The notes beneath the pieces were generated by a model. That model worked only from the letters and a program-made list of their open reading frames with translations, was not told where the DNA came from and did not search any database. Positions 1 to 55,743 of a DNA stretch of 55,743 nt are shown here, piece by piece. A program made the position numbers and the translations under genes. How positions within the stretch are numbered: position 1 is the first letter of the stretch; each line of letters begins with the position of its first letter. Source of the DNA: Patescibacteria group bacterium (GTDB taxonomy: Bacteria; Patescibacteriota; Minisyncoccia; Phycocordibacterales; UBA9973); contig JAZKJK010000017.1 in NCBI GenBank assembly GCA_040384365.1, forward strand, positions 1 through 55,743, in the 5' to 3' direction.

Positions 1-267
1 CCCGATGCCGGACACGCTGATGAGCATCTCAAAAAATTCAAGCTCGGAATGATCCAAGAATCCATATAAATCCAAAACATCTTCGCGGACGTGAGTGTGA
101 ATCCAAAATGACACTTGTGTATCATTTTGCCCTGAGCGAAGTCGAAGGGCATCTACCCTAGAGAGTGTATCAGTAGACACATTTACTTTATATCCGACTC
201 CTGCAGTCTCCAAGATCAGCCATTTCTCTTTCTTTAATATTATTTTCCCTTTTAAGCTACCAATCAT
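1..267 (-). CDS. ruvA: Holliday junction protein RuvA, N-terminal 89 codons (gene runs off left edge)
   Basis: Own minus-strand translation from ATG 267..265: MIGSLKGKIILKKEKWLILETAGVGYKVNVSTDTL...FWIHTHVREDVLDLYGF...ELEFFEMLISVSGIG. This is the typical RuvA domain I plus the start of the HhH domain. It is not in the ORF track because there is no stop in the window. Confidence 0.8.
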   Translation of the reverse strand, partial: MIGSLKGKIILKKEKWLILETAGVGYKVNVSTDTLSRVDALRLRSGQNDTQVSFWIHTHVREDVLDLYGFLDHSELEFFEMLISVSGIG

Positions 268-320
268 TTATTAATCATATCATATTTGCGTTTTTTTGCT
301 TTTTTTGCTAGATTACATCT

Positions 321-572
321 ATGCCAATTACACAATCAGCTAAAAAAGCAATCCGAGGTTCTCTGCGCAAGAAGGCCTTTAATGACAGCCGTAAGCGTGC
401 GATGAAGGAGGTAATCAAGAAAATTGAGAAAATTTCCAAGACAGACAAAAAAGAAGCTCTCAAAATGCTTAGTTCGGCTTTTGCTATCATCGATAAAGCA
501 GCTCAAAAGAACGTCATCAAGAAGAACAACGCCGCTCGCAAGAAATCTCGCTTGGCTAGACTGACTAAATAG
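321..572 (+). CDS. rpsT: 30S ribosomal protein S20
   Basis: 83-aa very basic protein, MPITQSAKKAIRGSLRKKAFN...AARKKSRLARL. S20-like N-terminus and size. Confidence 0.85.
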   Translation: MPITQSAKKAIRGSLRKKAFNDSRKRAMKEVIKKIEKISKTDKKEALKMLSSAFAIIDKAAQKNVIKKNNAARKKSRLARLTK

Positions 573-575
573 CAG

Positions 576-851
576 ATGAACCACCTTTTAGAATTTTATG
601 GAACAGAATGCCCACACTGCATAGATATGCATGCTCTAGTGGAGCGTTTAGAGAAGGAAGAGGGGATAAAGGTAGAAAGTCTGGAAGTCTGGCACAACAA
701 GGAAAATGAGAAGCGTTTACTGGAATTAGACAAAGAATTCTGCGGTGGGGTGCCCTTTTTTTACAATACTAAAACTAACAAATGGATTTGCGGGGAAGAG
801 AGCTATGATGTACTAAAGAAGTGGGCAAGGGGTGAACCATTTAGCCAATAG
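576..851 (+). CDS. small thioredoxin/glutaredoxin-fold protein
   Basis: 91 aa with a CPHC redox motif near the N-terminus (FYGTECPHC) and a later GGVPFF motif. Confidence 0.6.
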   Translation: MNHLLEFYGTECPHCIDMHALVERLEKEEGIKVESLEVWHNKENEKRLLELDKEFCGGVPFFYNTKTNKWICGEESYDVLKKWARGEPFSQ

Positions 852-947
852 AAAATAAAATAGGACACTACTTTTCTCCAGGTCCTCGGTTCTCTGGGTC
901 CCTCCCCCAGCCAGACCATGTAGAAAAGTATGTCCTATTTTATTTTC
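851..947. repeat. long imperfect inverted repeat (arms 851..877 and 922..947) around a 44-nt GC-rich loop
   Basis: GAAAATAAAATAGGACACTACTTTTCT ... AGAAAAGTATGTCCTATTTTATTTTC. The arms are complementary apart from one bulged base. Confidence 0.7.
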
Positions 948-954
948 AACAAAA

Positions 955-983
955 TAAAAAAACCACCCGAAGGTGGTTTTTTT
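955..983. terminator. bidirectional rho-independent terminator between convergent genes
   Basis: A-run, stem AACCACC, loop CGAA, stem GGTGGTT, T-run. Confidence 0.8.
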
Positions 984-996
984 ATTGTTTGAAATA

Positions 997-1194
997 TTAC
1001 GCGCGTTGTACGTTCGTAGCATTCAATCCTTTTGGTGACTCTTCAGTTTCAAAAGAAAGAGTATCTCCTTCTTTTAATTCATCGAAGCTTACGCCAACAA
1101 GAGAGTTACTGTGGAAGAATAAATCCTTCGCAAGTCCTTCTGCTGTGATGAAACCAAAACCTTTATCTGTCAATCTTTTTATTGTACCAGTCAT
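997..1194 (-). CDS. cspA: cold-shock protein (CspA family)
   Basis: 65 aa, MTGTIKRLTDKGFGFITAEG...DLFFHSNSL. RNP1/RNP2-like motifs. Confidence 0.9.
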   Translation of the reverse strand: MTGTIKRLTDKGFGFITAEGLAKDLFFHSNSLVGVSFDELKEGDTLSFETEESPKGLNATNVQRA

Positions 1195-1373
1195 TGATTT
1201 GTTTAAATTACGTTATTAAATACAAAGATATACCTAAGAAATCGACTCTATTAAACTCTTCTTGCACCTACTTTGTCTAAAGAGTATATCATATGAGGGG
1301 TCATTTTGTCAAGTTTTTTTCTATTTAGCAAAAGACCCTTTCTATTTAAGCCAAAATAGGGTAGTCTGTGAGA

Positions 1374-2870
1374 ATGTCTAAAGAAGTCAAAGACAACCAA
1401 AAAACCCAAGAAACTATAGTCAGATTTGATGATGTCTCATTCGAATGGGGAGTCAACAAGCCTATTTTAGAATCGGTGAGTTTTACTGTGCGCAGGGGTA
1501 TGAAGTTTACTCTAATGGGGCAAAATGGCGCCGGTAAGAGTACTATTTTTGGCTTAATTTCTGGCGCGAATGTCCCCGAATCGGGGGTGATCAATGTGGT
1601 CAAAGGAGTCAGTATCGCCACTTCGCGACAAGTCATTCCCAAAGACGAAACCAATCTCACCGTCCGGGAATTTTTCCAAAAATGTTTCAAGCATAAAGTC
1701 TATGACATAGATCCAAAAATTGATGAAGTTTTAGAAGTAGTGAATCTTAAAGGTCACACAGAGGTGCATGATAAAAAGATAAATACTTTTTCTGGCGGAC
1801 AGCAGGCGCGCCTCCTTCTCGCTTCGGCGCTCATCCAAGACCCAGACTTGCTCTTGCTCGATGAACCTACGAACAACTTGGACAAGGCTGGGATTGCCCA
1901 CCTGACCAACTTTCTAGTGGCTTACAAAAAGACTGTGCTGGTCATCTCACACGATGCGGAATTCTTGAATGCTTTTACGCAAGGCGTGCTTTATTTGGAT
2001 GTATATACAAAAAAGATTGAGCAATATGTCGGTAACTATTTTAATGTAGTCAAAGACATCACCGCCCGAGTGGAAAAAGAAAATATGAAAAATGCCCAAC
2101 TCCAAAAAGAGATTCAGGCGAAAAAAGATCAGGCTAATGTCTTTGCCTATAAAGGTGGACGCCTGCGCCTAGTCGCTAAAAGAATGCGTGAGAAAGCAGA
2201 AGAGCTCGAAGAAGAGATAGTAGATGTGCGTAAAGAAGACAGGTCTATCAGACCATTTACTATTCCATCCCAGCCGGACCTCATAGGTGAGATTTTAAAT
2301 ATTTCTGCTTTCACCTCGATGAAAAACGGCAAGATCGTAAAACACAAAGCGAAAATATCTTTGAATAAAAATAACCATTTACTCCTGCAAGGCCCGAATG
2401 GCATAGGTAAGACGACTCTATTAGAGCGACTCGCGAGCGGACATGCTGATGGCGAGAAGGTCAGAGAGGGAATCCGCATCGGATATTATAGGCAGGATTT
2501 TTCTACGCTCAATTTTGAACATACGGTTTACGAATCTTTATCTAGCGCCACGCTCGCTGGCGGAGAAAGGTTGGATGAAGAGCGGATGCGTTCCGTTGCG
2601 GCTGGATTCTTAATTACTGGAGAATTTATTCGTACCAAAATTGGCGACCTGTCCGAAGGACAGAAGGGGTTGGTGGCTTTTGCGCGCTTGGTTCTGCAAA
2701 AACCCGGACTGCTCATCCTCGACGAGCCTACGAACCATATAAATTTCCGCCACTTACCTATAATCGCCGAAGCTCTAGACAAATACGCCGGCGCGATGAT
2801 TCTCGTCTCTCACGTTCCCGAGTTTGTAAAACAAATTAGGATTGACGAAGTACTAGATTTGGAGAAATAA
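1374..2870 (+). CDS. ABC-F family ATPase (two fused ABC cassettes, no TM domain)
   Basis: Walker A GQNGAGKST and GPNGIGKTT. Signature-like FSGGQQARLLLA and LSEGQKGLVAF. Walker B LLLDEPTNNLD and LILDEPTNHI. The track ORF starts at GTG 1368; the first ATG is at 1374. Confidence 0.85.
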   Translation: MSKEVKDNQKTQETIVRFDDVSFEWGVNKPILESVSFTVRRGMKFTLMGQNGAGKSTIFGLISGANVPESGVINVVKGVSIATSRQVIPKDETNLTVREFFQKCFKHKVYDIDPKIDEVLEVVNLKGHTEVHDKKINTFSGGQQARLLLASALIQDPDLLLLDEPTNNLDKAGIAHLTNFLVAYKKTVLVISHDAEFLNAFTQGVLYLDVYTKKIEQYVGNYFNVVKDITARVEKENMKNAQLQKEIQAKKDQANVFAYKGGRLRLVAKRMREKAEELEEEIVDVRKEDRSIRPFTIPSQPDLIGEILNISAFTSMKNGKIVKHKAKISLNKNNHLLLQGPNGIGKTTLLERLASGHADGEKVREGIRIGYYRQDFSTLNFEHTVYESLSSATLAGGERLDEERMRSVAAGFLITGEFIRTKIGDLSEGQKGLVAFARLVLQKPGLLILDEPTNHINFRHLPIIAEALDKYAGAMILVSHVPEFVKQIRIDEVLDLEK

Positions 2871-2877
2871 AATTTGG

Positions 2878-2921
2878 ATAAAAAAAGAAACAGACCGATC
2901 AGCACAAAGCTTGGCGGTCTG
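2878..2921 (-). terminator. possible terminator of the 2989..3270 gene
   Basis: Stem CAGACCG/CGGTCTG with a 17-nt loop, followed on the minus strand by a T-rich run. Confidence 0.4.
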
Positions 2922-2988
2922 CTCAAATATCTTTCTGTTCGATTACGCACCGAACATGCGGGGATGAGTCCGAATACTCAAACCCAAT

Positions 2989-3270
2989 TTATTTTCTCTT
3001 TCTTTTCGGGAAAGCCCGTTCCATGATTTCGAACAACGGGACGGTTTTCTCTGTGCGGATAGCCACACGTTTGGCGATTCGGAGGTCACTCCGACTTGTG
3101 ATGCTTGCCACAAGCCAGAATGAGTGCTCTTCACACTTTGCCCACAAACCACTTTTGAACGGGACCACGATCAGACCAGTTTTTTGGCTGAACATAATCC
3201 GGTGACCTTCAAGGTCTTTGTGTGTTTTTTCCAACTTCTTGACCAACTCAACGAACATTTCTGTTCTCAT
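2989..3270 (-). CDS. hypothetical protein, 93 aa, GC-elevated
   Basis: ORF with a strong SD (AGGAGAAACA before the ATG). No family recognised. Confidence 0.5.
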   Translation of the reverse strand: MRTEMFVELVKKLEKTHKDLEGHRIMFSQKTGLIVVPFKSGLWAKCEEHSFWLVASITSRSDLRIAKRVAIRTEKTVPLFEIMERAFPKRKRK

Positions 3271-3346
3271 TGTTTCTCCTGTTGATAATCGTTGCTACTC
3301 AATTATGTATTTTTACATACATAACATAAAAAGTCAAGGCTACTTA

Positions 3347-3381
3347 GCAAAAATTCCAGCAAGGGTAGTCCTTGCTGGAAT
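3347..3381 (-). terminator. rho-independent terminator of the 3446..4351 gene
   Basis: 12-bp stem ATTCCAGCAAGG/CCTTGCTGGAAT with a 5-nt loop, followed by a T-run on the minus strand. Confidence 0.75.
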
Positions 3382-3445
3382 TAGACTCTAGCGCTCGCGA
3401 GTGACAGGGTAGAGAAATAAAAACCACCCCTAGTTCAAAGGGCCC

Positions 3446-4351
3446 TTATTGATCCAAACTAGATAAGTTTTTCAGGCGTGATAAAAGAGGAGAACACATT
3501 TCCTGAAACTTATGGAATAGTATTTTTGGGTCGCTTTGATATTTATTAAATATTTCCTTTGCTGTTTTGACAAAGTGCGGATCTTTATTGCTTTTAATTT
3601 CTTCCACCATTGCATCGTATTCTCTTTTTTCTTTCTCAAGTCCTTCATCACGAGAATGGGTTTCAAGGTATTCTATTATAACTGGAAATTTTAAAAGGCT
3701 GAATGCTATATCCATATGAGCATCTAATACAGATTCAAAGTTGTCGGAATCTAAATTTTGAATGACGGATTGGATAGCAAGAATAGTTTCTTTGGCTTCA
3801 GGGAGATCCATTGTCTTCATTCGAGTTTTAAAAGCTTCTTGCCATCTTTTTAACCGCTCGGGGTTTAAAAGTGCTGTAAAAATAGGGTCTTCGCCAATCA
3901 CATTCCACCACAGAAGAGCATACACTTCTTCTTTGTAGCTTCTCAGGCGATGTTCCGGTCCTTTTTCTGTCGTCAAAAATGATGGAACGACAGAGTTTGT
4001 TGTTCCATCATTTTTTTCATACGCCACGAAGGAGTGCGTAATGTCATGTAGAGCAAGATTATTGAAGTTCCCCATGTGTCTTTCAAGTTCACCCCTTACT
4101 TCTTTTATAGATTGAAATTTTTTATCTTGCGATGTTAATACTGCATTGAGAATTCTTTTTCCGACATACGAAACATATTTTCGAAATACCTGAGCTTCTT
4201 CTTCTGTGAGATCCAACTCACCGAGACCGAACAACCCCTTTAATTTTTCTGGAGTAAAAAGTTCTTCATTTTCATAAATTTCACGATTCCTTCTTTCGAT
4301 TTCTGGGCTTACTTTTTCATTACGGTAAAGTGTTTTTTCCGGATTAAACAT
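3446..4351 (-). CDS. hypothetical protein, 301 aa
   Basis: Long ORF with host-like composition. No motif recognised. Confidence 0.55.
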   Translation of the reverse strand: MFNPEKTLYRNEKVSPEIERRNREIYENEELFTPEKLKGLFGLGELDLTEEEAQVFRKYVSYVGKRILNAVLTSQDKKFQSIKEVRGELERHMGNFNNLALHDITHSFVAYEKNDGTTNSVVPSFLTTEKGPEHRLRSYKEEVYALLWWNVIGEDPIFTALLNPERLKRWQEAFKTRMKTMDLPEAKETILAIQSVIQNLDSDNFESVLDAHMDIAFSLLKFPVIIEYLETHSRDEGLEKEKREYDAMVEEIKSNKDPHFVKTAKEIFNKYQSDPKILFHKFQEMCSPLLSRLKNLSSLDQ

Positions 4352-4430
4352 GTGTAAATATTAACACAATCTTAAAAATTTATAAACTACATTTAGAATC
4401 CTAAAAGGGGAGTCCTTGCGAGGTTGCAAA

Positions 4431-5120
4431 TTAGGATTGACGAAGTACTTGATCTAGAAAAGTAGTCAGTTCTTCGCCTTTTATTTCTCGCAGAGCGCCG
4501 GATTTTAGATTATTTAATTTTATATTCATTATTCTCTCGCGTTTTAAGTCAGCGACTTCTTGAAAAAGGTTTGAACACATTCGGCGGATCTGGTGTTTCT
4601 TACCCTCGGTTAGAATTATTTTAAAAGTAAAATCACTTAGGATTTGCACCTTGCATTTCTTGGTTTGGTAACCTTCGATGTTCACCCCCGCTTCCATTTT
4701 CTGTTTAAAGTTAGAGCGGAGTTTGTTTGTAGTTCTGACGACATATTCTTTCTCATGATAGTATTTCGGATTTAGGAGTTGGTCGGTAATGCGTCCATCA
4801 TTGGTCAAAATCAAAAGTCCATGACTAGCTTTATCGAGTCTACCCAATGGGAAGAGATCTACCCTCGGTGAGTCTGTCTCTATCCCGATTGGTTTGTTGT
4901 ACGCAAAATACACGTACTCCTTTTGCTCCGCGCCCTTCACCTCTACTTTATCTTTCTCCAACACTTTACTGCCGAGTACGGCGAGCTTGCCATTGATAAA
5001 TACTTTCTTGTCTTTCACCAACTCATCAGCGCCTCTCCTCGTAGAGATCTTTTTAAGCGCCAGATATTTATTTATCCGCATTGGGTATGAGGATTCTGTA
5101 CCCTTTTCTTTGGATTGCAT
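4431..5120 (-). CDS. pseudouridine synthase, RsuA/RluB/RluF family (S4 domain + catalytic domain)
   Basis: S4-like N-terminus (MRINKYLA...RRGADELV), catalytic GRLDKASHGLLILTNDG, and EGKKHQIRRM. Confidence 0.85.
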   Translation of the reverse strand: MQSKEKGTESSYPMRINKYLALKKISTRRGADELVKDKKVFINGKLAVLGSKVLEKDKVEVKGAEQKEYVYFAYNKPIGIETDSPRVDLFPLGRLDKASHGLLILTNDGRITDQLLNPKYYHEKEYVVRTTNKLRSNFKQKMEAGVNIEGYQTKKCKVQILSDFTFKIILTEGKKHQIRRMCSNLFQEVADLKRERIMNIKLNNLKSGALREIKGEELTTFLDQVLRQS

Positions 5121-5147
5121 AGAGTTAAGCTAACAATAGCACAATTT

Positions 5148-7163
5148 TTAGAAGTGTCCTTGGGTCGGTGCTGGTGCAGGTTTTGGAGTTAAGAATTGAC
5201 CACGTAGATGTTTCGCTAGAAGTATGAGCACAAGTATGAGGATAAGTAGGAAGGTCCATCCGAATATATTCGTAGGGAAGAAGCCAGATCCAAATACATT
5301 TGCTCCGAGTGAGACCGCGTTATCTTCACTCCAAACTTGCGCTGAGATATTAGCGCTAGCTGATTGCGATACACCTGCAGGATCTATATAAGAGAGGGTA
5401 GCCGGGAAATTCAAACTTGTGCCAGCTGGAGTATCGTTTTGCACTCGGGCTCTGACCGTCACTGAGCCTTGCCCGTTGGCCGGTAATGTACCCAAGTTGA
5501 AGACGAGAACATTGCCAGATATCGTCGGGTTGCCTCCAGTCGAGAACATGTAGTCAACTCCTTCCGGAAGTGGGAGTCGTAGAGTCAGACCAGTAATTGA
5601 TCCAGTGCCGACGTTCTGATAGTTGAGGGTGTAATTAATTTCATCGCCTGGGTGAGGTCGAGTATTGTCTATCGTAGGTGTCACGGCTTGGGTGCGATCT
5701 ACCGAAGAAGAGACAAGTATGCGGGCAGTCGGAGTGCTTGTCGCTGGTTCTCTGATGACGATTGTATTTTGACCAGTGGTGGTGAAACTCAAGATGGAAC
5801 CGACATTTCTCCAAAGAGAATCTTCGGCTACCGCTCGGAAATAATATGTTGTGCCTGGAGCCAGTCCACTCAAGGTGTCTGAGTGAATCACAGATGACGA
5901 CGAGCCGACTGGAGTGGTGGTAGTCTTGTTTCCTAGACTGATAGTTCTACCCCATTCAAACCAAGAATTTACAGAGCCATTTCCTGAACCAGTAATGAGA
6001 GAATTTAATTGTACTCTGGTATTTGAAATCTGAGTGGCGCCTGTCGTGGTAGCCGTCAGGGAGTTATTTGTAGTTTGGCTCTGACCGTCGACGTATATAG
6101 TTATTGATCTACTGTCGCTGTAGTTATTATTGTAATTATAATTATTGTTGTAATTATTGTAGTAACCATTACAAGAAATAGTGTAAGTAGTCGTGTAAAA
6201 AAGTGAACCGGTGCGGAACGTACCAGAAGAATTTCGATTGCCTGCCCAGCCATTAGCGCCTCCAGTAGCATTGCAGTAATCAGCATCGTCCGCAGACCAG
6301 CGAATGGTAGTGTTGTCACCATAGCCGATGCGAGTTCTATCAGCTGAGAGACGAATGTTTATGTCTTGATCATTATTAGAATCTCGATCATCCACGCGGA
6401 TGGTGACGGAGTCGCTATTTGATCCACTATCATTTGTACAAGTTATCCGGAAAGTTTTATCTGAAGTTAGTCGTCCGGTATTAAAACTTCCAGAAGTATT
6501 GCGTTCACCAGACCAGCCATTTGTGCCGCCACTCGCGTCACAATAGTCTGCATCGTCTGAATCCCAACGAATAGTAGTACTATCATTGTAATCAATATCT
6601 GAATCATTAGCGTAAATATTTACTGTCGGTTCTCGATCGTCATTATTGTTATGATATCTACATGGCAATGTGCCGCCGTAATTTATCGCCGAAGGATCCT
6701 GACAGTAATAATTCTGATTTGATCCGCTGACATTTACCGTGATTGAATCGTTAGTAGAGGCTCCGCCGTTGGTACAGCTGATATTGAAAGTTGTAGAATT
6801 AGTCAAGGCGCCAGTATAGAAAAATCCAGAAGTACTTTTGTTGCCAGACCAGCCGTTCGCGCCACCAGTCGCGCTACAAGAAGTGGCATTGCTAGTGTTC
6901 CAAGAGATTGTGCTTGATCCGCCATAGGTGACACTCATTGGATTTGCCGAAAGTTGAATTGTGGGATTAATAGCTTGAGCAGCGGGAGCTGGAGCTGGCT
7001 CGTCGTCATCACAGAAAATCGCACAAAAAACCGGATCGGGGAACCATCCAAAGAAATCTGCAGCCTGCGCGCGAGATGGCATAGCCGTAGCGATGCCGAA
7101 TAGGAGCATGGATACCATTGCTCCAAAAACGATGTATTTAGTTGGGTTTTTAATGTTTTTCAT
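5148..7163 (-). CDS. large secreted, C-terminally membrane-anchored repeat protein (putative surface adhesin)
   Basis: N-terminal signal-like TM and a C-terminal TM (WTFLLILILVLILLA). Three roughly 95-aa Cys-containing repeats (I[SR]W...DADYC.A.GG.NGW.G.....SG.F.TG.L...T..I.C.N). An N/Y low-complexity run. An FN3-like segment (APGTTYYFRAVA). A DUF11-like segment (PGDEINYTLNYQNVGTG). Confidence 0.8.
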   Translation of the reverse strand: MKNIKNPTKYIVFGAMVSMLLFGIATAMPSRAQAADFFGWFPDPVFCAIFCDDDEPAPAPAAQAINPTIQLSANPMSVTYGGSSTISWNTSNATSCSATGGANGWSGNKSTSGFFYTGALTNSTTFNISCTNGGASTNDSITVNVSGSNQNYYCQDPSAINYGGTLPCRYHNNNDDREPTVNIYANDSDIDYNDSTTIRWDSDDADYCDASGGTNGWSGERNTSGSFNTGRLTSDKTFRITCTNDSGSNSDSVTIRVDDRDSNNDQDINIRLSADRTRIGYGDNTTIRWSADDADYCNATGGANGWAGNRNSSGTFRTGSLFYTTTYTISCNGYYNNYNNNYNYNNNYSDSRSITIYVDGQSQTTNNSLTATTTGATQISNTRVQLNSLITGSGNGSVNSWFEWGRTISLGNKTTTTPVGSSSSVIHSDTLSGLAPGTTYYFRAVAEDSLWRNVGSILSFTTTGQNTIVIREPATSTPTARILVSSSVDRTQAVTPTIDNTRPHPGDEINYTLNYQNVGTGSITGLTLRLPLPEGVDYMFSTGGNPTISGNVLVFNLGTLPANGQGSVTVRARVQNDTPAGTSLNFPATLSYIDPAGVSQSASANISAQVWSEDNAVSLGANVFGSGFFPTNIFGWTFLLILILVLILLAKHLRGQFLTPKPAPAPTQGHF

Positions 7164-7204
7164 ATATGAACAGTAAATAAAACGATTAAATGTTTATAAT
7201 ATGT

Positions 7205-7233
7205 ATTGTATACTATAATATGAAAAAAGTCAA
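7205..7233 (-). promoter_or_regulatory. sigma70-type promoter for the surface-protein gene
   Basis: Minus strand reads TTGACT (7233..7228), 17-nt spacer, TACAAT (7210..7205). Confidence 0.55.
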
Positions 7234-7287
7234 GGAGGCGTAATTTAGCTTTGTTTTTAATTTAAAAACTGCTAATCTGAATAAATT

Positions 7288-7359
7288 GCTCTCGTAGTTC
7301 AACGGATAGAATGCTGGCCTGCGAAGCTGGCGATCCAAGTTCGATTCTTGGCGGGAGCA
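7288..7359 (+). tRNA. tRNA-Arg, anticodon GCG
   Basis: Hand-folded cloverleaf. Acceptor GCTCTCG/CGGGAGC (one G-U pair). Anticodon stem CTGGC/GCTGG with loop CT-GCG-AA. T arm CCAAG-TTCGATT-CTTGG. Discriminator A; no encoded CCA. Confidence 0.75.
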
Positions 7360-7455
7360 CAAAATGTGGGACATTTTGTGCTAGACGGAGGCACTCTGGT
7401 GCCGAGTCGGGATCGCGTAAAAATTCAGTAGAATTTTATATGTGATCACAAAATA

Positions 7456-7929
7456 TCAAAAACCCAGTGAGTCCATTATCTTGAGAGAAGAATGCTCCTT
7501 CATTTCTTCTTCCTGAATATTTTTCGCGAGCATTATAGAGTGAATATCTTCGGCAATGTCAGATGAGATCGGTATGGATATCATCGGCATAAACATTCTC
7601 TCTGATTTTAAAAAGAGGGTCGGTTTTAAGTTGGTTTCTCCGCTCGGATCTAGCTGGACCCAAAAAGATTTTATATTTTCATAAGGGTAGAGACGGGTCC
7701 GTATTTTTAATCCGTGAGTATTTAATTCGTAATGGATGATTTCTGGTTTTTTAACTGCAAAAAATCCCAAGAGGACTCCACTCAAGACGAGCAGAGCTGC
7801 AAAAAAATAATTTCCGTAAATCATCGCGGCGATGGAGCTGGTGACGACGATGATGCCGAGCGCCCAAAACCAATCTTTACTCCGCTCTTTTTCTTCGTAT
7901 TCTAAGGCAGACCATTCGAGCTTTTGCAT
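7456..7929 (-). CDS. hypothetical membrane protein (2 TM followed by a soluble domain)
   Basis: 157 aa. Hydrophobic segments WFWALGIIVVTSSIAAMIYG and FFAALLVLSGVLLGFFAV. Confidence 0.6.
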   Translation of the reverse strand: MQKLEWSALEYEEKERSKDWFWALGIIVVTSSIAAMIYGNYFFAALLVLSGVLLGFFAVKKPEIIHYELNTHGLKIRTRLYPYENIKSFWVQLDPSGETNLKPTLFLKSERMFMPMISIPISSDIAEDIHSIMLAKNIQEEEMKEHSSLKIMDSLGF

Positions 7930-7938
7930 GGGCTAATT

Positions 7939-8637
7939 TTAGCACAAATCAGGTGGTTTTTGCAAAAGTTTGCCAAAGCCTTGCTTCGGCACTTCTAGAA
8001 AATTTTTACCGACGACAATTCCTACCAGGGCGCCAATGATAGCCCCAGCCACAAAGTCAGAAAACCAGTGAATACTGATTGATATCCCGATTCCAATATA
8101 AAATGCATAGAGAAGTGCTAGAAATTTCACTTTTTTATTGTTTGGATAGAGCATCACAAGAGCAAAAGACATAGCAAAGGCGACGGCGGTGTGCGAGGAA
8201 GGCCAGCCCCAAAATATTCCGTGTTGCAAGAATCCAAAATTAAAATCCCTACTGATGTCCATCGTGGAAATATGAGTTAGAAATTCTGGTTGAGTTCTGC
8301 CGGTGAAAGTTTTATAAACAATAGAAATGAGATATCCGATCAAACCCGCCTGGGCTACACCCAATGACGCAATAATATTTCTAGTATTTTTTCTTAATTT
8401 CCCGAATATATAAATAATAGTTGGTATGGCGATGGGTACAAAAAATCCTATGATAGCGGGGAGGAGAGTGAGCTGTTGCAAGAATACATTTCTGGTTGAT
8501 TCAAAATAAAACCAATCAAATCCAGAAGTCACTATAATATATGTGAGCACTATGGCTAAAAAATGCCACAGGACATTTTTTCCTGTAAAAGATTCAATTG
8601 TATTTTTTCTTAGACCATTTAGAAAATTTCTCAACAT
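7939..8637 (-). CDS. PAP2-family membrane phosphatase
   Basis: Multi-TM protein with PAP2-like motifs WPSSHTAVAF and HWFSDFVAGAIIG. Confidence 0.7.
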   Translation of the reverse strand: MLRNFLNGLRKNTIESFTGKNVLWHFLAIVLTYIIVTSGFDWFYFESTRNVFLQQLTLLPAIIGFFVPIAIPTIIYIFGKLRKNTRNIIASLGVAQAGLIGYLISIVYKTFTGRTQPEFLTHISTMDISRDFNFGFLQHGIFWGWPSSHTAVAFAMSFALVMLYPNNKKVKFLALLYAFYIGIGISISIHWFSDFVAGAIIGALVGIVVGKNFLEVPKQGFGKLLQKPPDLC

Positions 8638-8714
8638 GCATTCAATTATAACTTATTTTGTGAACAACTGAGTGGCTGGTTGGAACTAGTATAGTTTTTT
8701 GATAAACTTGTATT

Positions 8715-9536
8715 ATGTATAAGGTTATTAGACAATTACAACTGCTGGATAAATTTTTTCTTTTAATGCTGCCCATAGTTGCCATGTTTTTTTCTGTTAA
8801 ATTCAATAGTTCTTACTCAATATCTACGATTTTATTTTACGCCTTGCCCGGTATCTATGTACTACTAAGATTCGGAAAGATTTGGCAATGGTGGAAAGCT
8901 CTTCTTTTTTCAGTTTTATTTACTACACCGTTTACTATCATCGTTGATTATATCGGGATTAAAAGTGGGCTGTGGTATACACCCACGAGTTCTTTGGCAG
9001 TGAGATTTCTTGGGATTATCCCGTGGGAAGACTTTCTGTGGATGATAGCCGGAACATATACGATAATAATGATTTATGAAACGCTCGTGAGTGAAGGAAA
9101 ACAGGAACTAATAAACCGCCGTGCAATATATTTTGTATTGTCAGCAATAATTGTACTATCTATTTTCTTTTTATTCTTTGTAACAGGGCGGACGGATTTC
9201 TTTATTTTTGAGAGTAAGTATGCTTACTTAATTCTTGCAAGTATTTTCTTTTTATTTCCAGCCCTTTTGTTTGTAATAAAATTTCCAGAGTACTTAAAAA
9301 ACTTTTTACCTTTGAGTGTCTATTTTCTTTACTTAACAATATTATTTGAAATAACAGCTACTTATCTACACCAGTGGATATTTACTGGAAAATATCTTAT
9401 ACCACCCCTAAATATTTTTGGTAATACACCAATTCCTTATGAAGAACTATTTTTCGTAGGTGTTGTTGGACCTATAGTTGCCCTTTCTCTCTATGAATTT
9501 TTTGATAATAGTCCAGTTGAAACTAATTATAAATAA
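8715..9536 (+). CDS. lycopene-cyclase-domain membrane protein
   Basis: Polytopic membrane protein with two PxE[ED]-type motifs (IIPWEDFLWM and PIPYEELFFVGVVG), as in CrtYc/Yd-type cyclase domains. Confidence 0.5.
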   Translation: MYKVIRQLQLLDKFFLLMLPIVAMFFSVKFNSSYSISTILFYALPGIYVLLRFGKIWQWWKALLFSVLFTTPFTIIVDYIGIKSGLWYTPTSSLAVRFLGIIPWEDFLWMIAGTYTIIMIYETLVSEGKQELINRRAIYFVLSAIIVLSIFFLFFVTGRTDFFIFESKYAYLILASIFFLFPALLFVIKFPEYLKNFLPLSVYFLYLTILFEITATYLHQWIFTGKYLIPPLNIFGNTPIPYEELFFVGVVGPIVALSLYEFFDNSPVETNYK

Positions 9537-9627
9537 ACCTTGCAAAAATGTATTTATTTGTTTTCTAAAATACTTACTGCCTCAAAGACCCATTCCTGTC
9601 TCAATTTATCTTAACTTTTCAACTTCC

Positions 9628-10122
9628 TTATTTCTTCAAATCTCCAACTACAAGAGCAAAGGCGTATAGACTATCTTCTGGTCCATTATCTAAATACTTG
9701 CCAGCTTTTGCCAATGGGAATGAAAAATCCATCGGTTCTGCGAATAGAATATAAAAGGTATAGAGTGATTTATCGAATGACTTTACCCTAGGATCTGCAA
9801 CTATTGCGGTATCATAATCAATCCAATATAAGCTTTTCTTTGAGAGTTTTCTGACTACTTCACCGCAGTAAGCGCCGCAACGCACAACAACTTTTACAAG
9901 TTGATCATTTGTGAGGTTCTTTCTGTTTTTTCTCACCTCATTTAAATAGCTGTCAACGTATTTTAAACTCTCAAGAGAATAATCAAGTTTTGATGAATTC
10001 AAGAATTCTTTGAGTGGATTGGGTAGGTCAGAGCCGCTATCGTTGACCAAAAAAGCAGCGACTGAAGCAATGTCGAGCGTGAGGTCTTTGTATCTTTTTT
10101 GTTTTTTGAATAAATTAAACAT
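9628..10122 (-). CDS. hypothetical protein, 164 aa
   Basis: ORF only. Confidence 0.5.
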   Translation of the reverse strand: MFNLFKKQKRYKDLTLDIASVAAFLVNDSGSDLPNPLKEFLNSSKLDYSLESLKYVDSYLNEVRKNRKNLTNDQLVKVVVRCGAYCGEVVRKLSKKSLYWIDYDTAIVADPRVKSFDKSLYTFYILFAEPMDFSFPLAKAGKYLDNGPEDSLYAFALVVGDLKK

Positions 10123-10233
10123 CTTTTTAAGTGTAGCTCAGAAAAGCAGTTTTGTGTAATTTCTAGGCACCCGGGTCTTCCGATACTAAATACCCTATGT
10201 GGAAGCGCTGAGAATTTAAACTTAACATCTAGG

Positions 10234-10318
10234 CGGAGACGGTGAGATTCGAACTCACGGTCCCTTGCAGGACTCTCGTTTTCAAGACGAGCGCGTTAGA
10301 CCTCTCTGCCACGTCTCC
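10234..10318 (-). tRNA. tRNA-Ser, anticodon TGA (class II, long variable arm)
   Basis: Reverse complement reads GGAGACGTGGCAGAGAGGTCTAACGCGCTCGTCTTGAAAACGAGAGTCCTGCAAGGGACCGTGAGTTCGAATCTCACCGTCTCCG. Anticodon loop is CT-TGA-AA. Confidence 0.85.
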
Positions 10319-10418
10319 GCCAAAATGTCAAGTCTATGTATTTTTAAAAAGCATATAATCCCTTAATCTCTTGAACTATTCCTTTACCCTAAGATCGACT
10401 AGCTTAGTATAGCTATTT

Positions 10419-10922
10419 TTATTTATTTTTCAATGTTTTTCTCAGCCAACTTTTTTCCAGAAAATGTTCTTCATAATGACAATTTGGACAAATTAGTTCC
10501 AAATTTTCTAAATTATTATGATTTCTATTTCTGTCTTTATGGTGAACTTGCAATATTTCATACTTTTCATAATTGCATCTCTCACATTTTTTTCCTCTCT
10601 CTGCCAATAATCTTATTTTCAAACTCCTTTGAGATTTAACTTTGTCTTTAAGTCTAGCACCTGTGTATTTAATACCAGATCTGTTCACATTGGCACAAGC
10701 TCGGCTACAGGTTTTTTTATTAAACTTTGCCAAAATCATCATCCCGCAAATGACACAAGGTTTTTCTTTTCTGTTCCCAATGCCATAGCATGTAGCACTA
10801 CAAAACACATGATTATTGTTTCTTTTAATTTGACTCGGTTTTCTATAAATGAGTTTATTGCAAATAATGCAGCTAGCATTTGGATGTCTCATGTAGTCAC
10901 TCACTAACTCAGTATACCACAA
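10419..10922 (-). CDS. HNH endonuclease with several CxxC zinc-finger-like pairs
   Basis: C-terminal HNH motif VHHKDRNRNHNNLENLELICPNCH. Upstream CIIC, CVIC and CERC pairs. Confidence 0.75.
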   Translation of the reverse strand: MWYTELVSDYMRHPNASCIICNKLIYRKPSQIKRNNNHVFCSATCYGIGNRKEKPCVICGMMILAKFNKKTCSRACANVNRSGIKYTGARLKDKVKSQRSLKIRLLAERGKKCERCNYEKYEILQVHHKDRNRNHNNLENLELICPNCHYEEHFLEKSWLRKTLKNK

Positions 10923-10967
10923 AAACGTGAGGTTTACTCTTAAGTAATTTTGAGTTAGACTCTCATC

Positions 10968-11405
10968 ATGAGAATTTTGGGCATTGATTATGGGACGAAG
11001 CGGATCGGAATTGCGATTTCGGATGAAAATAGCACTCTGGCTTTTCCAAAAGAAATTATTCCGAATGATGTGAATACCATGAAAAGGCTCGGTGAGATTA
11101 TAGGCAAAGAAAAGGTGGGAGAATTGGTGATCGGCGAGTCAGTGGATTTCTCGGGCGCCTTAAATGCTCTCTCGGCGAGAATCGAAGTTTTCATTTTAGA
11201 ACTGGGGGAGAAATTTAAATTACCCATTCATAAGCAAAAAGAATTTCTGACATCAGTCGAGGCGAGGAGGGGAGTCGGAGGCAAAACGAGCGCCAGTCCA
11301 TCGCAATCCCACAGTAAAGTCAAACAAATAAAAAGTGGTCGGATAGATGCGAGCGCCGCCGCCCTCATCCTCCAGAGATATTTAGATAAAAAGAATAAAA
11401 ATTAA
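10968..11405 (+). CDS. ruvX: Holliday junction resolvase-like nuclease RuvX/YqgF
   Basis: MRILGIDYGTKRIGIAISD... at the N-terminus. 145 aa. Confidence 0.85.
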   Translation: MRILGIDYGTKRIGIAISDENSTLAFPKEIIPNDVNTMKRLGEIIGKEKVGELVIGESVDFSGALNALSARIEVFILELGEKFKLPIHKQKEFLTSVEARRGVGGKTSASPSQSHSKVKQIKSGRIDASAAALILQRYLDKKNKN

Positions 11406-11421
11406 TTCAAAGAATTTTAAT

Positions 11422-11751
11422 ATGATTAATATAGAAGATTTTAAAAAAGTTGATATAGTGGCGGGCAAGATTTTATCGGCCGAAAAAATTCCCGAGACGG
11501 ATAAATTGTTAAAACTGTCAGTCGATCTGGGGGAACCAACGCCACGGCAAATAGTTTCAGGGATTTCTTTATATTTTCCAGATTGCACTGTTCTCATTGG
11601 TAAAAAATGTATGTTCGTGGCCAATCTAGAGCCGAGAATGATTCGCGGTTTTGAAAGTCAGGGGATGATTCTAGCTGTTTCGACGAGCGATGGCCAGTTT
11701 TCTTTACTTGCTCCGGAAAATGAAATTCCAGTTGGTACTAGGGCAAAATAA
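11422..11751 (+). CDS. tRNA-binding domain protein (CsaA / MetRS C-terminal-like OB fold)
   Basis: DFKKVDIVAGKILSAEKIPETDKLLKLSVDLGE...RQIVSGI. Confidence 0.8.
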   Translation: MINIEDFKKVDIVAGKILSAEKIPETDKLLKLSVDLGEPTPRQIVSGISLYFPDCTVLIGKKCMFVANLEPRMIRGFESQGMILAVSTSDGQFSLLAPENEIPVGTRAK

Positions 11752-11839
11752 AGGTATATGGAGTACCATATACCAATGACGCTCAGACATTAAACAAATG
11801 CATTTGTTTATGCTCTTCGTTTATTGGTATAATAAAGTT

Positions 11840-12934
11840 ATGTCTTCGCATTCGTTCAATGCATTTTTTCATAGATCTTTTCCCGCGCCTTCTTTTCTCG
11901 CTGTACCTTTCTTTGGTCTAGATATTTCAGATGAATCTTTAAAATTTATAGAGCTGATCAATACCAGAAATGGTATCAAGGTCGGTCGACACGGGGAACG
12001 GACCATCCCCGCCGGAGTCATGGAGTCAGGCAAGATTAAAGATCCCAAAAAAATGGAGGAAATTCTCATGAAGCTTCGAGTGGAAGTCGGCATAAAATCA
12101 GTGCGAGTGTCGTTGCCCGAAGAACAAGTTTATCTTTTTAAACTTCGTTTAGAAAAATCAGGTTTGGTGAGCGTTAGAGAAAGTATCGAGCTGTCTCTCG
12201 AGGAGCATATACCTCTCCAAGCCTCCGAGGCTATTTTTGATTATGAATTGCTTGGTCAAGATAAACAGTATATAGATCTCCAGGTGGCGACCATTCCCAA
12301 AAAAATAATCGAAAGCTATCTTTCCATATTTAAGAATGCTCAAATCAGAGTCCAGTCTTTTGAGCTCGAGCCCCAAGCTATCTGCCGAGCGGTCGTTAAA
12401 AATGGAGACTTGGAGACTTATATGATTGTGGACTTTGGAGAAAAGCGCACGGGTATTTTTATTGTTTCGCGCGGTTTTGTGATGTTTACTTCGACACTTG
12501 ATGTCGGTGGCGTGATGTTGAATGACATGATTTCTAAAAATTTCAAGATAAGTTTTGAGGAAGCAGAAAAAATGAAAAGAAAATATGGCCTCGAGCGCAA
12601 CACCGCCAATAAAGAATTATTCTCCGTGCTTTTAAACAGTGTTTCTATTTTGCGAGATGAGGTAGCCAAGCATTTTCTATATTGGAATACTCACAAAGAC
12701 GAAGAGGGAAAAAATAATCCACCGATCAAGAAGATTATCCTCTGTGGTGGCGATTCTAACCTCATCGGACTTTCTGACTATCTGTCTATCAGTATGAAGA
12801 CCGAGGTGGAGATGGCGAATGTCTGGATTAATATAGCTAGCCCAGAAGATCAAATTCCCGAGATAGATTTTAAACAAGCTCTTTCTTTTGCTGCTTCTTT
12901 GGGGCTAGCTTTGAGAGATTACAATTATGATTAA
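11840..12934 (+). CDS. pilM: type IV pilus assembly protein PilM (actin-like ATPase fold)
   Basis: FFGLDISDESLKFIEL..., later VDFGEKRTGI and ILCGGDSNLIGL. Start moved to ATG 11840, which lies behind a TGgTATAAT box. Confidence 0.75.
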   Translation: MSSHSFNAFFHRSFPAPSFLAVPFFGLDISDESLKFIELINTRNGIKVGRHGERTIPAGVMESGKIKDPKKMEEILMKLRVEVGIKSVRVSLPEEQVYLFKLRLEKSGLVSVRESIELSLEEHIPLQASEAIFDYELLGQDKQYIDLQVATIPKKIIESYLSIFKNAQIRVQSFELEPQAICRAVVKNGDLETYMIVDFGEKRTGIFIVSRGFVMFTSTLDVGGVMLNDMISKNFKISFEEAEKMKRKYGLERNTANKELFSVLLNSVSILRDEVAKHFLYWNTHKDEEGKNNPPIKKIILCGGDSNLIGLSDYLSISMKTEVEMANVWINIASPEDQIPEIDFKQALSFAASLGLALRDYNYD

Positions 12935-13469
12935 TCTAATCCCAAGTAAAGAAAAGAAAGAAATGGTCAAAGGTCTTTACTATCGGCTGGTTGTTTTGTT
13001 TTTGGTGATGATTGGCAGCTCACTTTTATTTGCTTCCATAGTTATGCTACCAGCTTTCTTTCTTTCTTCTATGGAAAATAATATTGCAGATTCAAAATTA
13101 GAAGCGCAAAAGCGGGAGCCAGTGCCACTGCCCGCGGAACAGACTCTCAAAACAATCAAAGATTTAAATAATAAGATAGCTTTAATAGAAAGTGCGGAAA
13201 ATAATAAATTTATTGTCACTCAAAAAGTAATAAATACTATTATTTTAAAAAAGATGTCTAGTATCAAGATCACCGATATTTCTTATGAAGCTAGCCTCCC
13301 ACCAAATAAAAAGATCAGCATTCAAGGTACAGCGCCTTCTCGAGAAGCTTTACTCTTATTCCGCAAAGCCCTCGGGGACGATGCTACTTTCAAGAGTGTT
13401 GACCTGCCGATCTCTAATTTTATCAAAGGATCCAATATCCAATTTTATCTAAGTCTAATTCCTGCATAA
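12927..13469 (+). CDS. pilN: PilN-like pilus assembly protein (single N-terminal TM)
   Basis: MINLIPSKEKKE... followed by a TM segment. Position directly after pilM with overlapping start and stop. Confidence 0.6.
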   Translation: MINLIPSKEKKEMVKGLYYRLVVLFLVMIGSSLLFASIVMLPAFFLSSMENNIADSKLEAQKREPVPLPAEQTLKTIKDLNNKIALIESAENNKFIVTQKVINTIILKKMSSIKITDISYEASLPPNKKISIQGTAPSREALLLFRKALGDDATFKSVDLPISNFIKGSNIQFYLSLIPA

Positions 13470-13472
13470 TAT

Positions 13473-14012
13473 ATGAAAAGTAATTTTCCAAAAATACCAT
13501 TGTTCCTTTCTATAATGTTTTTCATAGTATCTTTATCGGCTTTTCTATTTCTTCATAAAACAATAAACAATAGTAATGCAGAATCTCAATCCAAAGAGAC
13601 AGAGTGGAAGAGTGAGGCGTTGAGACGCGATGCCATAAAGGCGCTGGATAATTCTATTAAAATGATCGAAGGTGATAGAATGCAACTGGAAACACATTTT
13701 GCGCAAAGTTCTAACGCAGTGCCATTTTTGGATGCCATCGAAGCATTGGCGCCGAAGGTGGGCGCTAAAACACAAGTAACTTCTGTAGATATTGCCAAAG
13801 ATGGCTCTGCGCTCGTAGTGGGGATGACCGCCTCGGGGACCTTCAGTAGTCTCTATAAATTTCTGACCCTGCTGGAAAATTCTCCTTATGAACTGGAGTT
13901 TATGACTGTAGATATGCACCGGCAATCAAGTGGGGAAGTCGTGAGCAAGGGCGTCAGAGCTTCTGGTTGGAGCGTAACTCTCAAAATGAAACTTTTGAGT
14001 TTTGTAAATTAA
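13473..14012 (+). CDS. pilO: PilO-like pilus assembly protein
   Basis: N-terminal TM, coiled-coil region, and position in the pilMNO order. Confidence 0.5.
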   Translation: MKSNFPKIPLFLSIMFFIVSLSAFLFLHKTINNSNAESQSKETEWKSEALRRDAIKALDNSIKMIEGDRMQLETHFAQSSNAVPFLDAIEALAPKVGAKTQVTSVDIAKDGSALVVGMTASGTFSSLYKFLTLLENSPYELEFMTVDMHRQSSGEVVSKGVRASGWSVTLKMKLLSFVN

Positions 14013-14023
14013 TAAAATAAATC

Positions 14024-14338
14024 ATGCAAGTAAAATTTTTCAAAAAAGAAAAAAGTTTCAAAAAAGAAAAAGAAAGTTTATGGCTAAACATAAATTTTTA
14101 CTGGAAGCTGGCCGTCGGCTTCATGTTGGTAACATTCCTCATATCTTTAGCATTTGGTTGCTATCTTTTCTTGAAAATAAACAAAGAATTTGTTTTGGCG
14201 GAGGGCGCAGTCAGTTCGCAAGTTGAGACGGTTAGCCTTGAAAGAATCAAGGGAGTTTTGGAATATTTTTCTGGGCGAGAAAAAAAGTCAAAGGAAATAA
14301 TAAATTCTCCAGCGCCTGTCTTTGATCCATCTTTGTAA
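14024..14338 (+). CDS. small membrane protein, last gene of the pilus cluster
   Basis: 104 aa with one TM (WKLAVGFMLVTFLISLAFGCYLFL). Confidence 0.5.
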   Translation: MQVKFFKKEKSFKKEKESLWLNINFYWKLAVGFMLVTFLISLAFGCYLFLKINKEFVLAEGAVSSQVETVSLERIKGVLEYFSGREKKSKEIINSPAPVFDPSL

Positions 14339-14732
14339 TGGTGCGGGGACTGGGACGATGTTCGAGCCTGCCGACACCAAGCCAAGCGCGCCGCCATATT
14401 AGTATACACCCATTTTAGAAATGAGTTTGGTGTTCCGGTCGAGCGGTCAGAGAACTAACCCTCACTCACCCCGTTTGGTTTGCCGGGCAATTTCCCGCGC
14501 GATCGTTTCGATGGAGCCTTCAATCTCCCGAAGCATCGCGATCATTGTTTGCATCTCCGCGAAACACGAACAATGTCCAGCGGGCAGACGCGGCGCAGAC
14601 CTCATTGCTGCTAACCGGCAAAAAATCGAACCGCAGGCGTCAGCCAGTCGATTGATGCATACGAGTTCTTCCTTTATCCAACAAATCACACCCGGCCAGA
14701 GTAATCTGTGCCGGGTTTTTATTTTTCCACAA

Positions 14733-14870
14733 ATGTCTAAAGTCATTTTCACACCCTTGGAATCCATAGCCCGGCCAAAGCTCGCACTTTCATCGCCGAC
14801 CGTTTTCAACGCGCCAATCCGCCCACCTTTGAAGTGGCTGGGCGGCAAGCGATGGTTGTCTCCGCTTTGA
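14733..14870 (+). pseudogene. N-terminal fragment resembling a Dam-type (D12 class) N6-adenine DNA methyltransferase
   Basis: MSKVIFTPLESIARPKLALSSPTVFNAPIRPPLKWLGGKRWLSPL followed by a stop. The KW.GGK motif is the Dam N-terminal signature, but no EPF.GG or DPPY motif follows in any frame. Confidence 0.3.
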
Positions 14871-15067
14871 AGCGGGGCGGCTTCAAAGCGCAGCAGACAT
14901 TGATTGAAAAAACCGGACGGGAGGGCGGAAGGCACGATATGAACACGCTGACGAGCAAGGTTCTTTACAAGAGGAACGCCATCATCTATAATGATGAATG
15001 TGGTGCTAATAGCCACAGAATAAGCAACATAGGATATGAATCCAAAAACTTTAGCAAGACAAAAATT

Positions 15068-15943
15068 ATGAAAACAACATTCAAATCTGTCATGTGTGTG
15101 CTTGGTGTGGTCGCTGTGCTGGCACTGATAATTAGTTGCCAGCCACGGACCACCAGCAAACAAAACTCCGCCCAGCCCGCATTTGACCGGGTAATCAATA
15201 CAAAAACCATCAAAGTTGGTTACATTTCTTATCCACCAAGCTTGATTAAAGACCCTAACAGCGGAAAAATCACCGGCATTTTTCACGACGTATTGGCAGA
15301 GATTGGCCGACGAGCAGACTTAAAAATTGAATTCGTCGAAGAAGTGACTTGGGGCACTATGATTGAAGCGGTGAACTCCGGTCGTGTTGACTTGATTTGC
15401 ACCGGCCTTTGGCCGAATTCGACCCGCGCAAAGTTCGCCGATTTCACCGACCCGATCTATTTCAGCCCTATCAAAGCTTATGTCAAGGCGGGCGATAAAA
15501 CGTTTGATAATAATCTCGGCAAAGCGAATGCCCCTCAATTTAAGATTGCAACAGTAGATGGCGAGATGACATCCATCATTGCGAAAACTGACTTTCCAAA
15601 TGCTTCAGTGGATTCTCTCCCCCAAAGCACTGACGTTTCACAAGTGTTGCTCGAAGTAGCTAGCGGCAAGGCGACATTAACTTTTGTTGAACCAGCCGTC
15701 ATGCGCGACTACCTCGATAAAAACCCGGATGCCTTGCGGGAAGTTTCCGGTGTGCCTCCTGTCCGTGTGTTTCCAAATGTGTTGATGGTGGCAAAGGGAG
15801 AGAGCAAGCTGGTTTCATTCTTAAATACGGCAATTAATGAACTGGCCAACACAGGGTTTATAGACGGAACAATCAATCAATACGAAAAATCCCCAGGATT
15901 ATTTCTTCGTCGCTCACTTCCATATCGCCTGCCACCACAGTGA
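15068..15943 (+). CDS. amino-acid ABC transporter substrate-binding lipoprotein (SBP family 3)
   Basis: Signal peptide with lipobox-like LIISC. Then IKVGYISYPPS...GIFHDVLAEIGRRADLKIEFVEE.TWGTMIEAVNSGRVDLI. Start chosen at the internal ATG 15068 of track ORF 14834..15943. Confidence 0.8.
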   Translation: MKTTFKSVMCVLGVVAVLALIISCQPRTTSKQNSAQPAFDRVINTKTIKVGYISYPPSLIKDPNSGKITGIFHDVLAEIGRRADLKIEFVEEVTWGTMIEAVNSGRVDLICTGLWPNSTRAKFADFTDPIYFSPIKAYVKAGDKTFDNNLGKANAPQFKIATVDGEMTSIIAKTDFPNASVDSLPQSTDVSQVLLEVASGKATLTFVEPAVMRDYLDKNPDALREVSGVPPVRVFPNVLMVAKGESKLVSFLNTAINELANTGFIDGTINQYEKSPGLFLRRSLPYRLPPQ

Positions 15944-16605
15944 GTATCTTCAAAATTATTGCCGAATATCATCAAGCATACCTATCTGGCCTTTGGGTCA
16001 CGTTAGAATTATGTGCGTGGGCATGGATTGGAGGGTTGATAATTGGCGCAATGCTCGCGTTGCTTTCCGATCAATGGCCGCGTGGTTTAGGAATTCCTTT
16101 GCGAGGTGTCAGTCGTTTCGTCGAAGCCATCCCCATTCTGGTGCTCTTGTTTTGGGCGCACTATCCTTTGCAAGCCGCGCTCGGAGTTGTTATTCCACCG
16201 TTCATCACGATGGCGGTTCTCCTAACCGCCGTGAATACGTTGACCGTTTACGGAATTGTTTGGACAGGTATCCAGAGTGTCCCGCGCGAATACGTTGAAG
16301 TGGCACGCGTTTGTGGTATTTCAAAAAGCCGCACCTACTGGAAAATCAAGGTTCCGCTGGCTCTTCGCAATGCGCTTGGCTCGCTGACGAGTTCTCAGGT
16401 TTATGTCCTGCATCTTTCCATTTTCGGGAGCCTTATCTCCGTGGACGAGATTTTCCGAATGTCGCAGCGCATCAATTCAGTAGCTTACAAGCCGGTGGAA
16501 GTTTATACGGGTCTGGCGGTATTTTTTCTGATTGTGTGTCTGCCGTTGAATTTGCTCGCAAGCAGGTTGAGCAAAAAGTATTCCGACCGCCGATTCCAGC
16601 AATAA
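15940..16605 (+). CDS. amino-acid ABC transporter permease
   Basis: 221-aa polytopic protein. GTG start overlaps the SBP stop. EAA-like loop region VARVCGISKSRTYWKIKVPLALRNAL. Confidence 0.8.
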   Translation: MSIFKIIAEYHQAYLSGLWVTLELCAWAWIGGLIIGAMLALLSDQWPRGLGIPLRGVSRFVEAIPILVLLFWAHYPLQAALGVVIPPFITMAVLLTAVNTLTVYGIVWTGIQSVPREYVEVARVCGISKSRTYWKIKVPLALRNALGSLTSSQVYVLHLSIFGSLISVDEIFRMSQRINSVAYKPVEVYTGLAVFFLIVCLPLNLLASRLSKKYSDRRFQQ

Positions 16606-16610
16606 CAATC

Positions 16611-17321
16611 ATGTCCCATCAACACCAACAACCTGCGTTTGAGCTTTGCGAGCTTTCGGTTACGTTAGGTGGGCGTCAAACCCTGAAAAATCAATCAATG
16701 GAGGCAAACGCGGGGGAAATCATTGCCGTTATGGGGCCAAGTGGCTGCGGCAAAACTACATTGCTCCGTGCAATCGCACGCCTTCAACCAGCGGAAAGCG
16801 GGCAACTCCGTCTTGGGGAACATTGTTACTCGCTTGTCGGAAATTCCTCGGACAGTTCAGACGGTTCGTTTTATCCGACTGTTTCCTATGTGCCGCAAAC
16901 TTTGGCGTTGTGGCCGCACTTTACTAATTATGAGAACATAACATTTTCTTTGAATGGCGATTCAGCAGCAGAGCTCAATGTTGTTGAATTGGCTCAGAAA
17001 CTCCATGTCGAACACGTATTGCGCCAAAAGCCAGAAAACTGTTCACAAGGCCAACGGCAACGAGTGGCGCTGATCCGCGCGTTGATTCTCAAGCCACGCT
17101 TTTTGTTGCTTGATGAGGTGACTTCGGCACTTGACCGGGAAAATTCCGAGCGAGTTGCAACAATGCTGCGCGAGTTCGTTTCGCAGGGTGCAATTGTGCT
17201 TGCAGTCACTCACGATATTCGCTTTGCTCAAGCAATCGCCAGCAAGGTGCTCGAAATGGATTTGAGCGGAAACTTATCTCTAATGTCCGAAATGTCACAT
17301 GAACTAAAATCGCGCACTTAA
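16611..17321 (+). CDS. amino-acid ABC transporter ATP-binding protein
   Basis: Walker A GPSGCGKTT, signature variant CSQGQRQRVALIRAL, Walker B LLLDEVTSALD. Start at the internal ATG 16611 of track ORF 16311..17321. Confidence 0.85.
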   Translation: MSHQHQQPAFELCELSVTLGGRQTLKNQSMEANAGEIIAVMGPSGCGKTTLLRAIARLQPAESGQLRLGEHCYSLVGNSSDSSDGSFYPTVSYVPQTLALWPHFTNYENITFSLNGDSAAELNVVELAQKLHVEHVLRQKPENCSQGQRQRVALIRALILKPRFLLLDEVTSALDRENSERVATMLREFVSQGAIVLAVTHDIRFAQAIASKVLEMDLSGNLSLMSEMSHELKSRT

Positions 17322-17328
17322 AAAGGGC

Positions 17329-18186
17329 ATGAAACAATTCTTCCGCTTTTTAGGCTTTCACGAATCCCAGCCGCGGCTGTTTGCTGATGCTGTTCTTATC
17401 GTTACGGGATTGCTTGTCGAAGGCTTCTTACTTGCCAAATGGGGAACGGACTACTTTGGCGCTCAATCTGCGGACGCAGCGAAAGGTAACCTAGGCACGC
17501 ACACAGCTCAGACCATCCAGATGCAATTCAATGTGGCGAAATATGCGTTTTGGTGTTGTATAGGCGGAGTTATTATTCACCACTTCTGCATTTTTAGAAA
17601 CTTTAGAATAGGCGAAGCCAAAGAATTCGAGAACAAAAAAGCAATGGAACAAATCAAGGCAATATGTAATCCATCCACCGGAGTATGCTTTCTAGTAAAG
17701 AATCAGATGTTAGCAACGACGCATGGAAAAATGGAAACGCTTATTGAATTCATGATTTTCCTTATTTTTGGGATCGTCAATGGGGAGTTGCCGTATCTGT
17801 TTATCATAACAGGCGTCGTTGAACAGCGGGGTGATTTGCTCAAAGCAAAATCTCAACTGGAAGAGTTGCTTCGCGATGCCGGCCATCGAGTCGAGCAATG
17901 GGTCAACCTCTCCGAAAGAGTGTTTGAATTCGCCTGCATCGCGCGATCCCGGTTTGCCACCGGTGACGCGAAGATGAAAAAGGAGATTCTGTCCGCCATT
18001 GGATCGAACCTGACTTTGAAGGATAATATACTGAGCATTGAAGCCAGAAAACCCTTCTTCATCCTCGAAAAATCCCTGCCGGATGAAAATCACGAAACGG
18101 AACCAATCGAACCTGAAAATATGGGCCTGCCACAAGGGCAGAAGGTGCCAAATGCCTCTTCAAGTCCCGCTTTGTGCCCTTGGTAG
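17329..18186 (+). CDS. hypothetical, possibly chimeric ORF: hydrophobic N-terminal half and a C-terminal part resembling the tail of large serine recombinases
   Basis: ...RVFEFACIARSRFATGDAKMKKEILSAIGSNLTLKDNILSIEARKPFFIL resembles, from memory, the F..G....K.EIL...GSNL.L.D pattern at recombinase C-termini. No resolvase catalytic domain is present. The last 12 nt overlap tRNA-Arg. Confidence 0.35.
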   Translation: MKQFFRFLGFHESQPRLFADAVLIVTGLLVEGFLLAKWGTDYFGAQSADAAKGNLGTHTAQTIQMQFNVAKYAFWCCIGGVIIHHFCIFRNFRIGEAKEFENKKAMEQIKAICNPSTGVCFLVKNQMLATTHGKMETLIEFMIFLIFGIVNGELPYLFIITGVVEQRGDLLKAKSQLEELLRDAGHRVEQWVNLSERVFEFACIARSRFATGDAKMKKEILSAIGSNLTLKDNILSIEARKPFFILEKSLPDENHETEPIEPENMGLPQGQKVPNASSSPALCPW

Positions 18187-18246
18187 GAATCGAACCTACA
18201 TCAAAGCCTTAGAAGAGCTTCGTTCTATCCATTGAACTACAAGGGC
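18175..18246 (-). tRNA. tRNA-Arg, anticodon TCT
   Basis: Reverse complement reads GCCCTTGTAGTTCAATGGATAGAACGAAGCTCTTCTAAGGCTTTGATGTAGGTTCGATTCCTACCAAGGGCA. Anticodon loop is CT-TCT-AA. Confidence 0.85.
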
Positions 18247-18250
18247 AGTG

Positions 18251-18324
18251 TGCGGGATGCAGGGATCGAACCTGCGACCTTCGCTGTGTAAAAGCGCTGC
18301 TCGTACCAACTGAGCTAATCCCGC
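18251..18324 (-). tRNA. tRNA-Val, anticodon TAC
   Basis: Reverse complement reads GCGGGATTAGCTCAGTTGGTACGAGCAGCGCTTTTACACAGCGAAGGTCGCAGGTTCGATCCCTGCATCCCGCA. Anticodon loop is TT-TAC-AC. Confidence 0.8.
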
Positions 18325-18376
18325 ATAGAAGGAAACGCTTGTAATTGTATAATATTTCGCATAATATTTCAATATA

Positions 18377-19099
18377 ATGAAAATAAAAGTTTTATACGAG
18401 GATAAAGATGTTTTAGGCATAGATAAACCCTCCGGTATTGCGGTGCATGGTGATGGCAGGAGTGAAGACAAAACAATTGCAGATTGGGTGTTAAAAAATT
18501 ATCCAAAGATGAAGAATATTGGCGAGCCGGAATTTTTTGAAAACAAGGGGGTCAAAGTAGAAATAAAAAGACCAGGAATTGTGCATCGGCTAGATCGCGA
18601 TACCTCCGGAGTCATGCTCTTGGCAAAAAATAAAAAAGCTTTTGAAGTATTAAAGAAACAATTTCAAGATAGGGAGGTGAAGAAAACTTATGTGGCCATT
18701 GTCTCTGGCCATGTCCGCAATGATAGGGGGATAATCAATAAACCAATCGGACGAAGTCCTAGGGATTTCAGAAGGTATTTGTCTGGTCGTGGAGTGCGCG
18801 GAGAGATACGTGAAGCAGTGACGGAATATAAAGTTTTGAAAAGATTTCAAGCTCCATCTAAATTTACCTATCTAGAGGTGTATCCTAAAACTGGCCGTAC
18901 CCACCAGATTCGGGTGCATATGAAATATTTAAATCACCCTGTAGTCTGTGATTCACTCTATAATCCAGACAATCCTTGCCCGAAAGGGCTAGCTCGGATG
19001 GCTCTCCACGCCAAGTCTATAGAATTCAAAGACCTAAAAGGTAAAACTATAAAAGTAGAATCATCTATACCAAAGGAATTTAAAAAAATTATCGGATAG
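18377..19099 (+). CDS. RluA-family pseudouridine synthase
   Basis: HRLDRDTSGVMLLAKN and GRTHQIRVH motifs. Confidence 0.85.
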   Translation: MKIKVLYEDKDVLGIDKPSGIAVHGDGRSEDKTIADWVLKNYPKMKNIGEPEFFENKGVKVEIKRPGIVHRLDRDTSGVMLLAKNKKAFEVLKKQFQDREVKKTYVAIVSGHVRNDRGIINKPIGRSPRDFRRYLSGRGVRGEIREAVTEYKVLKRFQAPSKFTYLEVYPKTGRTHQIRVHMKYLNHPVVCDSLYNPDNPCPKGLARMALHAKSIEFKDLKGKTIKVESSIPKEFKKIIG

Positions 19100-19148
19100 T
19101 ATATAGTTTGCTCTTAAAAATTTTTTATGCTAAAGTGTTTTCACTAAT

Positions 19149-19607
19149 ATGAAAAGTATTACCAGCAACATAAAATTCAGCCCAGTAGATATAGAAGCTC
19201 GCAAGAAGCTTGATTTTAAGGCTGGGGACACTGTTTCTGTCTGGTCCAAGATTTTAGAAGAAAAAGCTGAAAAAAAGGGAGATAAAAAGAAAGGCGATGC
19301 GAAAAAAGTTGAAGCTAATAAATTCAGACTGCAGGCTTTTGAAGGAATTGTCCTCGCTAGGAAGCATGGACGGGAAATGGGGGCTACTTTTACCGTGCGA
19401 AGAATCGCTTCTGGGGTTGGAGTAGAAAGAATTTTCCCTCTGTATTCTCCAATGGTGGATAAGATAGAAGTAACTAAAAAATCTCGCGCTCGCCGATCAA
19501 AGCTCTATTATATTCGTACAAAAGCGGTCAAAGATGTTCGTAACAAAATGCGTTCAGTGACTTCTGTCGCTGAAGAAGAGACTCCAGTTACAGAAACGGC
19601 TGTGTAG
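19149..19607 (+). CDS. rplS: 50S ribosomal protein L19, with a Lys-rich insertion and a C-terminal extension
   Basis: [10 protein letters not shown]...[44 protein letters not shown]. Confidence 0.85.
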
Positions 19608-19627
19608 TCTGATATAATTTCAATTAT

Positions 19628-19710
19628 GCGCGAGTGGTGAAACGGTATACACGCTACCTTGAGGTGGTAGTGCCCGTAAGGGTGTGGAGGTTCAACTCCT
19701 CTCTCGCGCA
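19628..19710 (+). tRNA. tRNA-Leu, anticodon GAG (class II)
   Basis: GCGCGAG acceptor. Anticodon stem-loop CTACC-TTGAGGT-GGTAG. Long variable arm TGCCCGTAAGGGTGT. T arm GGAGG-TTCAACT-CCTCT. Confidence 0.85.
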
Positions 19711-19720
19711 CAAACCAAAT

Positions 19721-20194
19721 ATGGTACGAGAAGAAAAAATAGAAGTTAAAGCGATGTGTCTTTTTATTCACGAAGGACGTGTTTTGGTTTCTAATGGCAG
19801 AACAATAAGAGGAAAAGGCGTTGACAGTCCGATTGTTCCCGGAGGCTTCTATCGAGTTTTAGGTGGAAGTATGAATTTTAACGAAACTTCGGAACAAGGA
19901 GTGCGACGAGAAATAATGGAAGAGCTCAAAAGCGAAATAAATAATCTTAAGTTTTTAGAAGTAGTGGAAAACCTTTTTATTTATGGAGGTGAAAAATGTC
20001 ATGAAATTGTTTTTCTTTTTGCTGGAGAATTGACGAAAAAGGATTTATATAAGCAAGAGGTTATTCATATCATTGATAATGATTATGCATTTAATGCAGT
20101 TTGGATATCTCTAGATGATATTTTCAATGGAAAAACTCCTTTGTATCCATCAACAGACTATAAAAGTATATTTACAAAGCTCGAAGTTATCTAA
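19721..20194 (+). CDS. NUDIX hydrolase
   Basis: Nudix box GGSMNFNETSEQGVRREIMEELKSEI. Start moved to ATG 19721 because the track ORF start overlaps tRNA-Leu. Confidence 0.8.
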   Translation: MVREEKIEVKAMCLFIHEGRVLVSNGRTIRGKGVDSPIVPGGFYRVLGGSMNFNETSEQGVRREIMEELKSEINNLKFLEVVENLFIYGGEKCHEIVFLFAGELTKKDLYKQEVIHIIDNDYAFNAVWISLDDIFNGKTPLYPSTDYKSIFTKLEVI

Positions 20195-20243
20195 CCGCAC
20201 CCCCTGGGCACCTTGTTTACTATTTTAGATTATTATTATAACA

Positions 20244-21083
20244 TTGAAGTATATGGACAGGAAAATAAGTTTTTTGATTTTATTCGTGACAATACTGGGA
20301 TTGCCCAGTTTTGTATTTGCGGAAAAATATATTCTCAATATTACAGGACAGCCTAGAACTCCAGAAGGGCAAATTGATTTAATATACAGCGCTGGACTTG
20401 CTACTGATAAAGGTACAATAGAATCAGAATCTAGAATCGATAACGAAAAAGGGATTTTTGAAATAAAAAATGCTGTTTTGGACACGGATGCAGAATTTAA
20501 TTCTGTAGCTGCTTTTGCCGAAGGAGGTTGCTTTTATCACAGCTATTCTATTTTAAGAGTCGGAGACCATTTTGAAGTAAATGACGGTTATGATCCGGAG
20601 CATAAAGTAGTAATCAATACAAAAAATCCCAATATAGATTTAGGAGTCTTGAAAGAAGAAAAATCTAATCAGCTCCGGATTGATTTCGATACTCCCATAA
20701 AACTTCTTGTCGAAGATTTATCCGGGAATTGGGTAGCTGAAAATGGGGGCTATTCAAAATTAGCCGGAACCACGAACAGTCTAAAATCGAACACAACATA
20801 TAAACTGACTTTAACGAGGGAGAATGGTAAACAAATAATCAGAGAAATTACTACAGGAAGTTATTGCGATGGTACAAGAATAATAAAAAGAGGAAGTTAC
20901 TTTCTAACTGAAACTTCTGATAATAACTCGTTTCACCCTATTGGATTTCTTAGAAATATTTGGTTAAGCATCTTAGGATTCCGAATAGTTATAATAATTC
21001 CTGTTGTAATCATACTGCTCGCCGTAATAATCGCACCGATTATGTTTTTAAGGAAAAGAGGAAACTCTAAGAATGTAATATAA
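20244..21083 (+). CDS. secreted protein with a C-terminal membrane anchor, hypothetical
   Basis: N-terminal signal FLILFVTILGLPSFVFA. C-terminal TM IVIIIPVVIILLAVIIAPIMF followed by a basic tail. Confidence 0.6.
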   Translation: MKYMDRKISFLILFVTILGLPSFVFAEKYILNITGQPRTPEGQIDLIYSAGLATDKGTIESESRIDNEKGIFEIKNAVLDTDAEFNSVAAFAEGGCFYHSYSILRVGDHFEVNDGYDPEHKVVINTKNPNIDLGVLKEEKSNQLRIDFDTPIKLLVEDLSGNWVAENGGYSKLAGTTNSLKSNTTYKLTLTRENGKQIIREITTGSYCDGTRIIKRGSYFLTETSDNNSFHPIGFLRNIWLSILGFRIVIIIPVVIILLAVIIAPIMFLRKRGNSKNVI

Positions 21084-21090
21084 GTAAACT

Positions 21091-21354
21091 TCAAATTCTA
21101 TTTTTTATCGCACCTTCTTTGCGTAAAAGTTTTATTTTATTTTTTATTCCGCGATTGTAATTACCGATAGTTCCATCGGATTTGATGACTCGGTGGCAGG
21201 GGATAGACGGGTCAAAGTTTTTTGCCATGATGCTACCGACAGCGCGATAGGCCTTCGGACTTTTGGCTAGTTTGGCTATCTGTTTATACGACAAAGTTTT
21301 CCCTTTAGGAATATTTCTGACGATATTTAGAACTTTTCCCTTAAAATCCAGCAT
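21091..21354 (-). CDS. MGMT-family DNA-binding domain protein (methylated-DNA-protein-cysteine methyltransferase C-terminal domain)
   Basis: 87 aa with the active-site motif IPCHRVI. Confidence 0.8.
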   Translation of the reverse strand: MLDFKGKVLNIVRNIPKGKTLSYKQIAKLAKSPKAYRAVGSIMAKNFDPSIPCHRVIKSDGTIGNYNRGIKNKIKLLRKEGAIKNRI

Positions 21355-21424
21355 ATTTATATGTTACTATATTAGTAGTGACCCTTCAAGAAAACTTCAG
21401 GGTCATGGTGAGTAAGTTCGAACC

Positions 21425-23728
21425 ATGAAAGAAAATTTTAAACTTATTATTTCTGCCATTTGGAGCCAGATATCTTCTTTGTTTTTTTTACTGCTGATTG
21501 TTTCAGCTGGAGTTTCTTTTTTCCTTGGTGAAAAAACTGACGGGATTATAATTTCAATTATCCTATTGCTAAATGTCGCGCTGGGATTTTTCCAAGAATT
21601 CAAGGCTTCCAAGGCTGGAGAAAAATTGATGCATCTGGTGCGAGAAAAAGTCTATGTTTTGCGTGCTGGGATGCTGGTGCAGATATCGATAGATGATCTG
21701 GTGCTTGGAGACATCATTCATTTGATTGCGGGTTCTATCGTGCCAGTAGATATGGAAGTTATCGAATCGCAGGATGCGTCGATTGATGACTCGATGCGGA
21801 CAGGGGAGAGTTTGCCTAAAGAAACTAGGATGGGAGAAGAACTTTTTGCAGGATCAATCGTCACGAATGGTAAGATCATCGGACGGGCACTCACACTCCA
21901 TAGCGACTCTTCAGTTTCAAAATATAAATCCAAACTTGAATCCTTAAAAAAATGGAGTAGCTTTACAGTTTTTACCAATCGACTTATAAAATATATTTTT
22001 GTTGTATCTCTTATTGCTCTTCTCGTCGCCATGTTCCTTCTCGTTTTTGTTATGGGCAAGTATTCTCTGATTCACTTTCTAGTTTTTGCGATTGCCATGC
22101 TGGTCGGGGTAGTGCCAGAAGTATTACCGCTCATCATCACTCTCATTCTGACTCGGGAGTCGCTCGCCCTGTCTAAAGAAAAAGTCATCGTCAAAAGACT
22201 TTCCTCACTGCAAGGTTTAGGCGCCGTGAAATTCTTGTTGACTGACAAGACAGGCACAATTACGGAAAATAAATTAAAAGTTGCCGCGGTTAGTGACATC
22301 CATAATTTTTGGGAATCCTCGAATACAATTACCGAAGGGGAGTATGAGAGGCCGACGATGGATAATGCCTATGATGACGCCCTAAACTCTTCGATTGGTA
22401 AATTAAAAACCGGTACCAGCCCGATCGTAAATTTTACACCATTTAGGGGTGAGGTTGGTTACGAAGTTTTTACTTTAGCGGGCGGTGAAAAAATTGCGCG
22501 TGGGCAAATTGAAAAGATTCTAAACATTTGCAAGCCAGCGCATGCTCATATCCGAGCCTCAGCTTTGGCTTATGAGACGAAGGGCATGCGGGTGATCGCT
22601 CTCGCGAGGGGAGTAGCTGGTGTCTGGAAGTTTTCTGGTTTTGTGGCTTTTCATGATCCAATCAAAGTATCTGCTTTGCCATCTTTTAAAATTGCTCATG
22701 AACGCGGCATAGGGATCAAAATATTGACGGGGGATTCTAAAGCTGTGTCGGAAAATGTGGCGGAGGGGCTCGGGCTCATCAAACATCCGGATAATATAAT
22801 TTCTCTCGATACCGTGAAAGTGGCTGACCTATCTGACAGACAGCTTGTTCGCGCTGTCGTTTTTTCTAAATGCACTCCAGAAAATAAACTCGAGCTCGTG
22901 GATCGCTATCTAAAATTAGGGCCCGTGGCATATCTCGGTGATGGCATCAATGATGCCTTGGCGCTCAAGCGCGCTGACATAGGTATCGCTGTCGACAATG
23001 CTGTAGATGTGGCTAAAGAATCCGCTGACATTATTCTTTTAGAAAAAGACTTGAGTCCGATTTTGAAAAGTGTCTCGACTGGTCGGCGCGCTCTGCACAA
23101 TATAATTACATACATCACCTATACGCTCTCGGGTAACGCTGGGACATTTTTCTCAATTCTTTTTGCCTCCTTCTTTTATCCAGTGCTTCCTATGCTACCT
23201 ATTCAGATACTTTTAAATAATCTACTTACTGACCTGCCACTACTTTTAATTATCAGTGACAACTCTGATGAATATAGCCAGAGGCATGTGCCACACTTTG
23301 AACCCAAAAAGTTGATGAAGAGAGTTTTTATTTTCGGCATTATCTCCAGTATTTTTGATTTTATTTATTTTCAAATTTATAAAAATGCGAGTGTGGCAGA
23401 GTTCCAAACTGGATGGTTTATCCTCTCTGTTTTGGCTGAGCTGGCCCTCATATTGTCTATTCGCTCTTCGCGTTCACTCTTCAAGTCTCCGCCGCTATCT
23501 ATGCCACTCCTTGCTGGCATTGCAACCACTGCAATACTCTCCTTTGTCTTTATTTACACCAGTTCTCTGATCGATGTATTTAAATTTACCTCTCTTTCTC
23601 CGACCACATTGATGACAATTTTCTCTATAATAATTCTCTACATCATTTCAAATGAAGTTGCGAAATTCTTTATGCGCCGTAAGAATCTCTACAATAAACC
23701 CATGATGCCAATGCAAGTTTTCAAGTAA
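21425..23728 (+). CDS. cation-transporting P-type ATPase (P2/P3-like, Mg/Ca type)
   Basis: DKTGTITENK phosphorylation motif, TGES-like TGESLP, hinge GDGINDALALKRADIGIAV, and about 10 TM segments. Confidence 0.85.
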   Translation: MKENFKLIISAIWSQISSLFFLLLIVSAGVSFFLGEKTDGIIISIILLLNVALGFFQEFKASKAGEKLMHLVREKVYVLRAGMLVQISIDDLVLGDIIHLIAGSIVPVDMEVIESQDASIDDSMRTGESLPKETRMGEELFAGSIVTNGKIIGRALTLHSDSSVSKYKSKLESLKKWSSFTVFTNRLIKYIFVVSLIALLVAMFLLVFVMGKYSLIHFLVFAIAMLVGVVPEVLPLIITLILTRESLALSKEKVIVKRLSSLQGLGAVKFLLTDKTGTITENKLKVAAVSDIHNFWESSNTITEGEYERPTMDNAYDDALNSSIGKLKTGTSPIVNFTPFRGEVGYEVFTLAGGEKIARGQIEKILNICKPAHAHIRASALAYETKGMRVIALARGVAGVWKFSGFVAFHDPIKVSALPSFKIAHERGIGIKILTGDSKAVSENVAEGLGLIKHPDNIISLDTVKVADLSDRQLVRAVVFSKCTPENKLELVDRYLKLGPVAYLGDGINDALALKRADIGIAVDNAVDVAKESADIILLEKDLSPILKSVSTGRRALHNIITYITYTLSGNAGTFFSILFASFFYPVLPMLPIQILLNNLLTDLPLLLIISDNSDEYSQRHVPHFEPKKLMKRVFIFGIISSIFDFIYFQIYKNASVAEFQTGWFILSVLAELALILSIRSSRSLFKSPPLSMPLLAGIATTAILSFVFIYTSSLIDVFKFTSLSPTTLMTIFSIIILYIISNEVAKFFMRRKNLYNKPMMPMQVFK

Positions 23729-23773
23729 ATTCCGCTCTTGTGTTTTTGAGTTAAATATTGTTAGAATGGCACC

Positions 23774-24232
23774 ATGGTATTCTCAATTGGCATTCAAATA
23801 AAACTCGCTCTGTTTCTTTTGGGCCTGTGTGGATTTTGGGTAGCTCAGCATATTTATAAACAAAAAAAGGCCAATCAGCCCTTGGTTTGCCCTATAGGAT
23901 TCGATTGCAATGCCGTAGTGCACAGCAGTTATTCTGAATTTATGCATATCCCGCTTGAAATCTTCGGCATGATCTATTACGCTCTCTTGTCTTTATTCTA
24001 TTTAGTTTTTATTTTTACACCCGAGAGTTTGCCGAATTTCTTGGTCAGCATCTTATTGCTCGGATCTATCGGAGCATTTCTCTTTTCCCTCTATCTTATT
24101 TTCGTGCAAATTTTTATCCTGAAAAAAGGATGTTCTTTGTGTTTTGTCTCGGCGTTTATTTCAATTGTAATTTTTATTTTGACTGTATCTAACTATAACT
24201 TTAGTTCTATAGGCGAAACATTTGTCAGGTAA
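23774..24232 (+). CDS. vitamin K epoxide reductase (VKOR) family membrane protein
   Basis: 4-TM protein with the loop cysteines CPIGFDC and the CSLC active-site motif. Confidence 0.7.
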   Translation: MVFSIGIQIKLALFLLGLCGFWVAQHIYKQKKANQPLVCPIGFDCNAVVHSSYSEFMHIPLEIFGMIYYALLSLFYLVFIFTPESLPNFLVSILLLGSIGAFLFSLYLIFVQIFILKKGCSLCFVSAFISIVIFILTVSNYNFSSIGETFVR

Positions 24233-24286
24233 AAAATTATTTTTAGTAGCGTTTATTGAGTTTTTTTGGTATACATTAGGGTACAT

Positions 24287-24359
24287 GGTGCCTATGGTGT
24301 AATAGTAGCACAAGGGCTTGTGGAGCCCTTAGATTCGGAGCGTAACCGAATAGGCACCC
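24287..24359 (+). tRNA. tRNA-His, anticodon GTG, with encoded G-1 and atypical D and T loops
   Basis: G(-1)+GTGCCTA acceptor paired to TAGGCAC+C73. Anticodon stem-loop AGGGC-TTGTGGA-GCCCT. T arm TTCGG-AGCGTAA-CCGAA. D loop AATAGTA. Confidence 0.65.
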
Positions 24360-24387
24360 ACGTCAAACTAATTATAAACAACTCACC

Positions 24388-24416
24388 TTGACAATACCCC
24401 CTAGGGGGTATATACT
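24388..24416 (+). promoter_or_regulatory. cop operon promoter with a CsoR-type operator filling the spacer
   Basis: TTGACA (24388..24393), 17 nt, TATACT (24411..24416). The perfect 18-bp palindrome ATACCCCCTAGGGGGTAT lies at 24394..24411. Confidence 0.8.
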
Positions 24417-24422
24417 TTAGAT

Positions 24423-24686
24423 ATGCAAGTAAATAAGCAAAAACTTACAAGGAGATTAAAAATACTAGAGGGTCAAGTGCGAGGTATTCAAAATATGGTC
24501 GATAAGAATGCTTACTGTATTGATATTATTACTCAAACTTCTGCCATCAAACAAGGCCTCTCAAACATTGAAGACGCCCTCTTAGAAGGCCATTTGGGAC
24601 ATTGCGTTGTTAATCAAATAAAGAGCGGGCAGACAGATAAAGCGACACAAGAAATTCTCAAAGTTTACCAACTAAAGCGCAAGTAG
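24423..24686 (+). CDS. csoR: CsoR-family copper-sensing repressor
   Basis: 87 aa, LKILEGQVRGIQNMV...AYCIDIITQ...HLGHCV (C-H-C ligand pattern). Confidence 0.85.
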   Translation: MQVNKQKLTRRLKILEGQVRGIQNMVDKNAYCIDIITQTSAIKQGLSNIEDALLEGHLGHCVVNQIKSGQTDKATQEILKVYQLKRK

Positions 24687-24700
24687 AATTTTGTAAAATT

Positions 24701-27007
24701 ATGCCAAAAAATATACACAGTCAAACTTATAGAGTACGGGGAATGCATTGCGCTTCATGCGCCTCAATCATTGAAAGGACTGTGAAAAAAATTGAGGGCG
24801 TTGAAAACATCTCTGTAAACAATGGCACAGAAAATGCCAAGATATCTTTTGATGCGCATACAACTAATCCCCACCATTTTAATAAAAAGCTAGAACCACT
24901 AGGATATTCTCTCGTCGTTCCACACACCGCAGAAGATATGGGTATGAGTGAGGGTGAGCATGCCACACACCTTGGACTGAATCAATCCAAACAAGACAAA
25001 CTTGCTGAAATTAAAGATATGAAAATAAAAGTCATGTCCGCAATTCCGCTAGCTATTTTTAGTGTGTTAGTGATGGGCTGGGAGATTCTCGCAAAATACA
25101 ATATTGTTTCTGAGATGAATTTAACAATAGAAGAATTTTTTCATCACCTTTTACCTTTAATGGCGACATATGTTCTCTTTGTCGTTGGAAAACCATACCT
25201 TCTAGGTTTCTATAGATTTTTGCGTTATGGGAAAGCAAACATGGATACTTTGATTGGTATTGGCACTGTCGCTGCATATCTATACAGTTTTGCGGTGACT
25301 GCATTTGAAGACGTCCTACAACCTTTTATTAATGTTGATGCCACATATTATGATGTAACAATTATTGTTATCACTTTCATAGCCCTTGGTAAATATCTTG
25401 AAGCAAAATCGAAACTAAAGACAGGAGATGCCATTGAAAAGCTCCTCAACCTTCAAGCGAAAACTGCTCTAGTTGTTCGTGATGGAAAAGAAATAGAAAT
25501 ATCGGCAAACGAAGTAAAACATAATGATCTTATTGTCGTAAAGCCAGGGGTAAAGATTCCAGTTGATGGAATAATTACCGACGGCGCATCATTTGTTAAT
25601 GAATCAATGGTCACGGGCGAACCGATGCCCATTCAAAAGAAAATTGGCGACAGCGTGGTTGCGGGCACCATCAACACGAGTGGCGCGTTCACATTCAAAG
25701 CAACAAAGGTTGGGTCAGAGACTTTGCTTGCTCATATGATTAAAATGGTTGAAGAAGCTCAGGGTAGCAAAGCACCTATCCAAGCCCTCGCTGATAAAAT
25801 CTCAAGTGTTTTTGTTCCAGTTGTGCTTGTGATTGCCTTTCTCGCCTTGGGAGCATGGCTTGTACTCGGTTCTAGTGCGCTCGGATTCTCGCAAGCTCTT
25901 TCTTTTGGTCTCGTATCATTTGTCGGTATTTTAGTTATAGCCTGTCCTTGTGCTTTAGGCCTTGCTACTCCAACTGCAATTATCGTAGGAGTTGGCAAAG
26001 GAGCCAAGGAAGGGATTCTCATCAAAGATGCGGCAACTCTCGAAAAGCTTCACAAAGTTGATACAGTTATAGTTGATAAAACAGGAACTATTACTATCGG
26101 GAAGCCGACCCTTGTAGATATCAAAAACTTTTCAAACTTAGATGACAAAAACTTTATATCCGTTCTAGCTTCGTTAGAGAAAAAATCTGAACATCCAATT
26201 GCTCAGGCAATAGTAAACTACGCAGAAGAGAATAACATAAAAATTACCAGTGTTTCTAATTTTGAAAGCATTAAGGGAAAAGGATTAAGGGGATCAATAA
26301 ATAATTCTGAATATTTTGTAGGTAATGTAAATCTTATAGATAGTTTGGGTCTAAACTTTGATGCATCTTTACTTGAAGAGTTTACCTCTCAAGGCAAGAC
26401 ACCAGTTATTCTTGCAACAAAAGAAAAAGTGCTTGGGTTTGTTATGGTAGCCGATGAGATAAAAGCGGAATCAAAAAAAGCAGTGGAGGATCTGCATACT
26501 CTCGGTATTAAAGTTTTGATGCTTACGGGAGACGACGAGAAGGCAGCAAAATACATGGCTTCACTTGTTGGCATTGATGAAGTCGTGGCTCATGTCTTAC
26601 CCCAAGATAAATTAGAGAAAATAAAAGAACTTCAATCGCAGGGTAAGATTGTAGCCATGGCTGGAGATGGGGTGAATGATGCACCCGCTCTGGCGCAGGC
26701 CGATGTGGGTATTGCTATGAGTACTGGAACTGATGTTGCAATTGAATCTGCCGGCATGACTCTTCTTGGTGGAGATATTTCTAAACTTGTTAAAGCAATC
26801 AAACTTTCCAAGATCACCATGCGTGGCATTAAGCAGAATCTTTTCTTCGCGTTTATTTATAATATAATAGGAATTCCCCTAGCTGCCGGTCTGTTCTATC
26901 CATTTTTCGGCTGGCTTCTGTCCCCAGTTTTTGCAGGATTCGCAATGGCCATGTCTTCTGTTTCAGTGGTCGGAAATTCATTAAGAATTAAAGGAAAAAA
27001 ATTATGA
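24701..27007 (+). CDS. copA: copper-translocating P1B-type ATPase
   Basis: N-terminal HMA motif GMHCASCAS, TM CPC motif (ACPCALGLATP), DKTGTIT, and GDGVNDAPALA. Confidence 0.9.
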   Translation: MPKNIHSQTYRVRGMHCASCASIIERTVKKIEGVENISVNNGTENAKISFDAHTTNPHHFNKKLEPLGYSLVVPHTAEDMGMSEGEHATHLGLNQSKQDKLAEIKDMKIKVMSAIPLAIFSVLVMGWEILAKYNIVSEMNLTIEEFFHHLLPLMATYVLFVVGKPYLLGFYRFLRYGKANMDTLIGIGTVAAYLYSFAVTAFEDVLQPFINVDATYYDVTIIVITFIALGKYLEAKSKLKTGDAIEKLLNLQAKTALVVRDGKEIEISANEVKHNDLIVVKPGVKIPVDGIITDGASFVNESMVTGEPMPIQKKIGDSVVAGTINTSGAFTFKATKVGSETLLAHMIKMVEEAQGSKAPIQALADKISSVFVPVVLVIAFLALGAWLVLGSSALGFSQALSFGLVSFVGILVIACPCALGLATPTAIIVGVGKGAKEGILIKDAATLEKLHKVDTVIVDKTGTITIGKPTLVDIKNFSNLDDKNFISVLASLEKKSEHPIAQAIVNYAEENNIKITSVSNFESIKGKGLRGSINNSEYFVGNVNLIDSLGLNFDASLLEEFTSQGKTPVILATKEKVLGFVMVADEIKAESKKAVEDLHTLGIKVLMLTGDDEKAAKYMASLVGIDEVVAHVLPQDKLEKIKELQSQGKIVAMAGDGVNDAPALAQADVGIAMSTGTDVAIESAGMTLLGGDISKLVKAIKLSKITMRGIKQNLFFAFIYNIIGIPLAAGLFYPFFGWLLSPVFAGFAMAMSSVSVVGNSLRIKGKKL

Positions 27008-28011
27008 CTATGAAAACATATACATTTCATGTTTCAGGGACTCACTGTGCATCTTGTAAGATCTTGATCGAAGATGTTTTGAACGAGCAGGATTTTATTA
27101 AGAAGTCAAAAGTTGATTTAAGGAAAGAAATAGTAGAAATTGAAACAGAGAGTGACCAAAATGCTGAAGAAATTGCCGTTATTTTGAATAGTAAAATAAA
27201 GCAAAACGGCTACACCTTATCGGTGGAGAAAAAGATTCAGCAAGAAGACAATGTTATTTGGAAAGCCATACCGATTGGTCTCTTGGTTCTTGGATTATTT
27301 TTTCTCCTACAGAAATCCGGCATCCTCAACCTTGGCTTGGGCGGTGAAACGACCCCGACCACTAGCTTTATCATAGGATTAATAGCTTCTGTTTCTAGTT
27401 GTCTGGCCATAGTAGGTGGTCTAGTGCTGTCACTTTCGGCAAAAATATCTGAAGACGATGTGAGCGACACTAAAACCTTTCTCCTTTTTCATATATCAAG
27501 ATTAATAAGTTTTGCTGTTTTGGGAGGAATGCTTGGATTGATTGGGAACACTATCGGTATTAATTTTACCTTCACGGCTATTCTCGGCCTGATAGCCTCT
27601 GTCGTTATGCTTATCCTCGGCTTAAATTTAGTTGGGGTATTTGCCAAGCATAAAATAGCTCTACCTTCTGGGATCTTTAAGTTATTTAGAAAAGTTGAAC
27701 ACAAAACCTTCACTCCACTTGCGATAGGGTTCGGCACATTTTTTCTGCCGTGCGGATTTACTCAATCGATGCAAGTCGTGGCTGTTTCAAGCGGATCTTT
27801 TATATCTGGCATGCTCATCATGTTTGCATTTGCTCTGGGTACACTTCCCATACTTGCATTTCTTTCTTTTGGATCAGCATCTTTTGCTCATGGACGACAT
27901 GCGTCTCTTTTCTTTAAATCCGCTGGAGTTGTTGTGATAGGTTTTGGTATATTTGCTCTTTTGTCTGGGTTGGTCGGCTTGGGTATTATAAGTCCCTTAT
28001 TCAGTATTTAA
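27004..28011 (+). CDS. HMA-domain fused to a TauE/SafE (DsbD_2-like) membrane domain
   Basis: N-terminal GTHCASCKILIE metal-binding domain followed by about 6 TM segments with an FFLPCGFTQ motif. Confidence 0.65.
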   Translation: MTMKTYTFHVSGTHCASCKILIEDVLNEQDFIKKSKVDLRKEIVEIETESDQNAEEIAVILNSKIKQNGYTLSVEKKIQQEDNVIWKAIPIGLLVLGLFFLLQKSGILNLGLGGETTPTTSFIIGLIASVSSCLAIVGGLVLSLSAKISEDDVSDTKTFLLFHISRLISFAVLGGMLGLIGNTIGINFTFTAILGLIASVVMLILGLNLVGVFAKHKIALPSGIFKLFRKVEHKTFTPLAIGFGTFFLPCGFTQSMQVVAVSSGSFISGMLIMFAFALGTLPILAFLSFGSASFAHGRHASLFFKSAGVVVIGFGIFALLSGLVGLGIISPLFSI

Positions 28012-28028
28012 TTTGATATAATCATTCT

Positions 28029-28418
28029 ATGAACAGAGATTCTCTCATCGTAATATCAATTCTAATCGTTGCCATTTTTGGTTTTATTTTTATCACTGGA
28101 TTCAAGACGGGGGGTGACGCTGTTTCTGTAGAAAATTCCGAAATAAGAGACGGGGTTCAATATATTACTATTAACGCACAAGGTGGATACTCGCCAAGGG
28201 TGACGGAAGCACGAAGTGGTATACCCACAAAATTAATAATGAAAACAAACGGCACGTATGATTGTTCTTTATCGCTCGTAATTAGGTCGATTGGTTTCCA
28301 AAAGATCTTGCCTCAGACGGGAGAGACAGAGATTGACCTCGGAATTCCCAAAGTGGGTGTTCCATTGGAGGGGGTATGTGGGATGGGGATGTATAACTTT
28401 AGGATTAACTTTATTTAA
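28029..28418 (+). CDS. membrane-anchored cupredoxin-like domain protein
   Basis: N-terminal TM. C-terminal ...GTYDCSLSLVI...EGVCGMGMYNFRINF, the pattern seen in cupredoxin_1-type partners of cop operons. Confidence 0.55.
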   Translation: MNRDSLIVISILIVAIFGFIFITGFKTGGDAVSVENSEIRDGVQYITINAQGGYSPRVTEARSGIPTKLIMKTNGTYDCSLSLVIRSIGFQKILPQTGETEIDLGIPKVGVPLEGVCGMGMYNFRINFI

Positions 28419-28453
28419 GAGCACGTTTAAGATAAATTTCGGACAATAATCTG

Positions 28454-28867
28454 TTAGGAGTTATTTTTTTCTTCTGTGTGGGGTCCAAGATGAGTCTCCA
28501 TGTGATCTAGCTTTTTCTCTAGTTTATTCAATGTACTTTGTAGAGTTTTAAGTTGGCCTTCCTCCGTTTCTATTTCTTCTTCCTCTTTCTCAGCTAATTT
28601 CTTCTCGCCCACCAGTCCGGAAATAATAAGTTTTTTTCCGATAAATTCAGAAACGAATACGCCAGTCGCGAGGAGAATGATAGTTCCTATTATGAGAGAT
28701 AAACCACTAGTAATATTTGTGTCATCTGCTAGGTGCCAGATGCCACGCCAAAACAGCACCACGCCGATACCGCCGATGAACGCGTAAAGAACAGGATAAT
28801 GGCTCAATTTGCTCCTGATCTTATCTTCCATTTTATCAAAAAATCTCAGAATCTTTTTTATTAACAT
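28454..28867 (-). CDS. hypothetical membrane protein with an acidic coiled-coil tail
   Basis: 137 aa, 2 TM, then EKEEEEIETEEGQLKTLQSTLNKLEKKL. Confidence 0.55.
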   Translation of the reverse strand: MLIKKILRFFDKMEDKIRSKLSHYPVLYAFIGGIGVVLFWRGIWHLADDTNITSGLSLIIGTIILLATGVFVSEFIGKKLIISGLVGEKKLAEKEEEEIETEEGQLKTLQSTLNKLEKKLDHMETHLGPHTEEKNNS

Positions 28868-28903
28868 GTTGTTTTATTGTACACTAAGTGTAATATTATT
28901 TCC

Positions 28904-29497
28904 ATGAAGCTGAATAACCTTTGGGATGGCCCGCATCTCATTAAAGTTTTAAAAGAAAACGGTGTTGTTGTCATGCCCACTGATACTCTGTATGGCATTG
29001 TCGGGCGCGCCCAGCATGAATCTGTGGTTCATCGTATATATGAGCTACGCAAACGAGCCCCACACAAACCCTGCATCATCCTGATTGGAGATATAAGTGA
29101 ACTTGGCAAGTTTGGAATAGTGCCGACACTAGAGCAGAAAAAAGAAATTGAAAAATATCGATCCGCCTTCGCCAAAGGCTCTGGCGAGACAAGGCCAACG
29201 AGTTTTATCTTAGATTGTCTGGATGAAAAGTTTACGTACCTGCATCGGGGGACCAAAACCTTGGCATTTCGGTTGCCTGCAAACACAGATTTACAAAATT
29301 TGTTAAAAGCCACAGGCCCGCTCATAGCGCCTTCGGCCAATACCGAAGGCCTACCTCCGGCGCAAAATATTCAAGAGGCAAAAAAATATTTTGGAGATTC
29401 AGTCGACCTATATATAGACGCGGGAGAAATAAAAGGCAAAGCGTCAAAAGTAATCAGATTAAATAAGGATGGTTTGGTGGAAGTGCTAAGACCTTAA
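28904..29497 (+). CDS. tsaC: L-threonylcarbamoyladenylate synthase (TsaC/YrdC/Sua5 domain)
   Basis: VVVMPTDTLYGIVGRA and LIAPSAN motifs. Start placed at the internal ATG 28904. Confidence 0.8.
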   Translation: MKLNNLWDGPHLIKVLKENGVVVMPTDTLYGIVGRAQHESVVHRIYELRKRAPHKPCIILIGDISELGKFGIVPTLEQKKEIEKYRSAFAKGSGETRPTSFILDCLDEKFTYLHRGTKTLAFRLPANTDLQNLLKATGPLIAPSANTEGLPPAQNIQEAKKYFGDSVDLYIDAGEIKGKASKVIRLNKDGLVEVLRP

Positions 29498-29603
29498 CAA
29501 ATAGGTGTATAATGACTGAGATATGCAGTCCTTTGAAAACTATGGTGATGTGTGTCACCCTCTAGCTTTTGCATAGGCAACCTTAAAAATAAGGAATTTT
29601 AGT

Positions 29604-30083
29604 ATGAAAATAAAAATCCCAAGTTCTTGGGTTAAGTTTCGTAATATTGAAAAGTTACGAGCAATGTTGGAGGGATTTGCAAGAGGACAATTCCTGATGG
29701 AAACACCAGAGGGATTTGTTTTTCGAGGAGAGATAGAGCGATGCTGGGTCGGGGATGATAGTGTTTTTGTTTCCTTTACCTGGCTATGTGAGCGTCGGTT
29801 TGTTTTTGTCTTTGATGGAGCTTGGGAATTAAGAAAATTAAAACCAAAGTGGTTTCCACTTGAATCTCTAAAAGGACCTCCCTTTTTAGAGTTAAAGCCG
29901 GGAAAGTATTACTATCAAGCAGATGAAGACAGAGTAAAAATAGAAGAAGGAAAAGGTGCCATATGTCACTTTTTCAGAAAAGGAGACTATACTAACCTAG
30001 TAAAATGTGAAGATGAGTTTATCCCTTTTGGCGAACTCCACAAATTGGAGTTTTGTAAAGCGATATCACTATTGAAAATATAA
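29604..30083 (+). CDS. hypothetical protein, 159 aa, immediately upstream of the DGR
   Basis: ORF only. No motif recognised. Confidence 0.5.
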   Translation: MKIKIPSSWVKFRNIEKLRAMLEGFARGQFLMETPEGFVFRGEIERCWVGDDSVFVSFTWLCERRFVFVFDGAWELRKLKPKWFPLESLKGPPFLELKPGKYYYQADEDRVKIEEGKGAICHFFRKGDYTNLVKCEDEFIPFGELHKLEFCKAISLLKI

Positions 30084-30177
30084 CTGTGGGTGCTGTTTCA
30101 TAAACCCTCAAGAAGCTCTGCTTAACCACTTGAATGTGTATGCAGGCTTTTTCGTTTGTACAAAATACCAAAAAATG

Positions 30178-30206
30178 TTGACAAAAGGGTCTGTTGGGTG
30201 TATAAT
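30178..30206 (+). promoter_or_regulatory. perfect-consensus sigma70 promoter upstream of the DGR target gene
   Basis: TTGACA (30178..30183), 17 nt, TATAAT (30201..30206). About 125 nt lie between it and the ATG at 30335. Confidence 0.7.
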
Positions 30207-30334
30207 ATAAAGATATATTGCTCTTTAAAAACGACTGTTCGTCATAGCAGAAAGTGGCTTGATTGATAGGCCATTCTCCGCTGTGGCGAAGAGTCCAGCA
30301 AAAAAACAACAAACAAAGAAAGGATGATAACGGC

Positions 30335-31015
30335 ATGAAACCGATTACATCAGGTCAGCAAGAACAGTGCGTCACTGTCATCAAAGACGCGGCCCGTAAA
30401 GCGGGTGAAGCAGCAATCTCCGAACTCTCAGCGAGTGGAGTCATCAATAGCGAAAACTTCCAACGCGTGCTTGGATGGGGAGACCAACTGGTCCCAGTAT
30501 TCCAAGCCTTCGTGAAGGAGAAAATCGCGGAACTGGCGGAAAATATCGCCGGTTGTCTCAAACTCATCTCGGGGGCAGAAGTTCTCACCCTTGAGCCGAC
30601 GGATGGCAAGGAGACGATTGCGGAAGCGAGCGCTCTGTTCAACGGCTGGATCGACGGCGACTTCAAGGAATACGGTTGCGATGTGGAAAGCAAGCCGACG
30701 GTCGCGCAAAAGGTCGTTGTTCATGAGATGATCAAGAACGGCGACTTCAGCCGAATCTTCGGCGGGCTCTCGGACACCTTGGATGCCCTGTGCCTCACCC
30801 AGCCACAGATCATCCAGTTCGTGAAGAAGCATCGCAAATGGCTTCGCACGGATGGCTATGCCACGTTCTTCCTGTTCAAGGTTGGCGACGAGTTCTTCGT
30901 TGCGCGCGTGTGTGTGCTCTCTGATGGCGTCCTCTTTGCCTTCGTCGACCGCTTCTCGCGCGGCAATGTCTGGTATGCCGAGGATCGGCGTCGTGTCGTA
31001 TCCCCGCAACAGTAA
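30335..31015 (+). CDS. DGR variable (target) protein, 226 aa, with the VR in its last 38 codons
   Basis: ATG 30335 behind AAAGGA. The C-terminus ...FFVARVCVLSDGVLFAFVDRFSRGNVWYAEDRRRVVSPQQ matches the TR except at TR adenines. The track ORF begins at an upstream TTG (30263). Confidence 0.85.
   Translation: MKPITSGQQEQCVTVIKDAARKAGEAAISELSASGVINSENFQRVLGWGDQLVPVFQAFVKEKIAELAENIAGCLKLISGAEVLTLEPTDGKETIAEASALFNGWIDGDFKEYGCDVESKPTVAQKVVVHEMIKNGDFSRIFGGLSDTLDALCLTQPQIIQFVKKHRKWLRTDGYATFFLFKVGDEFFVARVCVLSDGVLFAFVDRFSRGNVWYAEDRRRVVSPQQ
30891..31004 (+). repeat. DGR variable repeat (VR)
   Basis: 114 bp aligned without gaps to 31383..31496. There are 20 mismatches, all at positions where the TR has A. 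Confidence 0.9.
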
Positions 31016-31058
31016 CTTTGTTGCTGTTTGCAAAAAATCAAACCGTTCTAAACATGGG

Positions 31059-31082
31059 AAAACCGTGTGGCGAACGGTTTTT
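31059..31082 (+). terminator. rho-independent terminator after the target gene
   Basis: AAAACCGT-GTGGCGA-ACGGTTTT followed by T. The upstream copy AAACCGTTC (31040..31048) can pair alternatively with GAACGGTTT. Confidence 0.7.
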
Positions 31083-31382
31083 CTATTTATACACTTTGAA
31101 ACTTTTATACTTTGACCCTTAAATTTTTATTTTTGCTATACTGAATTTGTAATCAGGTAATGCTTGTGGCTACGGCTTCACGCCATGATTATTTAAAAAT
31201 GTATTTGAGAATTTTGCTGGGAGATTAATCCTTGTGAAAGAGTGGATTCCTTTTTAATAAAATAAAAAACATAAAAGTTGGTGCGATGGGCTGGTGGGCT
31301 TTTAAGCCTAAAATAAAATACAGCACAATCCCTAGCATTAAATTGCGTTTGGATTGGCAGTGACATAGATGGCTCATCGTAC

Positions 31383-31496
31383 AATTCTTCGTTGCGAACG
31401 TGAATGTGAACTCTGATGGCAACCTCAATGCCAACGTCAACCGCTTCTCGAACGACAATGTCTGGAATGCCGAGAATCGGCATCGTGTCGTATCCC
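31383..31496 (+). repeat. DGR template repeat (TR)
   Basis: Non-coding copy of the VR with 11 AAY codons in the VR-equivalent frame. Same orientation as the target gene and the RT. Confidence 0.9.
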
Positions 31497-31526
31497 GAAA
31501 CTCACTGTTTCTCCTTCGCACTAGAT

Positions 31527-31793
31527 TTATTTAGGCGGAGGAGTTTTCTTTTCTAAGCCTTTTTTCCATCCGCCTAGCATTCTGCCAATTTCTTGCAGAT
31601 GCTCGGAGAGGGAAGAATATTTTTCATTTGAGATGCATTTGTTTTCCCAAGCTATTTGCAGGAAGAATTTTATGCCATCAAGCTTGGAAATTGCTATCAC
31701 CAGACGGGGTATCTTGGTCTCCGGCGGAAGATATATCGAAATAAAAATATTTTCTAAAAGACCCAGAAAATAATCTTCAATCTTTCCACCCAA
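31527..31793 (-). CDS. avd: Avd-like four-helix-bundle protein (accessory variability determinant family), coordinates from the first canonical start
   Basis: ...KLDGIKFFLQIAWENKCISNEKYSSLSEHLQEIGRMLGGWKKGL is typical of the CPR four-helix-bundle/23S-IVS protein family. The frame stays open upstream to 31910 and encodes the expected first helix (LLKAKTCYSLWFKIYNDFPKAHRYTLG), but without ATG, GTG or TTG. Confidence 0.7.
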   Translation of the reverse strand: MGGKIEDYFLGLLENIFISIYLPPETKIPRLVIAISKLDGIKFFLQIAWENKCISNEKYSSLSEHLQEIGRMLGGWKKGLEKKTPPPK

Positions 31794-31883
31794 AGTATAA
31801 CGATGCGCCTTTGGAAAATCATTATAAATTTTAAACCACAGAGAATAGCAGGTCTTTGCTTTCAGAAGCGCCGTCGGCGCTGA

Positions 31884-31894
31884 GGGGGGGGGGG
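31884..31894. repeat. G11 homopolymer between and overlapping the divergent avd and RT 5' ends
   Basis: Counted directly: 11 consecutive G, 6 nt upstream of the RT ATG. On the minus strand it reads as Pro codons in the open avd frame. Confidence 0.9.
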
Positions 31895-31900
31895 TAAAAT

Positions 31901-32920
31901 ATGAAACAATTTATTCATAGCTACGATACTATCATAACTATAGAAAAACTGCTCAAAGCTTGGCAGGAATTTTTACGCGACAAGAAAAATAGAAAAGATG
32001 TCATTTTATTTCAAGCCAAATTGATGGACAATATTCTTGAGCTTTTTAATGATTTAAAAGACAAAACTTATCAACATGGTGGCTATACGGAATTCAATAT
32101 ATCCGATCCAAAGCCTCGGCAAATACACAAAGCCACAGTCAGAGACAGGTTGCTCCATCACTTAATCTATCAAGAACTATATCCATATTTTGACTCCAAA
32201 TTCATCCATGACTCATATTCTTGCAGAGTGAACAAAGGGACGCATAAGGCGATAGACAGATTCAGATACTTTTTCCGAAAAGTTTCAAAAAATAACACAA
32301 AGACCTGCTGGATTTTAAAATGCGACATTAGAAAATTCTTTGCGAATATTGACCATGTAATCTTGAAAAACACACTGTCAAGGACGGTCCTTGACAGTGA
32401 TACGCTTTGGTTACTTTCACAAGTAATAGACAGCTTTCAGACCAATTTACATATTTACGCCATGGCTGATATATGTAAAAAGGGGTTACCGCTTGGGAAT
32501 TTAACGTCCCAACTCTTGGTAAATGTGTATATGAATGAATTCGACCAGTTTATGAAAAGAGAATTGAAAGTAAAACACTATATCCGTTACGCAGATGATT
32601 TTGTGATATTGAGCGACGATAAAGAATATCTTAAAAATTTACTTCCTAAAGTTTCAGACTTCTTAGCTGAAAAATTGAAATTGTGTTTGCATCCGGACAA
32701 GGTTTTTATTAAAACATTGGCTTCCGGAATAGATTTTTTGGGTTGGTTGCATTTTCCGGAGCATAGAGTCCTGCGGACGAGTACTAAAAAGAGAATGTTG
32801 CATGCTGTAAAAAATAATCCAAAACCAGCAACCATACAGTCTTATTTAGGGATGCTCTCGCATGGGAATAGCTATAAATTATCTAGAAAAGTTTATCAGA
32901 AATTATATGGTAAAGTGTAG
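31901..32920 (+). CDS. DGR reverse transcriptase
   Basis: 339 aa. PKPRQIHKATVRDRLLHH, SYSCRVNKGTHKA, DIRKFFANIDH, the DGR-typical GLPLGNLTSQLLVNVYMNEFD, and the catalytic YADDF. Confidence 0.9.
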   Translation: MKQFIHSYDTIITIEKLLKAWQEFLRDKKNRKDVILFQAKLMDNILELFNDLKDKTYQHGGYTEFNISDPKPRQIHKATVRDRLLHHLIYQELYPYFDSKFIHDSYSCRVNKGTHKAIDRFRYFFRKVSKNNTKTCWILKCDIRKFFANIDHVILKNTLSRTVLDSDTLWLLSQVIDSFQTNLHIYAMADICKKGLPLGNLTSQLLVNVYMNEFDQFMKRELKVKHYIRYADDFVILSDDKEYLKNLLPKVSDFLAEKLKLCLHPDKVFIKTLASGIDFLGWLHFPEHRVLRTSTKKRMLHAVKNNPKPATIQSYLGMLSHGNSYKLSRKVYQKLYGKV

Positions 32921-32938
32921 ATGTGTCATAATTAAAAT

Positions 32939-33970
32939 ATGCAAATCGAGCAAAATTATAATTTATCTAAATTAAACACCTTTGGTATTTCAGTGAATGC
33001 CAAGTTTTTTGTGGAAATACAGAGCGAAGCTGATTTTAAAGAGCTTTTCGGCACTCCAGAATTCAAAAACAGCAAAAGAATATTTCTTGGTGGAGGTAGC
33101 AATGTTTTATTTACCAAAGATTTTGATGGTTTAGTCATTTTAAATAAATTAAAAGGAATAGAGATTTTAAATGAGGATGCTGAGAATGTAGTTCTCCGCT
33201 GTATGGGCGGGGAAGTCTGGCATGACCTTGTCGTCTTTGCCGTAGAGCGTGGACTGTGGGGGATTGAGAATTTATCGCTTATTCCCGGGACAGTCGGTGC
33301 TGCACCAATGCAAAATATTGGGGCATATGGAGCAGAGCTCAAGAATGTGCTAGAAAATGTGGAAGCATATGAAATCGAAACAGGCAAAAAAAGAATTTTT
33401 AATAAAGCAGAATGCGAGCTTGGCTACAGAGACAGTATTTTTAAGAATAGTTTGAAAGATAAATATTTTATTTCCGCGATAACTTTAAAATTAAGCAAAA
33501 AAGAAAACAAGAATTTGAGTTACAAAGCGCTCTCGGAACATCTTGAGAAGAATAAGATTGAAGTCAGGAATTCAAGAGACATAAGTGATGCCGTCTCGCA
33601 TATACGTCAAACCAAACTTCCAGATCCCAAAGTTATAGGCAATGCCGGAAGCTTTTTTAAAAATGTTTTTGTGGCGCCGGCGGAATTAGAGCGATTGAGA
33701 AAGATTTATCCCCTTATACCGTCTTTTAATGAAGATGGAGTAGTTAAGATTCCAGCTGGGTGGCTGATAGAGCAATGTGGTCCCGCGAACGGGACAAGTT
33801 GGAAAGGGTATAGGGTGGGCCATGTCGGTGTTCACGACAAGCAGGCCTTGGTCTTGGTCAACCACGGCGGTGCCTCGGGCGAGGAAATATTAGCTCTGGC
33901 CAAGCAAATAATAGCTGATGTGAAAGGGAAATTTGGCTTGGAACTTGTGCCGGAAGTGAATTTGATTTGA
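32939..33970 (+). CDS. murB: UDP-N-acetylmuramate dehydrogenase
   Basis: LSKLNTFGI....F.EI.SE.DF, GGGSNVLF, and a C-terminal GVH.KQALVLVNHG. Confidence 0.85.
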   Translation: MQIEQNYNLSKLNTFGISVNAKFFVEIQSEADFKELFGTPEFKNSKRIFLGGGSNVLFTKDFDGLVILNKLKGIEILNEDAENVVLRCMGGEVWHDLVVFAVERGLWGIENLSLIPGTVGAAPMQNIGAYGAELKNVLENVEAYEIETGKKRIFNKAECELGYRDSIFKNSLKDKYFISAITLKLSKKENKNLSYKALSEHLEKNKIEVRNSRDISDAVSHIRQTKLPDPKVIGNAGSFFKNVFVAPAELERLRKIYPLIPSFNEDGVVKIPAGWLIEQCGPANGTSWKGYRVGHVGVHDKQALVLVNHGGASGEEILALAKQIIADVKGKFGLELVPEVNLI

Positions 33971-34019
33971 TGCACCAAAGGGTGTACAATTAGAAAAATT
34001 AATAATTATTTTAAAATTT

Positions 34020-34835
34020 ATGGAAAAAAATCAAGTAAACAATTTATACAAAGCAGGACTTGCATTTCTAATTATTTTATCTGTGTTTGTTTTAGCAAAA
34101 ACCTTCTTTCCACGGGGAGGCATGCATGGTGCAAAAGGTGATGTAGCGAATACCATTACTCTATCTGGTCATGGTGAAGTCACAGCTGTACCCGATATCG
34201 CCAATGTTTATTTCACAATTAGCAAAGATGCAGCCACAGTCAAAGATGCGCAAGCGGGGGTGGCAGTCATAGAAAAGAAAGCCTTGGACTTTTTGAAGTC
34301 TAAAGGAGTTGCTGATAAAGATATCAAGACCGCAGATGCTTCTTTCTATCCTAAATATGAATACAACCAAGCAGTATGTCCTATGGATTCAGGCGGAGTA
34401 ACTATGGGTAAAGCTTCTCCATATTATTGCCCTTCAGGTAGACAAGTGCTGACTGGTTACACTGCGAGCGAGAGTATTACAGTAAAGATTCGTAACACAG
34501 ATGATGCTGGAGCTATCATGCAAGGTCTCGGCTCCACGGGAGTTTCGAATTTGAGTGGTCCTAACTTTGCGATTGACGATGAAGATGCTCTCAAGGCAGA
34601 AGCACGCAGGAAAGCTATCGATGACGCGAGAGAAAAAGCAGAAATCTTGGCGAAAGATCTAGGTGTCAGACTGGGCAAGATTGCTAGTTTTCAGGAAGGT
34701 GGTGGCTACGGCGGGCCTATCTATTATGCTAAAGACGCTATGTTGGAAAGTGCGGCTAGTCCAGCTCCAGCAGTAATTCCTAAAGGTGAGAACACCATCA
34801 GCTCTGATGTCACAATAACTTACGAGATAAGGTAA
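34020..34835 (+). CDS. SIMPL/DUF541-domain periplasmic protein
   Basis: N-terminal TM. ITLSGHGEVTAVPDIANVYFTI ... and a C-terminal ISSDVTITYEI. Confidence 0.7.
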   Translation: MEKNQVNNLYKAGLAFLIILSVFVLAKTFFPRGGMHGAKGDVANTITLSGHGEVTAVPDIANVYFTISKDAATVKDAQAGVAVIEKKALDFLKSKGVADKDIKTADASFYPKYEYNQAVCPMDSGGVTMGKASPYYCPSGRQVLTGYTASESITVKIRNTDDAGAIMQGLGSTGVSNLSGPNFAIDDEDALKAEARRKAIDDAREKAEILAKDLGVRLGKIASFQEGGGYGGPIYYAKDAMLESAASPAPAVIPKGENTISSDVTITYEIR

Positions 34836-34872
34836 AGTTGACTTTTTTCTCTAAAAAGAGTAGTATTAAAAG

Positions 34873-34894
34873 AGCCCTGCAAGGGGCTTTTTTA
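34873..34894 (+). terminator. rho-independent terminator
   Basis: AGCCCT-GCAA-GGGGCT followed by TTTTTT. Confidence 0.8.
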
Positions 34895-34920
34895 AGAGGC
34901 TAAATGTTTTAAACACAAAA

Positions 34921-35106
34921 ATGTCAAAAATTACTGAATATTTTAAAGAAACCAAGACAGAACTCAAGCACGTGATCTGGCCTTCTCGCAGACAGACTAT
35001 CTACTCTACTTTGGTAGTTATAATTTTGTCTGTCCTTGTCGGATACTATTTGGGCGTCTTTGACTTTATTTTTTCTAGAGGTTTGGAGAAAATAATTGTG
35101 CAGTAA
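34921..35106 (+). CDS. secE: preprotein translocase subunit SecE
   Basis: 61 aa, ...ELKHVIWPSRRQT plus one TM. Conserved position before nusG. Confidence 0.85.
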   Translation: MSKITEYFKETKTELKHVIWPSRRQTIYSTLVVIILSVLVGYYLGVFDFIFSRGLEKIIVQ

Positions 35107-35132
35107 TTTTTTTAATTTAAAATATATTTTTT

Positions 35133-35675
35133 ATGAAACAAGAAGAACAAGGAGCGAGAAACTGGTACGCCATCCATACTTATGCTGGATATGAAAATGT
35201 TGTCTTGCGTAATTTGAAACAGCGTATTGATTCTCTCGGTATGAATGACAAGATTTTTAACGTCATTGTACCTATCGAAAAGAAAATAAAAATCAAAGGA
35301 GGCAAGCGAGTGGAAGTGGAAGAAAAGATTTATCCGGGCTATGTCTTAGTGGATATGGTGGTCACGGACGATTCCTGGTATGTGGTTCGCAATACTCCGC
35401 GAGTTACCGGCTTCGTCGGCGCTGGAGTCAACCCTGTGCCACTACGCAAAGACGAAGTGGACTATCTTTTCAAGAAAATGGATGCTGGTACAGCTAAACA
35501 CAATATCGACATGGTGATCGGCGAAAGTATTTTGATCACCGATGGTCCTTTTAAAGACCTCGAAGGCAAGATTAACTCTGTCGACGAGGAACGTGGTAAG
35601 GTCAAGGTGCTGGTTTCGATGTTCGGTCGCGAGACTCCAGTCGAGCTCGACTTCTTGCAAGTTAAGAAAATATAA
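35133..35675 (+). CDS. nusG: transcription termination/antitermination factor NusG
   Basis: WYAIHTYAGYENVV (NGN domain) and a KOW motif (ITDGPFKDLEGKINSVD). Confidence 0.9.
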   Translation: MKQEEQGARNWYAIHTYAGYENVVLRNLKQRIDSLGMNDKIFNVIVPIEKKIKIKGGKRVEVEEKIYPGYVLVDMVVTDDSWYVVRNTPRVTGFVGAGVNPVPLRKDEVDYLFKKMDAGTAKHNIDMVIGESILITDGPFKDLEGKINSVDEERGKVKVLVSMFGRETPVELDFLQVKKI

Positions 35676-35710
35676 GCTAATCTACATAAACACAAGAATA
35701 CAATAAATAT

Positions 35711-36133
35711 ATGGCAAAGAAAATTACCAAAAAAATAAAACTACAAATTCAAGCTGCCAAGGCAACGCCTGCGCCTCCTTTGGGACCTGCGCTCGGTCAG
35801 GCTGGTATCAATATAGGTGACTTCGTTACCAAGTTTAACGCTGCGACAGCTAAAATGGCAGGCGATAAGGTGGGCGTTTCTATCACTGTTTATGATGATC
35901 GCAGCTATGATTTCGTCGTTAAGACTCCTCCTGTTTCTGGACTTATCCTAAAAGCGGCTGGAGTAGAAAAGGGTTCTGGCACAAATGTGAAGACCAAAGC
36001 TGGCAAGATAACTCGCGCTCAAGCTCTCGAAATAGCTAAGAAAAAAATGGTAGATCTAAATTCAAAAGACGATGAAGGTGCGATCAATATCATCGCTGGT
36101 TCTGCGAGAAGTATGGGCATTGAAGTGAAATAA
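35711..36133 (+). CDS. rplK: 50S ribosomal protein L11
   Basis: [34 protein letters not shown]. Confidence 0.95.
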
Positions 36134-36144
36134 TTCACTTGAAT
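36119..36144 (+). repeat. 26-nt hairpin repeat, copy 1 (loop spans the rplK stop codon)
   Basis: ATTGAAGTGAA-ATAA-TTCACTTGAAT. Confidence 0.7.
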
Positions 36145-36212
36145 GAAGCTTTTGAGATATTTTACGAGAAGTCGAAGTAAAATATCCAAAAGGTGTACTG
36201 TTCCTGTAAGGA

Positions 36213-36238
36213 ATAGAAGTAAAATAATTTACTTCTAT
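36213..36238 (+). repeat. 26-nt hairpin repeat, copy 2 (perfect 11-bp stem)
   Basis: ATAGAAGTAAA-ATAA-TTTACTTCTAT. It differs from copy 1 partly by compensatory changes. Confidence 0.7.
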
Positions 36239-36339
36239 CGGCCGGAGCCCGACGGGGCGAGGCGTGCCTAGGCAATTTTTTAGTAGAAAAATATGTGTGG
36301 GTAGAAGTGAAATAGGAGTTGAAGTAAAGTGTTAAAACA

Positions 36340-37176
36340 ATGTCACTTAAAAATAAGAAAACTTTAGTCATGGGAGTGCTCAATGTCACCCAAGATTCTT
36401 TTTCCGATGGCGGACTGTATATTAATGCTGAAAAAGCATTCAAGCGAGCTAGCCAGATGATAAAAGAAGGAGCGGACATCATAGATGTCGGCGGCGAGTC
36501 GACTCGGCCTGGCTCATCGTCGGTGAGCGCGGCAGAGGAAATGCAACGCGTCTTGCCAGTTATTAAGAAAATTCGTACAAAATTTGGCAAAAAAATAATT
36601 ATTTCTATTGATACCAACAAGTCACAAGTTGCCGAAATGGCGATCAAGGCTGGCGCCGGGATGGTAAATAGTCTTGGCGGTTTTACTTTTGATAAAAATT
36701 TAGCTCGGGTTGTAGCTGAAAAGAATGTCTCAGTTGTTATCTACCATATCAAGGGCGAGCCTAGGACAATGCAGGCAGGTCCGATAAAATATCAAAATGT
36801 TATTTCTGAAATCAATCAATTTTCCAAAACACAAATAGAAATTGGTAAAAAATTCGGTATAAAACAGAGCCAGTACATTCTCGATCCCGGTATTGGATTC
36901 GGTAAATCTGTGGAACATAATTTAACTATCATTAAAAAATTTAAAGCCTTTTCTAAATGGAAACTCCCACTTCTGGTCGGAGTATCTCGCAAAAGTCACC
37001 TAGCAAAGGTATTGCAGAGTAAATTAAATCTAGAAAAAATGCCTCTACCCAGTGAAAGGCTCGAAGCGGGACTAGCCGAGACGGCTTTTGCGGTTCTAAA
37101 TGGGGCAAAAATTGTACGCACGCACGACGTGCTCGAAACTAAAAAATTTCTTGCCATATTGGATGAATTGCGATAG
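36340..37176 (+). CDS. folP: dihydropteroate synthase
   Basis: MGVLNVTQDSFSDGG, DIIDVGGESTRPG, and ILDPGIGFGK. Confidence 0.9.
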   Translation: MSLKNKKTLVMGVLNVTQDSFSDGGLYINAEKAFKRASQMIKEGADIIDVGGESTRPGSSSVSAAEEMQRVLPVIKKIRTKFGKKIIISIDTNKSQVAEMAIKAGAGMVNSLGGFTFDKNLARVVAEKNVSVVIYHIKGEPRTMQAGPIKYQNVISEINQFSKTQIEIGKKFGIKQSQYILDPGIGFGKSVEHNLTIIKKFKAFSKWKLPLLVGVSRKSHLAKVLQSKLNLEKMPLPSERLEAGLAETAFAVLNGAKIVRTHDVLETKKFLAILDELR

Positions 37177-37185
37177 TATACTCAC

Positions 37186-37863
37186 ATGAAACATCAAACT
37201 TTTTTTAAGCAGCTTTCGGAAATTATAGAAGAAAAATCCATCCTGAAACATCCTTTTTATCAGTGTTGGCAGGCAGGCAAACTTGAAAAAATGGAATTGC
37301 AAGATTACATGAAGCAGTATTACCATTTAGAGAATGCTTTTCCTCGTTTCATGAGTGGGATTCATACAAATTGTGAAGATGCGCAAATGCGTGGAGTTAT
37401 GCTCAAGGATTTGATTGGAGAAGAGGGTGAAGTCACCAACCATGTCACTCAGCTGATAACTTTTTCTGAGGCGTTGGGTTTGACTGAGAACGAGGTTGTA
37501 AATTCTAAAGCTAATAAAAATACCGCTGAAGCTATTGATACGTTCCTAGCATTAGCTCAAGATAAAAATATAAATAAGGGTTTGGCAGCGCTCGCTACTT
37601 ATAAAGAACAGATAAGAAAAGTAGCAGTGACCAAAGCGCAAGGACTCAAAGATTATTATGGAATCCAAGACAGTAAAGCTCTTCAGTTCTTTACTACTCA
37701 TGCGAAAGTAAACACTGCTTGGCATGAACTCTTAGATGAAATGATTTCCGACAAAGAATACCCAACAGCGTTGAAAGCTGTCAGTTCTCTGTGTGATGCT
37801 TGGTGGCACTATTTAGACGGGGTCACTACTCCTAGCATGGCTATGCGGATGAAGGCCTGCTAA
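37186..37863 (+). CDS. CADD / PqqC-like haem-oxygenase-fold protein (Chlamydia CT610-type, implicated in pABA synthesis)
   Basis: KHPFYQCWQAGKLEKMELQDYMKQYYHLENAFPRFMSGIHTNCED parallels CT610 HTFYVKWSKGELTKEQLQAYAKDYYLHIKAFPKYLSAIHSRCDD (recalled from memory). Confidence 0.65.
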   Translation: MKHQTFFKQLSEIIEEKSILKHPFYQCWQAGKLEKMELQDYMKQYYHLENAFPRFMSGIHTNCEDAQMRGVMLKDLIGEEGEVTNHVTQLITFSEALGLTENEVVNSKANKNTAEAIDTFLALAQDKNINKGLAALATYKEQIRKVAVTKAQGLKDYYGIQDSKALQFFTTHAKVNTAWHELLDEMISDKEYPTALKAVSSLCDAWWHYLDGVTTPSMAMRMKAC

Positions 37864-37869
37864 TATCTA

Positions 37870-38574
37870 ATGCAAGTTCAAGCCATAAAAACCAGAATAT
37901 TTCGCGAGAATGAAGATCTGGCTAGTTTTGTTATTGGACATATTAAAAAAATTTCCGAGAAATCTATCCTAGTTATAACCTCTAAAATTGTCTCGCTGGC
38001 TGAAGGTAGAGTAGTTGAGTATAAAAACGAAAAACAGAAAAATAAAATAATAGAGGCAGAAAGCGAGCTAGCGATAAAGACCAAGCTGGCCTGGCTTTCT
38101 ATCAAAGATGGCATGGTCATGGCGAATGCTGGCATTGATGAATCAAATGCGAAAGGCAAGCTCATACTTTTACCAAAAGACAGTTTCGCGTCAGCAGAAT
38201 TGATTAGAAAAAAACTAAAAAAAATATTTAAGATTAAAAATCTCGGAGTGGTTATCTCAGACAGTCGGGTTTTCCCGCTTCGCGCCGGAGTTGTAGGTGT
38301 GGCCCTCGGCTATGCTGGGTTTGAAGGCATCAGGAATTATGTCGGCCAAAAAGATATTTTCGGACGGGTTTTAAAAATGTCTAAAACTAATATCGCCGAC
38401 TCTCTAGCCACTTCCGGAGTGCTCTGCATGGGTGAAGGCAGGGAACAGCAGCCACTAGCTATCATCGAAAATGCGCCAGTCCTATTTGGAGAAAAAGTTA
38501 ACAAAAAAGAATTAATAATCAGTCCAAAAGAAGACTTGTATTTGCCACTTTTAGGGAGTATATTTAAGAAGTGA
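37870..38574 (+). CDS. CofE-like gamma-glutamyl ligase (FolC2 / CT611-type candidate)
   Basis: ...ILVITSKIVSLAEGRVV... and GIDESNA motifs typical of the F420-0:gamma-glutamyl ligase fold. Sits in a folate gene context. Confidence 0.6.
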   Translation: MQVQAIKTRIFRENEDLASFVIGHIKKISEKSILVITSKIVSLAEGRVVEYKNEKQKNKIIEAESELAIKTKLAWLSIKDGMVMANAGIDESNAKGKLILLPKDSFASAELIRKKLKKIFKIKNLGVVISDSRVFPLRAGVVGVALGYAGFEGIRNYVGQKDIFGRVLKMSKTNIADSLATSGVLCMGEGREQQPLAIIENAPVLFGEKVNKKELIISPKEDLYLPLLGSIFKK

Positions 38575-39077
38575 AAAAAGTTGCTGAAAAAATTAAAAAA
38601 TACAAAAGGCCATCCTGGGATGAGTATTTTCTAAAGATGGTTGATATGGTCGGAACTCGAGGAACTTGCGATAGGGGAAGAAGTGGATGCGTGGTTGTTC
38701 GTGATAAAAGAATTCTTGTCACTGGGCATGTGGGTTCACCGATTGGGCTACCTCATTGTGATGAAGTGGGACATGAGATGCATACGGTGACAAATGAAGA
38801 TGGGACCACTTCTAGGCATTGTATCCGTACGGCGCATGCAGAACAGAATGCAATAAACAACGCAGCTCGGTCTGGGGTAGCCCTTTTAGGAGGCACAATA
38901 TATTCTAAAATGATTCCTTGTTATAAATGTACACAGAGCGTTGTGAATGTTGGCATTGTGCGCGTAGTTTCACAAATGGATTATCATGCAAGCGCCAAAA
39001 GCAAGGAAATTTTAAAAAAGGCGGGAGTGAAATTAGAGATTATAAATAAAAAAGTTGAGGAATATAAAGATCAATAA
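38571..39077 (+). CDS. dCMP deaminase (ComEB/Dcd-like cytidine/deoxycytidylate deaminase)
   Basis: Zinc motifs HAEQNAI and PCYKC. Confidence 0.85.
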   Translation: MKKVAEKIKKYKRPSWDEYFLKMVDMVGTRGTCDRGRSGCVVVRDKRILVTGHVGSPIGLPHCDEVGHEMHTVTNEDGTTSRHCIRTAHAEQNAINNAARSGVALLGGTIYSKMIPCYKCTQSVVNVGIVRVVSQMDYHASAKSKEILKKAGVKLEIINKKVEEYKDQ

Positions 39078-39078
39078 A

Positions 39079-39408
39079 ATGCCAGTAGATTTCAAAGAAT
39101 TACAAAAAGAAGTGATGAGAAATAGGAGGGAGAAGGGCTTTGGCAACGATATTCCGAGTGATTTCTGTAGGGCTTATGAAGAACTCTCTGAAGCATTTTC
39201 TAAATATAACAAGAATCAGTCTGGCGTTGCGGAAGAATTTGCGGACGTAATCATATTCCTGCTCGGCATGTCTGATACTCTGGGTTATGACTTAGAAAAA
39301 GAGTTGGTAGATAAAATAGAAAAAAATAAAAATCGCAAATACAGAAAAGACAAAACTCCCGAAGGTAAAGATATTTTCATCCGGATAAAAACTCCTGAAG
39401 ATCCTTAG
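39079..39408 (+). CDS. MazG-like nucleotide pyrophosphohydrolase (all-alpha NTP-PPase)
   Basis: EELSEAF....VAEEFADVIIFLLGMSDTLGYDLE..L..KIEKN. Start taken at ATG 39079, just after the preceding stop. Confidence 0.65.
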   Translation: MPVDFKELQKEVMRNRREKGFGNDIPSDFCRAYEELSEAFSKYNKNQSGVAEEFADVIIFLLGMSDTLGYDLEKELVDKIEKNKNRKYRKDKTPEGKDIFIRIKTPEDP

Positions 39409-39527
39409 AAAGCAAAAGAAAAAAATATGAAATTTTTCCGGTACGGATTTTTTGAAGCTTAAAAAATCCTGAAGTTCTCGCCCCGCCTGGCTCGAAACCC
39501 CTCCAAAATTTATATTTTTATCTTTTG

Positions 39528-40010
39528 CTAGATTTTTTCGTAGGTCTTGAAGGTGAATTCGTAGGGATGTTTTTCGTCTTTTGGGTGAAATTTCTCGGAT
39601 GTTATCTTCCATTCACTTTCGTCGAATGGGGGGAAAAAAGAATCAGCGGGAATATCAGCCTCTACATGGGTTAGATACATGCGCTTTAGATAGGGCATGG
39701 CTAGTTTTACTATTTCTCCGCCTCCGATAACAAAGGCCTCCTTCTCATTCTTGCACTCTTTTATGGCTTCTTCGATGTTGTGTGCAATTACTGCACCTGC
39801 CACCTGGTATGATGTATCTCGAGTAATAATAATATTTTTTCTATCTGGCAAAAGCCTGCCAATACTTTCATAAGTTTTACGGCCCATAATTACAGTATGT
39901 CCACGCGTGGTGTCTCTAAATCTTTTTAAATCGTCAGGCAGATGCCAAGGCAATTTATTTCCGAAACCTATCTCATTATTTTTACCTATGGCTAATATGA
40001 GTGAAATCAT
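39528..40010 (-). CDS. folA: dihydrofolate reductase
   Basis: ISLILAIGKNNEIGFGNKLPWHLPDDLKRFRDTTRGHTVIMGRKTYESIG. Confidence 0.9.
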   Translation of the reverse strand: MISLILAIGKNNEIGFGNKLPWHLPDDLKRFRDTTRGHTVIMGRKTYESIGRLLPDRKNIIITRDTSYQVAGAVIAHNIEEAIKECKNEKEAFVIGGGEIVKLAMPYLKRMYLTHVEADIPADSFFPPFDESEWKITSEKFHPKDEKHPYEFTFKTYEKI

Positions 40011-40012
40011 AT

Positions 40013-40978
40013 TTATACAGCGATGGGTGCCTTGATGCCCTCGTGTGGATTATAATCAACCAATTCAAAGTCCTCGATTGTAAAATCTTCCATTTTAGTT
40101 TTGTTAGGATTTATTTTCATTTTTGGCATAGGGCGGATGTCACCACGTCGGGAGAGTTGCAAGCTTGCTTGTTCTAAATGATTTAAATATAGATGCACAT
40201 CACCACCGGTCCAGACGAATTCTCCAGCTTTCAATCCGCAGATCTGGGCGATGATCATTGTGAATATTGAATAAGAGGCAATGTTGAAAGGAACTCCGAG
40301 GAATGTGTCGCACGAGCGCTGATACAGCTGACAGGAAAGCTTGCCATCTACTACATAAAATTGGAAGAAACAATGGCAAGGGGGAAGCCCCGCTTTTGCC
40401 ATCTCATCTATGTCGGCGACATTCCAAGCAGAGACTATCAACCGGCGAGAGTCTGGATTTTTTTTGATTTCTTCTATCACTTTCGCGAGTTGGTCTATAT
40501 GGGCTCCATTTGGCGCGGGCCAGCTTCGCCATTGATATCCATAGATGGGACCCAAGTTTCCATAATCTTTTGCAAACTTCTCATCCGTTTTTATTTTTTC
40601 TATAAATTCTTTTATGCCATTATTCCATTCCTCACTGCCTGTTTTTGGAACATTCATTTTATTTCTGATGAGATATGCCTTGTATGGCCACTCGTCCCAG
40701 ATGTGCACATTGTTGTCTGCTAAATATTTTAAATTTGTGTCACCTCGCATGAACCATAACAATTCGTGGATGATGGATTTGATTGGCACTTTCTTGGTGG
40801 TGAGAAGAGGGAAGCCGTCGCTCAAGTTAAATCGCATTTGATATCCGAGCAGGCTTTTTGTACCTGTACCCGTGCGGTCAGTCTTCGTCACACCATTTTT
40901 CATTATGTGCTCTAGGAGATCTAAATAAGATTCGTCTACATGTTTGCCCAAAAGTTTATTCTGAAGTTTACTCTGCAT
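40013..40978 (-). CDS. thyA: thymidylate synthase (ThyA type)
   Basis: [17 protein letters not shown], and a C-terminal ...APIAV. Confidence 0.9.
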
Positions 40979-41087
40979 ATTTCTAGTATAGCTTTTTTAT
41001 TTATATTAATGAAAGATTGACAAACTAATAGCAAAATGCTATACTTGTTATATCATTCTCTGTATTATATATTGGGAGTGACCCAAT

Positions 41088-42368
41088 ATGTACAAATCTA
41101 ATTCTACATCTCCGAAGAAATTCGGAGGTCATACTTCTACTTATAAAGCGAAACCTCGTTTTAGTAGCGGAACAAAAAAATTCAACAATAACTCTCGCCC
41201 TAGTACTTTCAAAAGAAGTGGCGGAGGTGGAAGAGGTAAAAGATTCGGTGGAGAACGAATAGATTTTTCTCGTTTCATTAAGAAAGCTATTCATCTAGAA
41301 GAGAAGCCGTATGTTTCAAAACATACTTTTGCTGATTTTCCTTTCAATCCACAACTGCATAAAAATATTAAAGGCGCAGGATATGTAAGTCCTCGTCCGA
41401 TTCAAGATCAATCCATCCCGACCGTTCTCTCCGGCCGTGATGTTTTCGGTATGGCAAATACAGGCACCGGCAAGACAGCGGCATTTCTTTTGCCGTTGAT
41501 TGAAAAAATTTCTAAAACTAAAGGTCTAGCAAAAAGAGAAACAGTCCTAATAATGGCGCCGACTCGCGAGCTTGCGCTCCAGATAGAAAGTGATTTCAAA
41601 GTGCTTTCTTTTGGGTTGGGGATGTTTTCTGTAGGTTGTGTTGGTGGCTTGCCGATAGGAAAGCAAATCAGAGAAATAAAGCTCGGAGTTTCCTTTGTCA
41701 TCGGTACACCTGGGCGTTTGCGTGACTTGATTGATCAAAAAGTTTTAGATCTTTCCACTTGTCACTCTGTAGTCCTAGACGAGGCTGACAGGATGCTCGA
41801 CATGGGATTCCGCGACGATATGGTTTTCATCATCGGCAAGACCCACAAAGAACGCCAGACTCTTTTCTTCTCGGCGACTCTGTCTCCAGAAATCAGAAAG
41901 ATGACGGAACAATATCTTAAAGACCCAGTTTTTATTTCTGTTATCTCTGGCGAGACAGCAAAAAATATTGACCAAGATGTAGTCCGGTTTAAAACTAGAG
42001 ATGAAAAATTAGCAAAACTACACGAAGTATTAAAAAAAGATGGTTCTGATAAAGTGCTCATTTTCCGTGAGATGAAGCACAGCGTGGATACTCTGGAAAA
42101 AGAATTGCGCGCATTTGGATTTAAATCTGGTGGTATTCATGGCGACAAGAGAAGCCGTGAGCGTATCCGAATTCTTGATTCTTTCAAACATGACAAAATA
42201 AATATACTAATAGCGACAGATGTGGCTGCTAGGGGGCTAGATATTCCAGATGTAACCCACGTAATAAACTACGACGTACCGCAAACCTACGATACCTATG
42301 TTCACCGCATCGGCCGAACCGGTCGCGCAGGCAAAAAGGGCACAGCGCTGACTTTTGTGCCAGCGTAA
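41088..42368 (+). CDS. DEAD-box ATP-dependent RNA helicase with a basic N-terminal tail
   Basis: Q-motif region, ANTGTGKTAAF, VLDEADRMLDMGF, SAT, and HRIGRTGRAG. Confidence 0.9.
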   Translation: MYKSNSTSPKKFGGHTSTYKAKPRFSSGTKKFNNNSRPSTFKRSGGGGRGKRFGGERIDFSRFIKKAIHLEEKPYVSKHTFADFPFNPQLHKNIKGAGYVSPRPIQDQSIPTVLSGRDVFGMANTGTGKTAAFLLPLIEKISKTKGLAKRETVLIMAPTRELALQIESDFKVLSFGLGMFSVGCVGGLPIGKQIREIKLGVSFVIGTPGRLRDLIDQKVLDLSTCHSVVLDEADRMLDMGFRDDMVFIIGKTHKERQTLFFSATLSPEIRKMTEQYLKDPVFISVISGETAKNIDQDVVRFKTRDEKLAKLHEVLKKDGSDKVLIFREMKHSVDTLEKELRAFGFKSGGIHGDKRSRERIRILDSFKHDKINILIATDVAARGLDIPDVTHVINYDVPQTYDTYVHRIGRTGRAGKKGTALTFVPA

Positions 42369-42395
42369 ATTTCTGGGTTATTGTATAATTAAATA

Positions 42396-43076
42396 ATGTT
42401 CTCTAATTTAGAGTACGCATACATTACAGGGGACCTGCTTTTGTTTTGTATCTGGATACTATTTTTTATTGCGCGTAAAGATTTACGAAAAGAAATGTTA
42501 CTCATTTCGATTTTTTCGGTGCCTCTGGGTTTTGCCCAATATTTTTTTGGTGCTGACTATTGGCATCCGGAATATATCTTTGGCCACAGTTTTTTTGGTT
42601 TTGAAGATTTGTTCTATATGTTTGCTGTAGGCGGCATCACTGGGGTTATATACGAGGAATTCTTTGGTAAAAAGTTGGCAAAGCATCGGGTAAAAAGCCA
42701 TCCGTACTTCATGCTTTTGTTTTTTGTATTAGGAGTTCTATGTTTCTTTATTGGTAACAAAGTTTTAAATTTCAACTCTATTTATGTTTCCTCAGCTATC
42801 TTTCTAGGTTGCGGTATCGTGACTCTGACTATTCGCCACGATCTCTTTAAACACGCTTTCTATAGTGCAACTTTCTTAGCGTTTCTTACATTAGTTTTTG
42901 ATATTTTATTTCTGTTTCTTTTTCCGAATTTTTTCAAAGATTGGTGGGAACTCGGCAATCTTTCAGGAATTTTCTTAATTGGCGTTCCCATTGAAGAAAT
43001 ACTCTTTGCCTTCATGCTGGGTTTTATAGCAGGTCCGATGTATGAGTTTGTATTCGGTTTGAGACTAAAAAACTAA
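42396..43076 (+). CDS. lycopene-cyclase-domain membrane protein (second copy in the window)
   Basis: Polytopic, with FGFEDLFYMFAVGG and GVPIEEILFAFMLGF motifs. Confidence 0.5.
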   Translation: MFSNLEYAYITGDLLLFCIWILFFIARKDLRKEMLLISIFSVPLGFAQYFFGADYWHPEYIFGHSFFGFEDLFYMFAVGGITGVIYEEFFGKKLAKHRVKSHPYFMLLFFVLGVLCFFIGNKVLNFNSIYVSSAIFLGCGIVTLTIRHDLFKHAFYSATFLAFLTLVFDILFLFLFPNFFKDWWELGNLSGIFLIGVPIEEILFAFMLGFIAGPMYEFVFGLRLKN

Positions 43077-43318
43077 GCTTTGATCAATCCAGCTTTTAGG
43101 AGAGTGACATAAGCGCCATTCTTCTTCATAGTACGTATACCCTTAGTAGATATTTCGATATTTAAGAATTTGTTTATTTCCGGCACGAAAATTCTCTTCT
43201 TTTGAAGGTTTATGTTCTTTCTGACTTTGCCAGTTGGGTTAAACTTGGTGGCACGAGTTCTATTTGAGTATCCGCCGCCCATGATTGAGCCCTTTTTAGT
43301 TATTGCACATATTTTCAT
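43073..43318 (-). CDS. rpmB: 50S ribosomal protein L28
   Basis: MKICAITKKGSIMGGGYSNRTRATKF.P..... L28 pattern, 81 aa. Confidence 0.8.
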   Translation of the reverse strand: MKICAITKKGSIMGGGYSNRTRATKFNPTGKVRKNINLQKKRIFVPEINKFLNIEISTKGIRTMKKNGAYVTLLKAGLIKA

Positions 43319-43343
43319 ATTGGTTACAAAATGTTATCATAAA

Positions 43344-43970
43344 ATGCAAATGGATGCAACCAATGGGATTTTCTACATTTTAATACTAGTGATGTCTATC
43401 GTCATCCACGAAGTCTCGCACGGTTTCATGGCCGAGTATTTCGGCGACAAGACGGCGCGCTTTGCGGGGCGACTGACTTTGAATCCTCTGAAACATTTAG
43501 ATCTTTTTGGCTCTATTCTTTTGCCAGCGGTTCTCGTCGTATCCCAATCTCCCTTTTTGTTTGGTTGGGCGAAGCCAGTGCCATATAATCCAGATAATTT
43601 AACTGACAAGAAGTGGGGGACCATCGCTGTGGCCAGTGCTGGAGTGCTCGCAAACTTTGCCATCGCTATTATTTTCGGGATTATCATTCGTCTCTCTGCC
43701 GGACTGTCCTTGCCTGACGGTTTTTATTTTATAACTTCTATCATTGTCCTAGTAAACCTTGCTTTGGGAATATTTAACCTCGTTCCGATACCGCCACTCG
43801 ACGGTTCCAAGATACTTTTTTCTTTTTTACCTCCTCGAGCTGCTTCTTTTATCATGGCTTATGAGCAACACTCACTGATTTTATTACTTGTCTTTATCGT
43901 GTTTTTCTCCGACTATTTAGCGCCAATATTAAGTTTTCTTTTTCATCTTCTGACAGGTCTTGCATTTTAG
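43344..43970 (+). CDS. site-2 protease family (peptidase M50) membrane metalloprotease
   Basis: HEVSHGFMAEYFGD (HExxH) and NLVPIPPLDGSKI. Start moved to ATG 43344 to remove the overlap with rpmB. Confidence 0.8.
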   Translation: MQMDATNGIFYILILVMSIVIHEVSHGFMAEYFGDKTARFAGRLTLNPLKHLDLFGSILLPAVLVVSQSPFLFGWAKPVPYNPDNLTDKKWGTIAVASAGVLANFAIAIIFGIIIRLSAGLSLPDGFYFITSIIVLVNLALGIFNLVPIPPLDGSKILFSFLPPRAASFIMAYEQHSLILLLVFIVFFSDYLAPILSFLFHLLTGLAF

Positions 43971-44035
43971 TTCTTAAAATAGTATATTGTCGGCATAGTC
44001 CTAAGGGGCTATTTTGTTTCTAAAGATAACCACAG

Positions 44036-44461
44036 ATGCCAACAATCAACCAATTAATTAGAAAAAACAGGTTCAAAGCTCATCCGAAAGACAAGACGGT
44101 GGCTTTGACACGCGGATTCAATGTTCTAAAAAACAGACCAGTGTTTTTCTCTTCACCTTTCAAACGCGGAGTCTGCACGAAAGTTTCTACCACGACTCCA
44201 AAGAAACCGAACTCTGCTCTCCGCAAGATCGCTCGCGTTCGTTTGACCAACGGTATGGAAGTCACCGCTTATATCCCAGGTGAAGGACACAATCTACAAG
44301 AACACTCTGTGGTCATGATCCGCGGAGGACGCGTGAAAGACTTGATCGGAGTGCGATATCACATCGTGCGTGGAGTGCTAGATACACAAGGAGTAGAAAA
44401 GAGACGACAAGGACGATCACTCTACGGAAATAAGAAGCCGAAAGAAGCTAAAGCGAAATAA
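44036..44461 (+). CDS. rpsL: 30S ribosomal protein S12
   Basis: [10 protein letters not shown]...[34 protein letters not shown]. Confidence 0.95.
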
Positions 44462-44467
44462 AAATTT

Positions 44468-44938
44468 ATGCGAAGAAAAGTAAAAAACAGAAATATAGTA
44501 CAGCCAGACTTCATCTACAATTCTACAAAATTGGAGAAGTTTATTAATTACATCATGTGGTCTGGGAAGAAGGAGACTGCGCGCAAAGTAATGTATGCGA
44601 CTTTTGATGTGATTAAAGAAAAGACCGGCAACCCAAATCCATTGGAAATTTTTGACTTAGCGATGAAGAACGCTGGTCCGAGTACCGAAGTTCGTTCAAA
44701 GCGTATCGGAGGTGCGAACTATCAGATTCCTATCGAAGTTCGACCAGAAAGAAAACATGCTCTCGCTATGCGTTGGATTCGTGATGCGGCACGCGGTGGC
44801 AAAGGTAAGCCCATGCATCTAAAACTCGCAGATGAATTAATCGCTGCTTCAAAGAACGAAGGCTCTGCTATCAAAAAGAAAGAAGATACTCACAAAATGG
44901 CTGAAGCAAACAAAGCTTTTGCTCACTTTGCTTGGTAG
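44468..44938 (+). CDS. rpsG: 30S ribosomal protein S7
   Basis: ...GKKETARKV.Y..F......TG..P...F..A..N..P..EV.S.R.GGANYQIP.EV. Confidence 0.95.
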   Translation: MRRKVKNRNIVQPDFIYNSTKLEKFINYIMWSGKKETARKVMYATFDVIKEKTGNPNPLEIFDLAMKNAGPSTEVRSKRIGGANYQIPIEVRPERKHALAMRWIRDAARGGKGKPMHLKLADELIAASKNEGSAIKKKEDTHKMAEANKAFAHFAW

Positions 44939-44968
44939 TAGTTTTTATTGATTACTAAATTTATATTT

Positions 44969-44998
44969 TACATATATGCGCGATAGCGTAAATATGTA
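44969..44998. repeat. left 30-bp terminal inverted repeat
   Basis: TACATATATGCGCGATAGCGTAAATATGTA is the exact reverse complement of 45405..45434. Confidence 0.9.
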
Positions 44999-45018
44999 AT
45001 TTGAGGTATGATTAGCGG

Positions 45019-45393
45019 ATGGCTTACTATAAAGGAATGCGAGTAAATGCTCTTGGCTTGCCGGTTTTGGGAGACAATAAAAGAACTCGAATTAAGAAAG
45101 AGAACAGAAAAAGAAATTTTTACTATACTGCGTTTGCTTCTCCATTTGATAAAGAGTCCCCAAAGGATTTGATTGTTATGTATGATGTCATTGAAGAAAA
45201 AAAGAAGGAAAGGGATTGGTTTCGTCGCCAGTTGATAAGTTTCGGGTATGTCATGATTCAGAGAAGTGTATGGGTTGGTCCCTCGCCTTTGCCACAGGAA
45301 TTTAAAGATTATGTAAAAGTTCTTGGATTGCATGATCACTTGAAAACTTTCAAACTCGCTAAATCATATACTGACAAAGGTAGCAATTTCTAA
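45019..45393 (+). CDS. stand-alone Cas2-fold / PaaX-central-domain-like small protein
   Basis: ...DLIVMYDVIEEKKKERDWFRRQLISFGYVMIQRSVWVGP... matches the v.YDi....k.R......L...Gf...Q.SVW..P pattern of Cas2-like domains in PaaX-like CPR proteins. Confidence 0.45.
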   Translation: MAYYKGMRVNALGLPVLGDNKRTRIKKENRKRNFYYTAFASPFDKESPKDLIVMYDVIEEKKKERDWFRRQLISFGYVMIQRSVWVGPSPLPQEFKDYVKVLGLHDHLKTFKLAKSYTDKGSNF

Positions 45394-45404
45394 AATTACC
45401 TTTA

Positions 45405-45434
45405 TACATATTTACGCTATCGCGCATATATGTA
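45405..45434. repeat. right 30-bp terminal inverted repeat
   Basis: TACATATTTACGCTATCGCGCATATATGTA. Confidence 0.9.
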
Positions 45435-45459
45435 TTTGGGTTACAAATTTTTTTTAACC

Positions 45460-45487
45460 TTGCTTCATAAAGTTTAGGTGGTATAAT
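45460..45487 (+). promoter_or_regulatory. promoter with an extended -10 box, directly upstream of the 77-aa ORF
   Basis: TTGCTT (45460..45465), 16 nt, TGgTATAAT (45479..45487). The ATG at 45496 is only 8 nt downstream and has no SD. Confidence 0.5.
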
Positions 45488-45495
45488 AAGTACCT

Positions 45496-45729
45496 ATGAA
45501 TAAAGAAAAAATGGATTTTGACCCTAGACCCTTTCCTCAAGGAGGAAGACCTCCAGAATTTTTAAAAACTGGAGATAAAGTCAAAAGAGTGGCGGCTAAT
45601 GGTAAAACAATTCAAATAGAAGGGACGATTTTAGAAGTCAAAGGTCTTGAACTTTTAGTCAGATGGGATACTGCAGAATTAAAAGATCATCCCGAATGGA
45701 TTAATACTGGTTTAGTTAGAAAACAATAG
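45496..45729 (+). CDS. hypothetical small protein, 77 aa
   Basis: ORF with its own promoter-like element. A short hairpin plus T-run follows at about 45809..45830. Confidence 0.45.
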   Translation: MNKEKMDFDPRPFPQGGRPPEFLKTGDKVKRVAANGKTIQIEGTILEVKGLELLVRWDTAELKDHPEWINTGLVRKQ

Positions 45730-45844
45730 TTGTTTTGGTATTACATTCAGAAATGTTTGGAAAAGTTTTCATTTGCAAAAAGCATCTTTATAATATATAG
45801 TGTCCCTAGCGCATGAGGCGCTTTTTTATTACTTAATTAATCAT

Positions 45845-47995
45845 ATGGAACGAGACTATCCTCTAGAAAAAGTTAGAAATTTTGGAATTATCGCCCACAT
45901 TGATGCGGGCAAGACCACGACCACCGAGCGTGTGCTTTTTTATACTGGCACGAAACACAAAATAGGGGAGGTACATGAAGGTGAGACGACGACAGACTGG
46001 ATGGAGCAAGAGCGCGAACGTGGAATTACGATTACTTCTGCGGCGGTTACTTGTTTCTGGATTCCGACATACGCTCCGACCGATAAAACGAAGAAACATC
46101 GTTTTAATATTATTGATACCCCAGGGCACATAGACTTTACCGTAGAAGTGAAGCGTTCGCTACGCGTGCTCGACGGCGCAGTCGTTGTCTTTGACGGGGT
46201 GGCGGGAGTAGAACCTCAATCTGAAACCAACTGGAGATATGCAGATGAAGCCAAAGTGCCTCGTATTTGTTTTATAAATAAACTAGACCGCACTGGCGCT
46301 TCTTTTGAACATTCATTTGCGACAATTTTAGACAGACTTAGTAAAAAAGCTGTTCGGGTGCAAATACCTATCGGCCTAGAAGATAAATTTGAAGGAGTCA
46401 TCGACTTGCTGCGCATGAAAGCTTTTTATTTCGAAGGAGATATGGGTAATCAGATCATTGAAAAAGAAATTCCAGAAAATCTAAAAGCAGATGCAGAAAA
46501 ATATCATTCTGAACTTGTGGAAAAAATAGTTGAGACAGACGACAAGATGATGACAGAATATTTGGAAGGGATGATTCCTGGTTATGATGTTCTAAAGAAG
46601 ACTCTCCGCAAAGCTGTCATCGCAAATGCGATTTTCCCAGTCTTTGCGGGTTCTGCTCTAAAGAATAAAGGTGTTCAGCTTATTCTCGACGCCGTTATAG
46701 ATTACTTGCCAGCTCCGACAGACATCGCCGCTATTTCTGGTATTGATCCAAACGATGATGATAAGATTATTACCAGAAGTGCATCAGATGCAGAGCCTTT
46801 CTCCGCACTCGCTTTCAAAGTCGCGACTGATCCATTCGTCGGACAAATTATTTTCTTCCGTGTATATTCAGGAAGTCTCACGGCTGGTAGTTATATTTAC
46901 AATCCACGCACTCGTAACAAAGAACGCATCGGCCGAATCCTACGAATGCATGCGAACGACCGCGAAGAAGTCAAGCAAGTTTTTGCTGGAGAAATTGCCG
47001 CCGCTGTCGGCCTCAAAGACACTATCACTTCCGACACTATCTGCGATGAAGAGAAACCAATTATTCTAGACAGAATTGTTTTCCCCGAACCAGTTATCTC
47101 TCTACGGATCGAGCCTAAGACCAAAGCTGACCAAGAAAAAATGGGCATGGCCTTGAATAGACTTGCGCAAGAAGACCCAACTTTTAAAGTCTCAACCGAC
47201 CAAGAAACAGGTGAGACTATCATCGCCGGCATGGGAGAACTGCATTTGGAAATCATTGTAGACAGAATGAAGCGCGAATTTACTGTGGAGGCAAATGTCG
47301 GCAAGCCACAGGTGGCGTATCGAGAGACTATCAATGGTAAAGCAGAAGCTGAAGGCAAATATATCAAGCAATCAGGCGGACGCGGAAACTACGGACATGT
47401 TAAAATCAACGTTAAACCGATGGAAGTGTTGACCAAGGAAGAGCTCGAAGATTTACCTAAAAATACAAAGAGATCAGTTGGTTTTGAATTCATAAACTCC
47501 ATTAAAGGAGGAGTAATTCCACAGGAATATATCGCGCCTTGTGAAAAGGGATTCAAAGAAGGCTTGGACCGCGGAATTTTAGCTGGATTTAAAATGGTCA
47601 ATGTCTCAGTAGAACTTTGGGATGGAAGTTATCACGAAGTTGACTCAAATGAAATGGCTTTCAAAATCGCTGCTAGTATGGCCGTGCAGGATGCTTGTAA
47701 GCGAGCGAACCCTGTTATTCTAGAACCTATGATGAAAGTCGAAGTCGTCACTCCAGACAAATTCATGGGAGACGTCACCGGAAACCTCTCTTCAAAGCGA
47801 GCTCTAATCGAAGGTATGGAAGATCGGGGAATGAATAAAGTCATCAAAGCTATCGTGCCTCTCTCTGAAATGTTTGGATACATGACAGGTCTGCGTTCAA
47901 TGACCGAAGGCCGTGCATCATTCACTATGGAATTCTTCCGCTACGACATCGTGCCAAACAATGTTGCGGAAACTATTATTGCAGCGAGAAAATAG
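45845..47995 (+). CDS. fusA: elongation factor G
   Basis: [44 protein letters not shown], and NKLDR. Start at the internal ATG 45845. Confidence 0.95.
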
Positions 47996-48035
47996 TTTCT
48001 GTTGCAAATTACATATTTAAGAGTAAACTTAATTT

Positions 48036-48755
48036 ATGAAATGTAAATCAATTTTTGTTGCTATTTTGTTGTTGGGGTTGGTCACTGTCGTATCAGCTGA
48101 AACTTCAAGTGACTACGGTGGTTCGCGGTCCATTCGTTTAAGAGAAGGATGGAATCTAGCTACTATATACGCTATACCCATTGAAGACATTTTTAAAAAA
48201 GCAGAATATCCGGAGAGTAGCGCAGCGGTAGATCTCTACTCAGGCATTGGGGCAATTTTCTTTTATGATCGTTATAATTCTGAATACATCAGAATGTATC
48301 CTGAACCAGAAAGCGTAAAAATCAGTCAGTTGCTCAAAAATGTCGGAGACCCTGAGAAAGGTGGTGATACAGGAGAGTATGGGGCTGTTGTTAATTCGTC
48401 AGTTTGGATTTATTCAGAAAAAGACCAGACATTAAATTATAATGCAGTTGATGGACCCCTCCAACATAAATATGTGAATATTCAATCTGGTTGGAACTTT
48501 CTTTCTGTGACTCCAGAATATATTGGAAAGACCTTAAATCAATTAAAAGGTTCATGTAATTTCATGAAAATATATAGCTATAGCCGTGATGGAGGAAGAT
48601 CTAGCTGGGTTGATATGTTGAATGATACTAACTTCTTTAACAATGAAAAGTTTGATGAATCTTCAGTTGGTGCCGGGTTTGTCATTAAAGTTACTAATAG
48701 TTGTAAAATGGGAACAACTGCTTCAGTACCCACGGTTCCTTCTTTTCCTAATTAA
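48036..48755 (+). CDS. secreted hypothetical protein
   Basis: Signal peptide MKCKSIFVAILLLGLVTVVSA. 239 aa. Confidence 0.6.
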   Translation: MKCKSIFVAILLLGLVTVVSAETSSDYGGSRSIRLREGWNLATIYAIPIEDIFKKAEYPESSAAVDLYSGIGAIFFYDRYNSEYIRMYPEPESVKISQLLKNVGDPEKGGDTGEYGAVVNSSVWIYSEKDQTLNYNAVDGPLQHKYVNIQSGWNFLSVTPEYIGKTLNQLKGSCNFMKIYSYSRDGGRSSWVDMLNDTNFFNNEKFDESSVGAGFVIKVTNSCKMGTTASVPTVPSFPN

Positions 48756-48760
48756 AAACC

Positions 48761-48904
48761 ATGAATAAATTAATTTGGATTTTTTTAATAGGTCTAATAA
48801 TTGCAGGAGCTTATTTTTTTGTCACAAAAGATAATAGTAATTCAGATAAAACTTCTTCTAGTGACGCAAACGAAATACCCCAACCTCCTAAATTACCAGA
48901 ATAG
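48761..48904 (+). CDS. possible 47-aa single-TM peptide
   Basis: Own translation: MNKLIWIFLIGLIIAGAYFFVTKDNSNSDKTSSSDANEIPQPPKLPE. Shorter than the ORF-track cutoff. Confidence 0.35.
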   Translation: MNKLIWIFLIGLIIAGAYFFVTKDNSNSDKTSSSDANEIPQPPKLPE

Positions 48905-48957
48905 AAGTTCTCAAAAAAACTTAGGCTATTTTTTATTTTCTTATATTTTGCTAGTAT

Positions 48958-49602
48958 ATGAGCATGAATCAGTCCAACCAGGAGGTCATTGATATATTAC
49001 AAAAGACAGGCGCCGTCGTGGGCGACAGTCATTTTGTCGGTACTTCCGGCAAGCATATGGATGTTTATGTCAATAAAGACAACATATATCCGCACACGGC
49101 GCATATCTCTCGAATCGCGGAAATAATTGCAGAAAAATACAAAAACAGTTCAGTCGATATCGTGGTGGGTCCTTCGATGGGAGGCATAATACTTTCTCAA
49201 TGGGTAGCTCACCATCTTTCTCTCCTCAAAGGTAAAGAAATACTTAGTATCTACACAGAAAAACAACCGGACAAGGATCAGATCTTTACCAGAGGTTACG
49301 ATGTATATGTGCGGGGCAGAAATGTTTTGATTGTTGAAGATATCGTGACCACCGGCGGTTCACTCAAAAAAGTTATAAATAGCGTCCAACGGGAAGGGGG
49401 AAGAGTGATCGGTGTATGCGCGATAGTTAACAAAGACCCGGCAAACGTAAATGCAAGTTTTATCGGTGCACCGTTTGATTATTTGTCTACCGTCGGTGTG
49501 GCTGTGTATGATGCGGTAGATTGTTCTTTGTGCAAGAATAACGTACCGATCAATACTACGCTGGGGCATGGTAAGAAATATCTAGAAGCAAAACAAAAAT
49601 GA
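48958..49602 (+). CDS. pyrE: orotate phosphoribosyltransferase-like PRTase
   Basis: PRPP-binding loop VLIVEDIVTTGGSLKK. Adjacent to pyrF and pyrD. Confidence 0.7.
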   Translation: MSMNQSNQEVIDILQKTGAVVGDSHFVGTSGKHMDVYVNKDNIYPHTAHISRIAEIIAEKYKNSSVDIVVGPSMGGIILSQWVAHHLSLLKGKEILSIYTEKQPDKDQIFTRGYDVYVRGRNVLIVEDIVTTGGSLKKVINSVQREGGRVIGVCAIVNKDPANVNASFIGAPFDYLSTVGVAVYDAVDCSLCKNNVPINTTLGHGKKYLEAKQK

Positions 49603-49649
49603 TTGTTATCAAAATTGACGACCGTCCAAAAGTGATAACAAAAAATTAA

Positions 49650-50453
49650 ATGAATCCAATAGAAAAATATAATAAAAGAGCCAAGGAAATAAATTCACTT
49701 CTGTGTGTCGGGTTGGATGCAGATTTTGCAAAAATTCCCGAGCGATTTTTGAAATTAGAATTTCCCCAATTTGAATTTAATAAGTGGGTTATACAAGAAA
49801 CCCACGAATATACCGCTGCTTATAAACCAAACAGCGCTTTTTATGAAGCTCGTGGTGACCAAGGCATGAAAGAGTTGAAAATGACTATGGATTATTTGAT
49901 TAAAAATCATCCAGATATTTTTACGATTATGGATGCCAAGCGGGCGGACATTGGTAATACAAATAATGGGTATGTCGCATCTGTTTTTGATTGGCTAGGT
50001 TTTGATGCGGTGACACTGCATCCATATTTGGGGCAGGAGGCCTTGCAACCATTTTTAGACAGGAAAGATAAAACTTCTATTATTTTATGTAGGACCTCAA
50101 ACGAAGGGGCGGGAGAATTTCAAGATTTAGAGTCTGGTGGAAAAAAATTATGGCAAATTGTTGCCGAAAAAGTTTTTACGGATTGGAATAAAAATAAAAA
50201 TTGTATGCTAGTCGTCGGCGCGACGTATCCGGAAGAGATGAAAAAGATTCGTAGCCTTGTAGGGGATATGACTTTTCTCGTCCCCGGCGTAGGTGCGCAG
50301 GGGGGTAACGTGCCACATATAATTAAAGCAGGATTGAATAGTGAAGGTCTCGGACTCATCATAAATTCTTCTCGCGGCATTATTTTTTCCGAAAATCCAA
50401 GAGAAGAAGCTAGAAAACTTTGTGAGGAAATAAGGAAATATAAAAAAAGTTAA
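49650..50453 (+). CDS. pyrF: orotidine 5'-phosphate decarboxylase (long type 2 form)
   Basis: LCVGLDADF..., MDAKRADIGNT, and VPGVGAQGG. Confidence 0.8.
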   Translation: MNPIEKYNKRAKEINSLLCVGLDADFAKIPERFLKLEFPQFEFNKWVIQETHEYTAAYKPNSAFYEARGDQGMKELKMTMDYLIKNHPDIFTIMDAKRADIGNTNNGYVASVFDWLGFDAVTLHPYLGQEALQPFLDRKDKTSIILCRTSNEGAGEFQDLESGGKKLWQIVAEKVFTDWNKNKNCMLVVGATYPEEMKKIRSLVGDMTFLVPGVGAQGGNVPHIIKAGLNSEGLGLIINSSRGIIFSENPREEARKLCEEIRKYKKS

Positions 50454-51418
50454 AACAATTTATACGCGCGTTTGATTATACTAGGGATAGCAAATGGATT
50501 TAAAAAGGCGACGGAGCCGATAGAGATACTGTCAGCTCCAGCAACGAGCAATTTATCTACGTCTTTTTTGTAAAGCACCCCACCTCCGCCATTTATATGT
50601 TTAGTGAATCCGGCTTTTCGTAATTCTTTTATTTGTTCAACTACTAATGGCAGAAGCGGAGCGCCAGAGAGCCCGCCGGCTGTCGGCACGGATAGGTTCC
50701 TCTTTAAAAGTGGTGAACCTTTTGGAAATAATTTTTTCCATTTAATTTTATCTGGGAAAGAGCCGAAGTTCACTGTATTTGAAGTAGAAATGGCGTGGCA
50801 GTTCTGGTGTTGTCCAAAAATAATTATATTTTCTATGGGCATTTCCACGCTTATTTTTAAAATAATTGCGATGCCGACCCCGACCAAAGGTTCGCACATA
50901 TCAAGCATTTTTAGTATTTCTTTTAGTTCGGGATTATCGTGCCCTGTGTTTGGACAGGTGACATTGAGTTGCAGGCCGACCGGTGCTAGAAATTTTGGAT
51001 GCTCACGCAAAAGTATTTTAATAAATCCATCTAATTCGCTCAATCTTTCCAATTCTGAATTAGCCACCGACATAAAAGAAAGTTGGAAGGGTTTTTTCTT
51101 CTCCTGCAGTTGTGGCGACGTCAGCACTATCTCTGCCCCTGGGCCACTTAGACTTACCGCGTTCAGAGCACACCCGTGTATTAAATTTAAGTAGATACTT
51201 TTCGGCAAGATTTCTGTCGGCATTAGATTTTTCTTGAGTGGCATGTTGCCCAGGCGTTCCCGCAAGGTGACAGTTTTGGACACGAATGTTAATTTTTTGA
51301 AATTGATGCCGAGAACTTTCAGGATTCGGTGATACGGCCAGCCTTGTCCATAAAAATTCAGGAATCCAGACATTCCCCAGATCGGTCCAAAATCAATACC
51401 ATTTATCAGTTTTTTCAT
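50450..51418 (-). CDS. pyrD: dihydroorotate dehydrogenase-like TIM-barrel flavoprotein
   Basis: ...SGPG..., LNVTCPNTGH, and a C-terminal NGGGGVLYKKDVDKLLVAGADSISIGSVAF. Confidence 0.6.
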   Translation of the reverse strand: MKKLINGIDFGPIWGMSGFLNFYGQGWPYHRILKVLGINFKKLTFVSKTVTLRERLGNMPLKKNLMPTEILPKSIYLNLIHGCALNAVSLSGPGAEIVLTSPQLQEKKKPFQLSFMSVANSELERLSELDGFIKILLREHPKFLAPVGLQLNVTCPNTGHDNPELKEILKMLDMCEPLVGVGIAIILKISVEMPIENIIIFGQHQNCHAISTSNTVNFGSFPDKIKWKKLFPKGSPLLKRNLSVPTAGGLSGAPLLPLVVEQIKELRKAGFTKHINGGGGVLYKKDVDKLLVAGADSISIGSVAFLNPFAIPSIIKRAYKLF

Positions 51419-51445
51419 TGCTATAAATATAACACAAAAAGGGGT

Positions 51446-51473
51446 TTGACAATGTTTTTTTATCTGCTAATAT
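51446..51473 (+). promoter_or_regulatory. candidate tuf promoter
   Basis: TTGACA (51446..51451), 16 nt, TAATAT (51468..51473). Confidence 0.5.
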
Positions 51474-51618
51474 ACTAACTAACTGCACTTTTGCAGTTTT
51501 TGTTTTGTTTTTTACATTATTAATAATATCGTTAGTAGTTAAGCCTTAGCAGCTGGTTCTCGTATGTTAAGTTTTAATTATTAGCTTGCCCCGCCGTGCG
51601 CGGGGCGCAAATAATAAA

Positions 51619-52812
51619 ATGTCAGAAGAATTTAAAAGAGATAAGCCACACGTAAACGTAGGTACTATCGGTCACGTCGACCACGGTAAGACTACTTTAA
51701 CAGCAGCCATCCTGCATGTGTTAAACATGGCTGGCAAGACAGTTCGCCTAAGAGGTGTTGATCAGATTGACTCAGCCCCAGAAGAAAAGGCGAGAGGTAT
51801 TACCATCAACATTTCTCACAACGAGTACGCGACAGATGCTCGCCACTATGCGCACATCGATGCTCCTGGACACGCTGACTATATCAAGAACATGATTACT
51901 GGTGCCGCTCAAATGGACGGTGCTATTCTCGTGGTTGCAGCGACTGATGGTGCGATGCCTCAGACTCGTGAGCACGTTCTTCTTGCCAAACAAGTTGGTG
52001 TTCCAAAAATGATTGTTTTCCTAAACAAGTGCGATATGGTGGATGACAAAGAAATGATTGACCTAGTTGAGGAGGAAATACGAGAACTTCTAACGAAGCA
52101 AGGTTTCGACGGCGCTGGCGCTCCAGTCATCCGCGGTTCTGGACTAAAAGCCCTTGAAGCAAAGTCCATTGATGACCCATGGGCGAAGAAAGTTCTAGAA
52201 CTTACAGACGCTCTAGATACATACATCCCTATTCCAGTTCGAGATTTAGCAAAGCCCTTCCTTATGCCAGTGGAAGACATATTCTCTATCGAAGGCCGCG
52301 GCACTGTGGTGACTGGTAAGATCGAAAGAGGCATAGTCAAGGTAGATGAAGATGTAGAAATCGTCGGAATCAAGCCTACTCAGAAATCAACTGTTACCGG
52401 TATTGAAATGTTCAACAAGAATCTAAGAGAAGGTCAGGCTGGCGACAACGCTGGTATTCTTCTCCGTGGTTTGAAGAAAGAAGACATCACTCGCGGACAA
52501 GTCCTTTGTAAGCCGGGCACGACTACTCCACACGACAATTTCACTGCAGAAATATACGTTTTGAAAAAGGAAGAAGGTGGACGTCACACTCCTTTCTTCA
52601 AAGGTTACAAGCCTCAATTCTATATTCGCACTACAGACGTGACTGGAGATGTGACTCTCGCTGAAGGTACAGAGATGGTTATGCCAGGAGACACAGTCAA
52701 GATTACCGTTAAATTAGTCACTCCGGTCGCCTTGGAGGAATCACAGAGATTCGCCATCCGTGAAGGAGGCAAGACTGTCGGAGCCGGGGTGGTTACAAAA
52801 ATTCTTGGATAG
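51619..52812 (+). CDS. tuf: elongation factor Tu
   Basis: [31 protein letters not shown], and NKCD. Start at the internal ATG 51619. Confidence 0.95.
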
Positions 52813-52844
52813 TAAAGTTATAAAGTTTAAAGTAAATTAGTACC

Positions 52845-53264
52845 ATGACAACAACAGAGACAAAAACAAAAAAGCCTAAGGCGGAAAAATCTGCAACTGC
52901 TAAAATCCATAAGGCAAAGGTCTCTAGAGTTTCCCCTAAAAAAGACAAAGAAGATGCAAAGGTGGTGCTCCGTATTCGGGTGCGAGCCTATGAAAGCAAG
53001 ATTTTGGATGCTTCGGTGAAGCAGATCATGGATACAGCGCAACGTCATGATGCTATCATCGTCGGTCCGGTGCCACTGCCAACTGAAATCAAAAAATATA
53101 CAGTCAATCGCTCTCCATTTATTTACAAGAATACCAGAGAGCAATTTGAAATTCGCGTCCACAAAAGATTGATTGATATTATAAATCCAAATGCAAAGAC
53201 CATCGAGTCTCTGACCAATTTGTCGCTGCCTTCTGGAGTAGATATTGACGTGAAAATGTTATAA
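52845..53264 (+). CDS. rpsJ: 30S ribosomal protein S10 with a Lys-rich N-terminal extension of about 37 aa
   Basis: Core LRIRVRAYESKILDASVKQIMDTAQRHDAIIVGPVPLPTEIKKYTVNRSPF..K.SREQFEIRVHKRLIDI, preceded by MTTTETKTKKPKAEKSATAKIHKAK... Confidence 0.9.
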   Translation: MTTTETKTKKPKAEKSATAKIHKAKVSRVSPKKDKEDAKVVLRIRVRAYESKILDASVKQIMDTAQRHDAIIVGPVPLPTEIKKYTVNRSPFIYKNTREQFEIRVHKRLIDIINPNAKTIESLTNLSLPSGVDIDVKML

Positions 53265-53279
53265 CAGTATTTTAATTGT

Positions 53280-53894
53280 ATGAAATTCATTCTGGCGACA
53301 AAAGAAAATATGACCGAGTATTTCTCCGAAGACGGAGTGGTTATTCCAGTTACCATACTCTCCGCTGGACCGGTGACAGTCACTAGAATTTTTGAGAAGT
53401 CGAAAGACGGGTATAATTCTGTTCAAGTCGGCTATGGAGTTCAAAAGAAAGAGAGAATCAGTCGCGGCCGAGCGGGCGCCATGAAGGGAGCTTTTTATAA
53501 GGACATTAAAGAATTCAGATTAAAACCTAGCGACAAGAGTGAAGCCAAAGCTGGCGATGTCATCGATGTTTCTATCTTTGCGCCGGGAGACAAACTTCAG
53601 ATAACTCGTGTCTCCAAAGGTAAGGGCTTTCAAGGTGTGGTCAAGCGTCATGGTTTCGCTGGAGGTCCGCGTACTCACGGTCAAAAGCATTCTGAAAGAG
53701 AGGCGGGAAGTATTGGTGGCGGACTACGCACCCATGTTCCTAAAGGCATGAGAATGGCCGGCCGCATGGGCTCTGATCGTATCACCCAAAAGAATTTGAA
53801 AGTAGTTTCTGTCGATAAAGAAAACAATATTTTGCTTATCAAAGGCGCCATAGCCGGTAAGCGTGGAAGTTTGGTTGAAATCATCGCAAGATAA
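53280..53894 (+). CDS. rplC: 50S ribosomal protein L3
   Basis: ...VSKGKGFQGVVKRHGFAGGPRTHGQKH.ER..GSIG. Confidence 0.95.
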   Translation: MKFILATKENMTEYFSEDGVVIPVTILSAGPVTVTRIFEKSKDGYNSVQVGYGVQKKERISRGRAGAMKGAFYKDIKEFRLKPSDKSEAKAGDVIDVSIFAPGDKLQITRVSKGKGFQGVVKRHGFAGGPRTHGQKHSEREAGSIGGGLRTHVPKGMRMAGRMGSDRITQKNLKVVSVDKENNILLIKGAIAGKRGSLVEIIAR

Positions 53895-53902
53895 TAAATT
53901 AT

Positions 53903-54562
53903 ATGGAAGCAAAAATTTACAATCAAAAAGGAGCGGAGGCGGGGACAATAAGTCTTCCAGCTAAAGTCTTTGCGGCCAAGTGGAGAAGCGACCTCGTGCA
54001 CCAAGTTGTGCAGAGTATGCGGAGCAACAAACGTGCTGGCACAGCCGACACCAAAGACCGAGGAGAAGTTCGCGGTGGAGGTAAAAAGCCTTGGAAACAA
54101 AAGGGTACTGGACGAGCACGTCATGGATCATCGCGCAGTCCTATCTGGGTTGGCGGCGGTGTGACTCATGGACCTCTTGCTGAGAAAAACTACAAGAGAA
54201 AAATCAGTAAGAGTATGCGCGCGCAAGCGCTCTTTTCTGTACTCTCCAAGAAATTAAAGGATGGGGAAATAATTTTTGTGGATACTCTGGATATGCCTAA
54301 GATCAAGACCAAGGATGCAGTCAAAGTAGTGCAAAATTTGGCGAAAGTCTCCGGTTGGAAAACTGTTGATGCTTCAAAGAAGCCTCGCGTCTTGACCGCG
54401 CTTTTCGGACGCAATGACAAGACAGAGAAAAGTTATAGAAATATACCGTCTTTAGAGATAGTTTTTTTGAAAAATATAAATCCGTTCGATGTGCTTAATT
54501 ACAAATACCTTTTGATAGAAAATCCGACTGAAAGTATTAAATTTTTAGAGTCCCGAGGGTAG
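53903..54562 (+). CDS. rplD: 50S ribosomal protein L4
   Basis: ...RGEVRGGGKKPWKQKGTGRARHGSSRSPIWVGGGV.HGP. Confidence 0.95.
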   Translation: MEAKIYNQKGAEAGTISLPAKVFAAKWRSDLVHQVVQSMRSNKRAGTADTKDRGEVRGGGKKPWKQKGTGRARHGSSRSPIWVGGGVTHGPLAEKNYKRKISKSMRAQALFSVLSKKLKDGEIIFVDTLDMPKIKTKDAVKVVQNLAKVSGWKTVDASKKPRVLTALFGRNDKTEKSYRNIPSLEIVFLKNINPFDVLNYKYLLIENPTESIKFLESRG

Positions 54563-54600
54563 ATAGTTGAAAGTTATAAAGCTCATAAAGTTATAAAGAA

Positions 54601-54870
54601 ATGATAAACATAATCAAAAATCCAAGAATCACCGAGAAAGCGTCTTTTGGCATCGAGCACAATGCCTATACTTTTGATGTCACTGCAAAGGCAAACAAGA
54701 CAGAAATAAAGAAGGCCATCTTTGCGCTTTATAAAGTCAATCCGGTGAAAGTGAATGTTCTGAGTATCCCAAAGAAGGCTGTTATGTCCAGAGGTAAAGC
54801 GGGCACAAAAGGCGGAGGCAGAAAGGCCCTTGTATATTTAAAAAAGGGTGATAAGATAGAATTCGTGTAA
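54601..54870 (+). CDS. rplW: 50S ribosomal protein L23
   Basis: I..P.ITEKA.......AYTF.V...ANKTEIKKAI...Y.V.P..VN. Confidence 0.9.
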   Translation: MINIIKNPRITEKASFGIEHNAYTFDVTAKANKTEIKKAIFALYKVNPVKVNVLSIPKKAVMSRGKAGTKGGGRKALVYLKKGDKIEFV

Positions 54871-54957
54871 TGAATCACGGATAACACTGATAAAAACTGA
54901 TCGACACCGATATCAGAGTTAATCAGAAATTTATCAGAGTTAATCGGTAGCGAAGCT

Positions 54958-55743
54958 ATGAAAACATATAAACCAACAAGTAAATCACGAAGACAAATGA
55001 CCCATGTTCCATATCGGGAACTGTTGAGTCACACCGAGCCGACCAAGTCTTTAACTCACGGTTTTTACCGCCGAGTTGGTAGAAATAGCGCGGGGCGCAT
55101 CACCGTCCGTCACAAAGGAGCAGGGCACAAGCGCCTGTATCGAGATGTGGACTTTTTATACAACAAGAAAGACATTCCAGCTGTAATCAAATCTGTCGAA
55201 TACGATCCGAACCGCTCAGCTTTTATCGGGCTCGCTGTATATAAAGACGGAGAAAAGAGATATGTGGTATTGCCAAAGTCCGTAAAGCCAGGCGACTCTT
55301 TTATCGTATCTACTAAAGCTCCTCTCTCACCAGCAAACAGACTGCCTTTGAAAGAAATTCCTGTCGGAACTTTTGTTTACAATGTTGAGATACAACCAAA
55401 TGGCGGAGCAAAGATCGGCCGCTCTGCTGGAATATTCGCGCAAGTCGTGGCCAACGCTGAAGGGTACACCAACTTGAAGATGCCTTCGACTGAAGTCAGA
55501 AAAATAAATGAAAATTGTTGGGCGTGTGTCGGGACTGTATCTAATGACGAACATCATTTGGAAAATTGGGGTAAAGCTGGCCGAACTCGCTGGAAGGGAA
55601 TTCGTCCGACAGTTCGCGGTACGGCTATGAACCCAGTCGACCATCCATACGGAGGAGGTGAAGGTAGACAAGGCCGAGGTACCAAGCGTCCAAAGACTAT
55701 GTGGGGTAAAGTGACCGGTGGCCGCAAGACTCGCAAGCCAAAG
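54958..55743 (+). CDS. rplB: 50S ribosomal protein L2, first 262 codons (runs off right edge)
   Basis: Own translation from ATG 54958: MKTYKPTSKSRRQMTHVPYRELL...GRNSAGRITVRHKGAGHKRLYRDVDF... Continues in frame to the end of the window. Confidence 0.9.
   Translation, partial: MKTYKPTSKSRRQMTHVPYRELLSHTEPTKSLTHGFYRRVGRNSAGRITVRHKGAGHKRLYRDVDFLYNKKDIPAVIKSVEYDPNRSAFIGLAVYKDGEKRYVVLPKSVKPGDSFIVSTKAPLSPANRLPLKEIPVGTFVYNVEIQPNGGAKIGRSAGIFAQVVANAEGYTNLKMPSTEVRKINENCWACVGTVSNDEHHLENWGKAGRTRWKGIRPTVRGTAMNPVDHPYGGGEGRQGRGTKRPKTMWGKVTGGRKTRKPK

What the first reader, a model, noticed from the sequence alone, without database searches (positions are those of the whole stretch)
30178..32920. Complete diversity-generating retroelement: target gene with VR, TR, Avd-like gene and RT
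The TR (31383..31496) and VR (30891..31004) align gap-free over 114 bp with 20 mismatches. At every one of the 20, the TR base is A and the VR has G, C or T. There are no non-A mismatches. The TR holds 11 in-frame AAY codons plus GAC and CAT. The RT (31901..32920) has the DGR-type LGNLTSQ and YADDF motifs. A four-helix-bundle Avd-family ORF lies between the TR and the RT. This is the signature of adenine-directed mutagenic retrohoming and is the most interesting system in the window. The specific combination of target type and gene arrangement, covered in the following findings, does not match the textbook cassettes.
Basis: partly seen in the sequence, partly recalled or inferred. Interest (0 to 1): 0.85.

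Follow-up and report, generated by a model that had tools for sequence, protein, structure and literature searches.

The report
Patescibacterial DGR with interrupted avd gene
This is a genuine diversity-generating retroelement of the type already known from tiny uncultivated (CPR/Patescibacteria) bacteria, but its helper gene avd is broken by a run of 11 G's that recurs across the lineage and may act as an on/off switch for targeted hypermutation.

Summary
VR 30891-31004 and TR 31383-31496 align without gaps, and all 20 mismatches sit at TR adenines (P about 1e-15). The RT is closest to the Bordetella phage DGR enzyme, and an Avd homologue lies between TR and RT.

Two corrections apply. avd is on the minus strand, divergent from the RT. 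It also has no in-frame start in this assembly: a G11 run (31884-31894) separates its ATG from the Avd body, and only G9 or G12 would restore the frame.

The order target-TR-(avd)-RT is not new. It is architecture B3 of Wu et al. 2018, typical of CPR DGRs, so the element is a new member of a known kind.

The target belongs to a large uncharacterised family with no Pfam match and no significant fold match. There are weak, repeated hits to C-type-lectin-like domains.

The TR lies inside a self-contained, covariation-supported ncRNA of about 405 nt.

The most novel point is the G tract. 82 of 101 related cassettes carry a G8-G13 run at this same spot. It leaves avd out of frame in 62 of 81, while the Avd body stays intact. 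Tract length differs between near-identical contigs. I found no paper describing this.

The parts
30178..30206 (+). Promoter of the target gene (TTGACA-17-TATAAT, 12/12)
   Evidence: The promoter is conserved in relatives.
30233..30295 (+). Conserved long hairpin in the target gene's 5' UTR. SD and ATG follow at 30319-30337.
   Evidence: RNAfold gives -39.5 kcal/mol for the UTR. The same hairpin, with compensatory changes, is seen in about 25 related loci, including orphan targets. No Rfam match.
30335..31015 (+). Target gene, 226 aa. It has no signal peptide or TM segment and no Pfam, NCBIfam or PHROG match. GC is 0.56 and GC3 0.68 in a genome of about 0.38 GC.
30891..31004 (+). Variable repeat (VR). 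It encodes residues 186-223, which form three beta strands and a loop at the C-terminus.
31005..31024 (+). VR-specific 3' flank: CGCAAC (IMH-like, against GAAAC after the TR) and an inverted repeat GCAACAG-N6-TGTTGC at 31006-31024
   Evidence: Relatives consistently have CCGCAAC after the VR and CCGAAAC after the TR.
31040..31082 (+). Intrinsic terminator of the target gene
   Evidence: fold; equivalent terminators in relatives
31112..31142 (+). Promoter of the TR-containing RNA: TTGACC, a 19-nt spacer, then the extended -10 TGcTATACT (31134-31142)
   Evidence: TTTTTGTATAMT is conserved at this place in about 29 of 35 relatives.
31149..31553 (+). DGR RNA, about 405 nt, inferred. It comprises a structured 5' domain (31149-31382), the TR and a 3' module.
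   Evidence: Alignment A2. RNAalifold predicts 70 pairs, 47 of them with compensatory changes. 94.7% of positions are paired; the covariation score is 0.557, against 0.26 in shuffles (0/500 reached it) and 0.11-0.13 in slid controls. No Rfam family matches.
31383..31496 (+). Template repeat (TR), not in a protein-coding context
31497..31511 (+). GAAAC-UCACU-GUUUC hairpin directly after the TR. It is the candidate template:primer (cis-priming) duplex.
   Evidence: Invariant GAAAC...UUUC in relatives. The role is inferred by analogy with the TR:Sp duplex of Handa et al..
31511..31553 (+). 9-bp stem-loop (31511-31519 / 31535-31543) followed by UUUUCUUUUC. It is a candidate Avd-binding stem-loop and/or intrinsic terminator of the DGR RNA, and it overlaps the 3' end of avd.
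   Evidence: A 7-11 bp stem with covariation is present in 46 of 47 relatives. Handa et al. report Avd-binding stem-loops, mostly 9 bp, just 3' of the TR.
31527..31918 (-). avd gene. ATG at 31918-31916, an 8-codon leader, a C11 run, then the Avd body down to the stop at 31527-31529. It is out of frame as assembled.
31884..31894 (.). G11/C11 homopolymer in the avd 5' coding region and in the RT 5' UTR, ending 6 nt before the RT ATG. It is the only G or C run longer than 6 in the window.
31867..31881 (+). Hairpin AGCGCC-GTC-GGCGCT, 2 nt before the G run. In avd mRNA it lies just 3' of the C run.
   Evidence: It is present in only about 10 of 26 relatives, so it is a sub-lineage feature.
31901..32920 (+). 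DGR reverse transcriptase, 339 aa
   Evidence: Pfam RVT_1. The best solved-structure match is 8ub7_A, the 328-aa DGR RT in the Avd/RNA complex entries, at E 1.2e-41; group II intron RTs score about 1e-20. PHROG 1423 E 4e-106.

Best explanation
This is a chromosomal diversity-generating retroelement of the CPR/Patescibacteria type, with the order target - TR - (avd, reverse strand) - RT.

SHOWN
- The TR/VR pair has adenine-only differences.
- The RT is DGR-type and the accessory gene is an Avd homologue.
- The cassette architecture and the RNA structure are conserved across the lineage.

INFERRED MECHANISM
- A self-contained RNA of about 405 nt is made from its own extended -10 promoter (31134-31142).
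- This RNA has a structured 5' domain closed by a 12-bp helix that ends just before the TR, then the TR, then a GAAAC/GUUUC hairpin, then a 9-bp stem-loop followed by a U tract.
- RT and Avd bind this RNA. cDNA synthesis is cis-primed at the GAAAC/GUUUC duplex, which coincides with the 3' limit of TR/VR identity.
- Adenines are copied unfaithfully, and the cDNA replaces the VR. This recodes up to 13 codons (11 AAY, GAC, CAT).
- The recoded residues lie on one face of the C-terminal beta-sheet and on a loop of a 226-aa protein that is probably cytoplasmic and belongs to an uncharacterised family.

INFERRED CONTROL
- Avd synthesis is gated by the G/C homopolymer in its 5' coding region.
- With G11, as assembled here, only an 18-residue peptide is made from the ATG. 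G9 or G12 gives full-length Avd.
- Slippage at the tract could occur in replication, and possibly also in transcription or translation. Slippage would make hypermutation an occasional, stochastic event rather than a constant one.
For: DGR identity
- 114-nt gapless repeat with 20/20 mismatches at TR adenines.
- Mutable codons are in frame.
- The RT is closest to the solved DGR RT (E 1e-41, against 1e-20 for group II RTs).
- Avd family hits.
- About 37 related cassettes show A-only TR/VR differences.

Architecture
- 114 of 122 RT-bearing related loci have avd on the reverse strand abutting the RT start.
- This matches architecture B3 of Wu et al..

RNA
- Conserved extended -10 box after the target terminator.
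- 47 of 70 predicted pairs have compensatory changes, and the controls are far lower.
- The 9-bp stem-loop 3' of the TR matches the Avd-binding element that Handa et al. describe across DGRs, including CPR ones.

Switch
- 82 of 101 unique related cassettes carry G8-G13 at exactly this spot.
- 92 of 103 G/C runs of 8 or more in 1.1 Mb of loci lie at this junction.
- CCC is the rarest Pro codon in the window's long ORFs.
- The ATG leader is in frame with Avd in only 19 of 81 loci (f1 18, f2 44).
- The Avd body ORF is nevertheless intact in 76 of 81 loci, whatever the frame.
- Tract-less relatives have a plain in-frame ATG.
- 3 of 10 groups of contigs with identical flanks differ in tract length. 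One pair is in frame against out of frame: L112 G8 and L118 G9.
Against: - No read-level data exist, so neither current VR diversification nor tract-length heterogeneity in this population is shown.
- Homopolymer lengths in metagenome assemblies can be miscalled.
- The three leader frames are not equally frequent: f2 is over-represented (44 of 81). A purely random on/off switch does not predict this. It could point to programmed +1 frameshifting or to a length bias.
- The tract also lies in the RT 5' UTR, so it may serve the plus strand instead or as well.
- The promoter, RNA ends and priming site are inferred from conservation and from analogy with the Bordetella phage system. They are not measured.
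- No RT promoter was identified between the U tract and the RT start.
Confidence: 0.75

Rival explanations
1. This is an ordinary, constitutively competent CPR DGR, and the G tract has no switching role. One possibility is that the frame breaks are homopolymer miscalls in short-read assemblies. Another is that Avd is always made through efficient programmed +1 frameshifting on the CCC-C run, or through transcriptional slippage. In either case the tract would really serve as part of the RT leader or the DGR RNA.
For: - f2, the frame that needs a +1 shift or one C fewer, dominates (44 of 81).
- The tract encodes a poly-proline stretch, and runs of CCC are known +1-slippery sites (own knowledge).
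- A hairpin lies 3' of the C run in avd mRNA in a subset of loci.
- The tract always lies 4-60 nt upstream of the RT ATG.
Against: - All three frames occur (44/18/19), and a single obligatory recoding event does not predict that.
- No stop or rare codon is conserved after the tract.
- The hairpin is absent from most loci.
- The distance to the RT ATG is too variable for a constant Shine-Dalgarno role.
- Miscalls in 77% of independent assemblies from many studies are implausible.
- Contigs with identical flanks differ in tract length.
Confidence: 0.25
2. The cassette in this genome is a decaying or silenced relic. On this reading avd is a pseudogene, and the VR was last rewritten in the past.
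For: As assembled, avd has no in-frame ATG, GTG or TTG before codon 29 of the Avd domain.
Against: - The VR shows no non-A difference from the TR at any of 85 positions. That argues for recent rewriting.
- The Avd body, the RT, the RNA helices and both promoters are intact.
- The same 'break' recurs across the lineage with intact Avd bodies. That is the opposite of random decay.
Confidence: 0.08
3. This is not a DGR. On this reading a partial gene duplication merely lies next to an unrelated reverse transcriptase such as a group II intron, retron or defence RT.
For: The NCBIfam scan gives its best RT score to the group II intron model, but far below that model's cut-off (145.7 against 300 bits). 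No DGR-RT model appeared among the listed NCBIfam hits.
Against: - Mismatches fall only at adenines (P about 1e-15).
- An Avd homologue is adjacent.
- The best solved-structure match is the DGR RT.
- No intron RNA or retron ncRNA was found by Rfam.
- The same four-part cassette is conserved in more than 100 loci.
Confidence: 0.01

Closest known systems
CPR/DPANN DGRs: 'architecture B3' of Wu et al. 2018 (PMC5758913), DGR clade 2 of Roux et al. 2021 (PMC8144416), and the set first surveyed by Paul et al. 2017 (not readable here)
   Same: - The order TR-(avd on the reverse strand)-RT.
- A Patescibacteria host range.
- Chromosomal location.
- Small targets without TM segments or recognisable domains.
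- A C-terminal VR with AAY codons.
   Different: Nothing in the architecture differs. The papers I could read do not mention the homopolymer that interrupts avd, the autonomous promoter and terminator of the TR RNA, or its large structured 5' domain.
Bordetella phage BPP-1 DGR (mtd-avd-TR-brt), the textbook cassette
   Same: - Adenine-specific TR-to-VR information transfer.
- Homologous RT (E 1e-41) and Avd.
- An IMH/IMH*-type asymmetry at the 3' end of the repeats.
- A hairpin that can form a template:primer duplex, and a stem-loop of about 9 bp 3' of the TR.
   Different: - avd is antisense and divergent from the RT, not upstream on the same strand.
- The structured RNA lies mostly 5' of the TR rather than in a 140-nt spacer 3' of it.
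- The target is not a phage tail fibre and is not demonstrably a C-type lectin fold.
- avd carries a frame-breaking G/C run.
Phase-variable 'contingency' genes with poly-G/C tracts (Campylobacter, Neisseria; Bifidobacterium breve pilus switch, PMC9187656)
   Same: - A G/C run of 8-13 inside the 5' coding region.
- In-frame and out-of-frame alleles with an intact downstream ORF.
- Length differences between near-identical strains.
   Different: The gated gene is not a surface structure. It is the accessory protein of a mutagenic retroelement, so the switch would control a second, targeted diversification system. Within-population switching has not been shown here.
C-type-lectin-fold DGR variable proteins (Mtd, TvpA, archaeal AvpA)
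   Same: - The VR is at the extreme C-terminus.
- Variable residues cluster on one surface.
- The domain topology beta-alpha-alpha-beta4 is compatible with the fold.
- There are weak whole-domain Foldseek hits to C-type-lectin-like domains, with TM 0.31-0.43.
   Different: - No significant sequence or fold match to any solved structure.
- No FGE-sulfatase or DUF1566 type Pfam hit.
- The variable residues alternate along two beta strands.

Membership tests
Diversity-generating retroelement (DGR) | TR/VR near-repeat whose differences are confined to TR adenines | tested here: met
   20 of 20 mismatches are at A, and 0 of 85 non-A positions differ. P is about 1e-15.
Diversity-generating retroelement (DGR) | Reverse transcriptase of the DGR clade ([LI]GxxxSQ motif, YxDD box, closest to bRT) | tested here: met
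   LGNLTSQ and YADD are present. The best solved-structure match is the DGR RT 8ub7_A at E 1.2e-41, against about 1e-20 for group II RTs. No formal phylogeny was computed.
Diversity-generating retroelement (DGR) | VR inside the 3' end of an ORF, with mutable adenines at codon positions 1 and 2 | tested here: met
   The TR has 11 AAY codons plus GAC and CAT, all in the target's frame.
Diversity-generating retroelement (DGR) | Accessory Avd homologue adjacent to TR and RT | tested here: met
   Pfam bAvd scores 53.3 bits, above its cut-off of 40. NCBIfam DivGenRetAVD scores 65.8 bits, below its cut-off of 80. PHROG 3206 also matches.
Diversity-generating retroelement (DGR) | Translatable avd ORF | tested here: not met
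   As assembled (G11), the ATG at 31918 gives an 18-aa peptide. The Avd frame has no ATG, GTG or TTG before 31793. G9 or G12 would restore it. This concerns the state of this allele, not family membership.
Diversity-generating retroelement (DGR) | IMH at the VR 3' end that differs from IMH* at the TR 3' end | tested here: met
   In the window the VR reads ...GTATCCC|CGCAAC and the TR reads ...GTATCCC|GAAAC. Relatives consistently have CCGCAAC (VR) against CCGAAAC (TR). Function was not tested.
Diversity-generating retroelement (DGR) | Ongoing mutagenic retrohoming (VR heterogeneity at A sites, TR cDNA) | not testable with these tools
   This needs reads or experiments. Indirect support comes from hypervariable columns confined to the AAY positions across 38 homologues.
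Architecture B3 of CPR DGRs (Wu et al. 2018) | Order TR-(avd)-RT with avd on the reverse strand, and the target upstream | tested here: met
   Window. 114 of 122 related loci have the same order. The definition is in PMC5758913.
DGR clade 2 (Patescibacteria-restricted, Roux et al. 2021) | RT groups with CPR DGR RTs, in Patescibacteria hosts | tested here: inconclusive
   No tree was built. Nearly all related genome records are labelled as Patescibacteria lineages. A few carry other automated labels such as Gammaproteobacteria or Nanoarchaeia.
C-type-lectin-fold DGR target | VR embedded in a CLec / FGE-sulfatase-like fold | tested here: inconclusive
   The models are confident (pLDDT 90.5 and 94.2). 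No Foldseek hit reaches E <= 1e-3 in PDB or BFVD. Recurrent weak hits go to CLec-like domains, with TM 0.31-0.43. There is no Pfam or PDB sequence match.
Phase-variable contingency locus (homopolymer switch) | G/C run of 8 or more inside the 5' coding region, with in-frame and out-of-frame alleles and an intact downstream ORF | tested here: met
Phase-variable contingency locus (homopolymer switch) | Tract length varies between closely related strains | tested here: met
   3 of 10 groups of contigs with identical flanks differ in length: 11/10, 8/9 and 10/8. No second assembly of the window's own strain was available.
Phase-variable contingency locus (homopolymer switch) | Reversible length switching within a population, with an ON/OFF phenotype | not testable with these tools
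   This needs read-level data or culture.
Programmed ribosomal frameshift site | One conserved frame relationship between the upstream and downstream ORFs | tested here: not met
   All three relationships occur: f2 44, f0 19, f1 18. The excess of f2 leaves room for a contribution from +1 slippage.

The most novel reading that the evidence does not exclude
In this large lineage of Patescibacteria DGRs, the accessory gene avd carries a conserved, slippage-prone G/C homopolymer just after its start codon, and this puts it out of frame in most genomes. On the most novel reading, targeted hypermutation is itself under a stochastic, heritable on/off switch, or under a frameshift-dependent throttle. 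The same cassette uses an autonomous, highly structured template RNA of about 405 nt that has no Rfam family. It diversifies a very large domain family (at least 2,459 clusters at 50% identity) whose fold matches no solved structure.
Probability: 0.5. Interest if true: 0.72.

Novelty: new member of a known kind. Interest (0 to 1): 0.5.

Why it matters
As a DGR this is one more example of a class catalogued by the thousand in CPR bacteria. Its 'odd' gene order is the norm for that class.

What could matter is how DGR activity is controlled, which is poorly understood. Here a frame-breaking homopolymer in avd sits at the same position in about 80% of more than 100 related cassettes. It offers a concrete hypothesis that can be tested from metagenome reads: mutagenic retrohoming is switched on only in the subpopulation that carries an in-frame tract. 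That would limit the cost of hypermutation in tiny genomes.

The well-defined template RNA and the compact 150-residue variable domain, which is predicted with high confidence, are also usable leads. They could serve structural work and engineered DGR-based mutagenesis.

Tried and rejected
- Other VRs: an A-tolerant scan of both strands of the window found none.
- Rfam: only tRNAs at gathering level. An E-value scan of 30150-31950 gave one chance-level hit.
- Target family: Pfam, NCBIfam and PHROGs gave nothing for the target or for ORF 29604-30083. Pfam on ten longer family members also gave nothing. A PDB profile search gave only chance hits.
- Fold: Foldseek with the full-length model and with the domain-only model gave no hit at E <= 1e-3. 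A C-type lectin fold is therefore neither shown nor excluded.
- Hairpin before the G run: I tested whether it is a universal partner of the tract. It is not, being present in only about 10 of 26 loci.
- G run as the RT Shine-Dalgarno: rejected as a general role, because the spacing to the RT ATG ranges from 4 to 60 nt.
- ORF 29604-30083 as part of the cassette: rejected, since it has no homologue in any of 164 related loci.
- avd decay in out-of-frame loci: rejected, because the Avd bodies are intact.
- RT promoter: none was found between the DGR RNA U tract and the RT start, so RT expression is unexplained.
- Literature: Paul et al. 2017 and the supplements of Wu et al. are not held. I could not assign the VR to one of their UVR classes, nor exclude that the tract is mentioned there.
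- Own contig: the window's own protein is not in the contig index, so there is no second assembly of this strain.


Full report
OBSERVATION
The two repeats are real and at the stated coordinates. Window 30891-31004 (VR) and 31383-31496 (TR) align without gaps over 114 nt and differ at 20 positions. At each of these the TR has A and the VR has G, T or C. None of the 85 non-A positions differs. With 29 A's in the TR, the chance that all 20 differences fall on A's is about 1e-15. No further copy exists in the window on either strand.

In the frame of the ORF that contains the VR, the TR reads as 11 AAY codons plus GAC and CAT. Twelve of these 13 codons are recoded in the VR.

The RT ORF 31901-32920 has LGNLTSQ and YADD and a Pfam RVT_1 domain. 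Its best match among all solved structures is the 328-residue DGR reverse transcriptase of the RT-Avd-RNA complex entries (8ub7 and others) at E 1.2e-41. Group II intron and retron-type RTs follow at about 1e-20.

An Avd homologue lies between TR and RT: Pfam bAvd above its cut-off, NCBIfam DivGenRetAVD E 3.6e-18, and PHROG 'Avd protein of DGR'. The element is therefore a DGR.

CORRECTIONS TO THE ANATOMY
avd is on the minus strand (31527-31918) and divergent from the RT. Its ATG (31918-31916) lies inside RT codon 6.

The Avd reading frame is open from the stop at 31527 up through a run of 11 G's (31884-31894, C's in avd mRNA). It contains no ATG, GTG or TTG upstream of 31793. The ATG at 31918 is in another frame and yields MNKLFHILPPPPQRRRRF-stop. 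In silico, G9 or G12 gives a continuous 129-130-residue Avd, while G10, G11 and G13 do not.

The target CDS starts at 30335 (MKP..., as in homologues). Coordinate 30178 is the -35 box of a perfect sigma-70-type promoter.

SURROUNDINGS
The flanking genes are housekeeping genes: Sua5/YrdC upstream and MurB downstream, followed by ORFs that I read by eye as SecE, NusG and L11. I saw nothing phage-like in the flanking ORFs and made no phage-specific search of them, so the cassette is chromosomal.

THE ARRANGEMENT IS THE KNOWN CPR TYPE
I fetched 84 loci through the target protein and 80 through the RT. Of 122 loci that contain the RT, 114 have avd on the reverse strand with its 5' end abutting or overlapping the RT start. 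Where the target is on the contig, the order is target(+), TR(+), avd(-), RT(+).

Wu et al. 2018 define exactly this order as architecture B3, 'TR-(avd)-RT'. [quoted passage not shown] Roux et al. 2021 describe a DGR clade restricted to Patescibacteria whose targets typically lack transmembrane or other recognisable domains (PMC8144416). Nearly all related genome records here are Patescibacteria MAGs.

THE TARGET
The 226-residue protein has no Pfam, NCBIfam or PHROG hit and no obvious signal peptide or membrane segment. This last point is read from the sequence; no predictor was run.

It has 298 word-indexed homologues of 55-74% identity, all unnamed. A profile search finds 2,459 clusters at 50% identity with E <= 1e-3. 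The conserved core is the C-terminal region of about 155 residues, which is sometimes present two or three times in one protein. Ten longer members also lack Pfam domains. The closest RT relatives carry more diverged members of the same domain with other N-termini.

Across 38 homologues the only hypervariable columns are those that correspond to the TR's AAY codons. Together they give the pattern FFVAxVxxxxxGxLxVxVxRFSxDxVWxAExRxRVVVPQ. This is indirect, family-wide evidence of diversification.

AlphaFold models are confident: pLDDT 90.5 for the whole protein, and 94.2 with pTM 0.91 for residues 75-226. The variable residues alternate along two beta strands and a loop at the C-terminus.

Foldseek finds nothing at E <= 1e-3 in PDB or BFVD. 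The only hits that cover the whole domain are C-type-lectin-like domains with TM 0.31-0.43 (NKp80, NKR-P1B, a scavenger receptor CRD, a herpesvirus lectin). The beta-alpha-alpha-beta4 topology is compatible with that fold. Whether this is a very divergent C-type lectin fold, as Roux et al. anticipated for such targets, or something else remains open.

THE TEMPLATE RNA
Downstream of the target gene there is an intrinsic terminator (31040-31082). An extended -10 box follows (TGcTATACT, 31134-31142). TTTTTGTATAMT is conserved at this position in most relatives.

From there to a U tract after the TR, the length is nearly constant at 380-390 nt in most relatives and about 405 nt here. An alignment of 23 such RNAs (A2) gives a consensus structure of 70 pairs, 47 of them with compensatory changes. 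94.7% of cells are paired. The covariation score is 0.557, against 0.26 for shuffles (0 of 500 reached it) and 0.11-0.13 when partners are slid by 1-3 columns.

The window's helices include:
- 31162-31182.
- 31199-31251.
- A 12-bp helix, 31281-31292 with 31371-31382, which closes the 5' domain one base before the TR.
- A 9-bp stem, 31511-31519 with 31535-31543, followed by UUUUCUUUUC.

That last stem-loop is found in 46 of 47 relatives, with stems of 7-11 bp and 9 bp the most common.

Handa et al. (bioRxiv 10.1101/2023.10.23.563531) report putative Avd-binding stem-loops, most often 9 bp, just 3' of the TR in 207 of 278 DGRs, including CPR ones. They also show cis-priming from a TR:spacer duplex. 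Here the invariant GAAAC (31497-31501) and GUUUC (31507-31511) can form such a duplex exactly where TR/VR identity ends. Relatives have CCGAAAC after the TR but CCGCAAC after the VR, an IMH*/IMH-type asymmetry.

The priming role is inferred by analogy. No Rfam family matches any of this RNA. Because the stem-loop with its U tract also looks like an intrinsic terminator, the TR RNA is probably a separate transcript. How the RT is transcribed is then unclear, since I found no plus-strand promoter between 31554 and 31900.

THE G TRACT
This is the least expected feature.
- Among 101 unique related cassettes, 82 have a run of 8-13 G's at the same place, between a short ATG leader (for example MTIK, MMT or MNKLFHIL) and the Avd body.
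- In 1.1 Mb of fetched DNA, 92 of 103 G or C runs of 8 or more are at this junction. Several of the remainder are the same junction on truncated contigs. The window has no other G or C run longer than 6.
- CCC is the rarest proline codon in the window's long ORFs. The run is therefore not explained by a need for prolines.
- In 81 tract-bearing loci where an ATG leader could be identified, the leader is in frame with Avd in 19. It needs one more base, or two fewer, in 18. It needs one fewer, or two more, in 44.
- The Avd body ORF is nevertheless intact in 76 of 81 loci, with similar conservation in all three classes.
- Tract-less relatives for which a leader could be identified mostly have a plain in-frame ATG.
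- Of ten groups of contigs that share identical flanks, three differ in tract length: 11 against 10, 8 against 9, and 10 against 8. L112 (G8) is in frame and L118 (G9) is not.

These are the hallmarks of a slippage-prone contingency tract. The excess of the 'one base too many' class, and the fact that the run encodes prolines, leave room for +1 ribosomal slippage or transcriptional slippage to contribute.

The tract also sits in the RT 5' UTR. Its distance to the RT ATG varies from 4 to 60 nt, so a constant Shine-Dalgarno role is unlikely. A hairpin next to the tract (31867-31881 here) occurs in only a subset of loci.

I found no paper that links DGRs or Avd with homopolymers, phase variation, slippage or frameshifting (a term search within Wu et al.). 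Paul et al. 2017 could not be read.

MECHANISM AND CONFIDENCE
I am about 97% confident that this is a DGR of the CPR B3 type that has recoded the C-terminal surface of its target by adenine mutagenesis.

The RNA boundaries and structure are well supported by conservation. The priming site and the Avd-binding role are analogies.

That the G tract gates Avd production is my best reading, at roughly 50-60%. The main rival is constitutive recoding or assembly error (about 25%). A decaying relic is unlikely (under 10%).

VERDICT
The finding is correct and the element is real. As a system it is a new member of a known kind. The frame-breaking homopolymer in avd, recurrent across the lineage, is the part worth following up, and it can be tested directly with reads.

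Noticed in passing
window 30335-31015; loci L001-L084: The target gene is much more GC-rich than its genome: GC 0.56 and GC3 0.68, against GC3 of about 0.32-0.49 in neighbouring genes. Across 83 related loci the target exceeds its flanks by 11.6 GC points on average (more than 5 points in 74 loci). The adjacent RT is 4.5 points below the flanks. I have no explanation for this.
   Followed up: partly
window 30207-30334 (hairpin 30233-30295): The target's 5' UTR holds a long hairpin (TTCGYCAYAGCAGAAAG...CTGTGGCGAAGAG) that is conserved, apparently with compensatory changes, upstream of about 25 family members. These include orphan copies without a nearby RT. It has no Rfam match and may be a cis-regulatory RNA.
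   Followed up: partly
window 31149-31382: The 5' domain of the TR-containing RNA is about 230 nt long. It has invariant blocks (GGCUACGGCUU 31168-31178, AGUUGGUG 31276-31283) and five covarying helices, and it has no Rfam family. It could be turned into a covariance model for finding CPR DGRs.
   Followed up: yes
L003/L010, L017, L023, L025, L028-L034 and other loci: About half of the genome loci that carry a target-family gene have no RT or avd within 5 kb, so these are orphan or remote targets. Some genomes have two or three copies flanking one cassette (L038, L044, L048, L050, L075). In L003 and L005 the gene sits among dTTP-synthesis genes (SHMT, ThyA, Tmk, dUTPase, dCTP deaminase).
   Followed up: no
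L038 (near 1265), L044 6043, L050 2098: Relatives that lack the G run at the avd 5' end instead carry a G7-G8 run just 3' of the TR. That is where the other loci have the 9-bp stem-loop, at the avd 3' end.
   Followed up: no
P0121 (476 aa), P0122 (560 aa): Some family members contain three tandem copies of the roughly 155-residue variable-domain core.
   Followed up: no
window 29604-30083: A 159-aa ORF lies directly upstream of the cassette, with a TATAAT-like box (GTGTATAATG) at about 29505-29514. It has no Pfam, NCBIfam or PHROG hit and no homologue in any of the 164 related loci, so it is not part of the DGR.
   Followed up: yes
window 31867-31881: A perfect hairpin, AGCGCC-GTC-GGCGCT, lies inside the Avd coding sequence, 2 nt from the G run. 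Equivalent hairpins of 7-10 bp with different sequences occur in about 10 of 26 relatives (for example L022, L039, L058 and L064). This suggests selection on structure in one sub-lineage.
   Followed up: partly

Follow-up and report, generated by a model that had tools for sequence, protein, structure and literature searches.

An uninterrupted run of eleven G (G11, positions 31884..31894; C11 on the opposite strand) is a candidate slipped-strand switch for avd, an accessory gene of a diversity-generating retroelement (DGR). The run is located within the first codons of the reverse-strand avd, where it is read as Pro codons, and 6 nt before the ATG of the reverse transcriptase (RT) gene at 31901, where it forms a G-rich, Shine-Dalgarno-like run on the forward strand. 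No other G or C homopolymer of at least 7 nt occurs in the window, i.e. the whole stretch of 55,743 nt (40.7% GC). Judged from sequence, the best reading of this locus, and probably the correct one, is slipped-strand phase variation that affects Avd and through it the activity of the DGR. The first-pass annotation, which had placed the tract and its distance to the RT ATG correctly, had listed such a switch, as a gate for DGR activity, among four options and marked it as the new one. This option gains support from the position of the tract, which is conserved across a deep clade, its hypervariable length, its replacement by dinucleotide repeats, assemblies that differ in the tract only, and a conserved upstream ATG.

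The DGR is arranged in the order target gene with variable repeat (VR), template repeat (TR), avd and RT. The target gene (30263..31015, forward strand, from the ORF list) encodes 250 aa from a TTG, with an ATG 72 nt further in, and has no Pfam or NCBIfam match. The VR (30893..31004, forward strand) lies at its C-terminus and ends 11 nt before the stop codon. It is a 112-nt direct repeat of the TR (31385..31496, forward strand) with 83% identity. All 19 mismatches fall on TR adenines (A>G 8, A>T 8, A>C 3), of which there are 27. The RT (31901..32920, forward strand, 339 aa) matches Pfam RVT_1 (6.2e-26). DGR-type RTs are marked by an [I/L]GxxxSQ motif and a YxDD box, and the translated RT contains LGNLTSQ and YADD. 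The locus thus combines an adenine-only TR/VR pair, an RT near the TR with both motifs, and a VR at the C-terminus of the target. With 19 adenine-only VR/TR differences and both RT and Avd recognised, the DGR is evidently intact and was active in the past. Scanning for promoter consensus sequences alone yields a promoter-like site (CTGCCA N18 TATAGT; 31937..31966, reverse strand) upstream of the avd ATG and within the RT coding region, which is not evidence of function, and, likewise by consensus scan alone, another upstream of the TR (31234..31263, forward strand). A TR-to-RT transcript starting from the latter would cross avd in antisense. The region around the tract has no match to an Rfam family.

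The avd body (31527..31883, reverse strand) extends from just past the tract, beginning SAPTALLKAK, to the stop after TPPPK. Its Avd-like identity, claimed from the letters alone in the first-pass annotation, is borne out by Pfam bAvd (PF22296; 6e-14, 52.9 bits with a cut-off of 40) and by NCBIfam DivGenRetAVD (NF033474; 4.7e-18), in which residues 17-117 match profile positions 6-104. The latter score of 65.4 bits is under the equivalog cut-off of 80, so that the product is a member of the Pfam family and not an NCBI equivalog. As assembled, helix 1 has no canonical start, as would be expected if avd were the decaying pseudogene of a dying DGR. This reading, which had been listed among the options before, we reject as improbable in the extreme. 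The gene has no internal stop, retains all invariant residues of a 39-sequence alignment and is 77-89% identical to its closest homologues (among the best 30 matches). RT, TR and VR are intact with mismatches confined to adenines, and dozens of loci that are conserved in other respects are likewise out of frame (see below).

The reading frames around the tract are as had been described in the first-pass annotation. The first canonical start in the avd frame is a TTG at 31793, which gives 88 aa according to the ORF list. The frame itself is open up to 31910, past a TAA at 31913..31911, and reads IVSYFTPPPSAPTALLKAKTCYSLWFKIYNDFPKAHRYTLG... on translation. A single ATG is available upstream (31918..31916), on the strand opposite to RT codon His6 (CAT). 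It lies 24 nt upstream of the tract on the avd strand, in a different frame, and opens a leader ORF of 18 codons, MNKLFHILPPPPQRRRRF* (31862..31918, reverse strand). Twelve or nine G would join this ATG to the avd frame and give products of 130 or 129 aa, respectively. One statement has to be corrected: an ACG was said to stand where relatives have Met. Relatives have Ser or Thr at this place (AP[ST]AL), with their Met encoded before the tract position. Two characteristics of SSR contingency loci are hence found in the window: an uninterrupted repeat of sufficient length for slippage (G11, where a G/C run of about 7 is enough), and its location past the start codon but ahead of the ORF body, so that expression would depend on its length. 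Length polymorphism, a further one, is displayed by relatives; a strain nearly identical to this genome was not found.

The length of eleven may be a consensus error, with a true majority of 12 or 9 and an avd simply in frame. We consider this possible for the present locus, but less likely than not. Long G runs are error-prone on Illumina, and the sequencing depth is only about 6-7x. In the best-matching run (X1) the independent Logan assembly fails to bridge the tract: both contigs stop inside it, after 10 G on each side. A second Logan break is found at 30430-30435, in ordinary sequence 1.4 kb off, and breaks are common at this depth. For heterogeneity of tract length, the stop inside the tract is therefore weak evidence. 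Against an error speaks that out-of-frame lengths are the majority in relatives, including C8-C10 tracts from well-covered assemblies. Because most relatives are out of frame, the out-of-frame count is not suspicious in itself. The conclusion at the level of the family is unchanged even if this locus was miscounted. Heterogeneity of the VR was not seen at the contig level, where the Logan contig matches the VR of the window exactly.

For comparison we compiled 129 non-redundant related loci from Nomurabacteria, Paceibacterota and other Patescibacteria. A repeat is present at the tract position in 109 of them (about 85%). It is a poly-C of 5-15 nt (mode 9) in 106 loci, (CA)13-15 in two and (GA)8 in one. 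Owing to these three exceptions, the conserved feature is repetitiveness and not polyproline. Across 655 kb of related loci, 129 G/C runs of at least 7 nt are located at the avd/RT junction versus 8 elsewhere, which is far beyond chance expectation. In a quick IQ-TREE phylogeny of Avd the tract-less loci form one group. Poly-C occurs throughout the remainder, to identities as low as about 62%, with the dinucleotide-repeat loci nested in this poly-C part. The tract is interrupted in a single lineage (L130/L131), which is in the same out-of-frame register as the window and has an intact avd. Since four-colour Illumina assemblies from groundwater samples of 2011-2015 contain the tract as well, it is not a poly-G read-end artefact.

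The 109 repeat loci cover all three frames: an ATG is in frame with avd in 38 and only a GTG or TTG in 7, whereas 64 are out of frame. In 63 of these 64 an ATG is present in another frame. The shift needed to reach avd is +1 in 37 relatives, -1 in 21 and none in 38. By the anchor criterion and the alignment, practically every locus has an intact avd body irrespective of its frame, so that being out of frame is not a sign of decay. The in-frame share amounts to about one third overall, without enrichment of the ON state. Such a share would equally be expected if the frame were irrelevant, e.g. due to efficient transcriptional or translational slippage.

The start of the gene in relatives was compared with respect to the tract. 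In-frame relatives begin MNKLFHVS.PPPAAPSALL, and tract-less relatives begin MATYYSVPTV... exactly at the would-be tract site. The distance from tract to RT start is 6-15 nt in about two thirds of the relatives with an identifiable RT start and 17-62 nt in 33 others. All 33 relatives with this free spacer of at least 17 nt have an ATG that is open to the tract and located 6-22 nt upstream of it, compared with a fraction of 0.22 for shuffled spacers; one of them has an extra ATG 34 nt upstream. Six of the 33 are in frame, again without enrichment of ON. As the tract-less genes start at the tract site and the free-spacer relatives keep an ATG before the tract, the repeat lies inside the ORF.

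These data also bear on initiation at a non-canonical codon of the frame as sequenced, either ATT (31910..31908) or CTG (31866..31864), in which case tract length would be irrelevant. Translation table 11 permits both codons, the frame is open from 31910 with the ATT directly after the TAA, and the PGAP annotation of at least one relative (P0001) has an apparent ATA start. We nevertheless regard such initiation as highly improbable. A near-cognate codon is found at no fixed, conserved place: L130/L131 have ACT for ATT in spite of the same register, and the codons following the tract in relatives are CTT TTA, CTT CTA or CTC GTA, which include no start codon. Neither ATT nor CTG is preceded by a Shine-Dalgarno sequence here, and every free-spacer relative keeps a real ATG before the tract.

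The tract had been described as shared with the ribosome-binding region of the RT. This holds for the subfamily in which 6-15 nt separate the run from the RT ATG, a spacing well suited to a Shine-Dalgarno sequence, but not for the 33 relatives with longer spacers. Because of these, the conserved link of the tract is to avd and not to the RT start. It is accordingly very unlikely that the run is kept merely as RT ribosome-binding site or for a polyproline at the N-terminus of Avd, with neutral length variation and out-of-frame alleles as transient defects, even though a PPP[AS]AP motif appears conserved at the protein level. The position of the run is fixed relative to avd. Moreover, runs of 7-15 G are maintained although 5 would suffice for a Shine-Dalgarno sequence, the RT leader of tract-less relatives is not rich in G, polyproline is not encoded by (CA)n or (GA)n, and a majority of out-of-frame alleles is not expected of transient defects.

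Tract length differs in 7 of 22 clusters with identical 450-nt flanks. A single C in the tract is the only difference between L088 and L007 over 5,372 nt, between L010 and L098 over 4,951 nt and between L038 and L152 over 1,670 nt; two more pairs differ in the tract plus 1-2 SNPs. In near-identical pairs such a change moves avd into frame or out of it. In part the differences between assemblies could be homopolymer consensus errors. Within identical pairs, the VR of the in-frame member was not seen to differ from that of the out-of-frame member.

Directly beside the tract, a GC hairpin (AGCGCC-GTC-GGCGCT; 31867..31881) is located within the avd codons for SAPTAL and folds on both strands. It had been reported from the letters and is reproduced by sequence and folding. 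In nearly all poly-C loci such a hairpin starts 0-3 nt past the tract; in tract-less relatives it is largely missing. The stem is conserved, and its changes include compensatory ones: both sides are altered in 28 cells versus 9.8 +/- 2.6 in shuffles, and 0 of 500 shuffles were as high. Leaving aside the innermost pair, 9 G.U and 13 A.C cells are counted when the stem is read on the avd strand. At the innermost position, 37 of 69 sequences have C.A, equivalent to U.G on the RT strand, but this pair may simply belong to the loop.

Several other functions for this region were considered and rejected. An intrinsic terminator is not indicated, as most relatives have no T-run following the hairpin and a terminator scan found none. 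A role of the tract as promoter-spacer element for the RT finds no consistent -35/-10 arrangement around the tract. Termination-reinitiation via the CTGA overlap at 31866..31863 is not backed by conservation of the overlap in relatives.

The conserved hairpin is left unexplained by a switch that consists of DNA slippage only. It would fit constitutive recoding, in which poly-C and hairpin form a slippage cassette (transcriptional, or -1/+1 ribosomal on CCC) that yields a little Avd from any tract length and acts as an attenuator rather than a heritable switch. C CCC CCC is a perfect slippery heptamer, the hairpin accompanies the tract as described, frames appear random relative to the ATG without enrichment of ON, and L130/L131 have an intact avd despite an interrupted tract and the out-of-frame register of the window. 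We still consider recoding on its own unlikely. It should have a fixed shift direction, whereas relatives require shifts of both signs or none. Three loci have (CA)n or (GA)n instead of poly-C and lack a comparable hairpin; dinucleotide repeats are classical substrates of DNA slippage, and we know of none that serves as a recoding site. The spacing of 0-3 nt between tract and hairpin falls below the usual 5-9 nt, and the best-documented cases of RNA polymerase slippage involve A/T runs. Recoding could, however, act together with switching at the DNA level. We tentatively sketch a single device of tract and covarying hairpin across the Patescibacteria DGR clade, in which DNA slippage would set ON and OFF while hairpin-assisted slippage on CCC codons might provide a low basal level of Avd in OFF. 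It would represent a rheostat rather than a binary switch, a 'mutator of the mutator' under second-order selection, and would turn targeted hypermutation into a heritable trait that can be tuned; this extended version is speculative.

Slipped-strand phase variation of Avd, the reading that we favour, would operate as follows. In a DGR with the layout TR-(avd)-RT, the G11/C11 run is proposed to be a simple-sequence contingency repeat in the first avd codons. Full-length Avd could be translated only from a start before the run, in this case the ATG at 31918, and for this reason run length would set the avd frame. Lengths of 9, 12 and 15 would give an Avd of 129-132 aa (ON). With 10, 11 or 13 the product would be the 18-codon peptide or a similar one, without any Avd (OFF). 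The tract would be altered reversibly and at high frequency by replication slippage, assuming a useful slippage rate in this host. OFF frames presumably yield no functional Avd, and the RT is presumed to depend on Avd here as well. Avd is reportedly required for cDNA synthesis in the DGR of Bordetella phage BPP-1. Because of this requirement in studied DGRs, a minority of cells would diversify the target while the majority would carry a frozen VR. The assembled genome would represent an OFF state, one insertion away from ON.

The arrangement resembles the poly-G/C contingency loci of Campylobacter jejuni, Helicobacter, Neisseria and Haemophilus with respect to a G/C run of at least 7 nt few codons past the start, frame flips by 1 nt, length differences between otherwise identical strains, and a repeat type that differs between lineages at one site. 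PMC8355987, PMC5084427 and PMC3315296 provide background on such intragenic loci and their slipped-strand phase variation. In contrast to them, the putatively gated gene here is an accessory factor of a targeted hypermutation machine and not a surface or restriction-modification gene, and the hosts are free-living or episymbiotic groundwater Patescibacteria and not host-adapted pathogens. The tract moreover overlaps a divergent RT leader and is paired with a conserved hairpin, and its switching is proposed from assembled sequences.

As in the programmed frameshift and transcriptional-slippage cassettes of dnaX, IS3-family transposases and the poly-A rescue of endosymbionts, a slippery homopolymer within coding sequence is followed by a stable hairpin, and the functional body is not in frame with the ORF that begins upstream. 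Here, unlike in those cassettes, the shift direction is not conserved, the hairpin spacing is very short and dinucleotides act as substitutes in some lineages. The DGR of BPP-1 (mtd-VR, avd, TR, brt) has the same components, the adenine-specific TR-to-VR pattern and an Avd of the same Pfam family. Its avd, however, is on the same strand, upstream of the TR, and has an ordinary start without repeat. The DGR core genes of BPP-1 are not known to be controlled by a stochastic genetic switch. The order in the window, target-VR, TR, (avd), RT with a reverse-strand avd between TR and RT, corresponds to architecture B3, TR-(avd)-RT, which makes up 90% of the CPR set of Wu et al. 2018 (PMC5758913). A repeat at the avd start is absent from the text of that paper: 'homopolymer' does not occur, and the lone 'frameshift' refers to VR indels. 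Hypermutable repeats as bet-hedging switches outside the classical bacterial pathogens are described for contingency loci of the coliphages T2 and T4 (bioRxiv 10.1101/2025.10.21.683753), with no DGR connection in the available part of that preprint. A literature search found no paper that links DGRs or Avd with repeat-mediated phase variation.

For annotation, avd genes of this clade are routinely truncated, oddly started or missed, and calls of 'avd-less' or 'broken' DGRs in it need to be re-read. To our knowledge, the control of DGR mutagenesis, and how cells avoid the continual scrambling of a useful variant, is largely not understood. If phase variation of Avd is true, it would answer this question in a simple way for the largest environmental DGR clade: the current target variant would persist in most cells, while a minority, arising stochastically, heritably and reversibly, would diversify it. 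One localized hypermutation mechanism, repeat slippage, would then govern another, adenine mutagenesis, and contingency loci would extend from host-adapted pathogens to ultra-small groundwater bacteria.

The window carries a complete diversity-generating retroelement (DGR) with target/VR, TR, avd and RT. The target ORF (30263..31015, + strand, 250 aa) holds the 112-nt VR at its end (30893..31004, +), and the TR (31385..31496, +) is 83% identical to it. All 19 of 19 mismatches fall on TR adenines, which is a signature of past DGR activity. The avd gene is located between TR and RT on the minus strand and matches Pfam bAvd with 52.9 bits (cut-off 40) as well as NCBIfam DivGenRetAVD, whereby residues 17-117 correspond to profile positions 6-104. 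Its nearest homologues are labelled Candidatus Nomurabacteria (Patescibacteria/CPR), a group to which the genome is related. The gene order TR-(avd)-RT, with avd reversed, corresponds to architecture B3, which makes up 90% of the CPR set of Wu et al. 2018 (PMC5758913). The RT (31901..32920, +; RVT_1, 6.2e-26) exhibits the motifs LGNLTSQ and YADD. Immediately upstream of the target, a 159-aa ORF (29604..30083, +) gave no match in a Pfam search. An 18-nt inverted repeat (31040..31080, +; 78% complementary, 5-nt loop) is found 36 nt past the VR, at the place corresponding to the GC-rich hairpin required for target recognition in BPP-1. A promoter-like site (31234..31263, +) lies upstream of the TR. 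A TR-to-RT co-transcript (31496..31901, +) would necessarily run antisense across the entire avd (~390 nt). The avd mRNA would in that case show full complementarity to the DGR RNA, and antisense control could be possible.

The only run of at least seven G or C in the 55.7-kb window is a G11 tract at 31884..31894, poly-C on the avd strand. The first-pass annotation described the surrounding sequence correctly in nearly all points. The first canonical in-frame start of avd is TTG at 31793, resulting in 88 aa, and the frame is open up to 31910, reading IVSYFTPPPSAPTALLKAK... An ATG at 31918, antisense of RT His6, lies in a frame other than avd, yields MNKLFHILPPPPQRRRRF* and would be fused with the avd frame at 12 or 9 G. 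The RT ATG is located 6 nt beyond the run, and a hairpin (AGCGCC-GTC-GGCGCT) is present at 31867..31881. The Met claimed for relatives at the ACG position is, however, Ser or Thr; their Met is located upstream of the tract site.

A search with the 127-aa open avd frame yielded 443 homologues, the best 30 of which show 77-89% identity and the common N-terminus xPPP[AS]APSALLKAK. Many homologues start with MNKLFHVS.PPP..., which equals the reading from the ATG at 31918. We retrieved 160 loci from genomes and metagenomes (129 after removal of redundancy) and aligned their sequence 5' of an anchor fixed in avd. Of the 129 loci, 109 have a simple repeat at precisely these codons: poly-C of 5-15 nt in 106 (mode 9), (CA)13-15 in two and (GA)8 in one. 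The remaining 20 have none and show an ordinary ATG (MATYYSVPTV...) at the would-be tract position. A quickly computed Avd tree places the loci without a tract in a single group (SH-aLRT support 90); poly-C extends through the whole remainder, with the dinucleotide-repeat loci branching inside it. Runs of at least seven G or C in 655 kb of related loci were counted 129 times at this junction versus 8 times elsewhere; the tract site is highly specific to this junction. Three loci without the 5' tract (L071, L076 and L078; L-numbers denote the related loci) exhibit a C7-C8 run at the avd 3' end (...KTPP... tail, ~325 nt past the anchor), which may be a second site where a homopolymer could alter the protein end.

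Phase variation, one of the options raised initially, gains support from length differences between near-identical loci. Among 22 clusters with identical 450-nt flanks, many of which are one assembly filed twice, tract length differs in 7. One C in the tract is the sole difference between L088 and L007 over 5,372 nt, L010 and L098 over 4,951 nt, and L038 and L152 over 1,670 nt, while L099/L021 and L100/L126 additionally differ by one or two SNPs. Such pairs imply that the tract changes far faster than any other site, and in all five the change switches avd between in-frame and out-of-frame with its ATG. Some of the length variation could be consensus error; C8 versus C9 in independent, well-covered contigs is not within the usual error regime, and older data sets with the tract predate two-colour chemistry. 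L149 and L031 are identical apart from a ~160-nt block ~1,578 nt upstream of the anchor, in or near RT, which may stem from the assemblies or from a genuine indel.

A simple consensus error confined to the window locus is a possible, though less likely, explanation for its G11, and would leave the family-level picture unchanged. Logan contigs were available from a run with 97% of the sampled words at ~6-7x depth. One covers 30430..31893 without difference to the window and the next begins at 31885, both ending within the G run with 10 G each. Such ends are compatible with a mixture of tract lengths or with reads of poor quality in the run, and render the count of 11 uncertain by about one, so that the population may be OFF, ON or mixed. 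These data are fragmentary, as shown by a second break at 30430-30435, where the target gene has unremarkable coding sequence; hence the tract break is weak evidence.

Three lines of evidence place the tract inside the avd ORF. No conserved start codon 3' of the tract was found among the aligned loci, and avd of tract-less relatives begins just before the tract position. Moreover, 33 relatives have a free spacer (at least 17 nt between RT start and tract), which is outside RT-coding constraint. In every one of the 33, an ATG whose frame runs open into the tract is found 6-22 nt upstream of it (with a further ATG at 34 nt in one case), as opposed to a fraction of 0.22 of shuffled spacers; the counterpart in the window is the ATG at 31918. 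The 109 repeat-bearing loci comprise 38 with in-frame ATG, 7 with in-frame GTG/TTG only and 64 out of frame, 63 of the latter with an ATG in one of the two remaining frames; 6 of the 33 free-spacer loci are in frame. Thus out of frame is the common assembled state, and in-frame alleles are not enriched in either set. Only one lineage (L130/L131, CCCCCGCCGCCG) has an interrupted tract, is locked in the window's out-of-frame register and has no canonical or near-cognate in-frame start, with an intact avd body. Decay of avd, also considered initially, was rejected since essentially every locus, in or out of frame, retains an intact and conserved avd body. In six loci (L113, L006, L024, L025, L030, L138) the RT starts within a palindromic CATG. 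This supplies avd with another ATG, 12 nt 5' of the tract and not in the same frame as the one located 28-31 nt upstream, so that two of three tract-length classes would here yield Avd, with differing leader peptides.

The frame statistics are consistent with a mostly-OFF switch. They would also fit a frame that matters little owing to efficient slippage during expression. The main rival, in which the tract is recoded constitutively at a low level and the hairpin acts as stimulator, is less likely and may also operate together with phase variation. Almost every poly-C locus has a 5-6-bp GC stem beginning 0-3 nt past the tract; tract-less relatives mostly lack it. Compensatory changes maintain the stem. 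Pair 12-20 is GC in 37 and AU in 21 sequences, pair 11-21 CG in 53 and UA in 4; 28 stem cells are altered on both sides, versus 9.8 +/- 2.6 after shuffling (0 of 500 shuffles as high). Of the two compensatory partners, one occupies a synonymous third codon position and the other replaces Ala with Val; selection therefore acts on the structure, not on the protein. An Rfam search of the region returned no family, and no T-run follows the hairpin. The hairpin could stimulate ribosomal slippage on CCC codons, affect DNA slippage or be part of the TR-to-RT transcript, antisense through avd. Against recoding, the direction of the required shift varies among relatives, and dinucleotide repeats replace poly-C in some loci.

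Among relatives with an identifiable RT start, about two thirds have the G-run 6-15 nt before the RT ATG (6 nt in the window), a distance at which it can function as Shine-Dalgarno sequence; in 33 relatives the distance is 17-62 nt. The window RT frame is closed immediately upstream of its ATG by TAA (31895..31897), hence tract length is unable to shift it. The partner conserved together with the tract is avd and not the RT start.

In the literature searched, including the main DGR survey (Wu et al. 2018, PMC5758913), no repeat switch in avd is described. Slipped-strand phase variation of avd is the best-supported mechanism and probably the correct one. Avd is required for cDNA synthesis in studied DGR systems. 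Assuming the same dependence for the window RT, slippage in the tract would switch Avd on and off and thereby gate the DGR.
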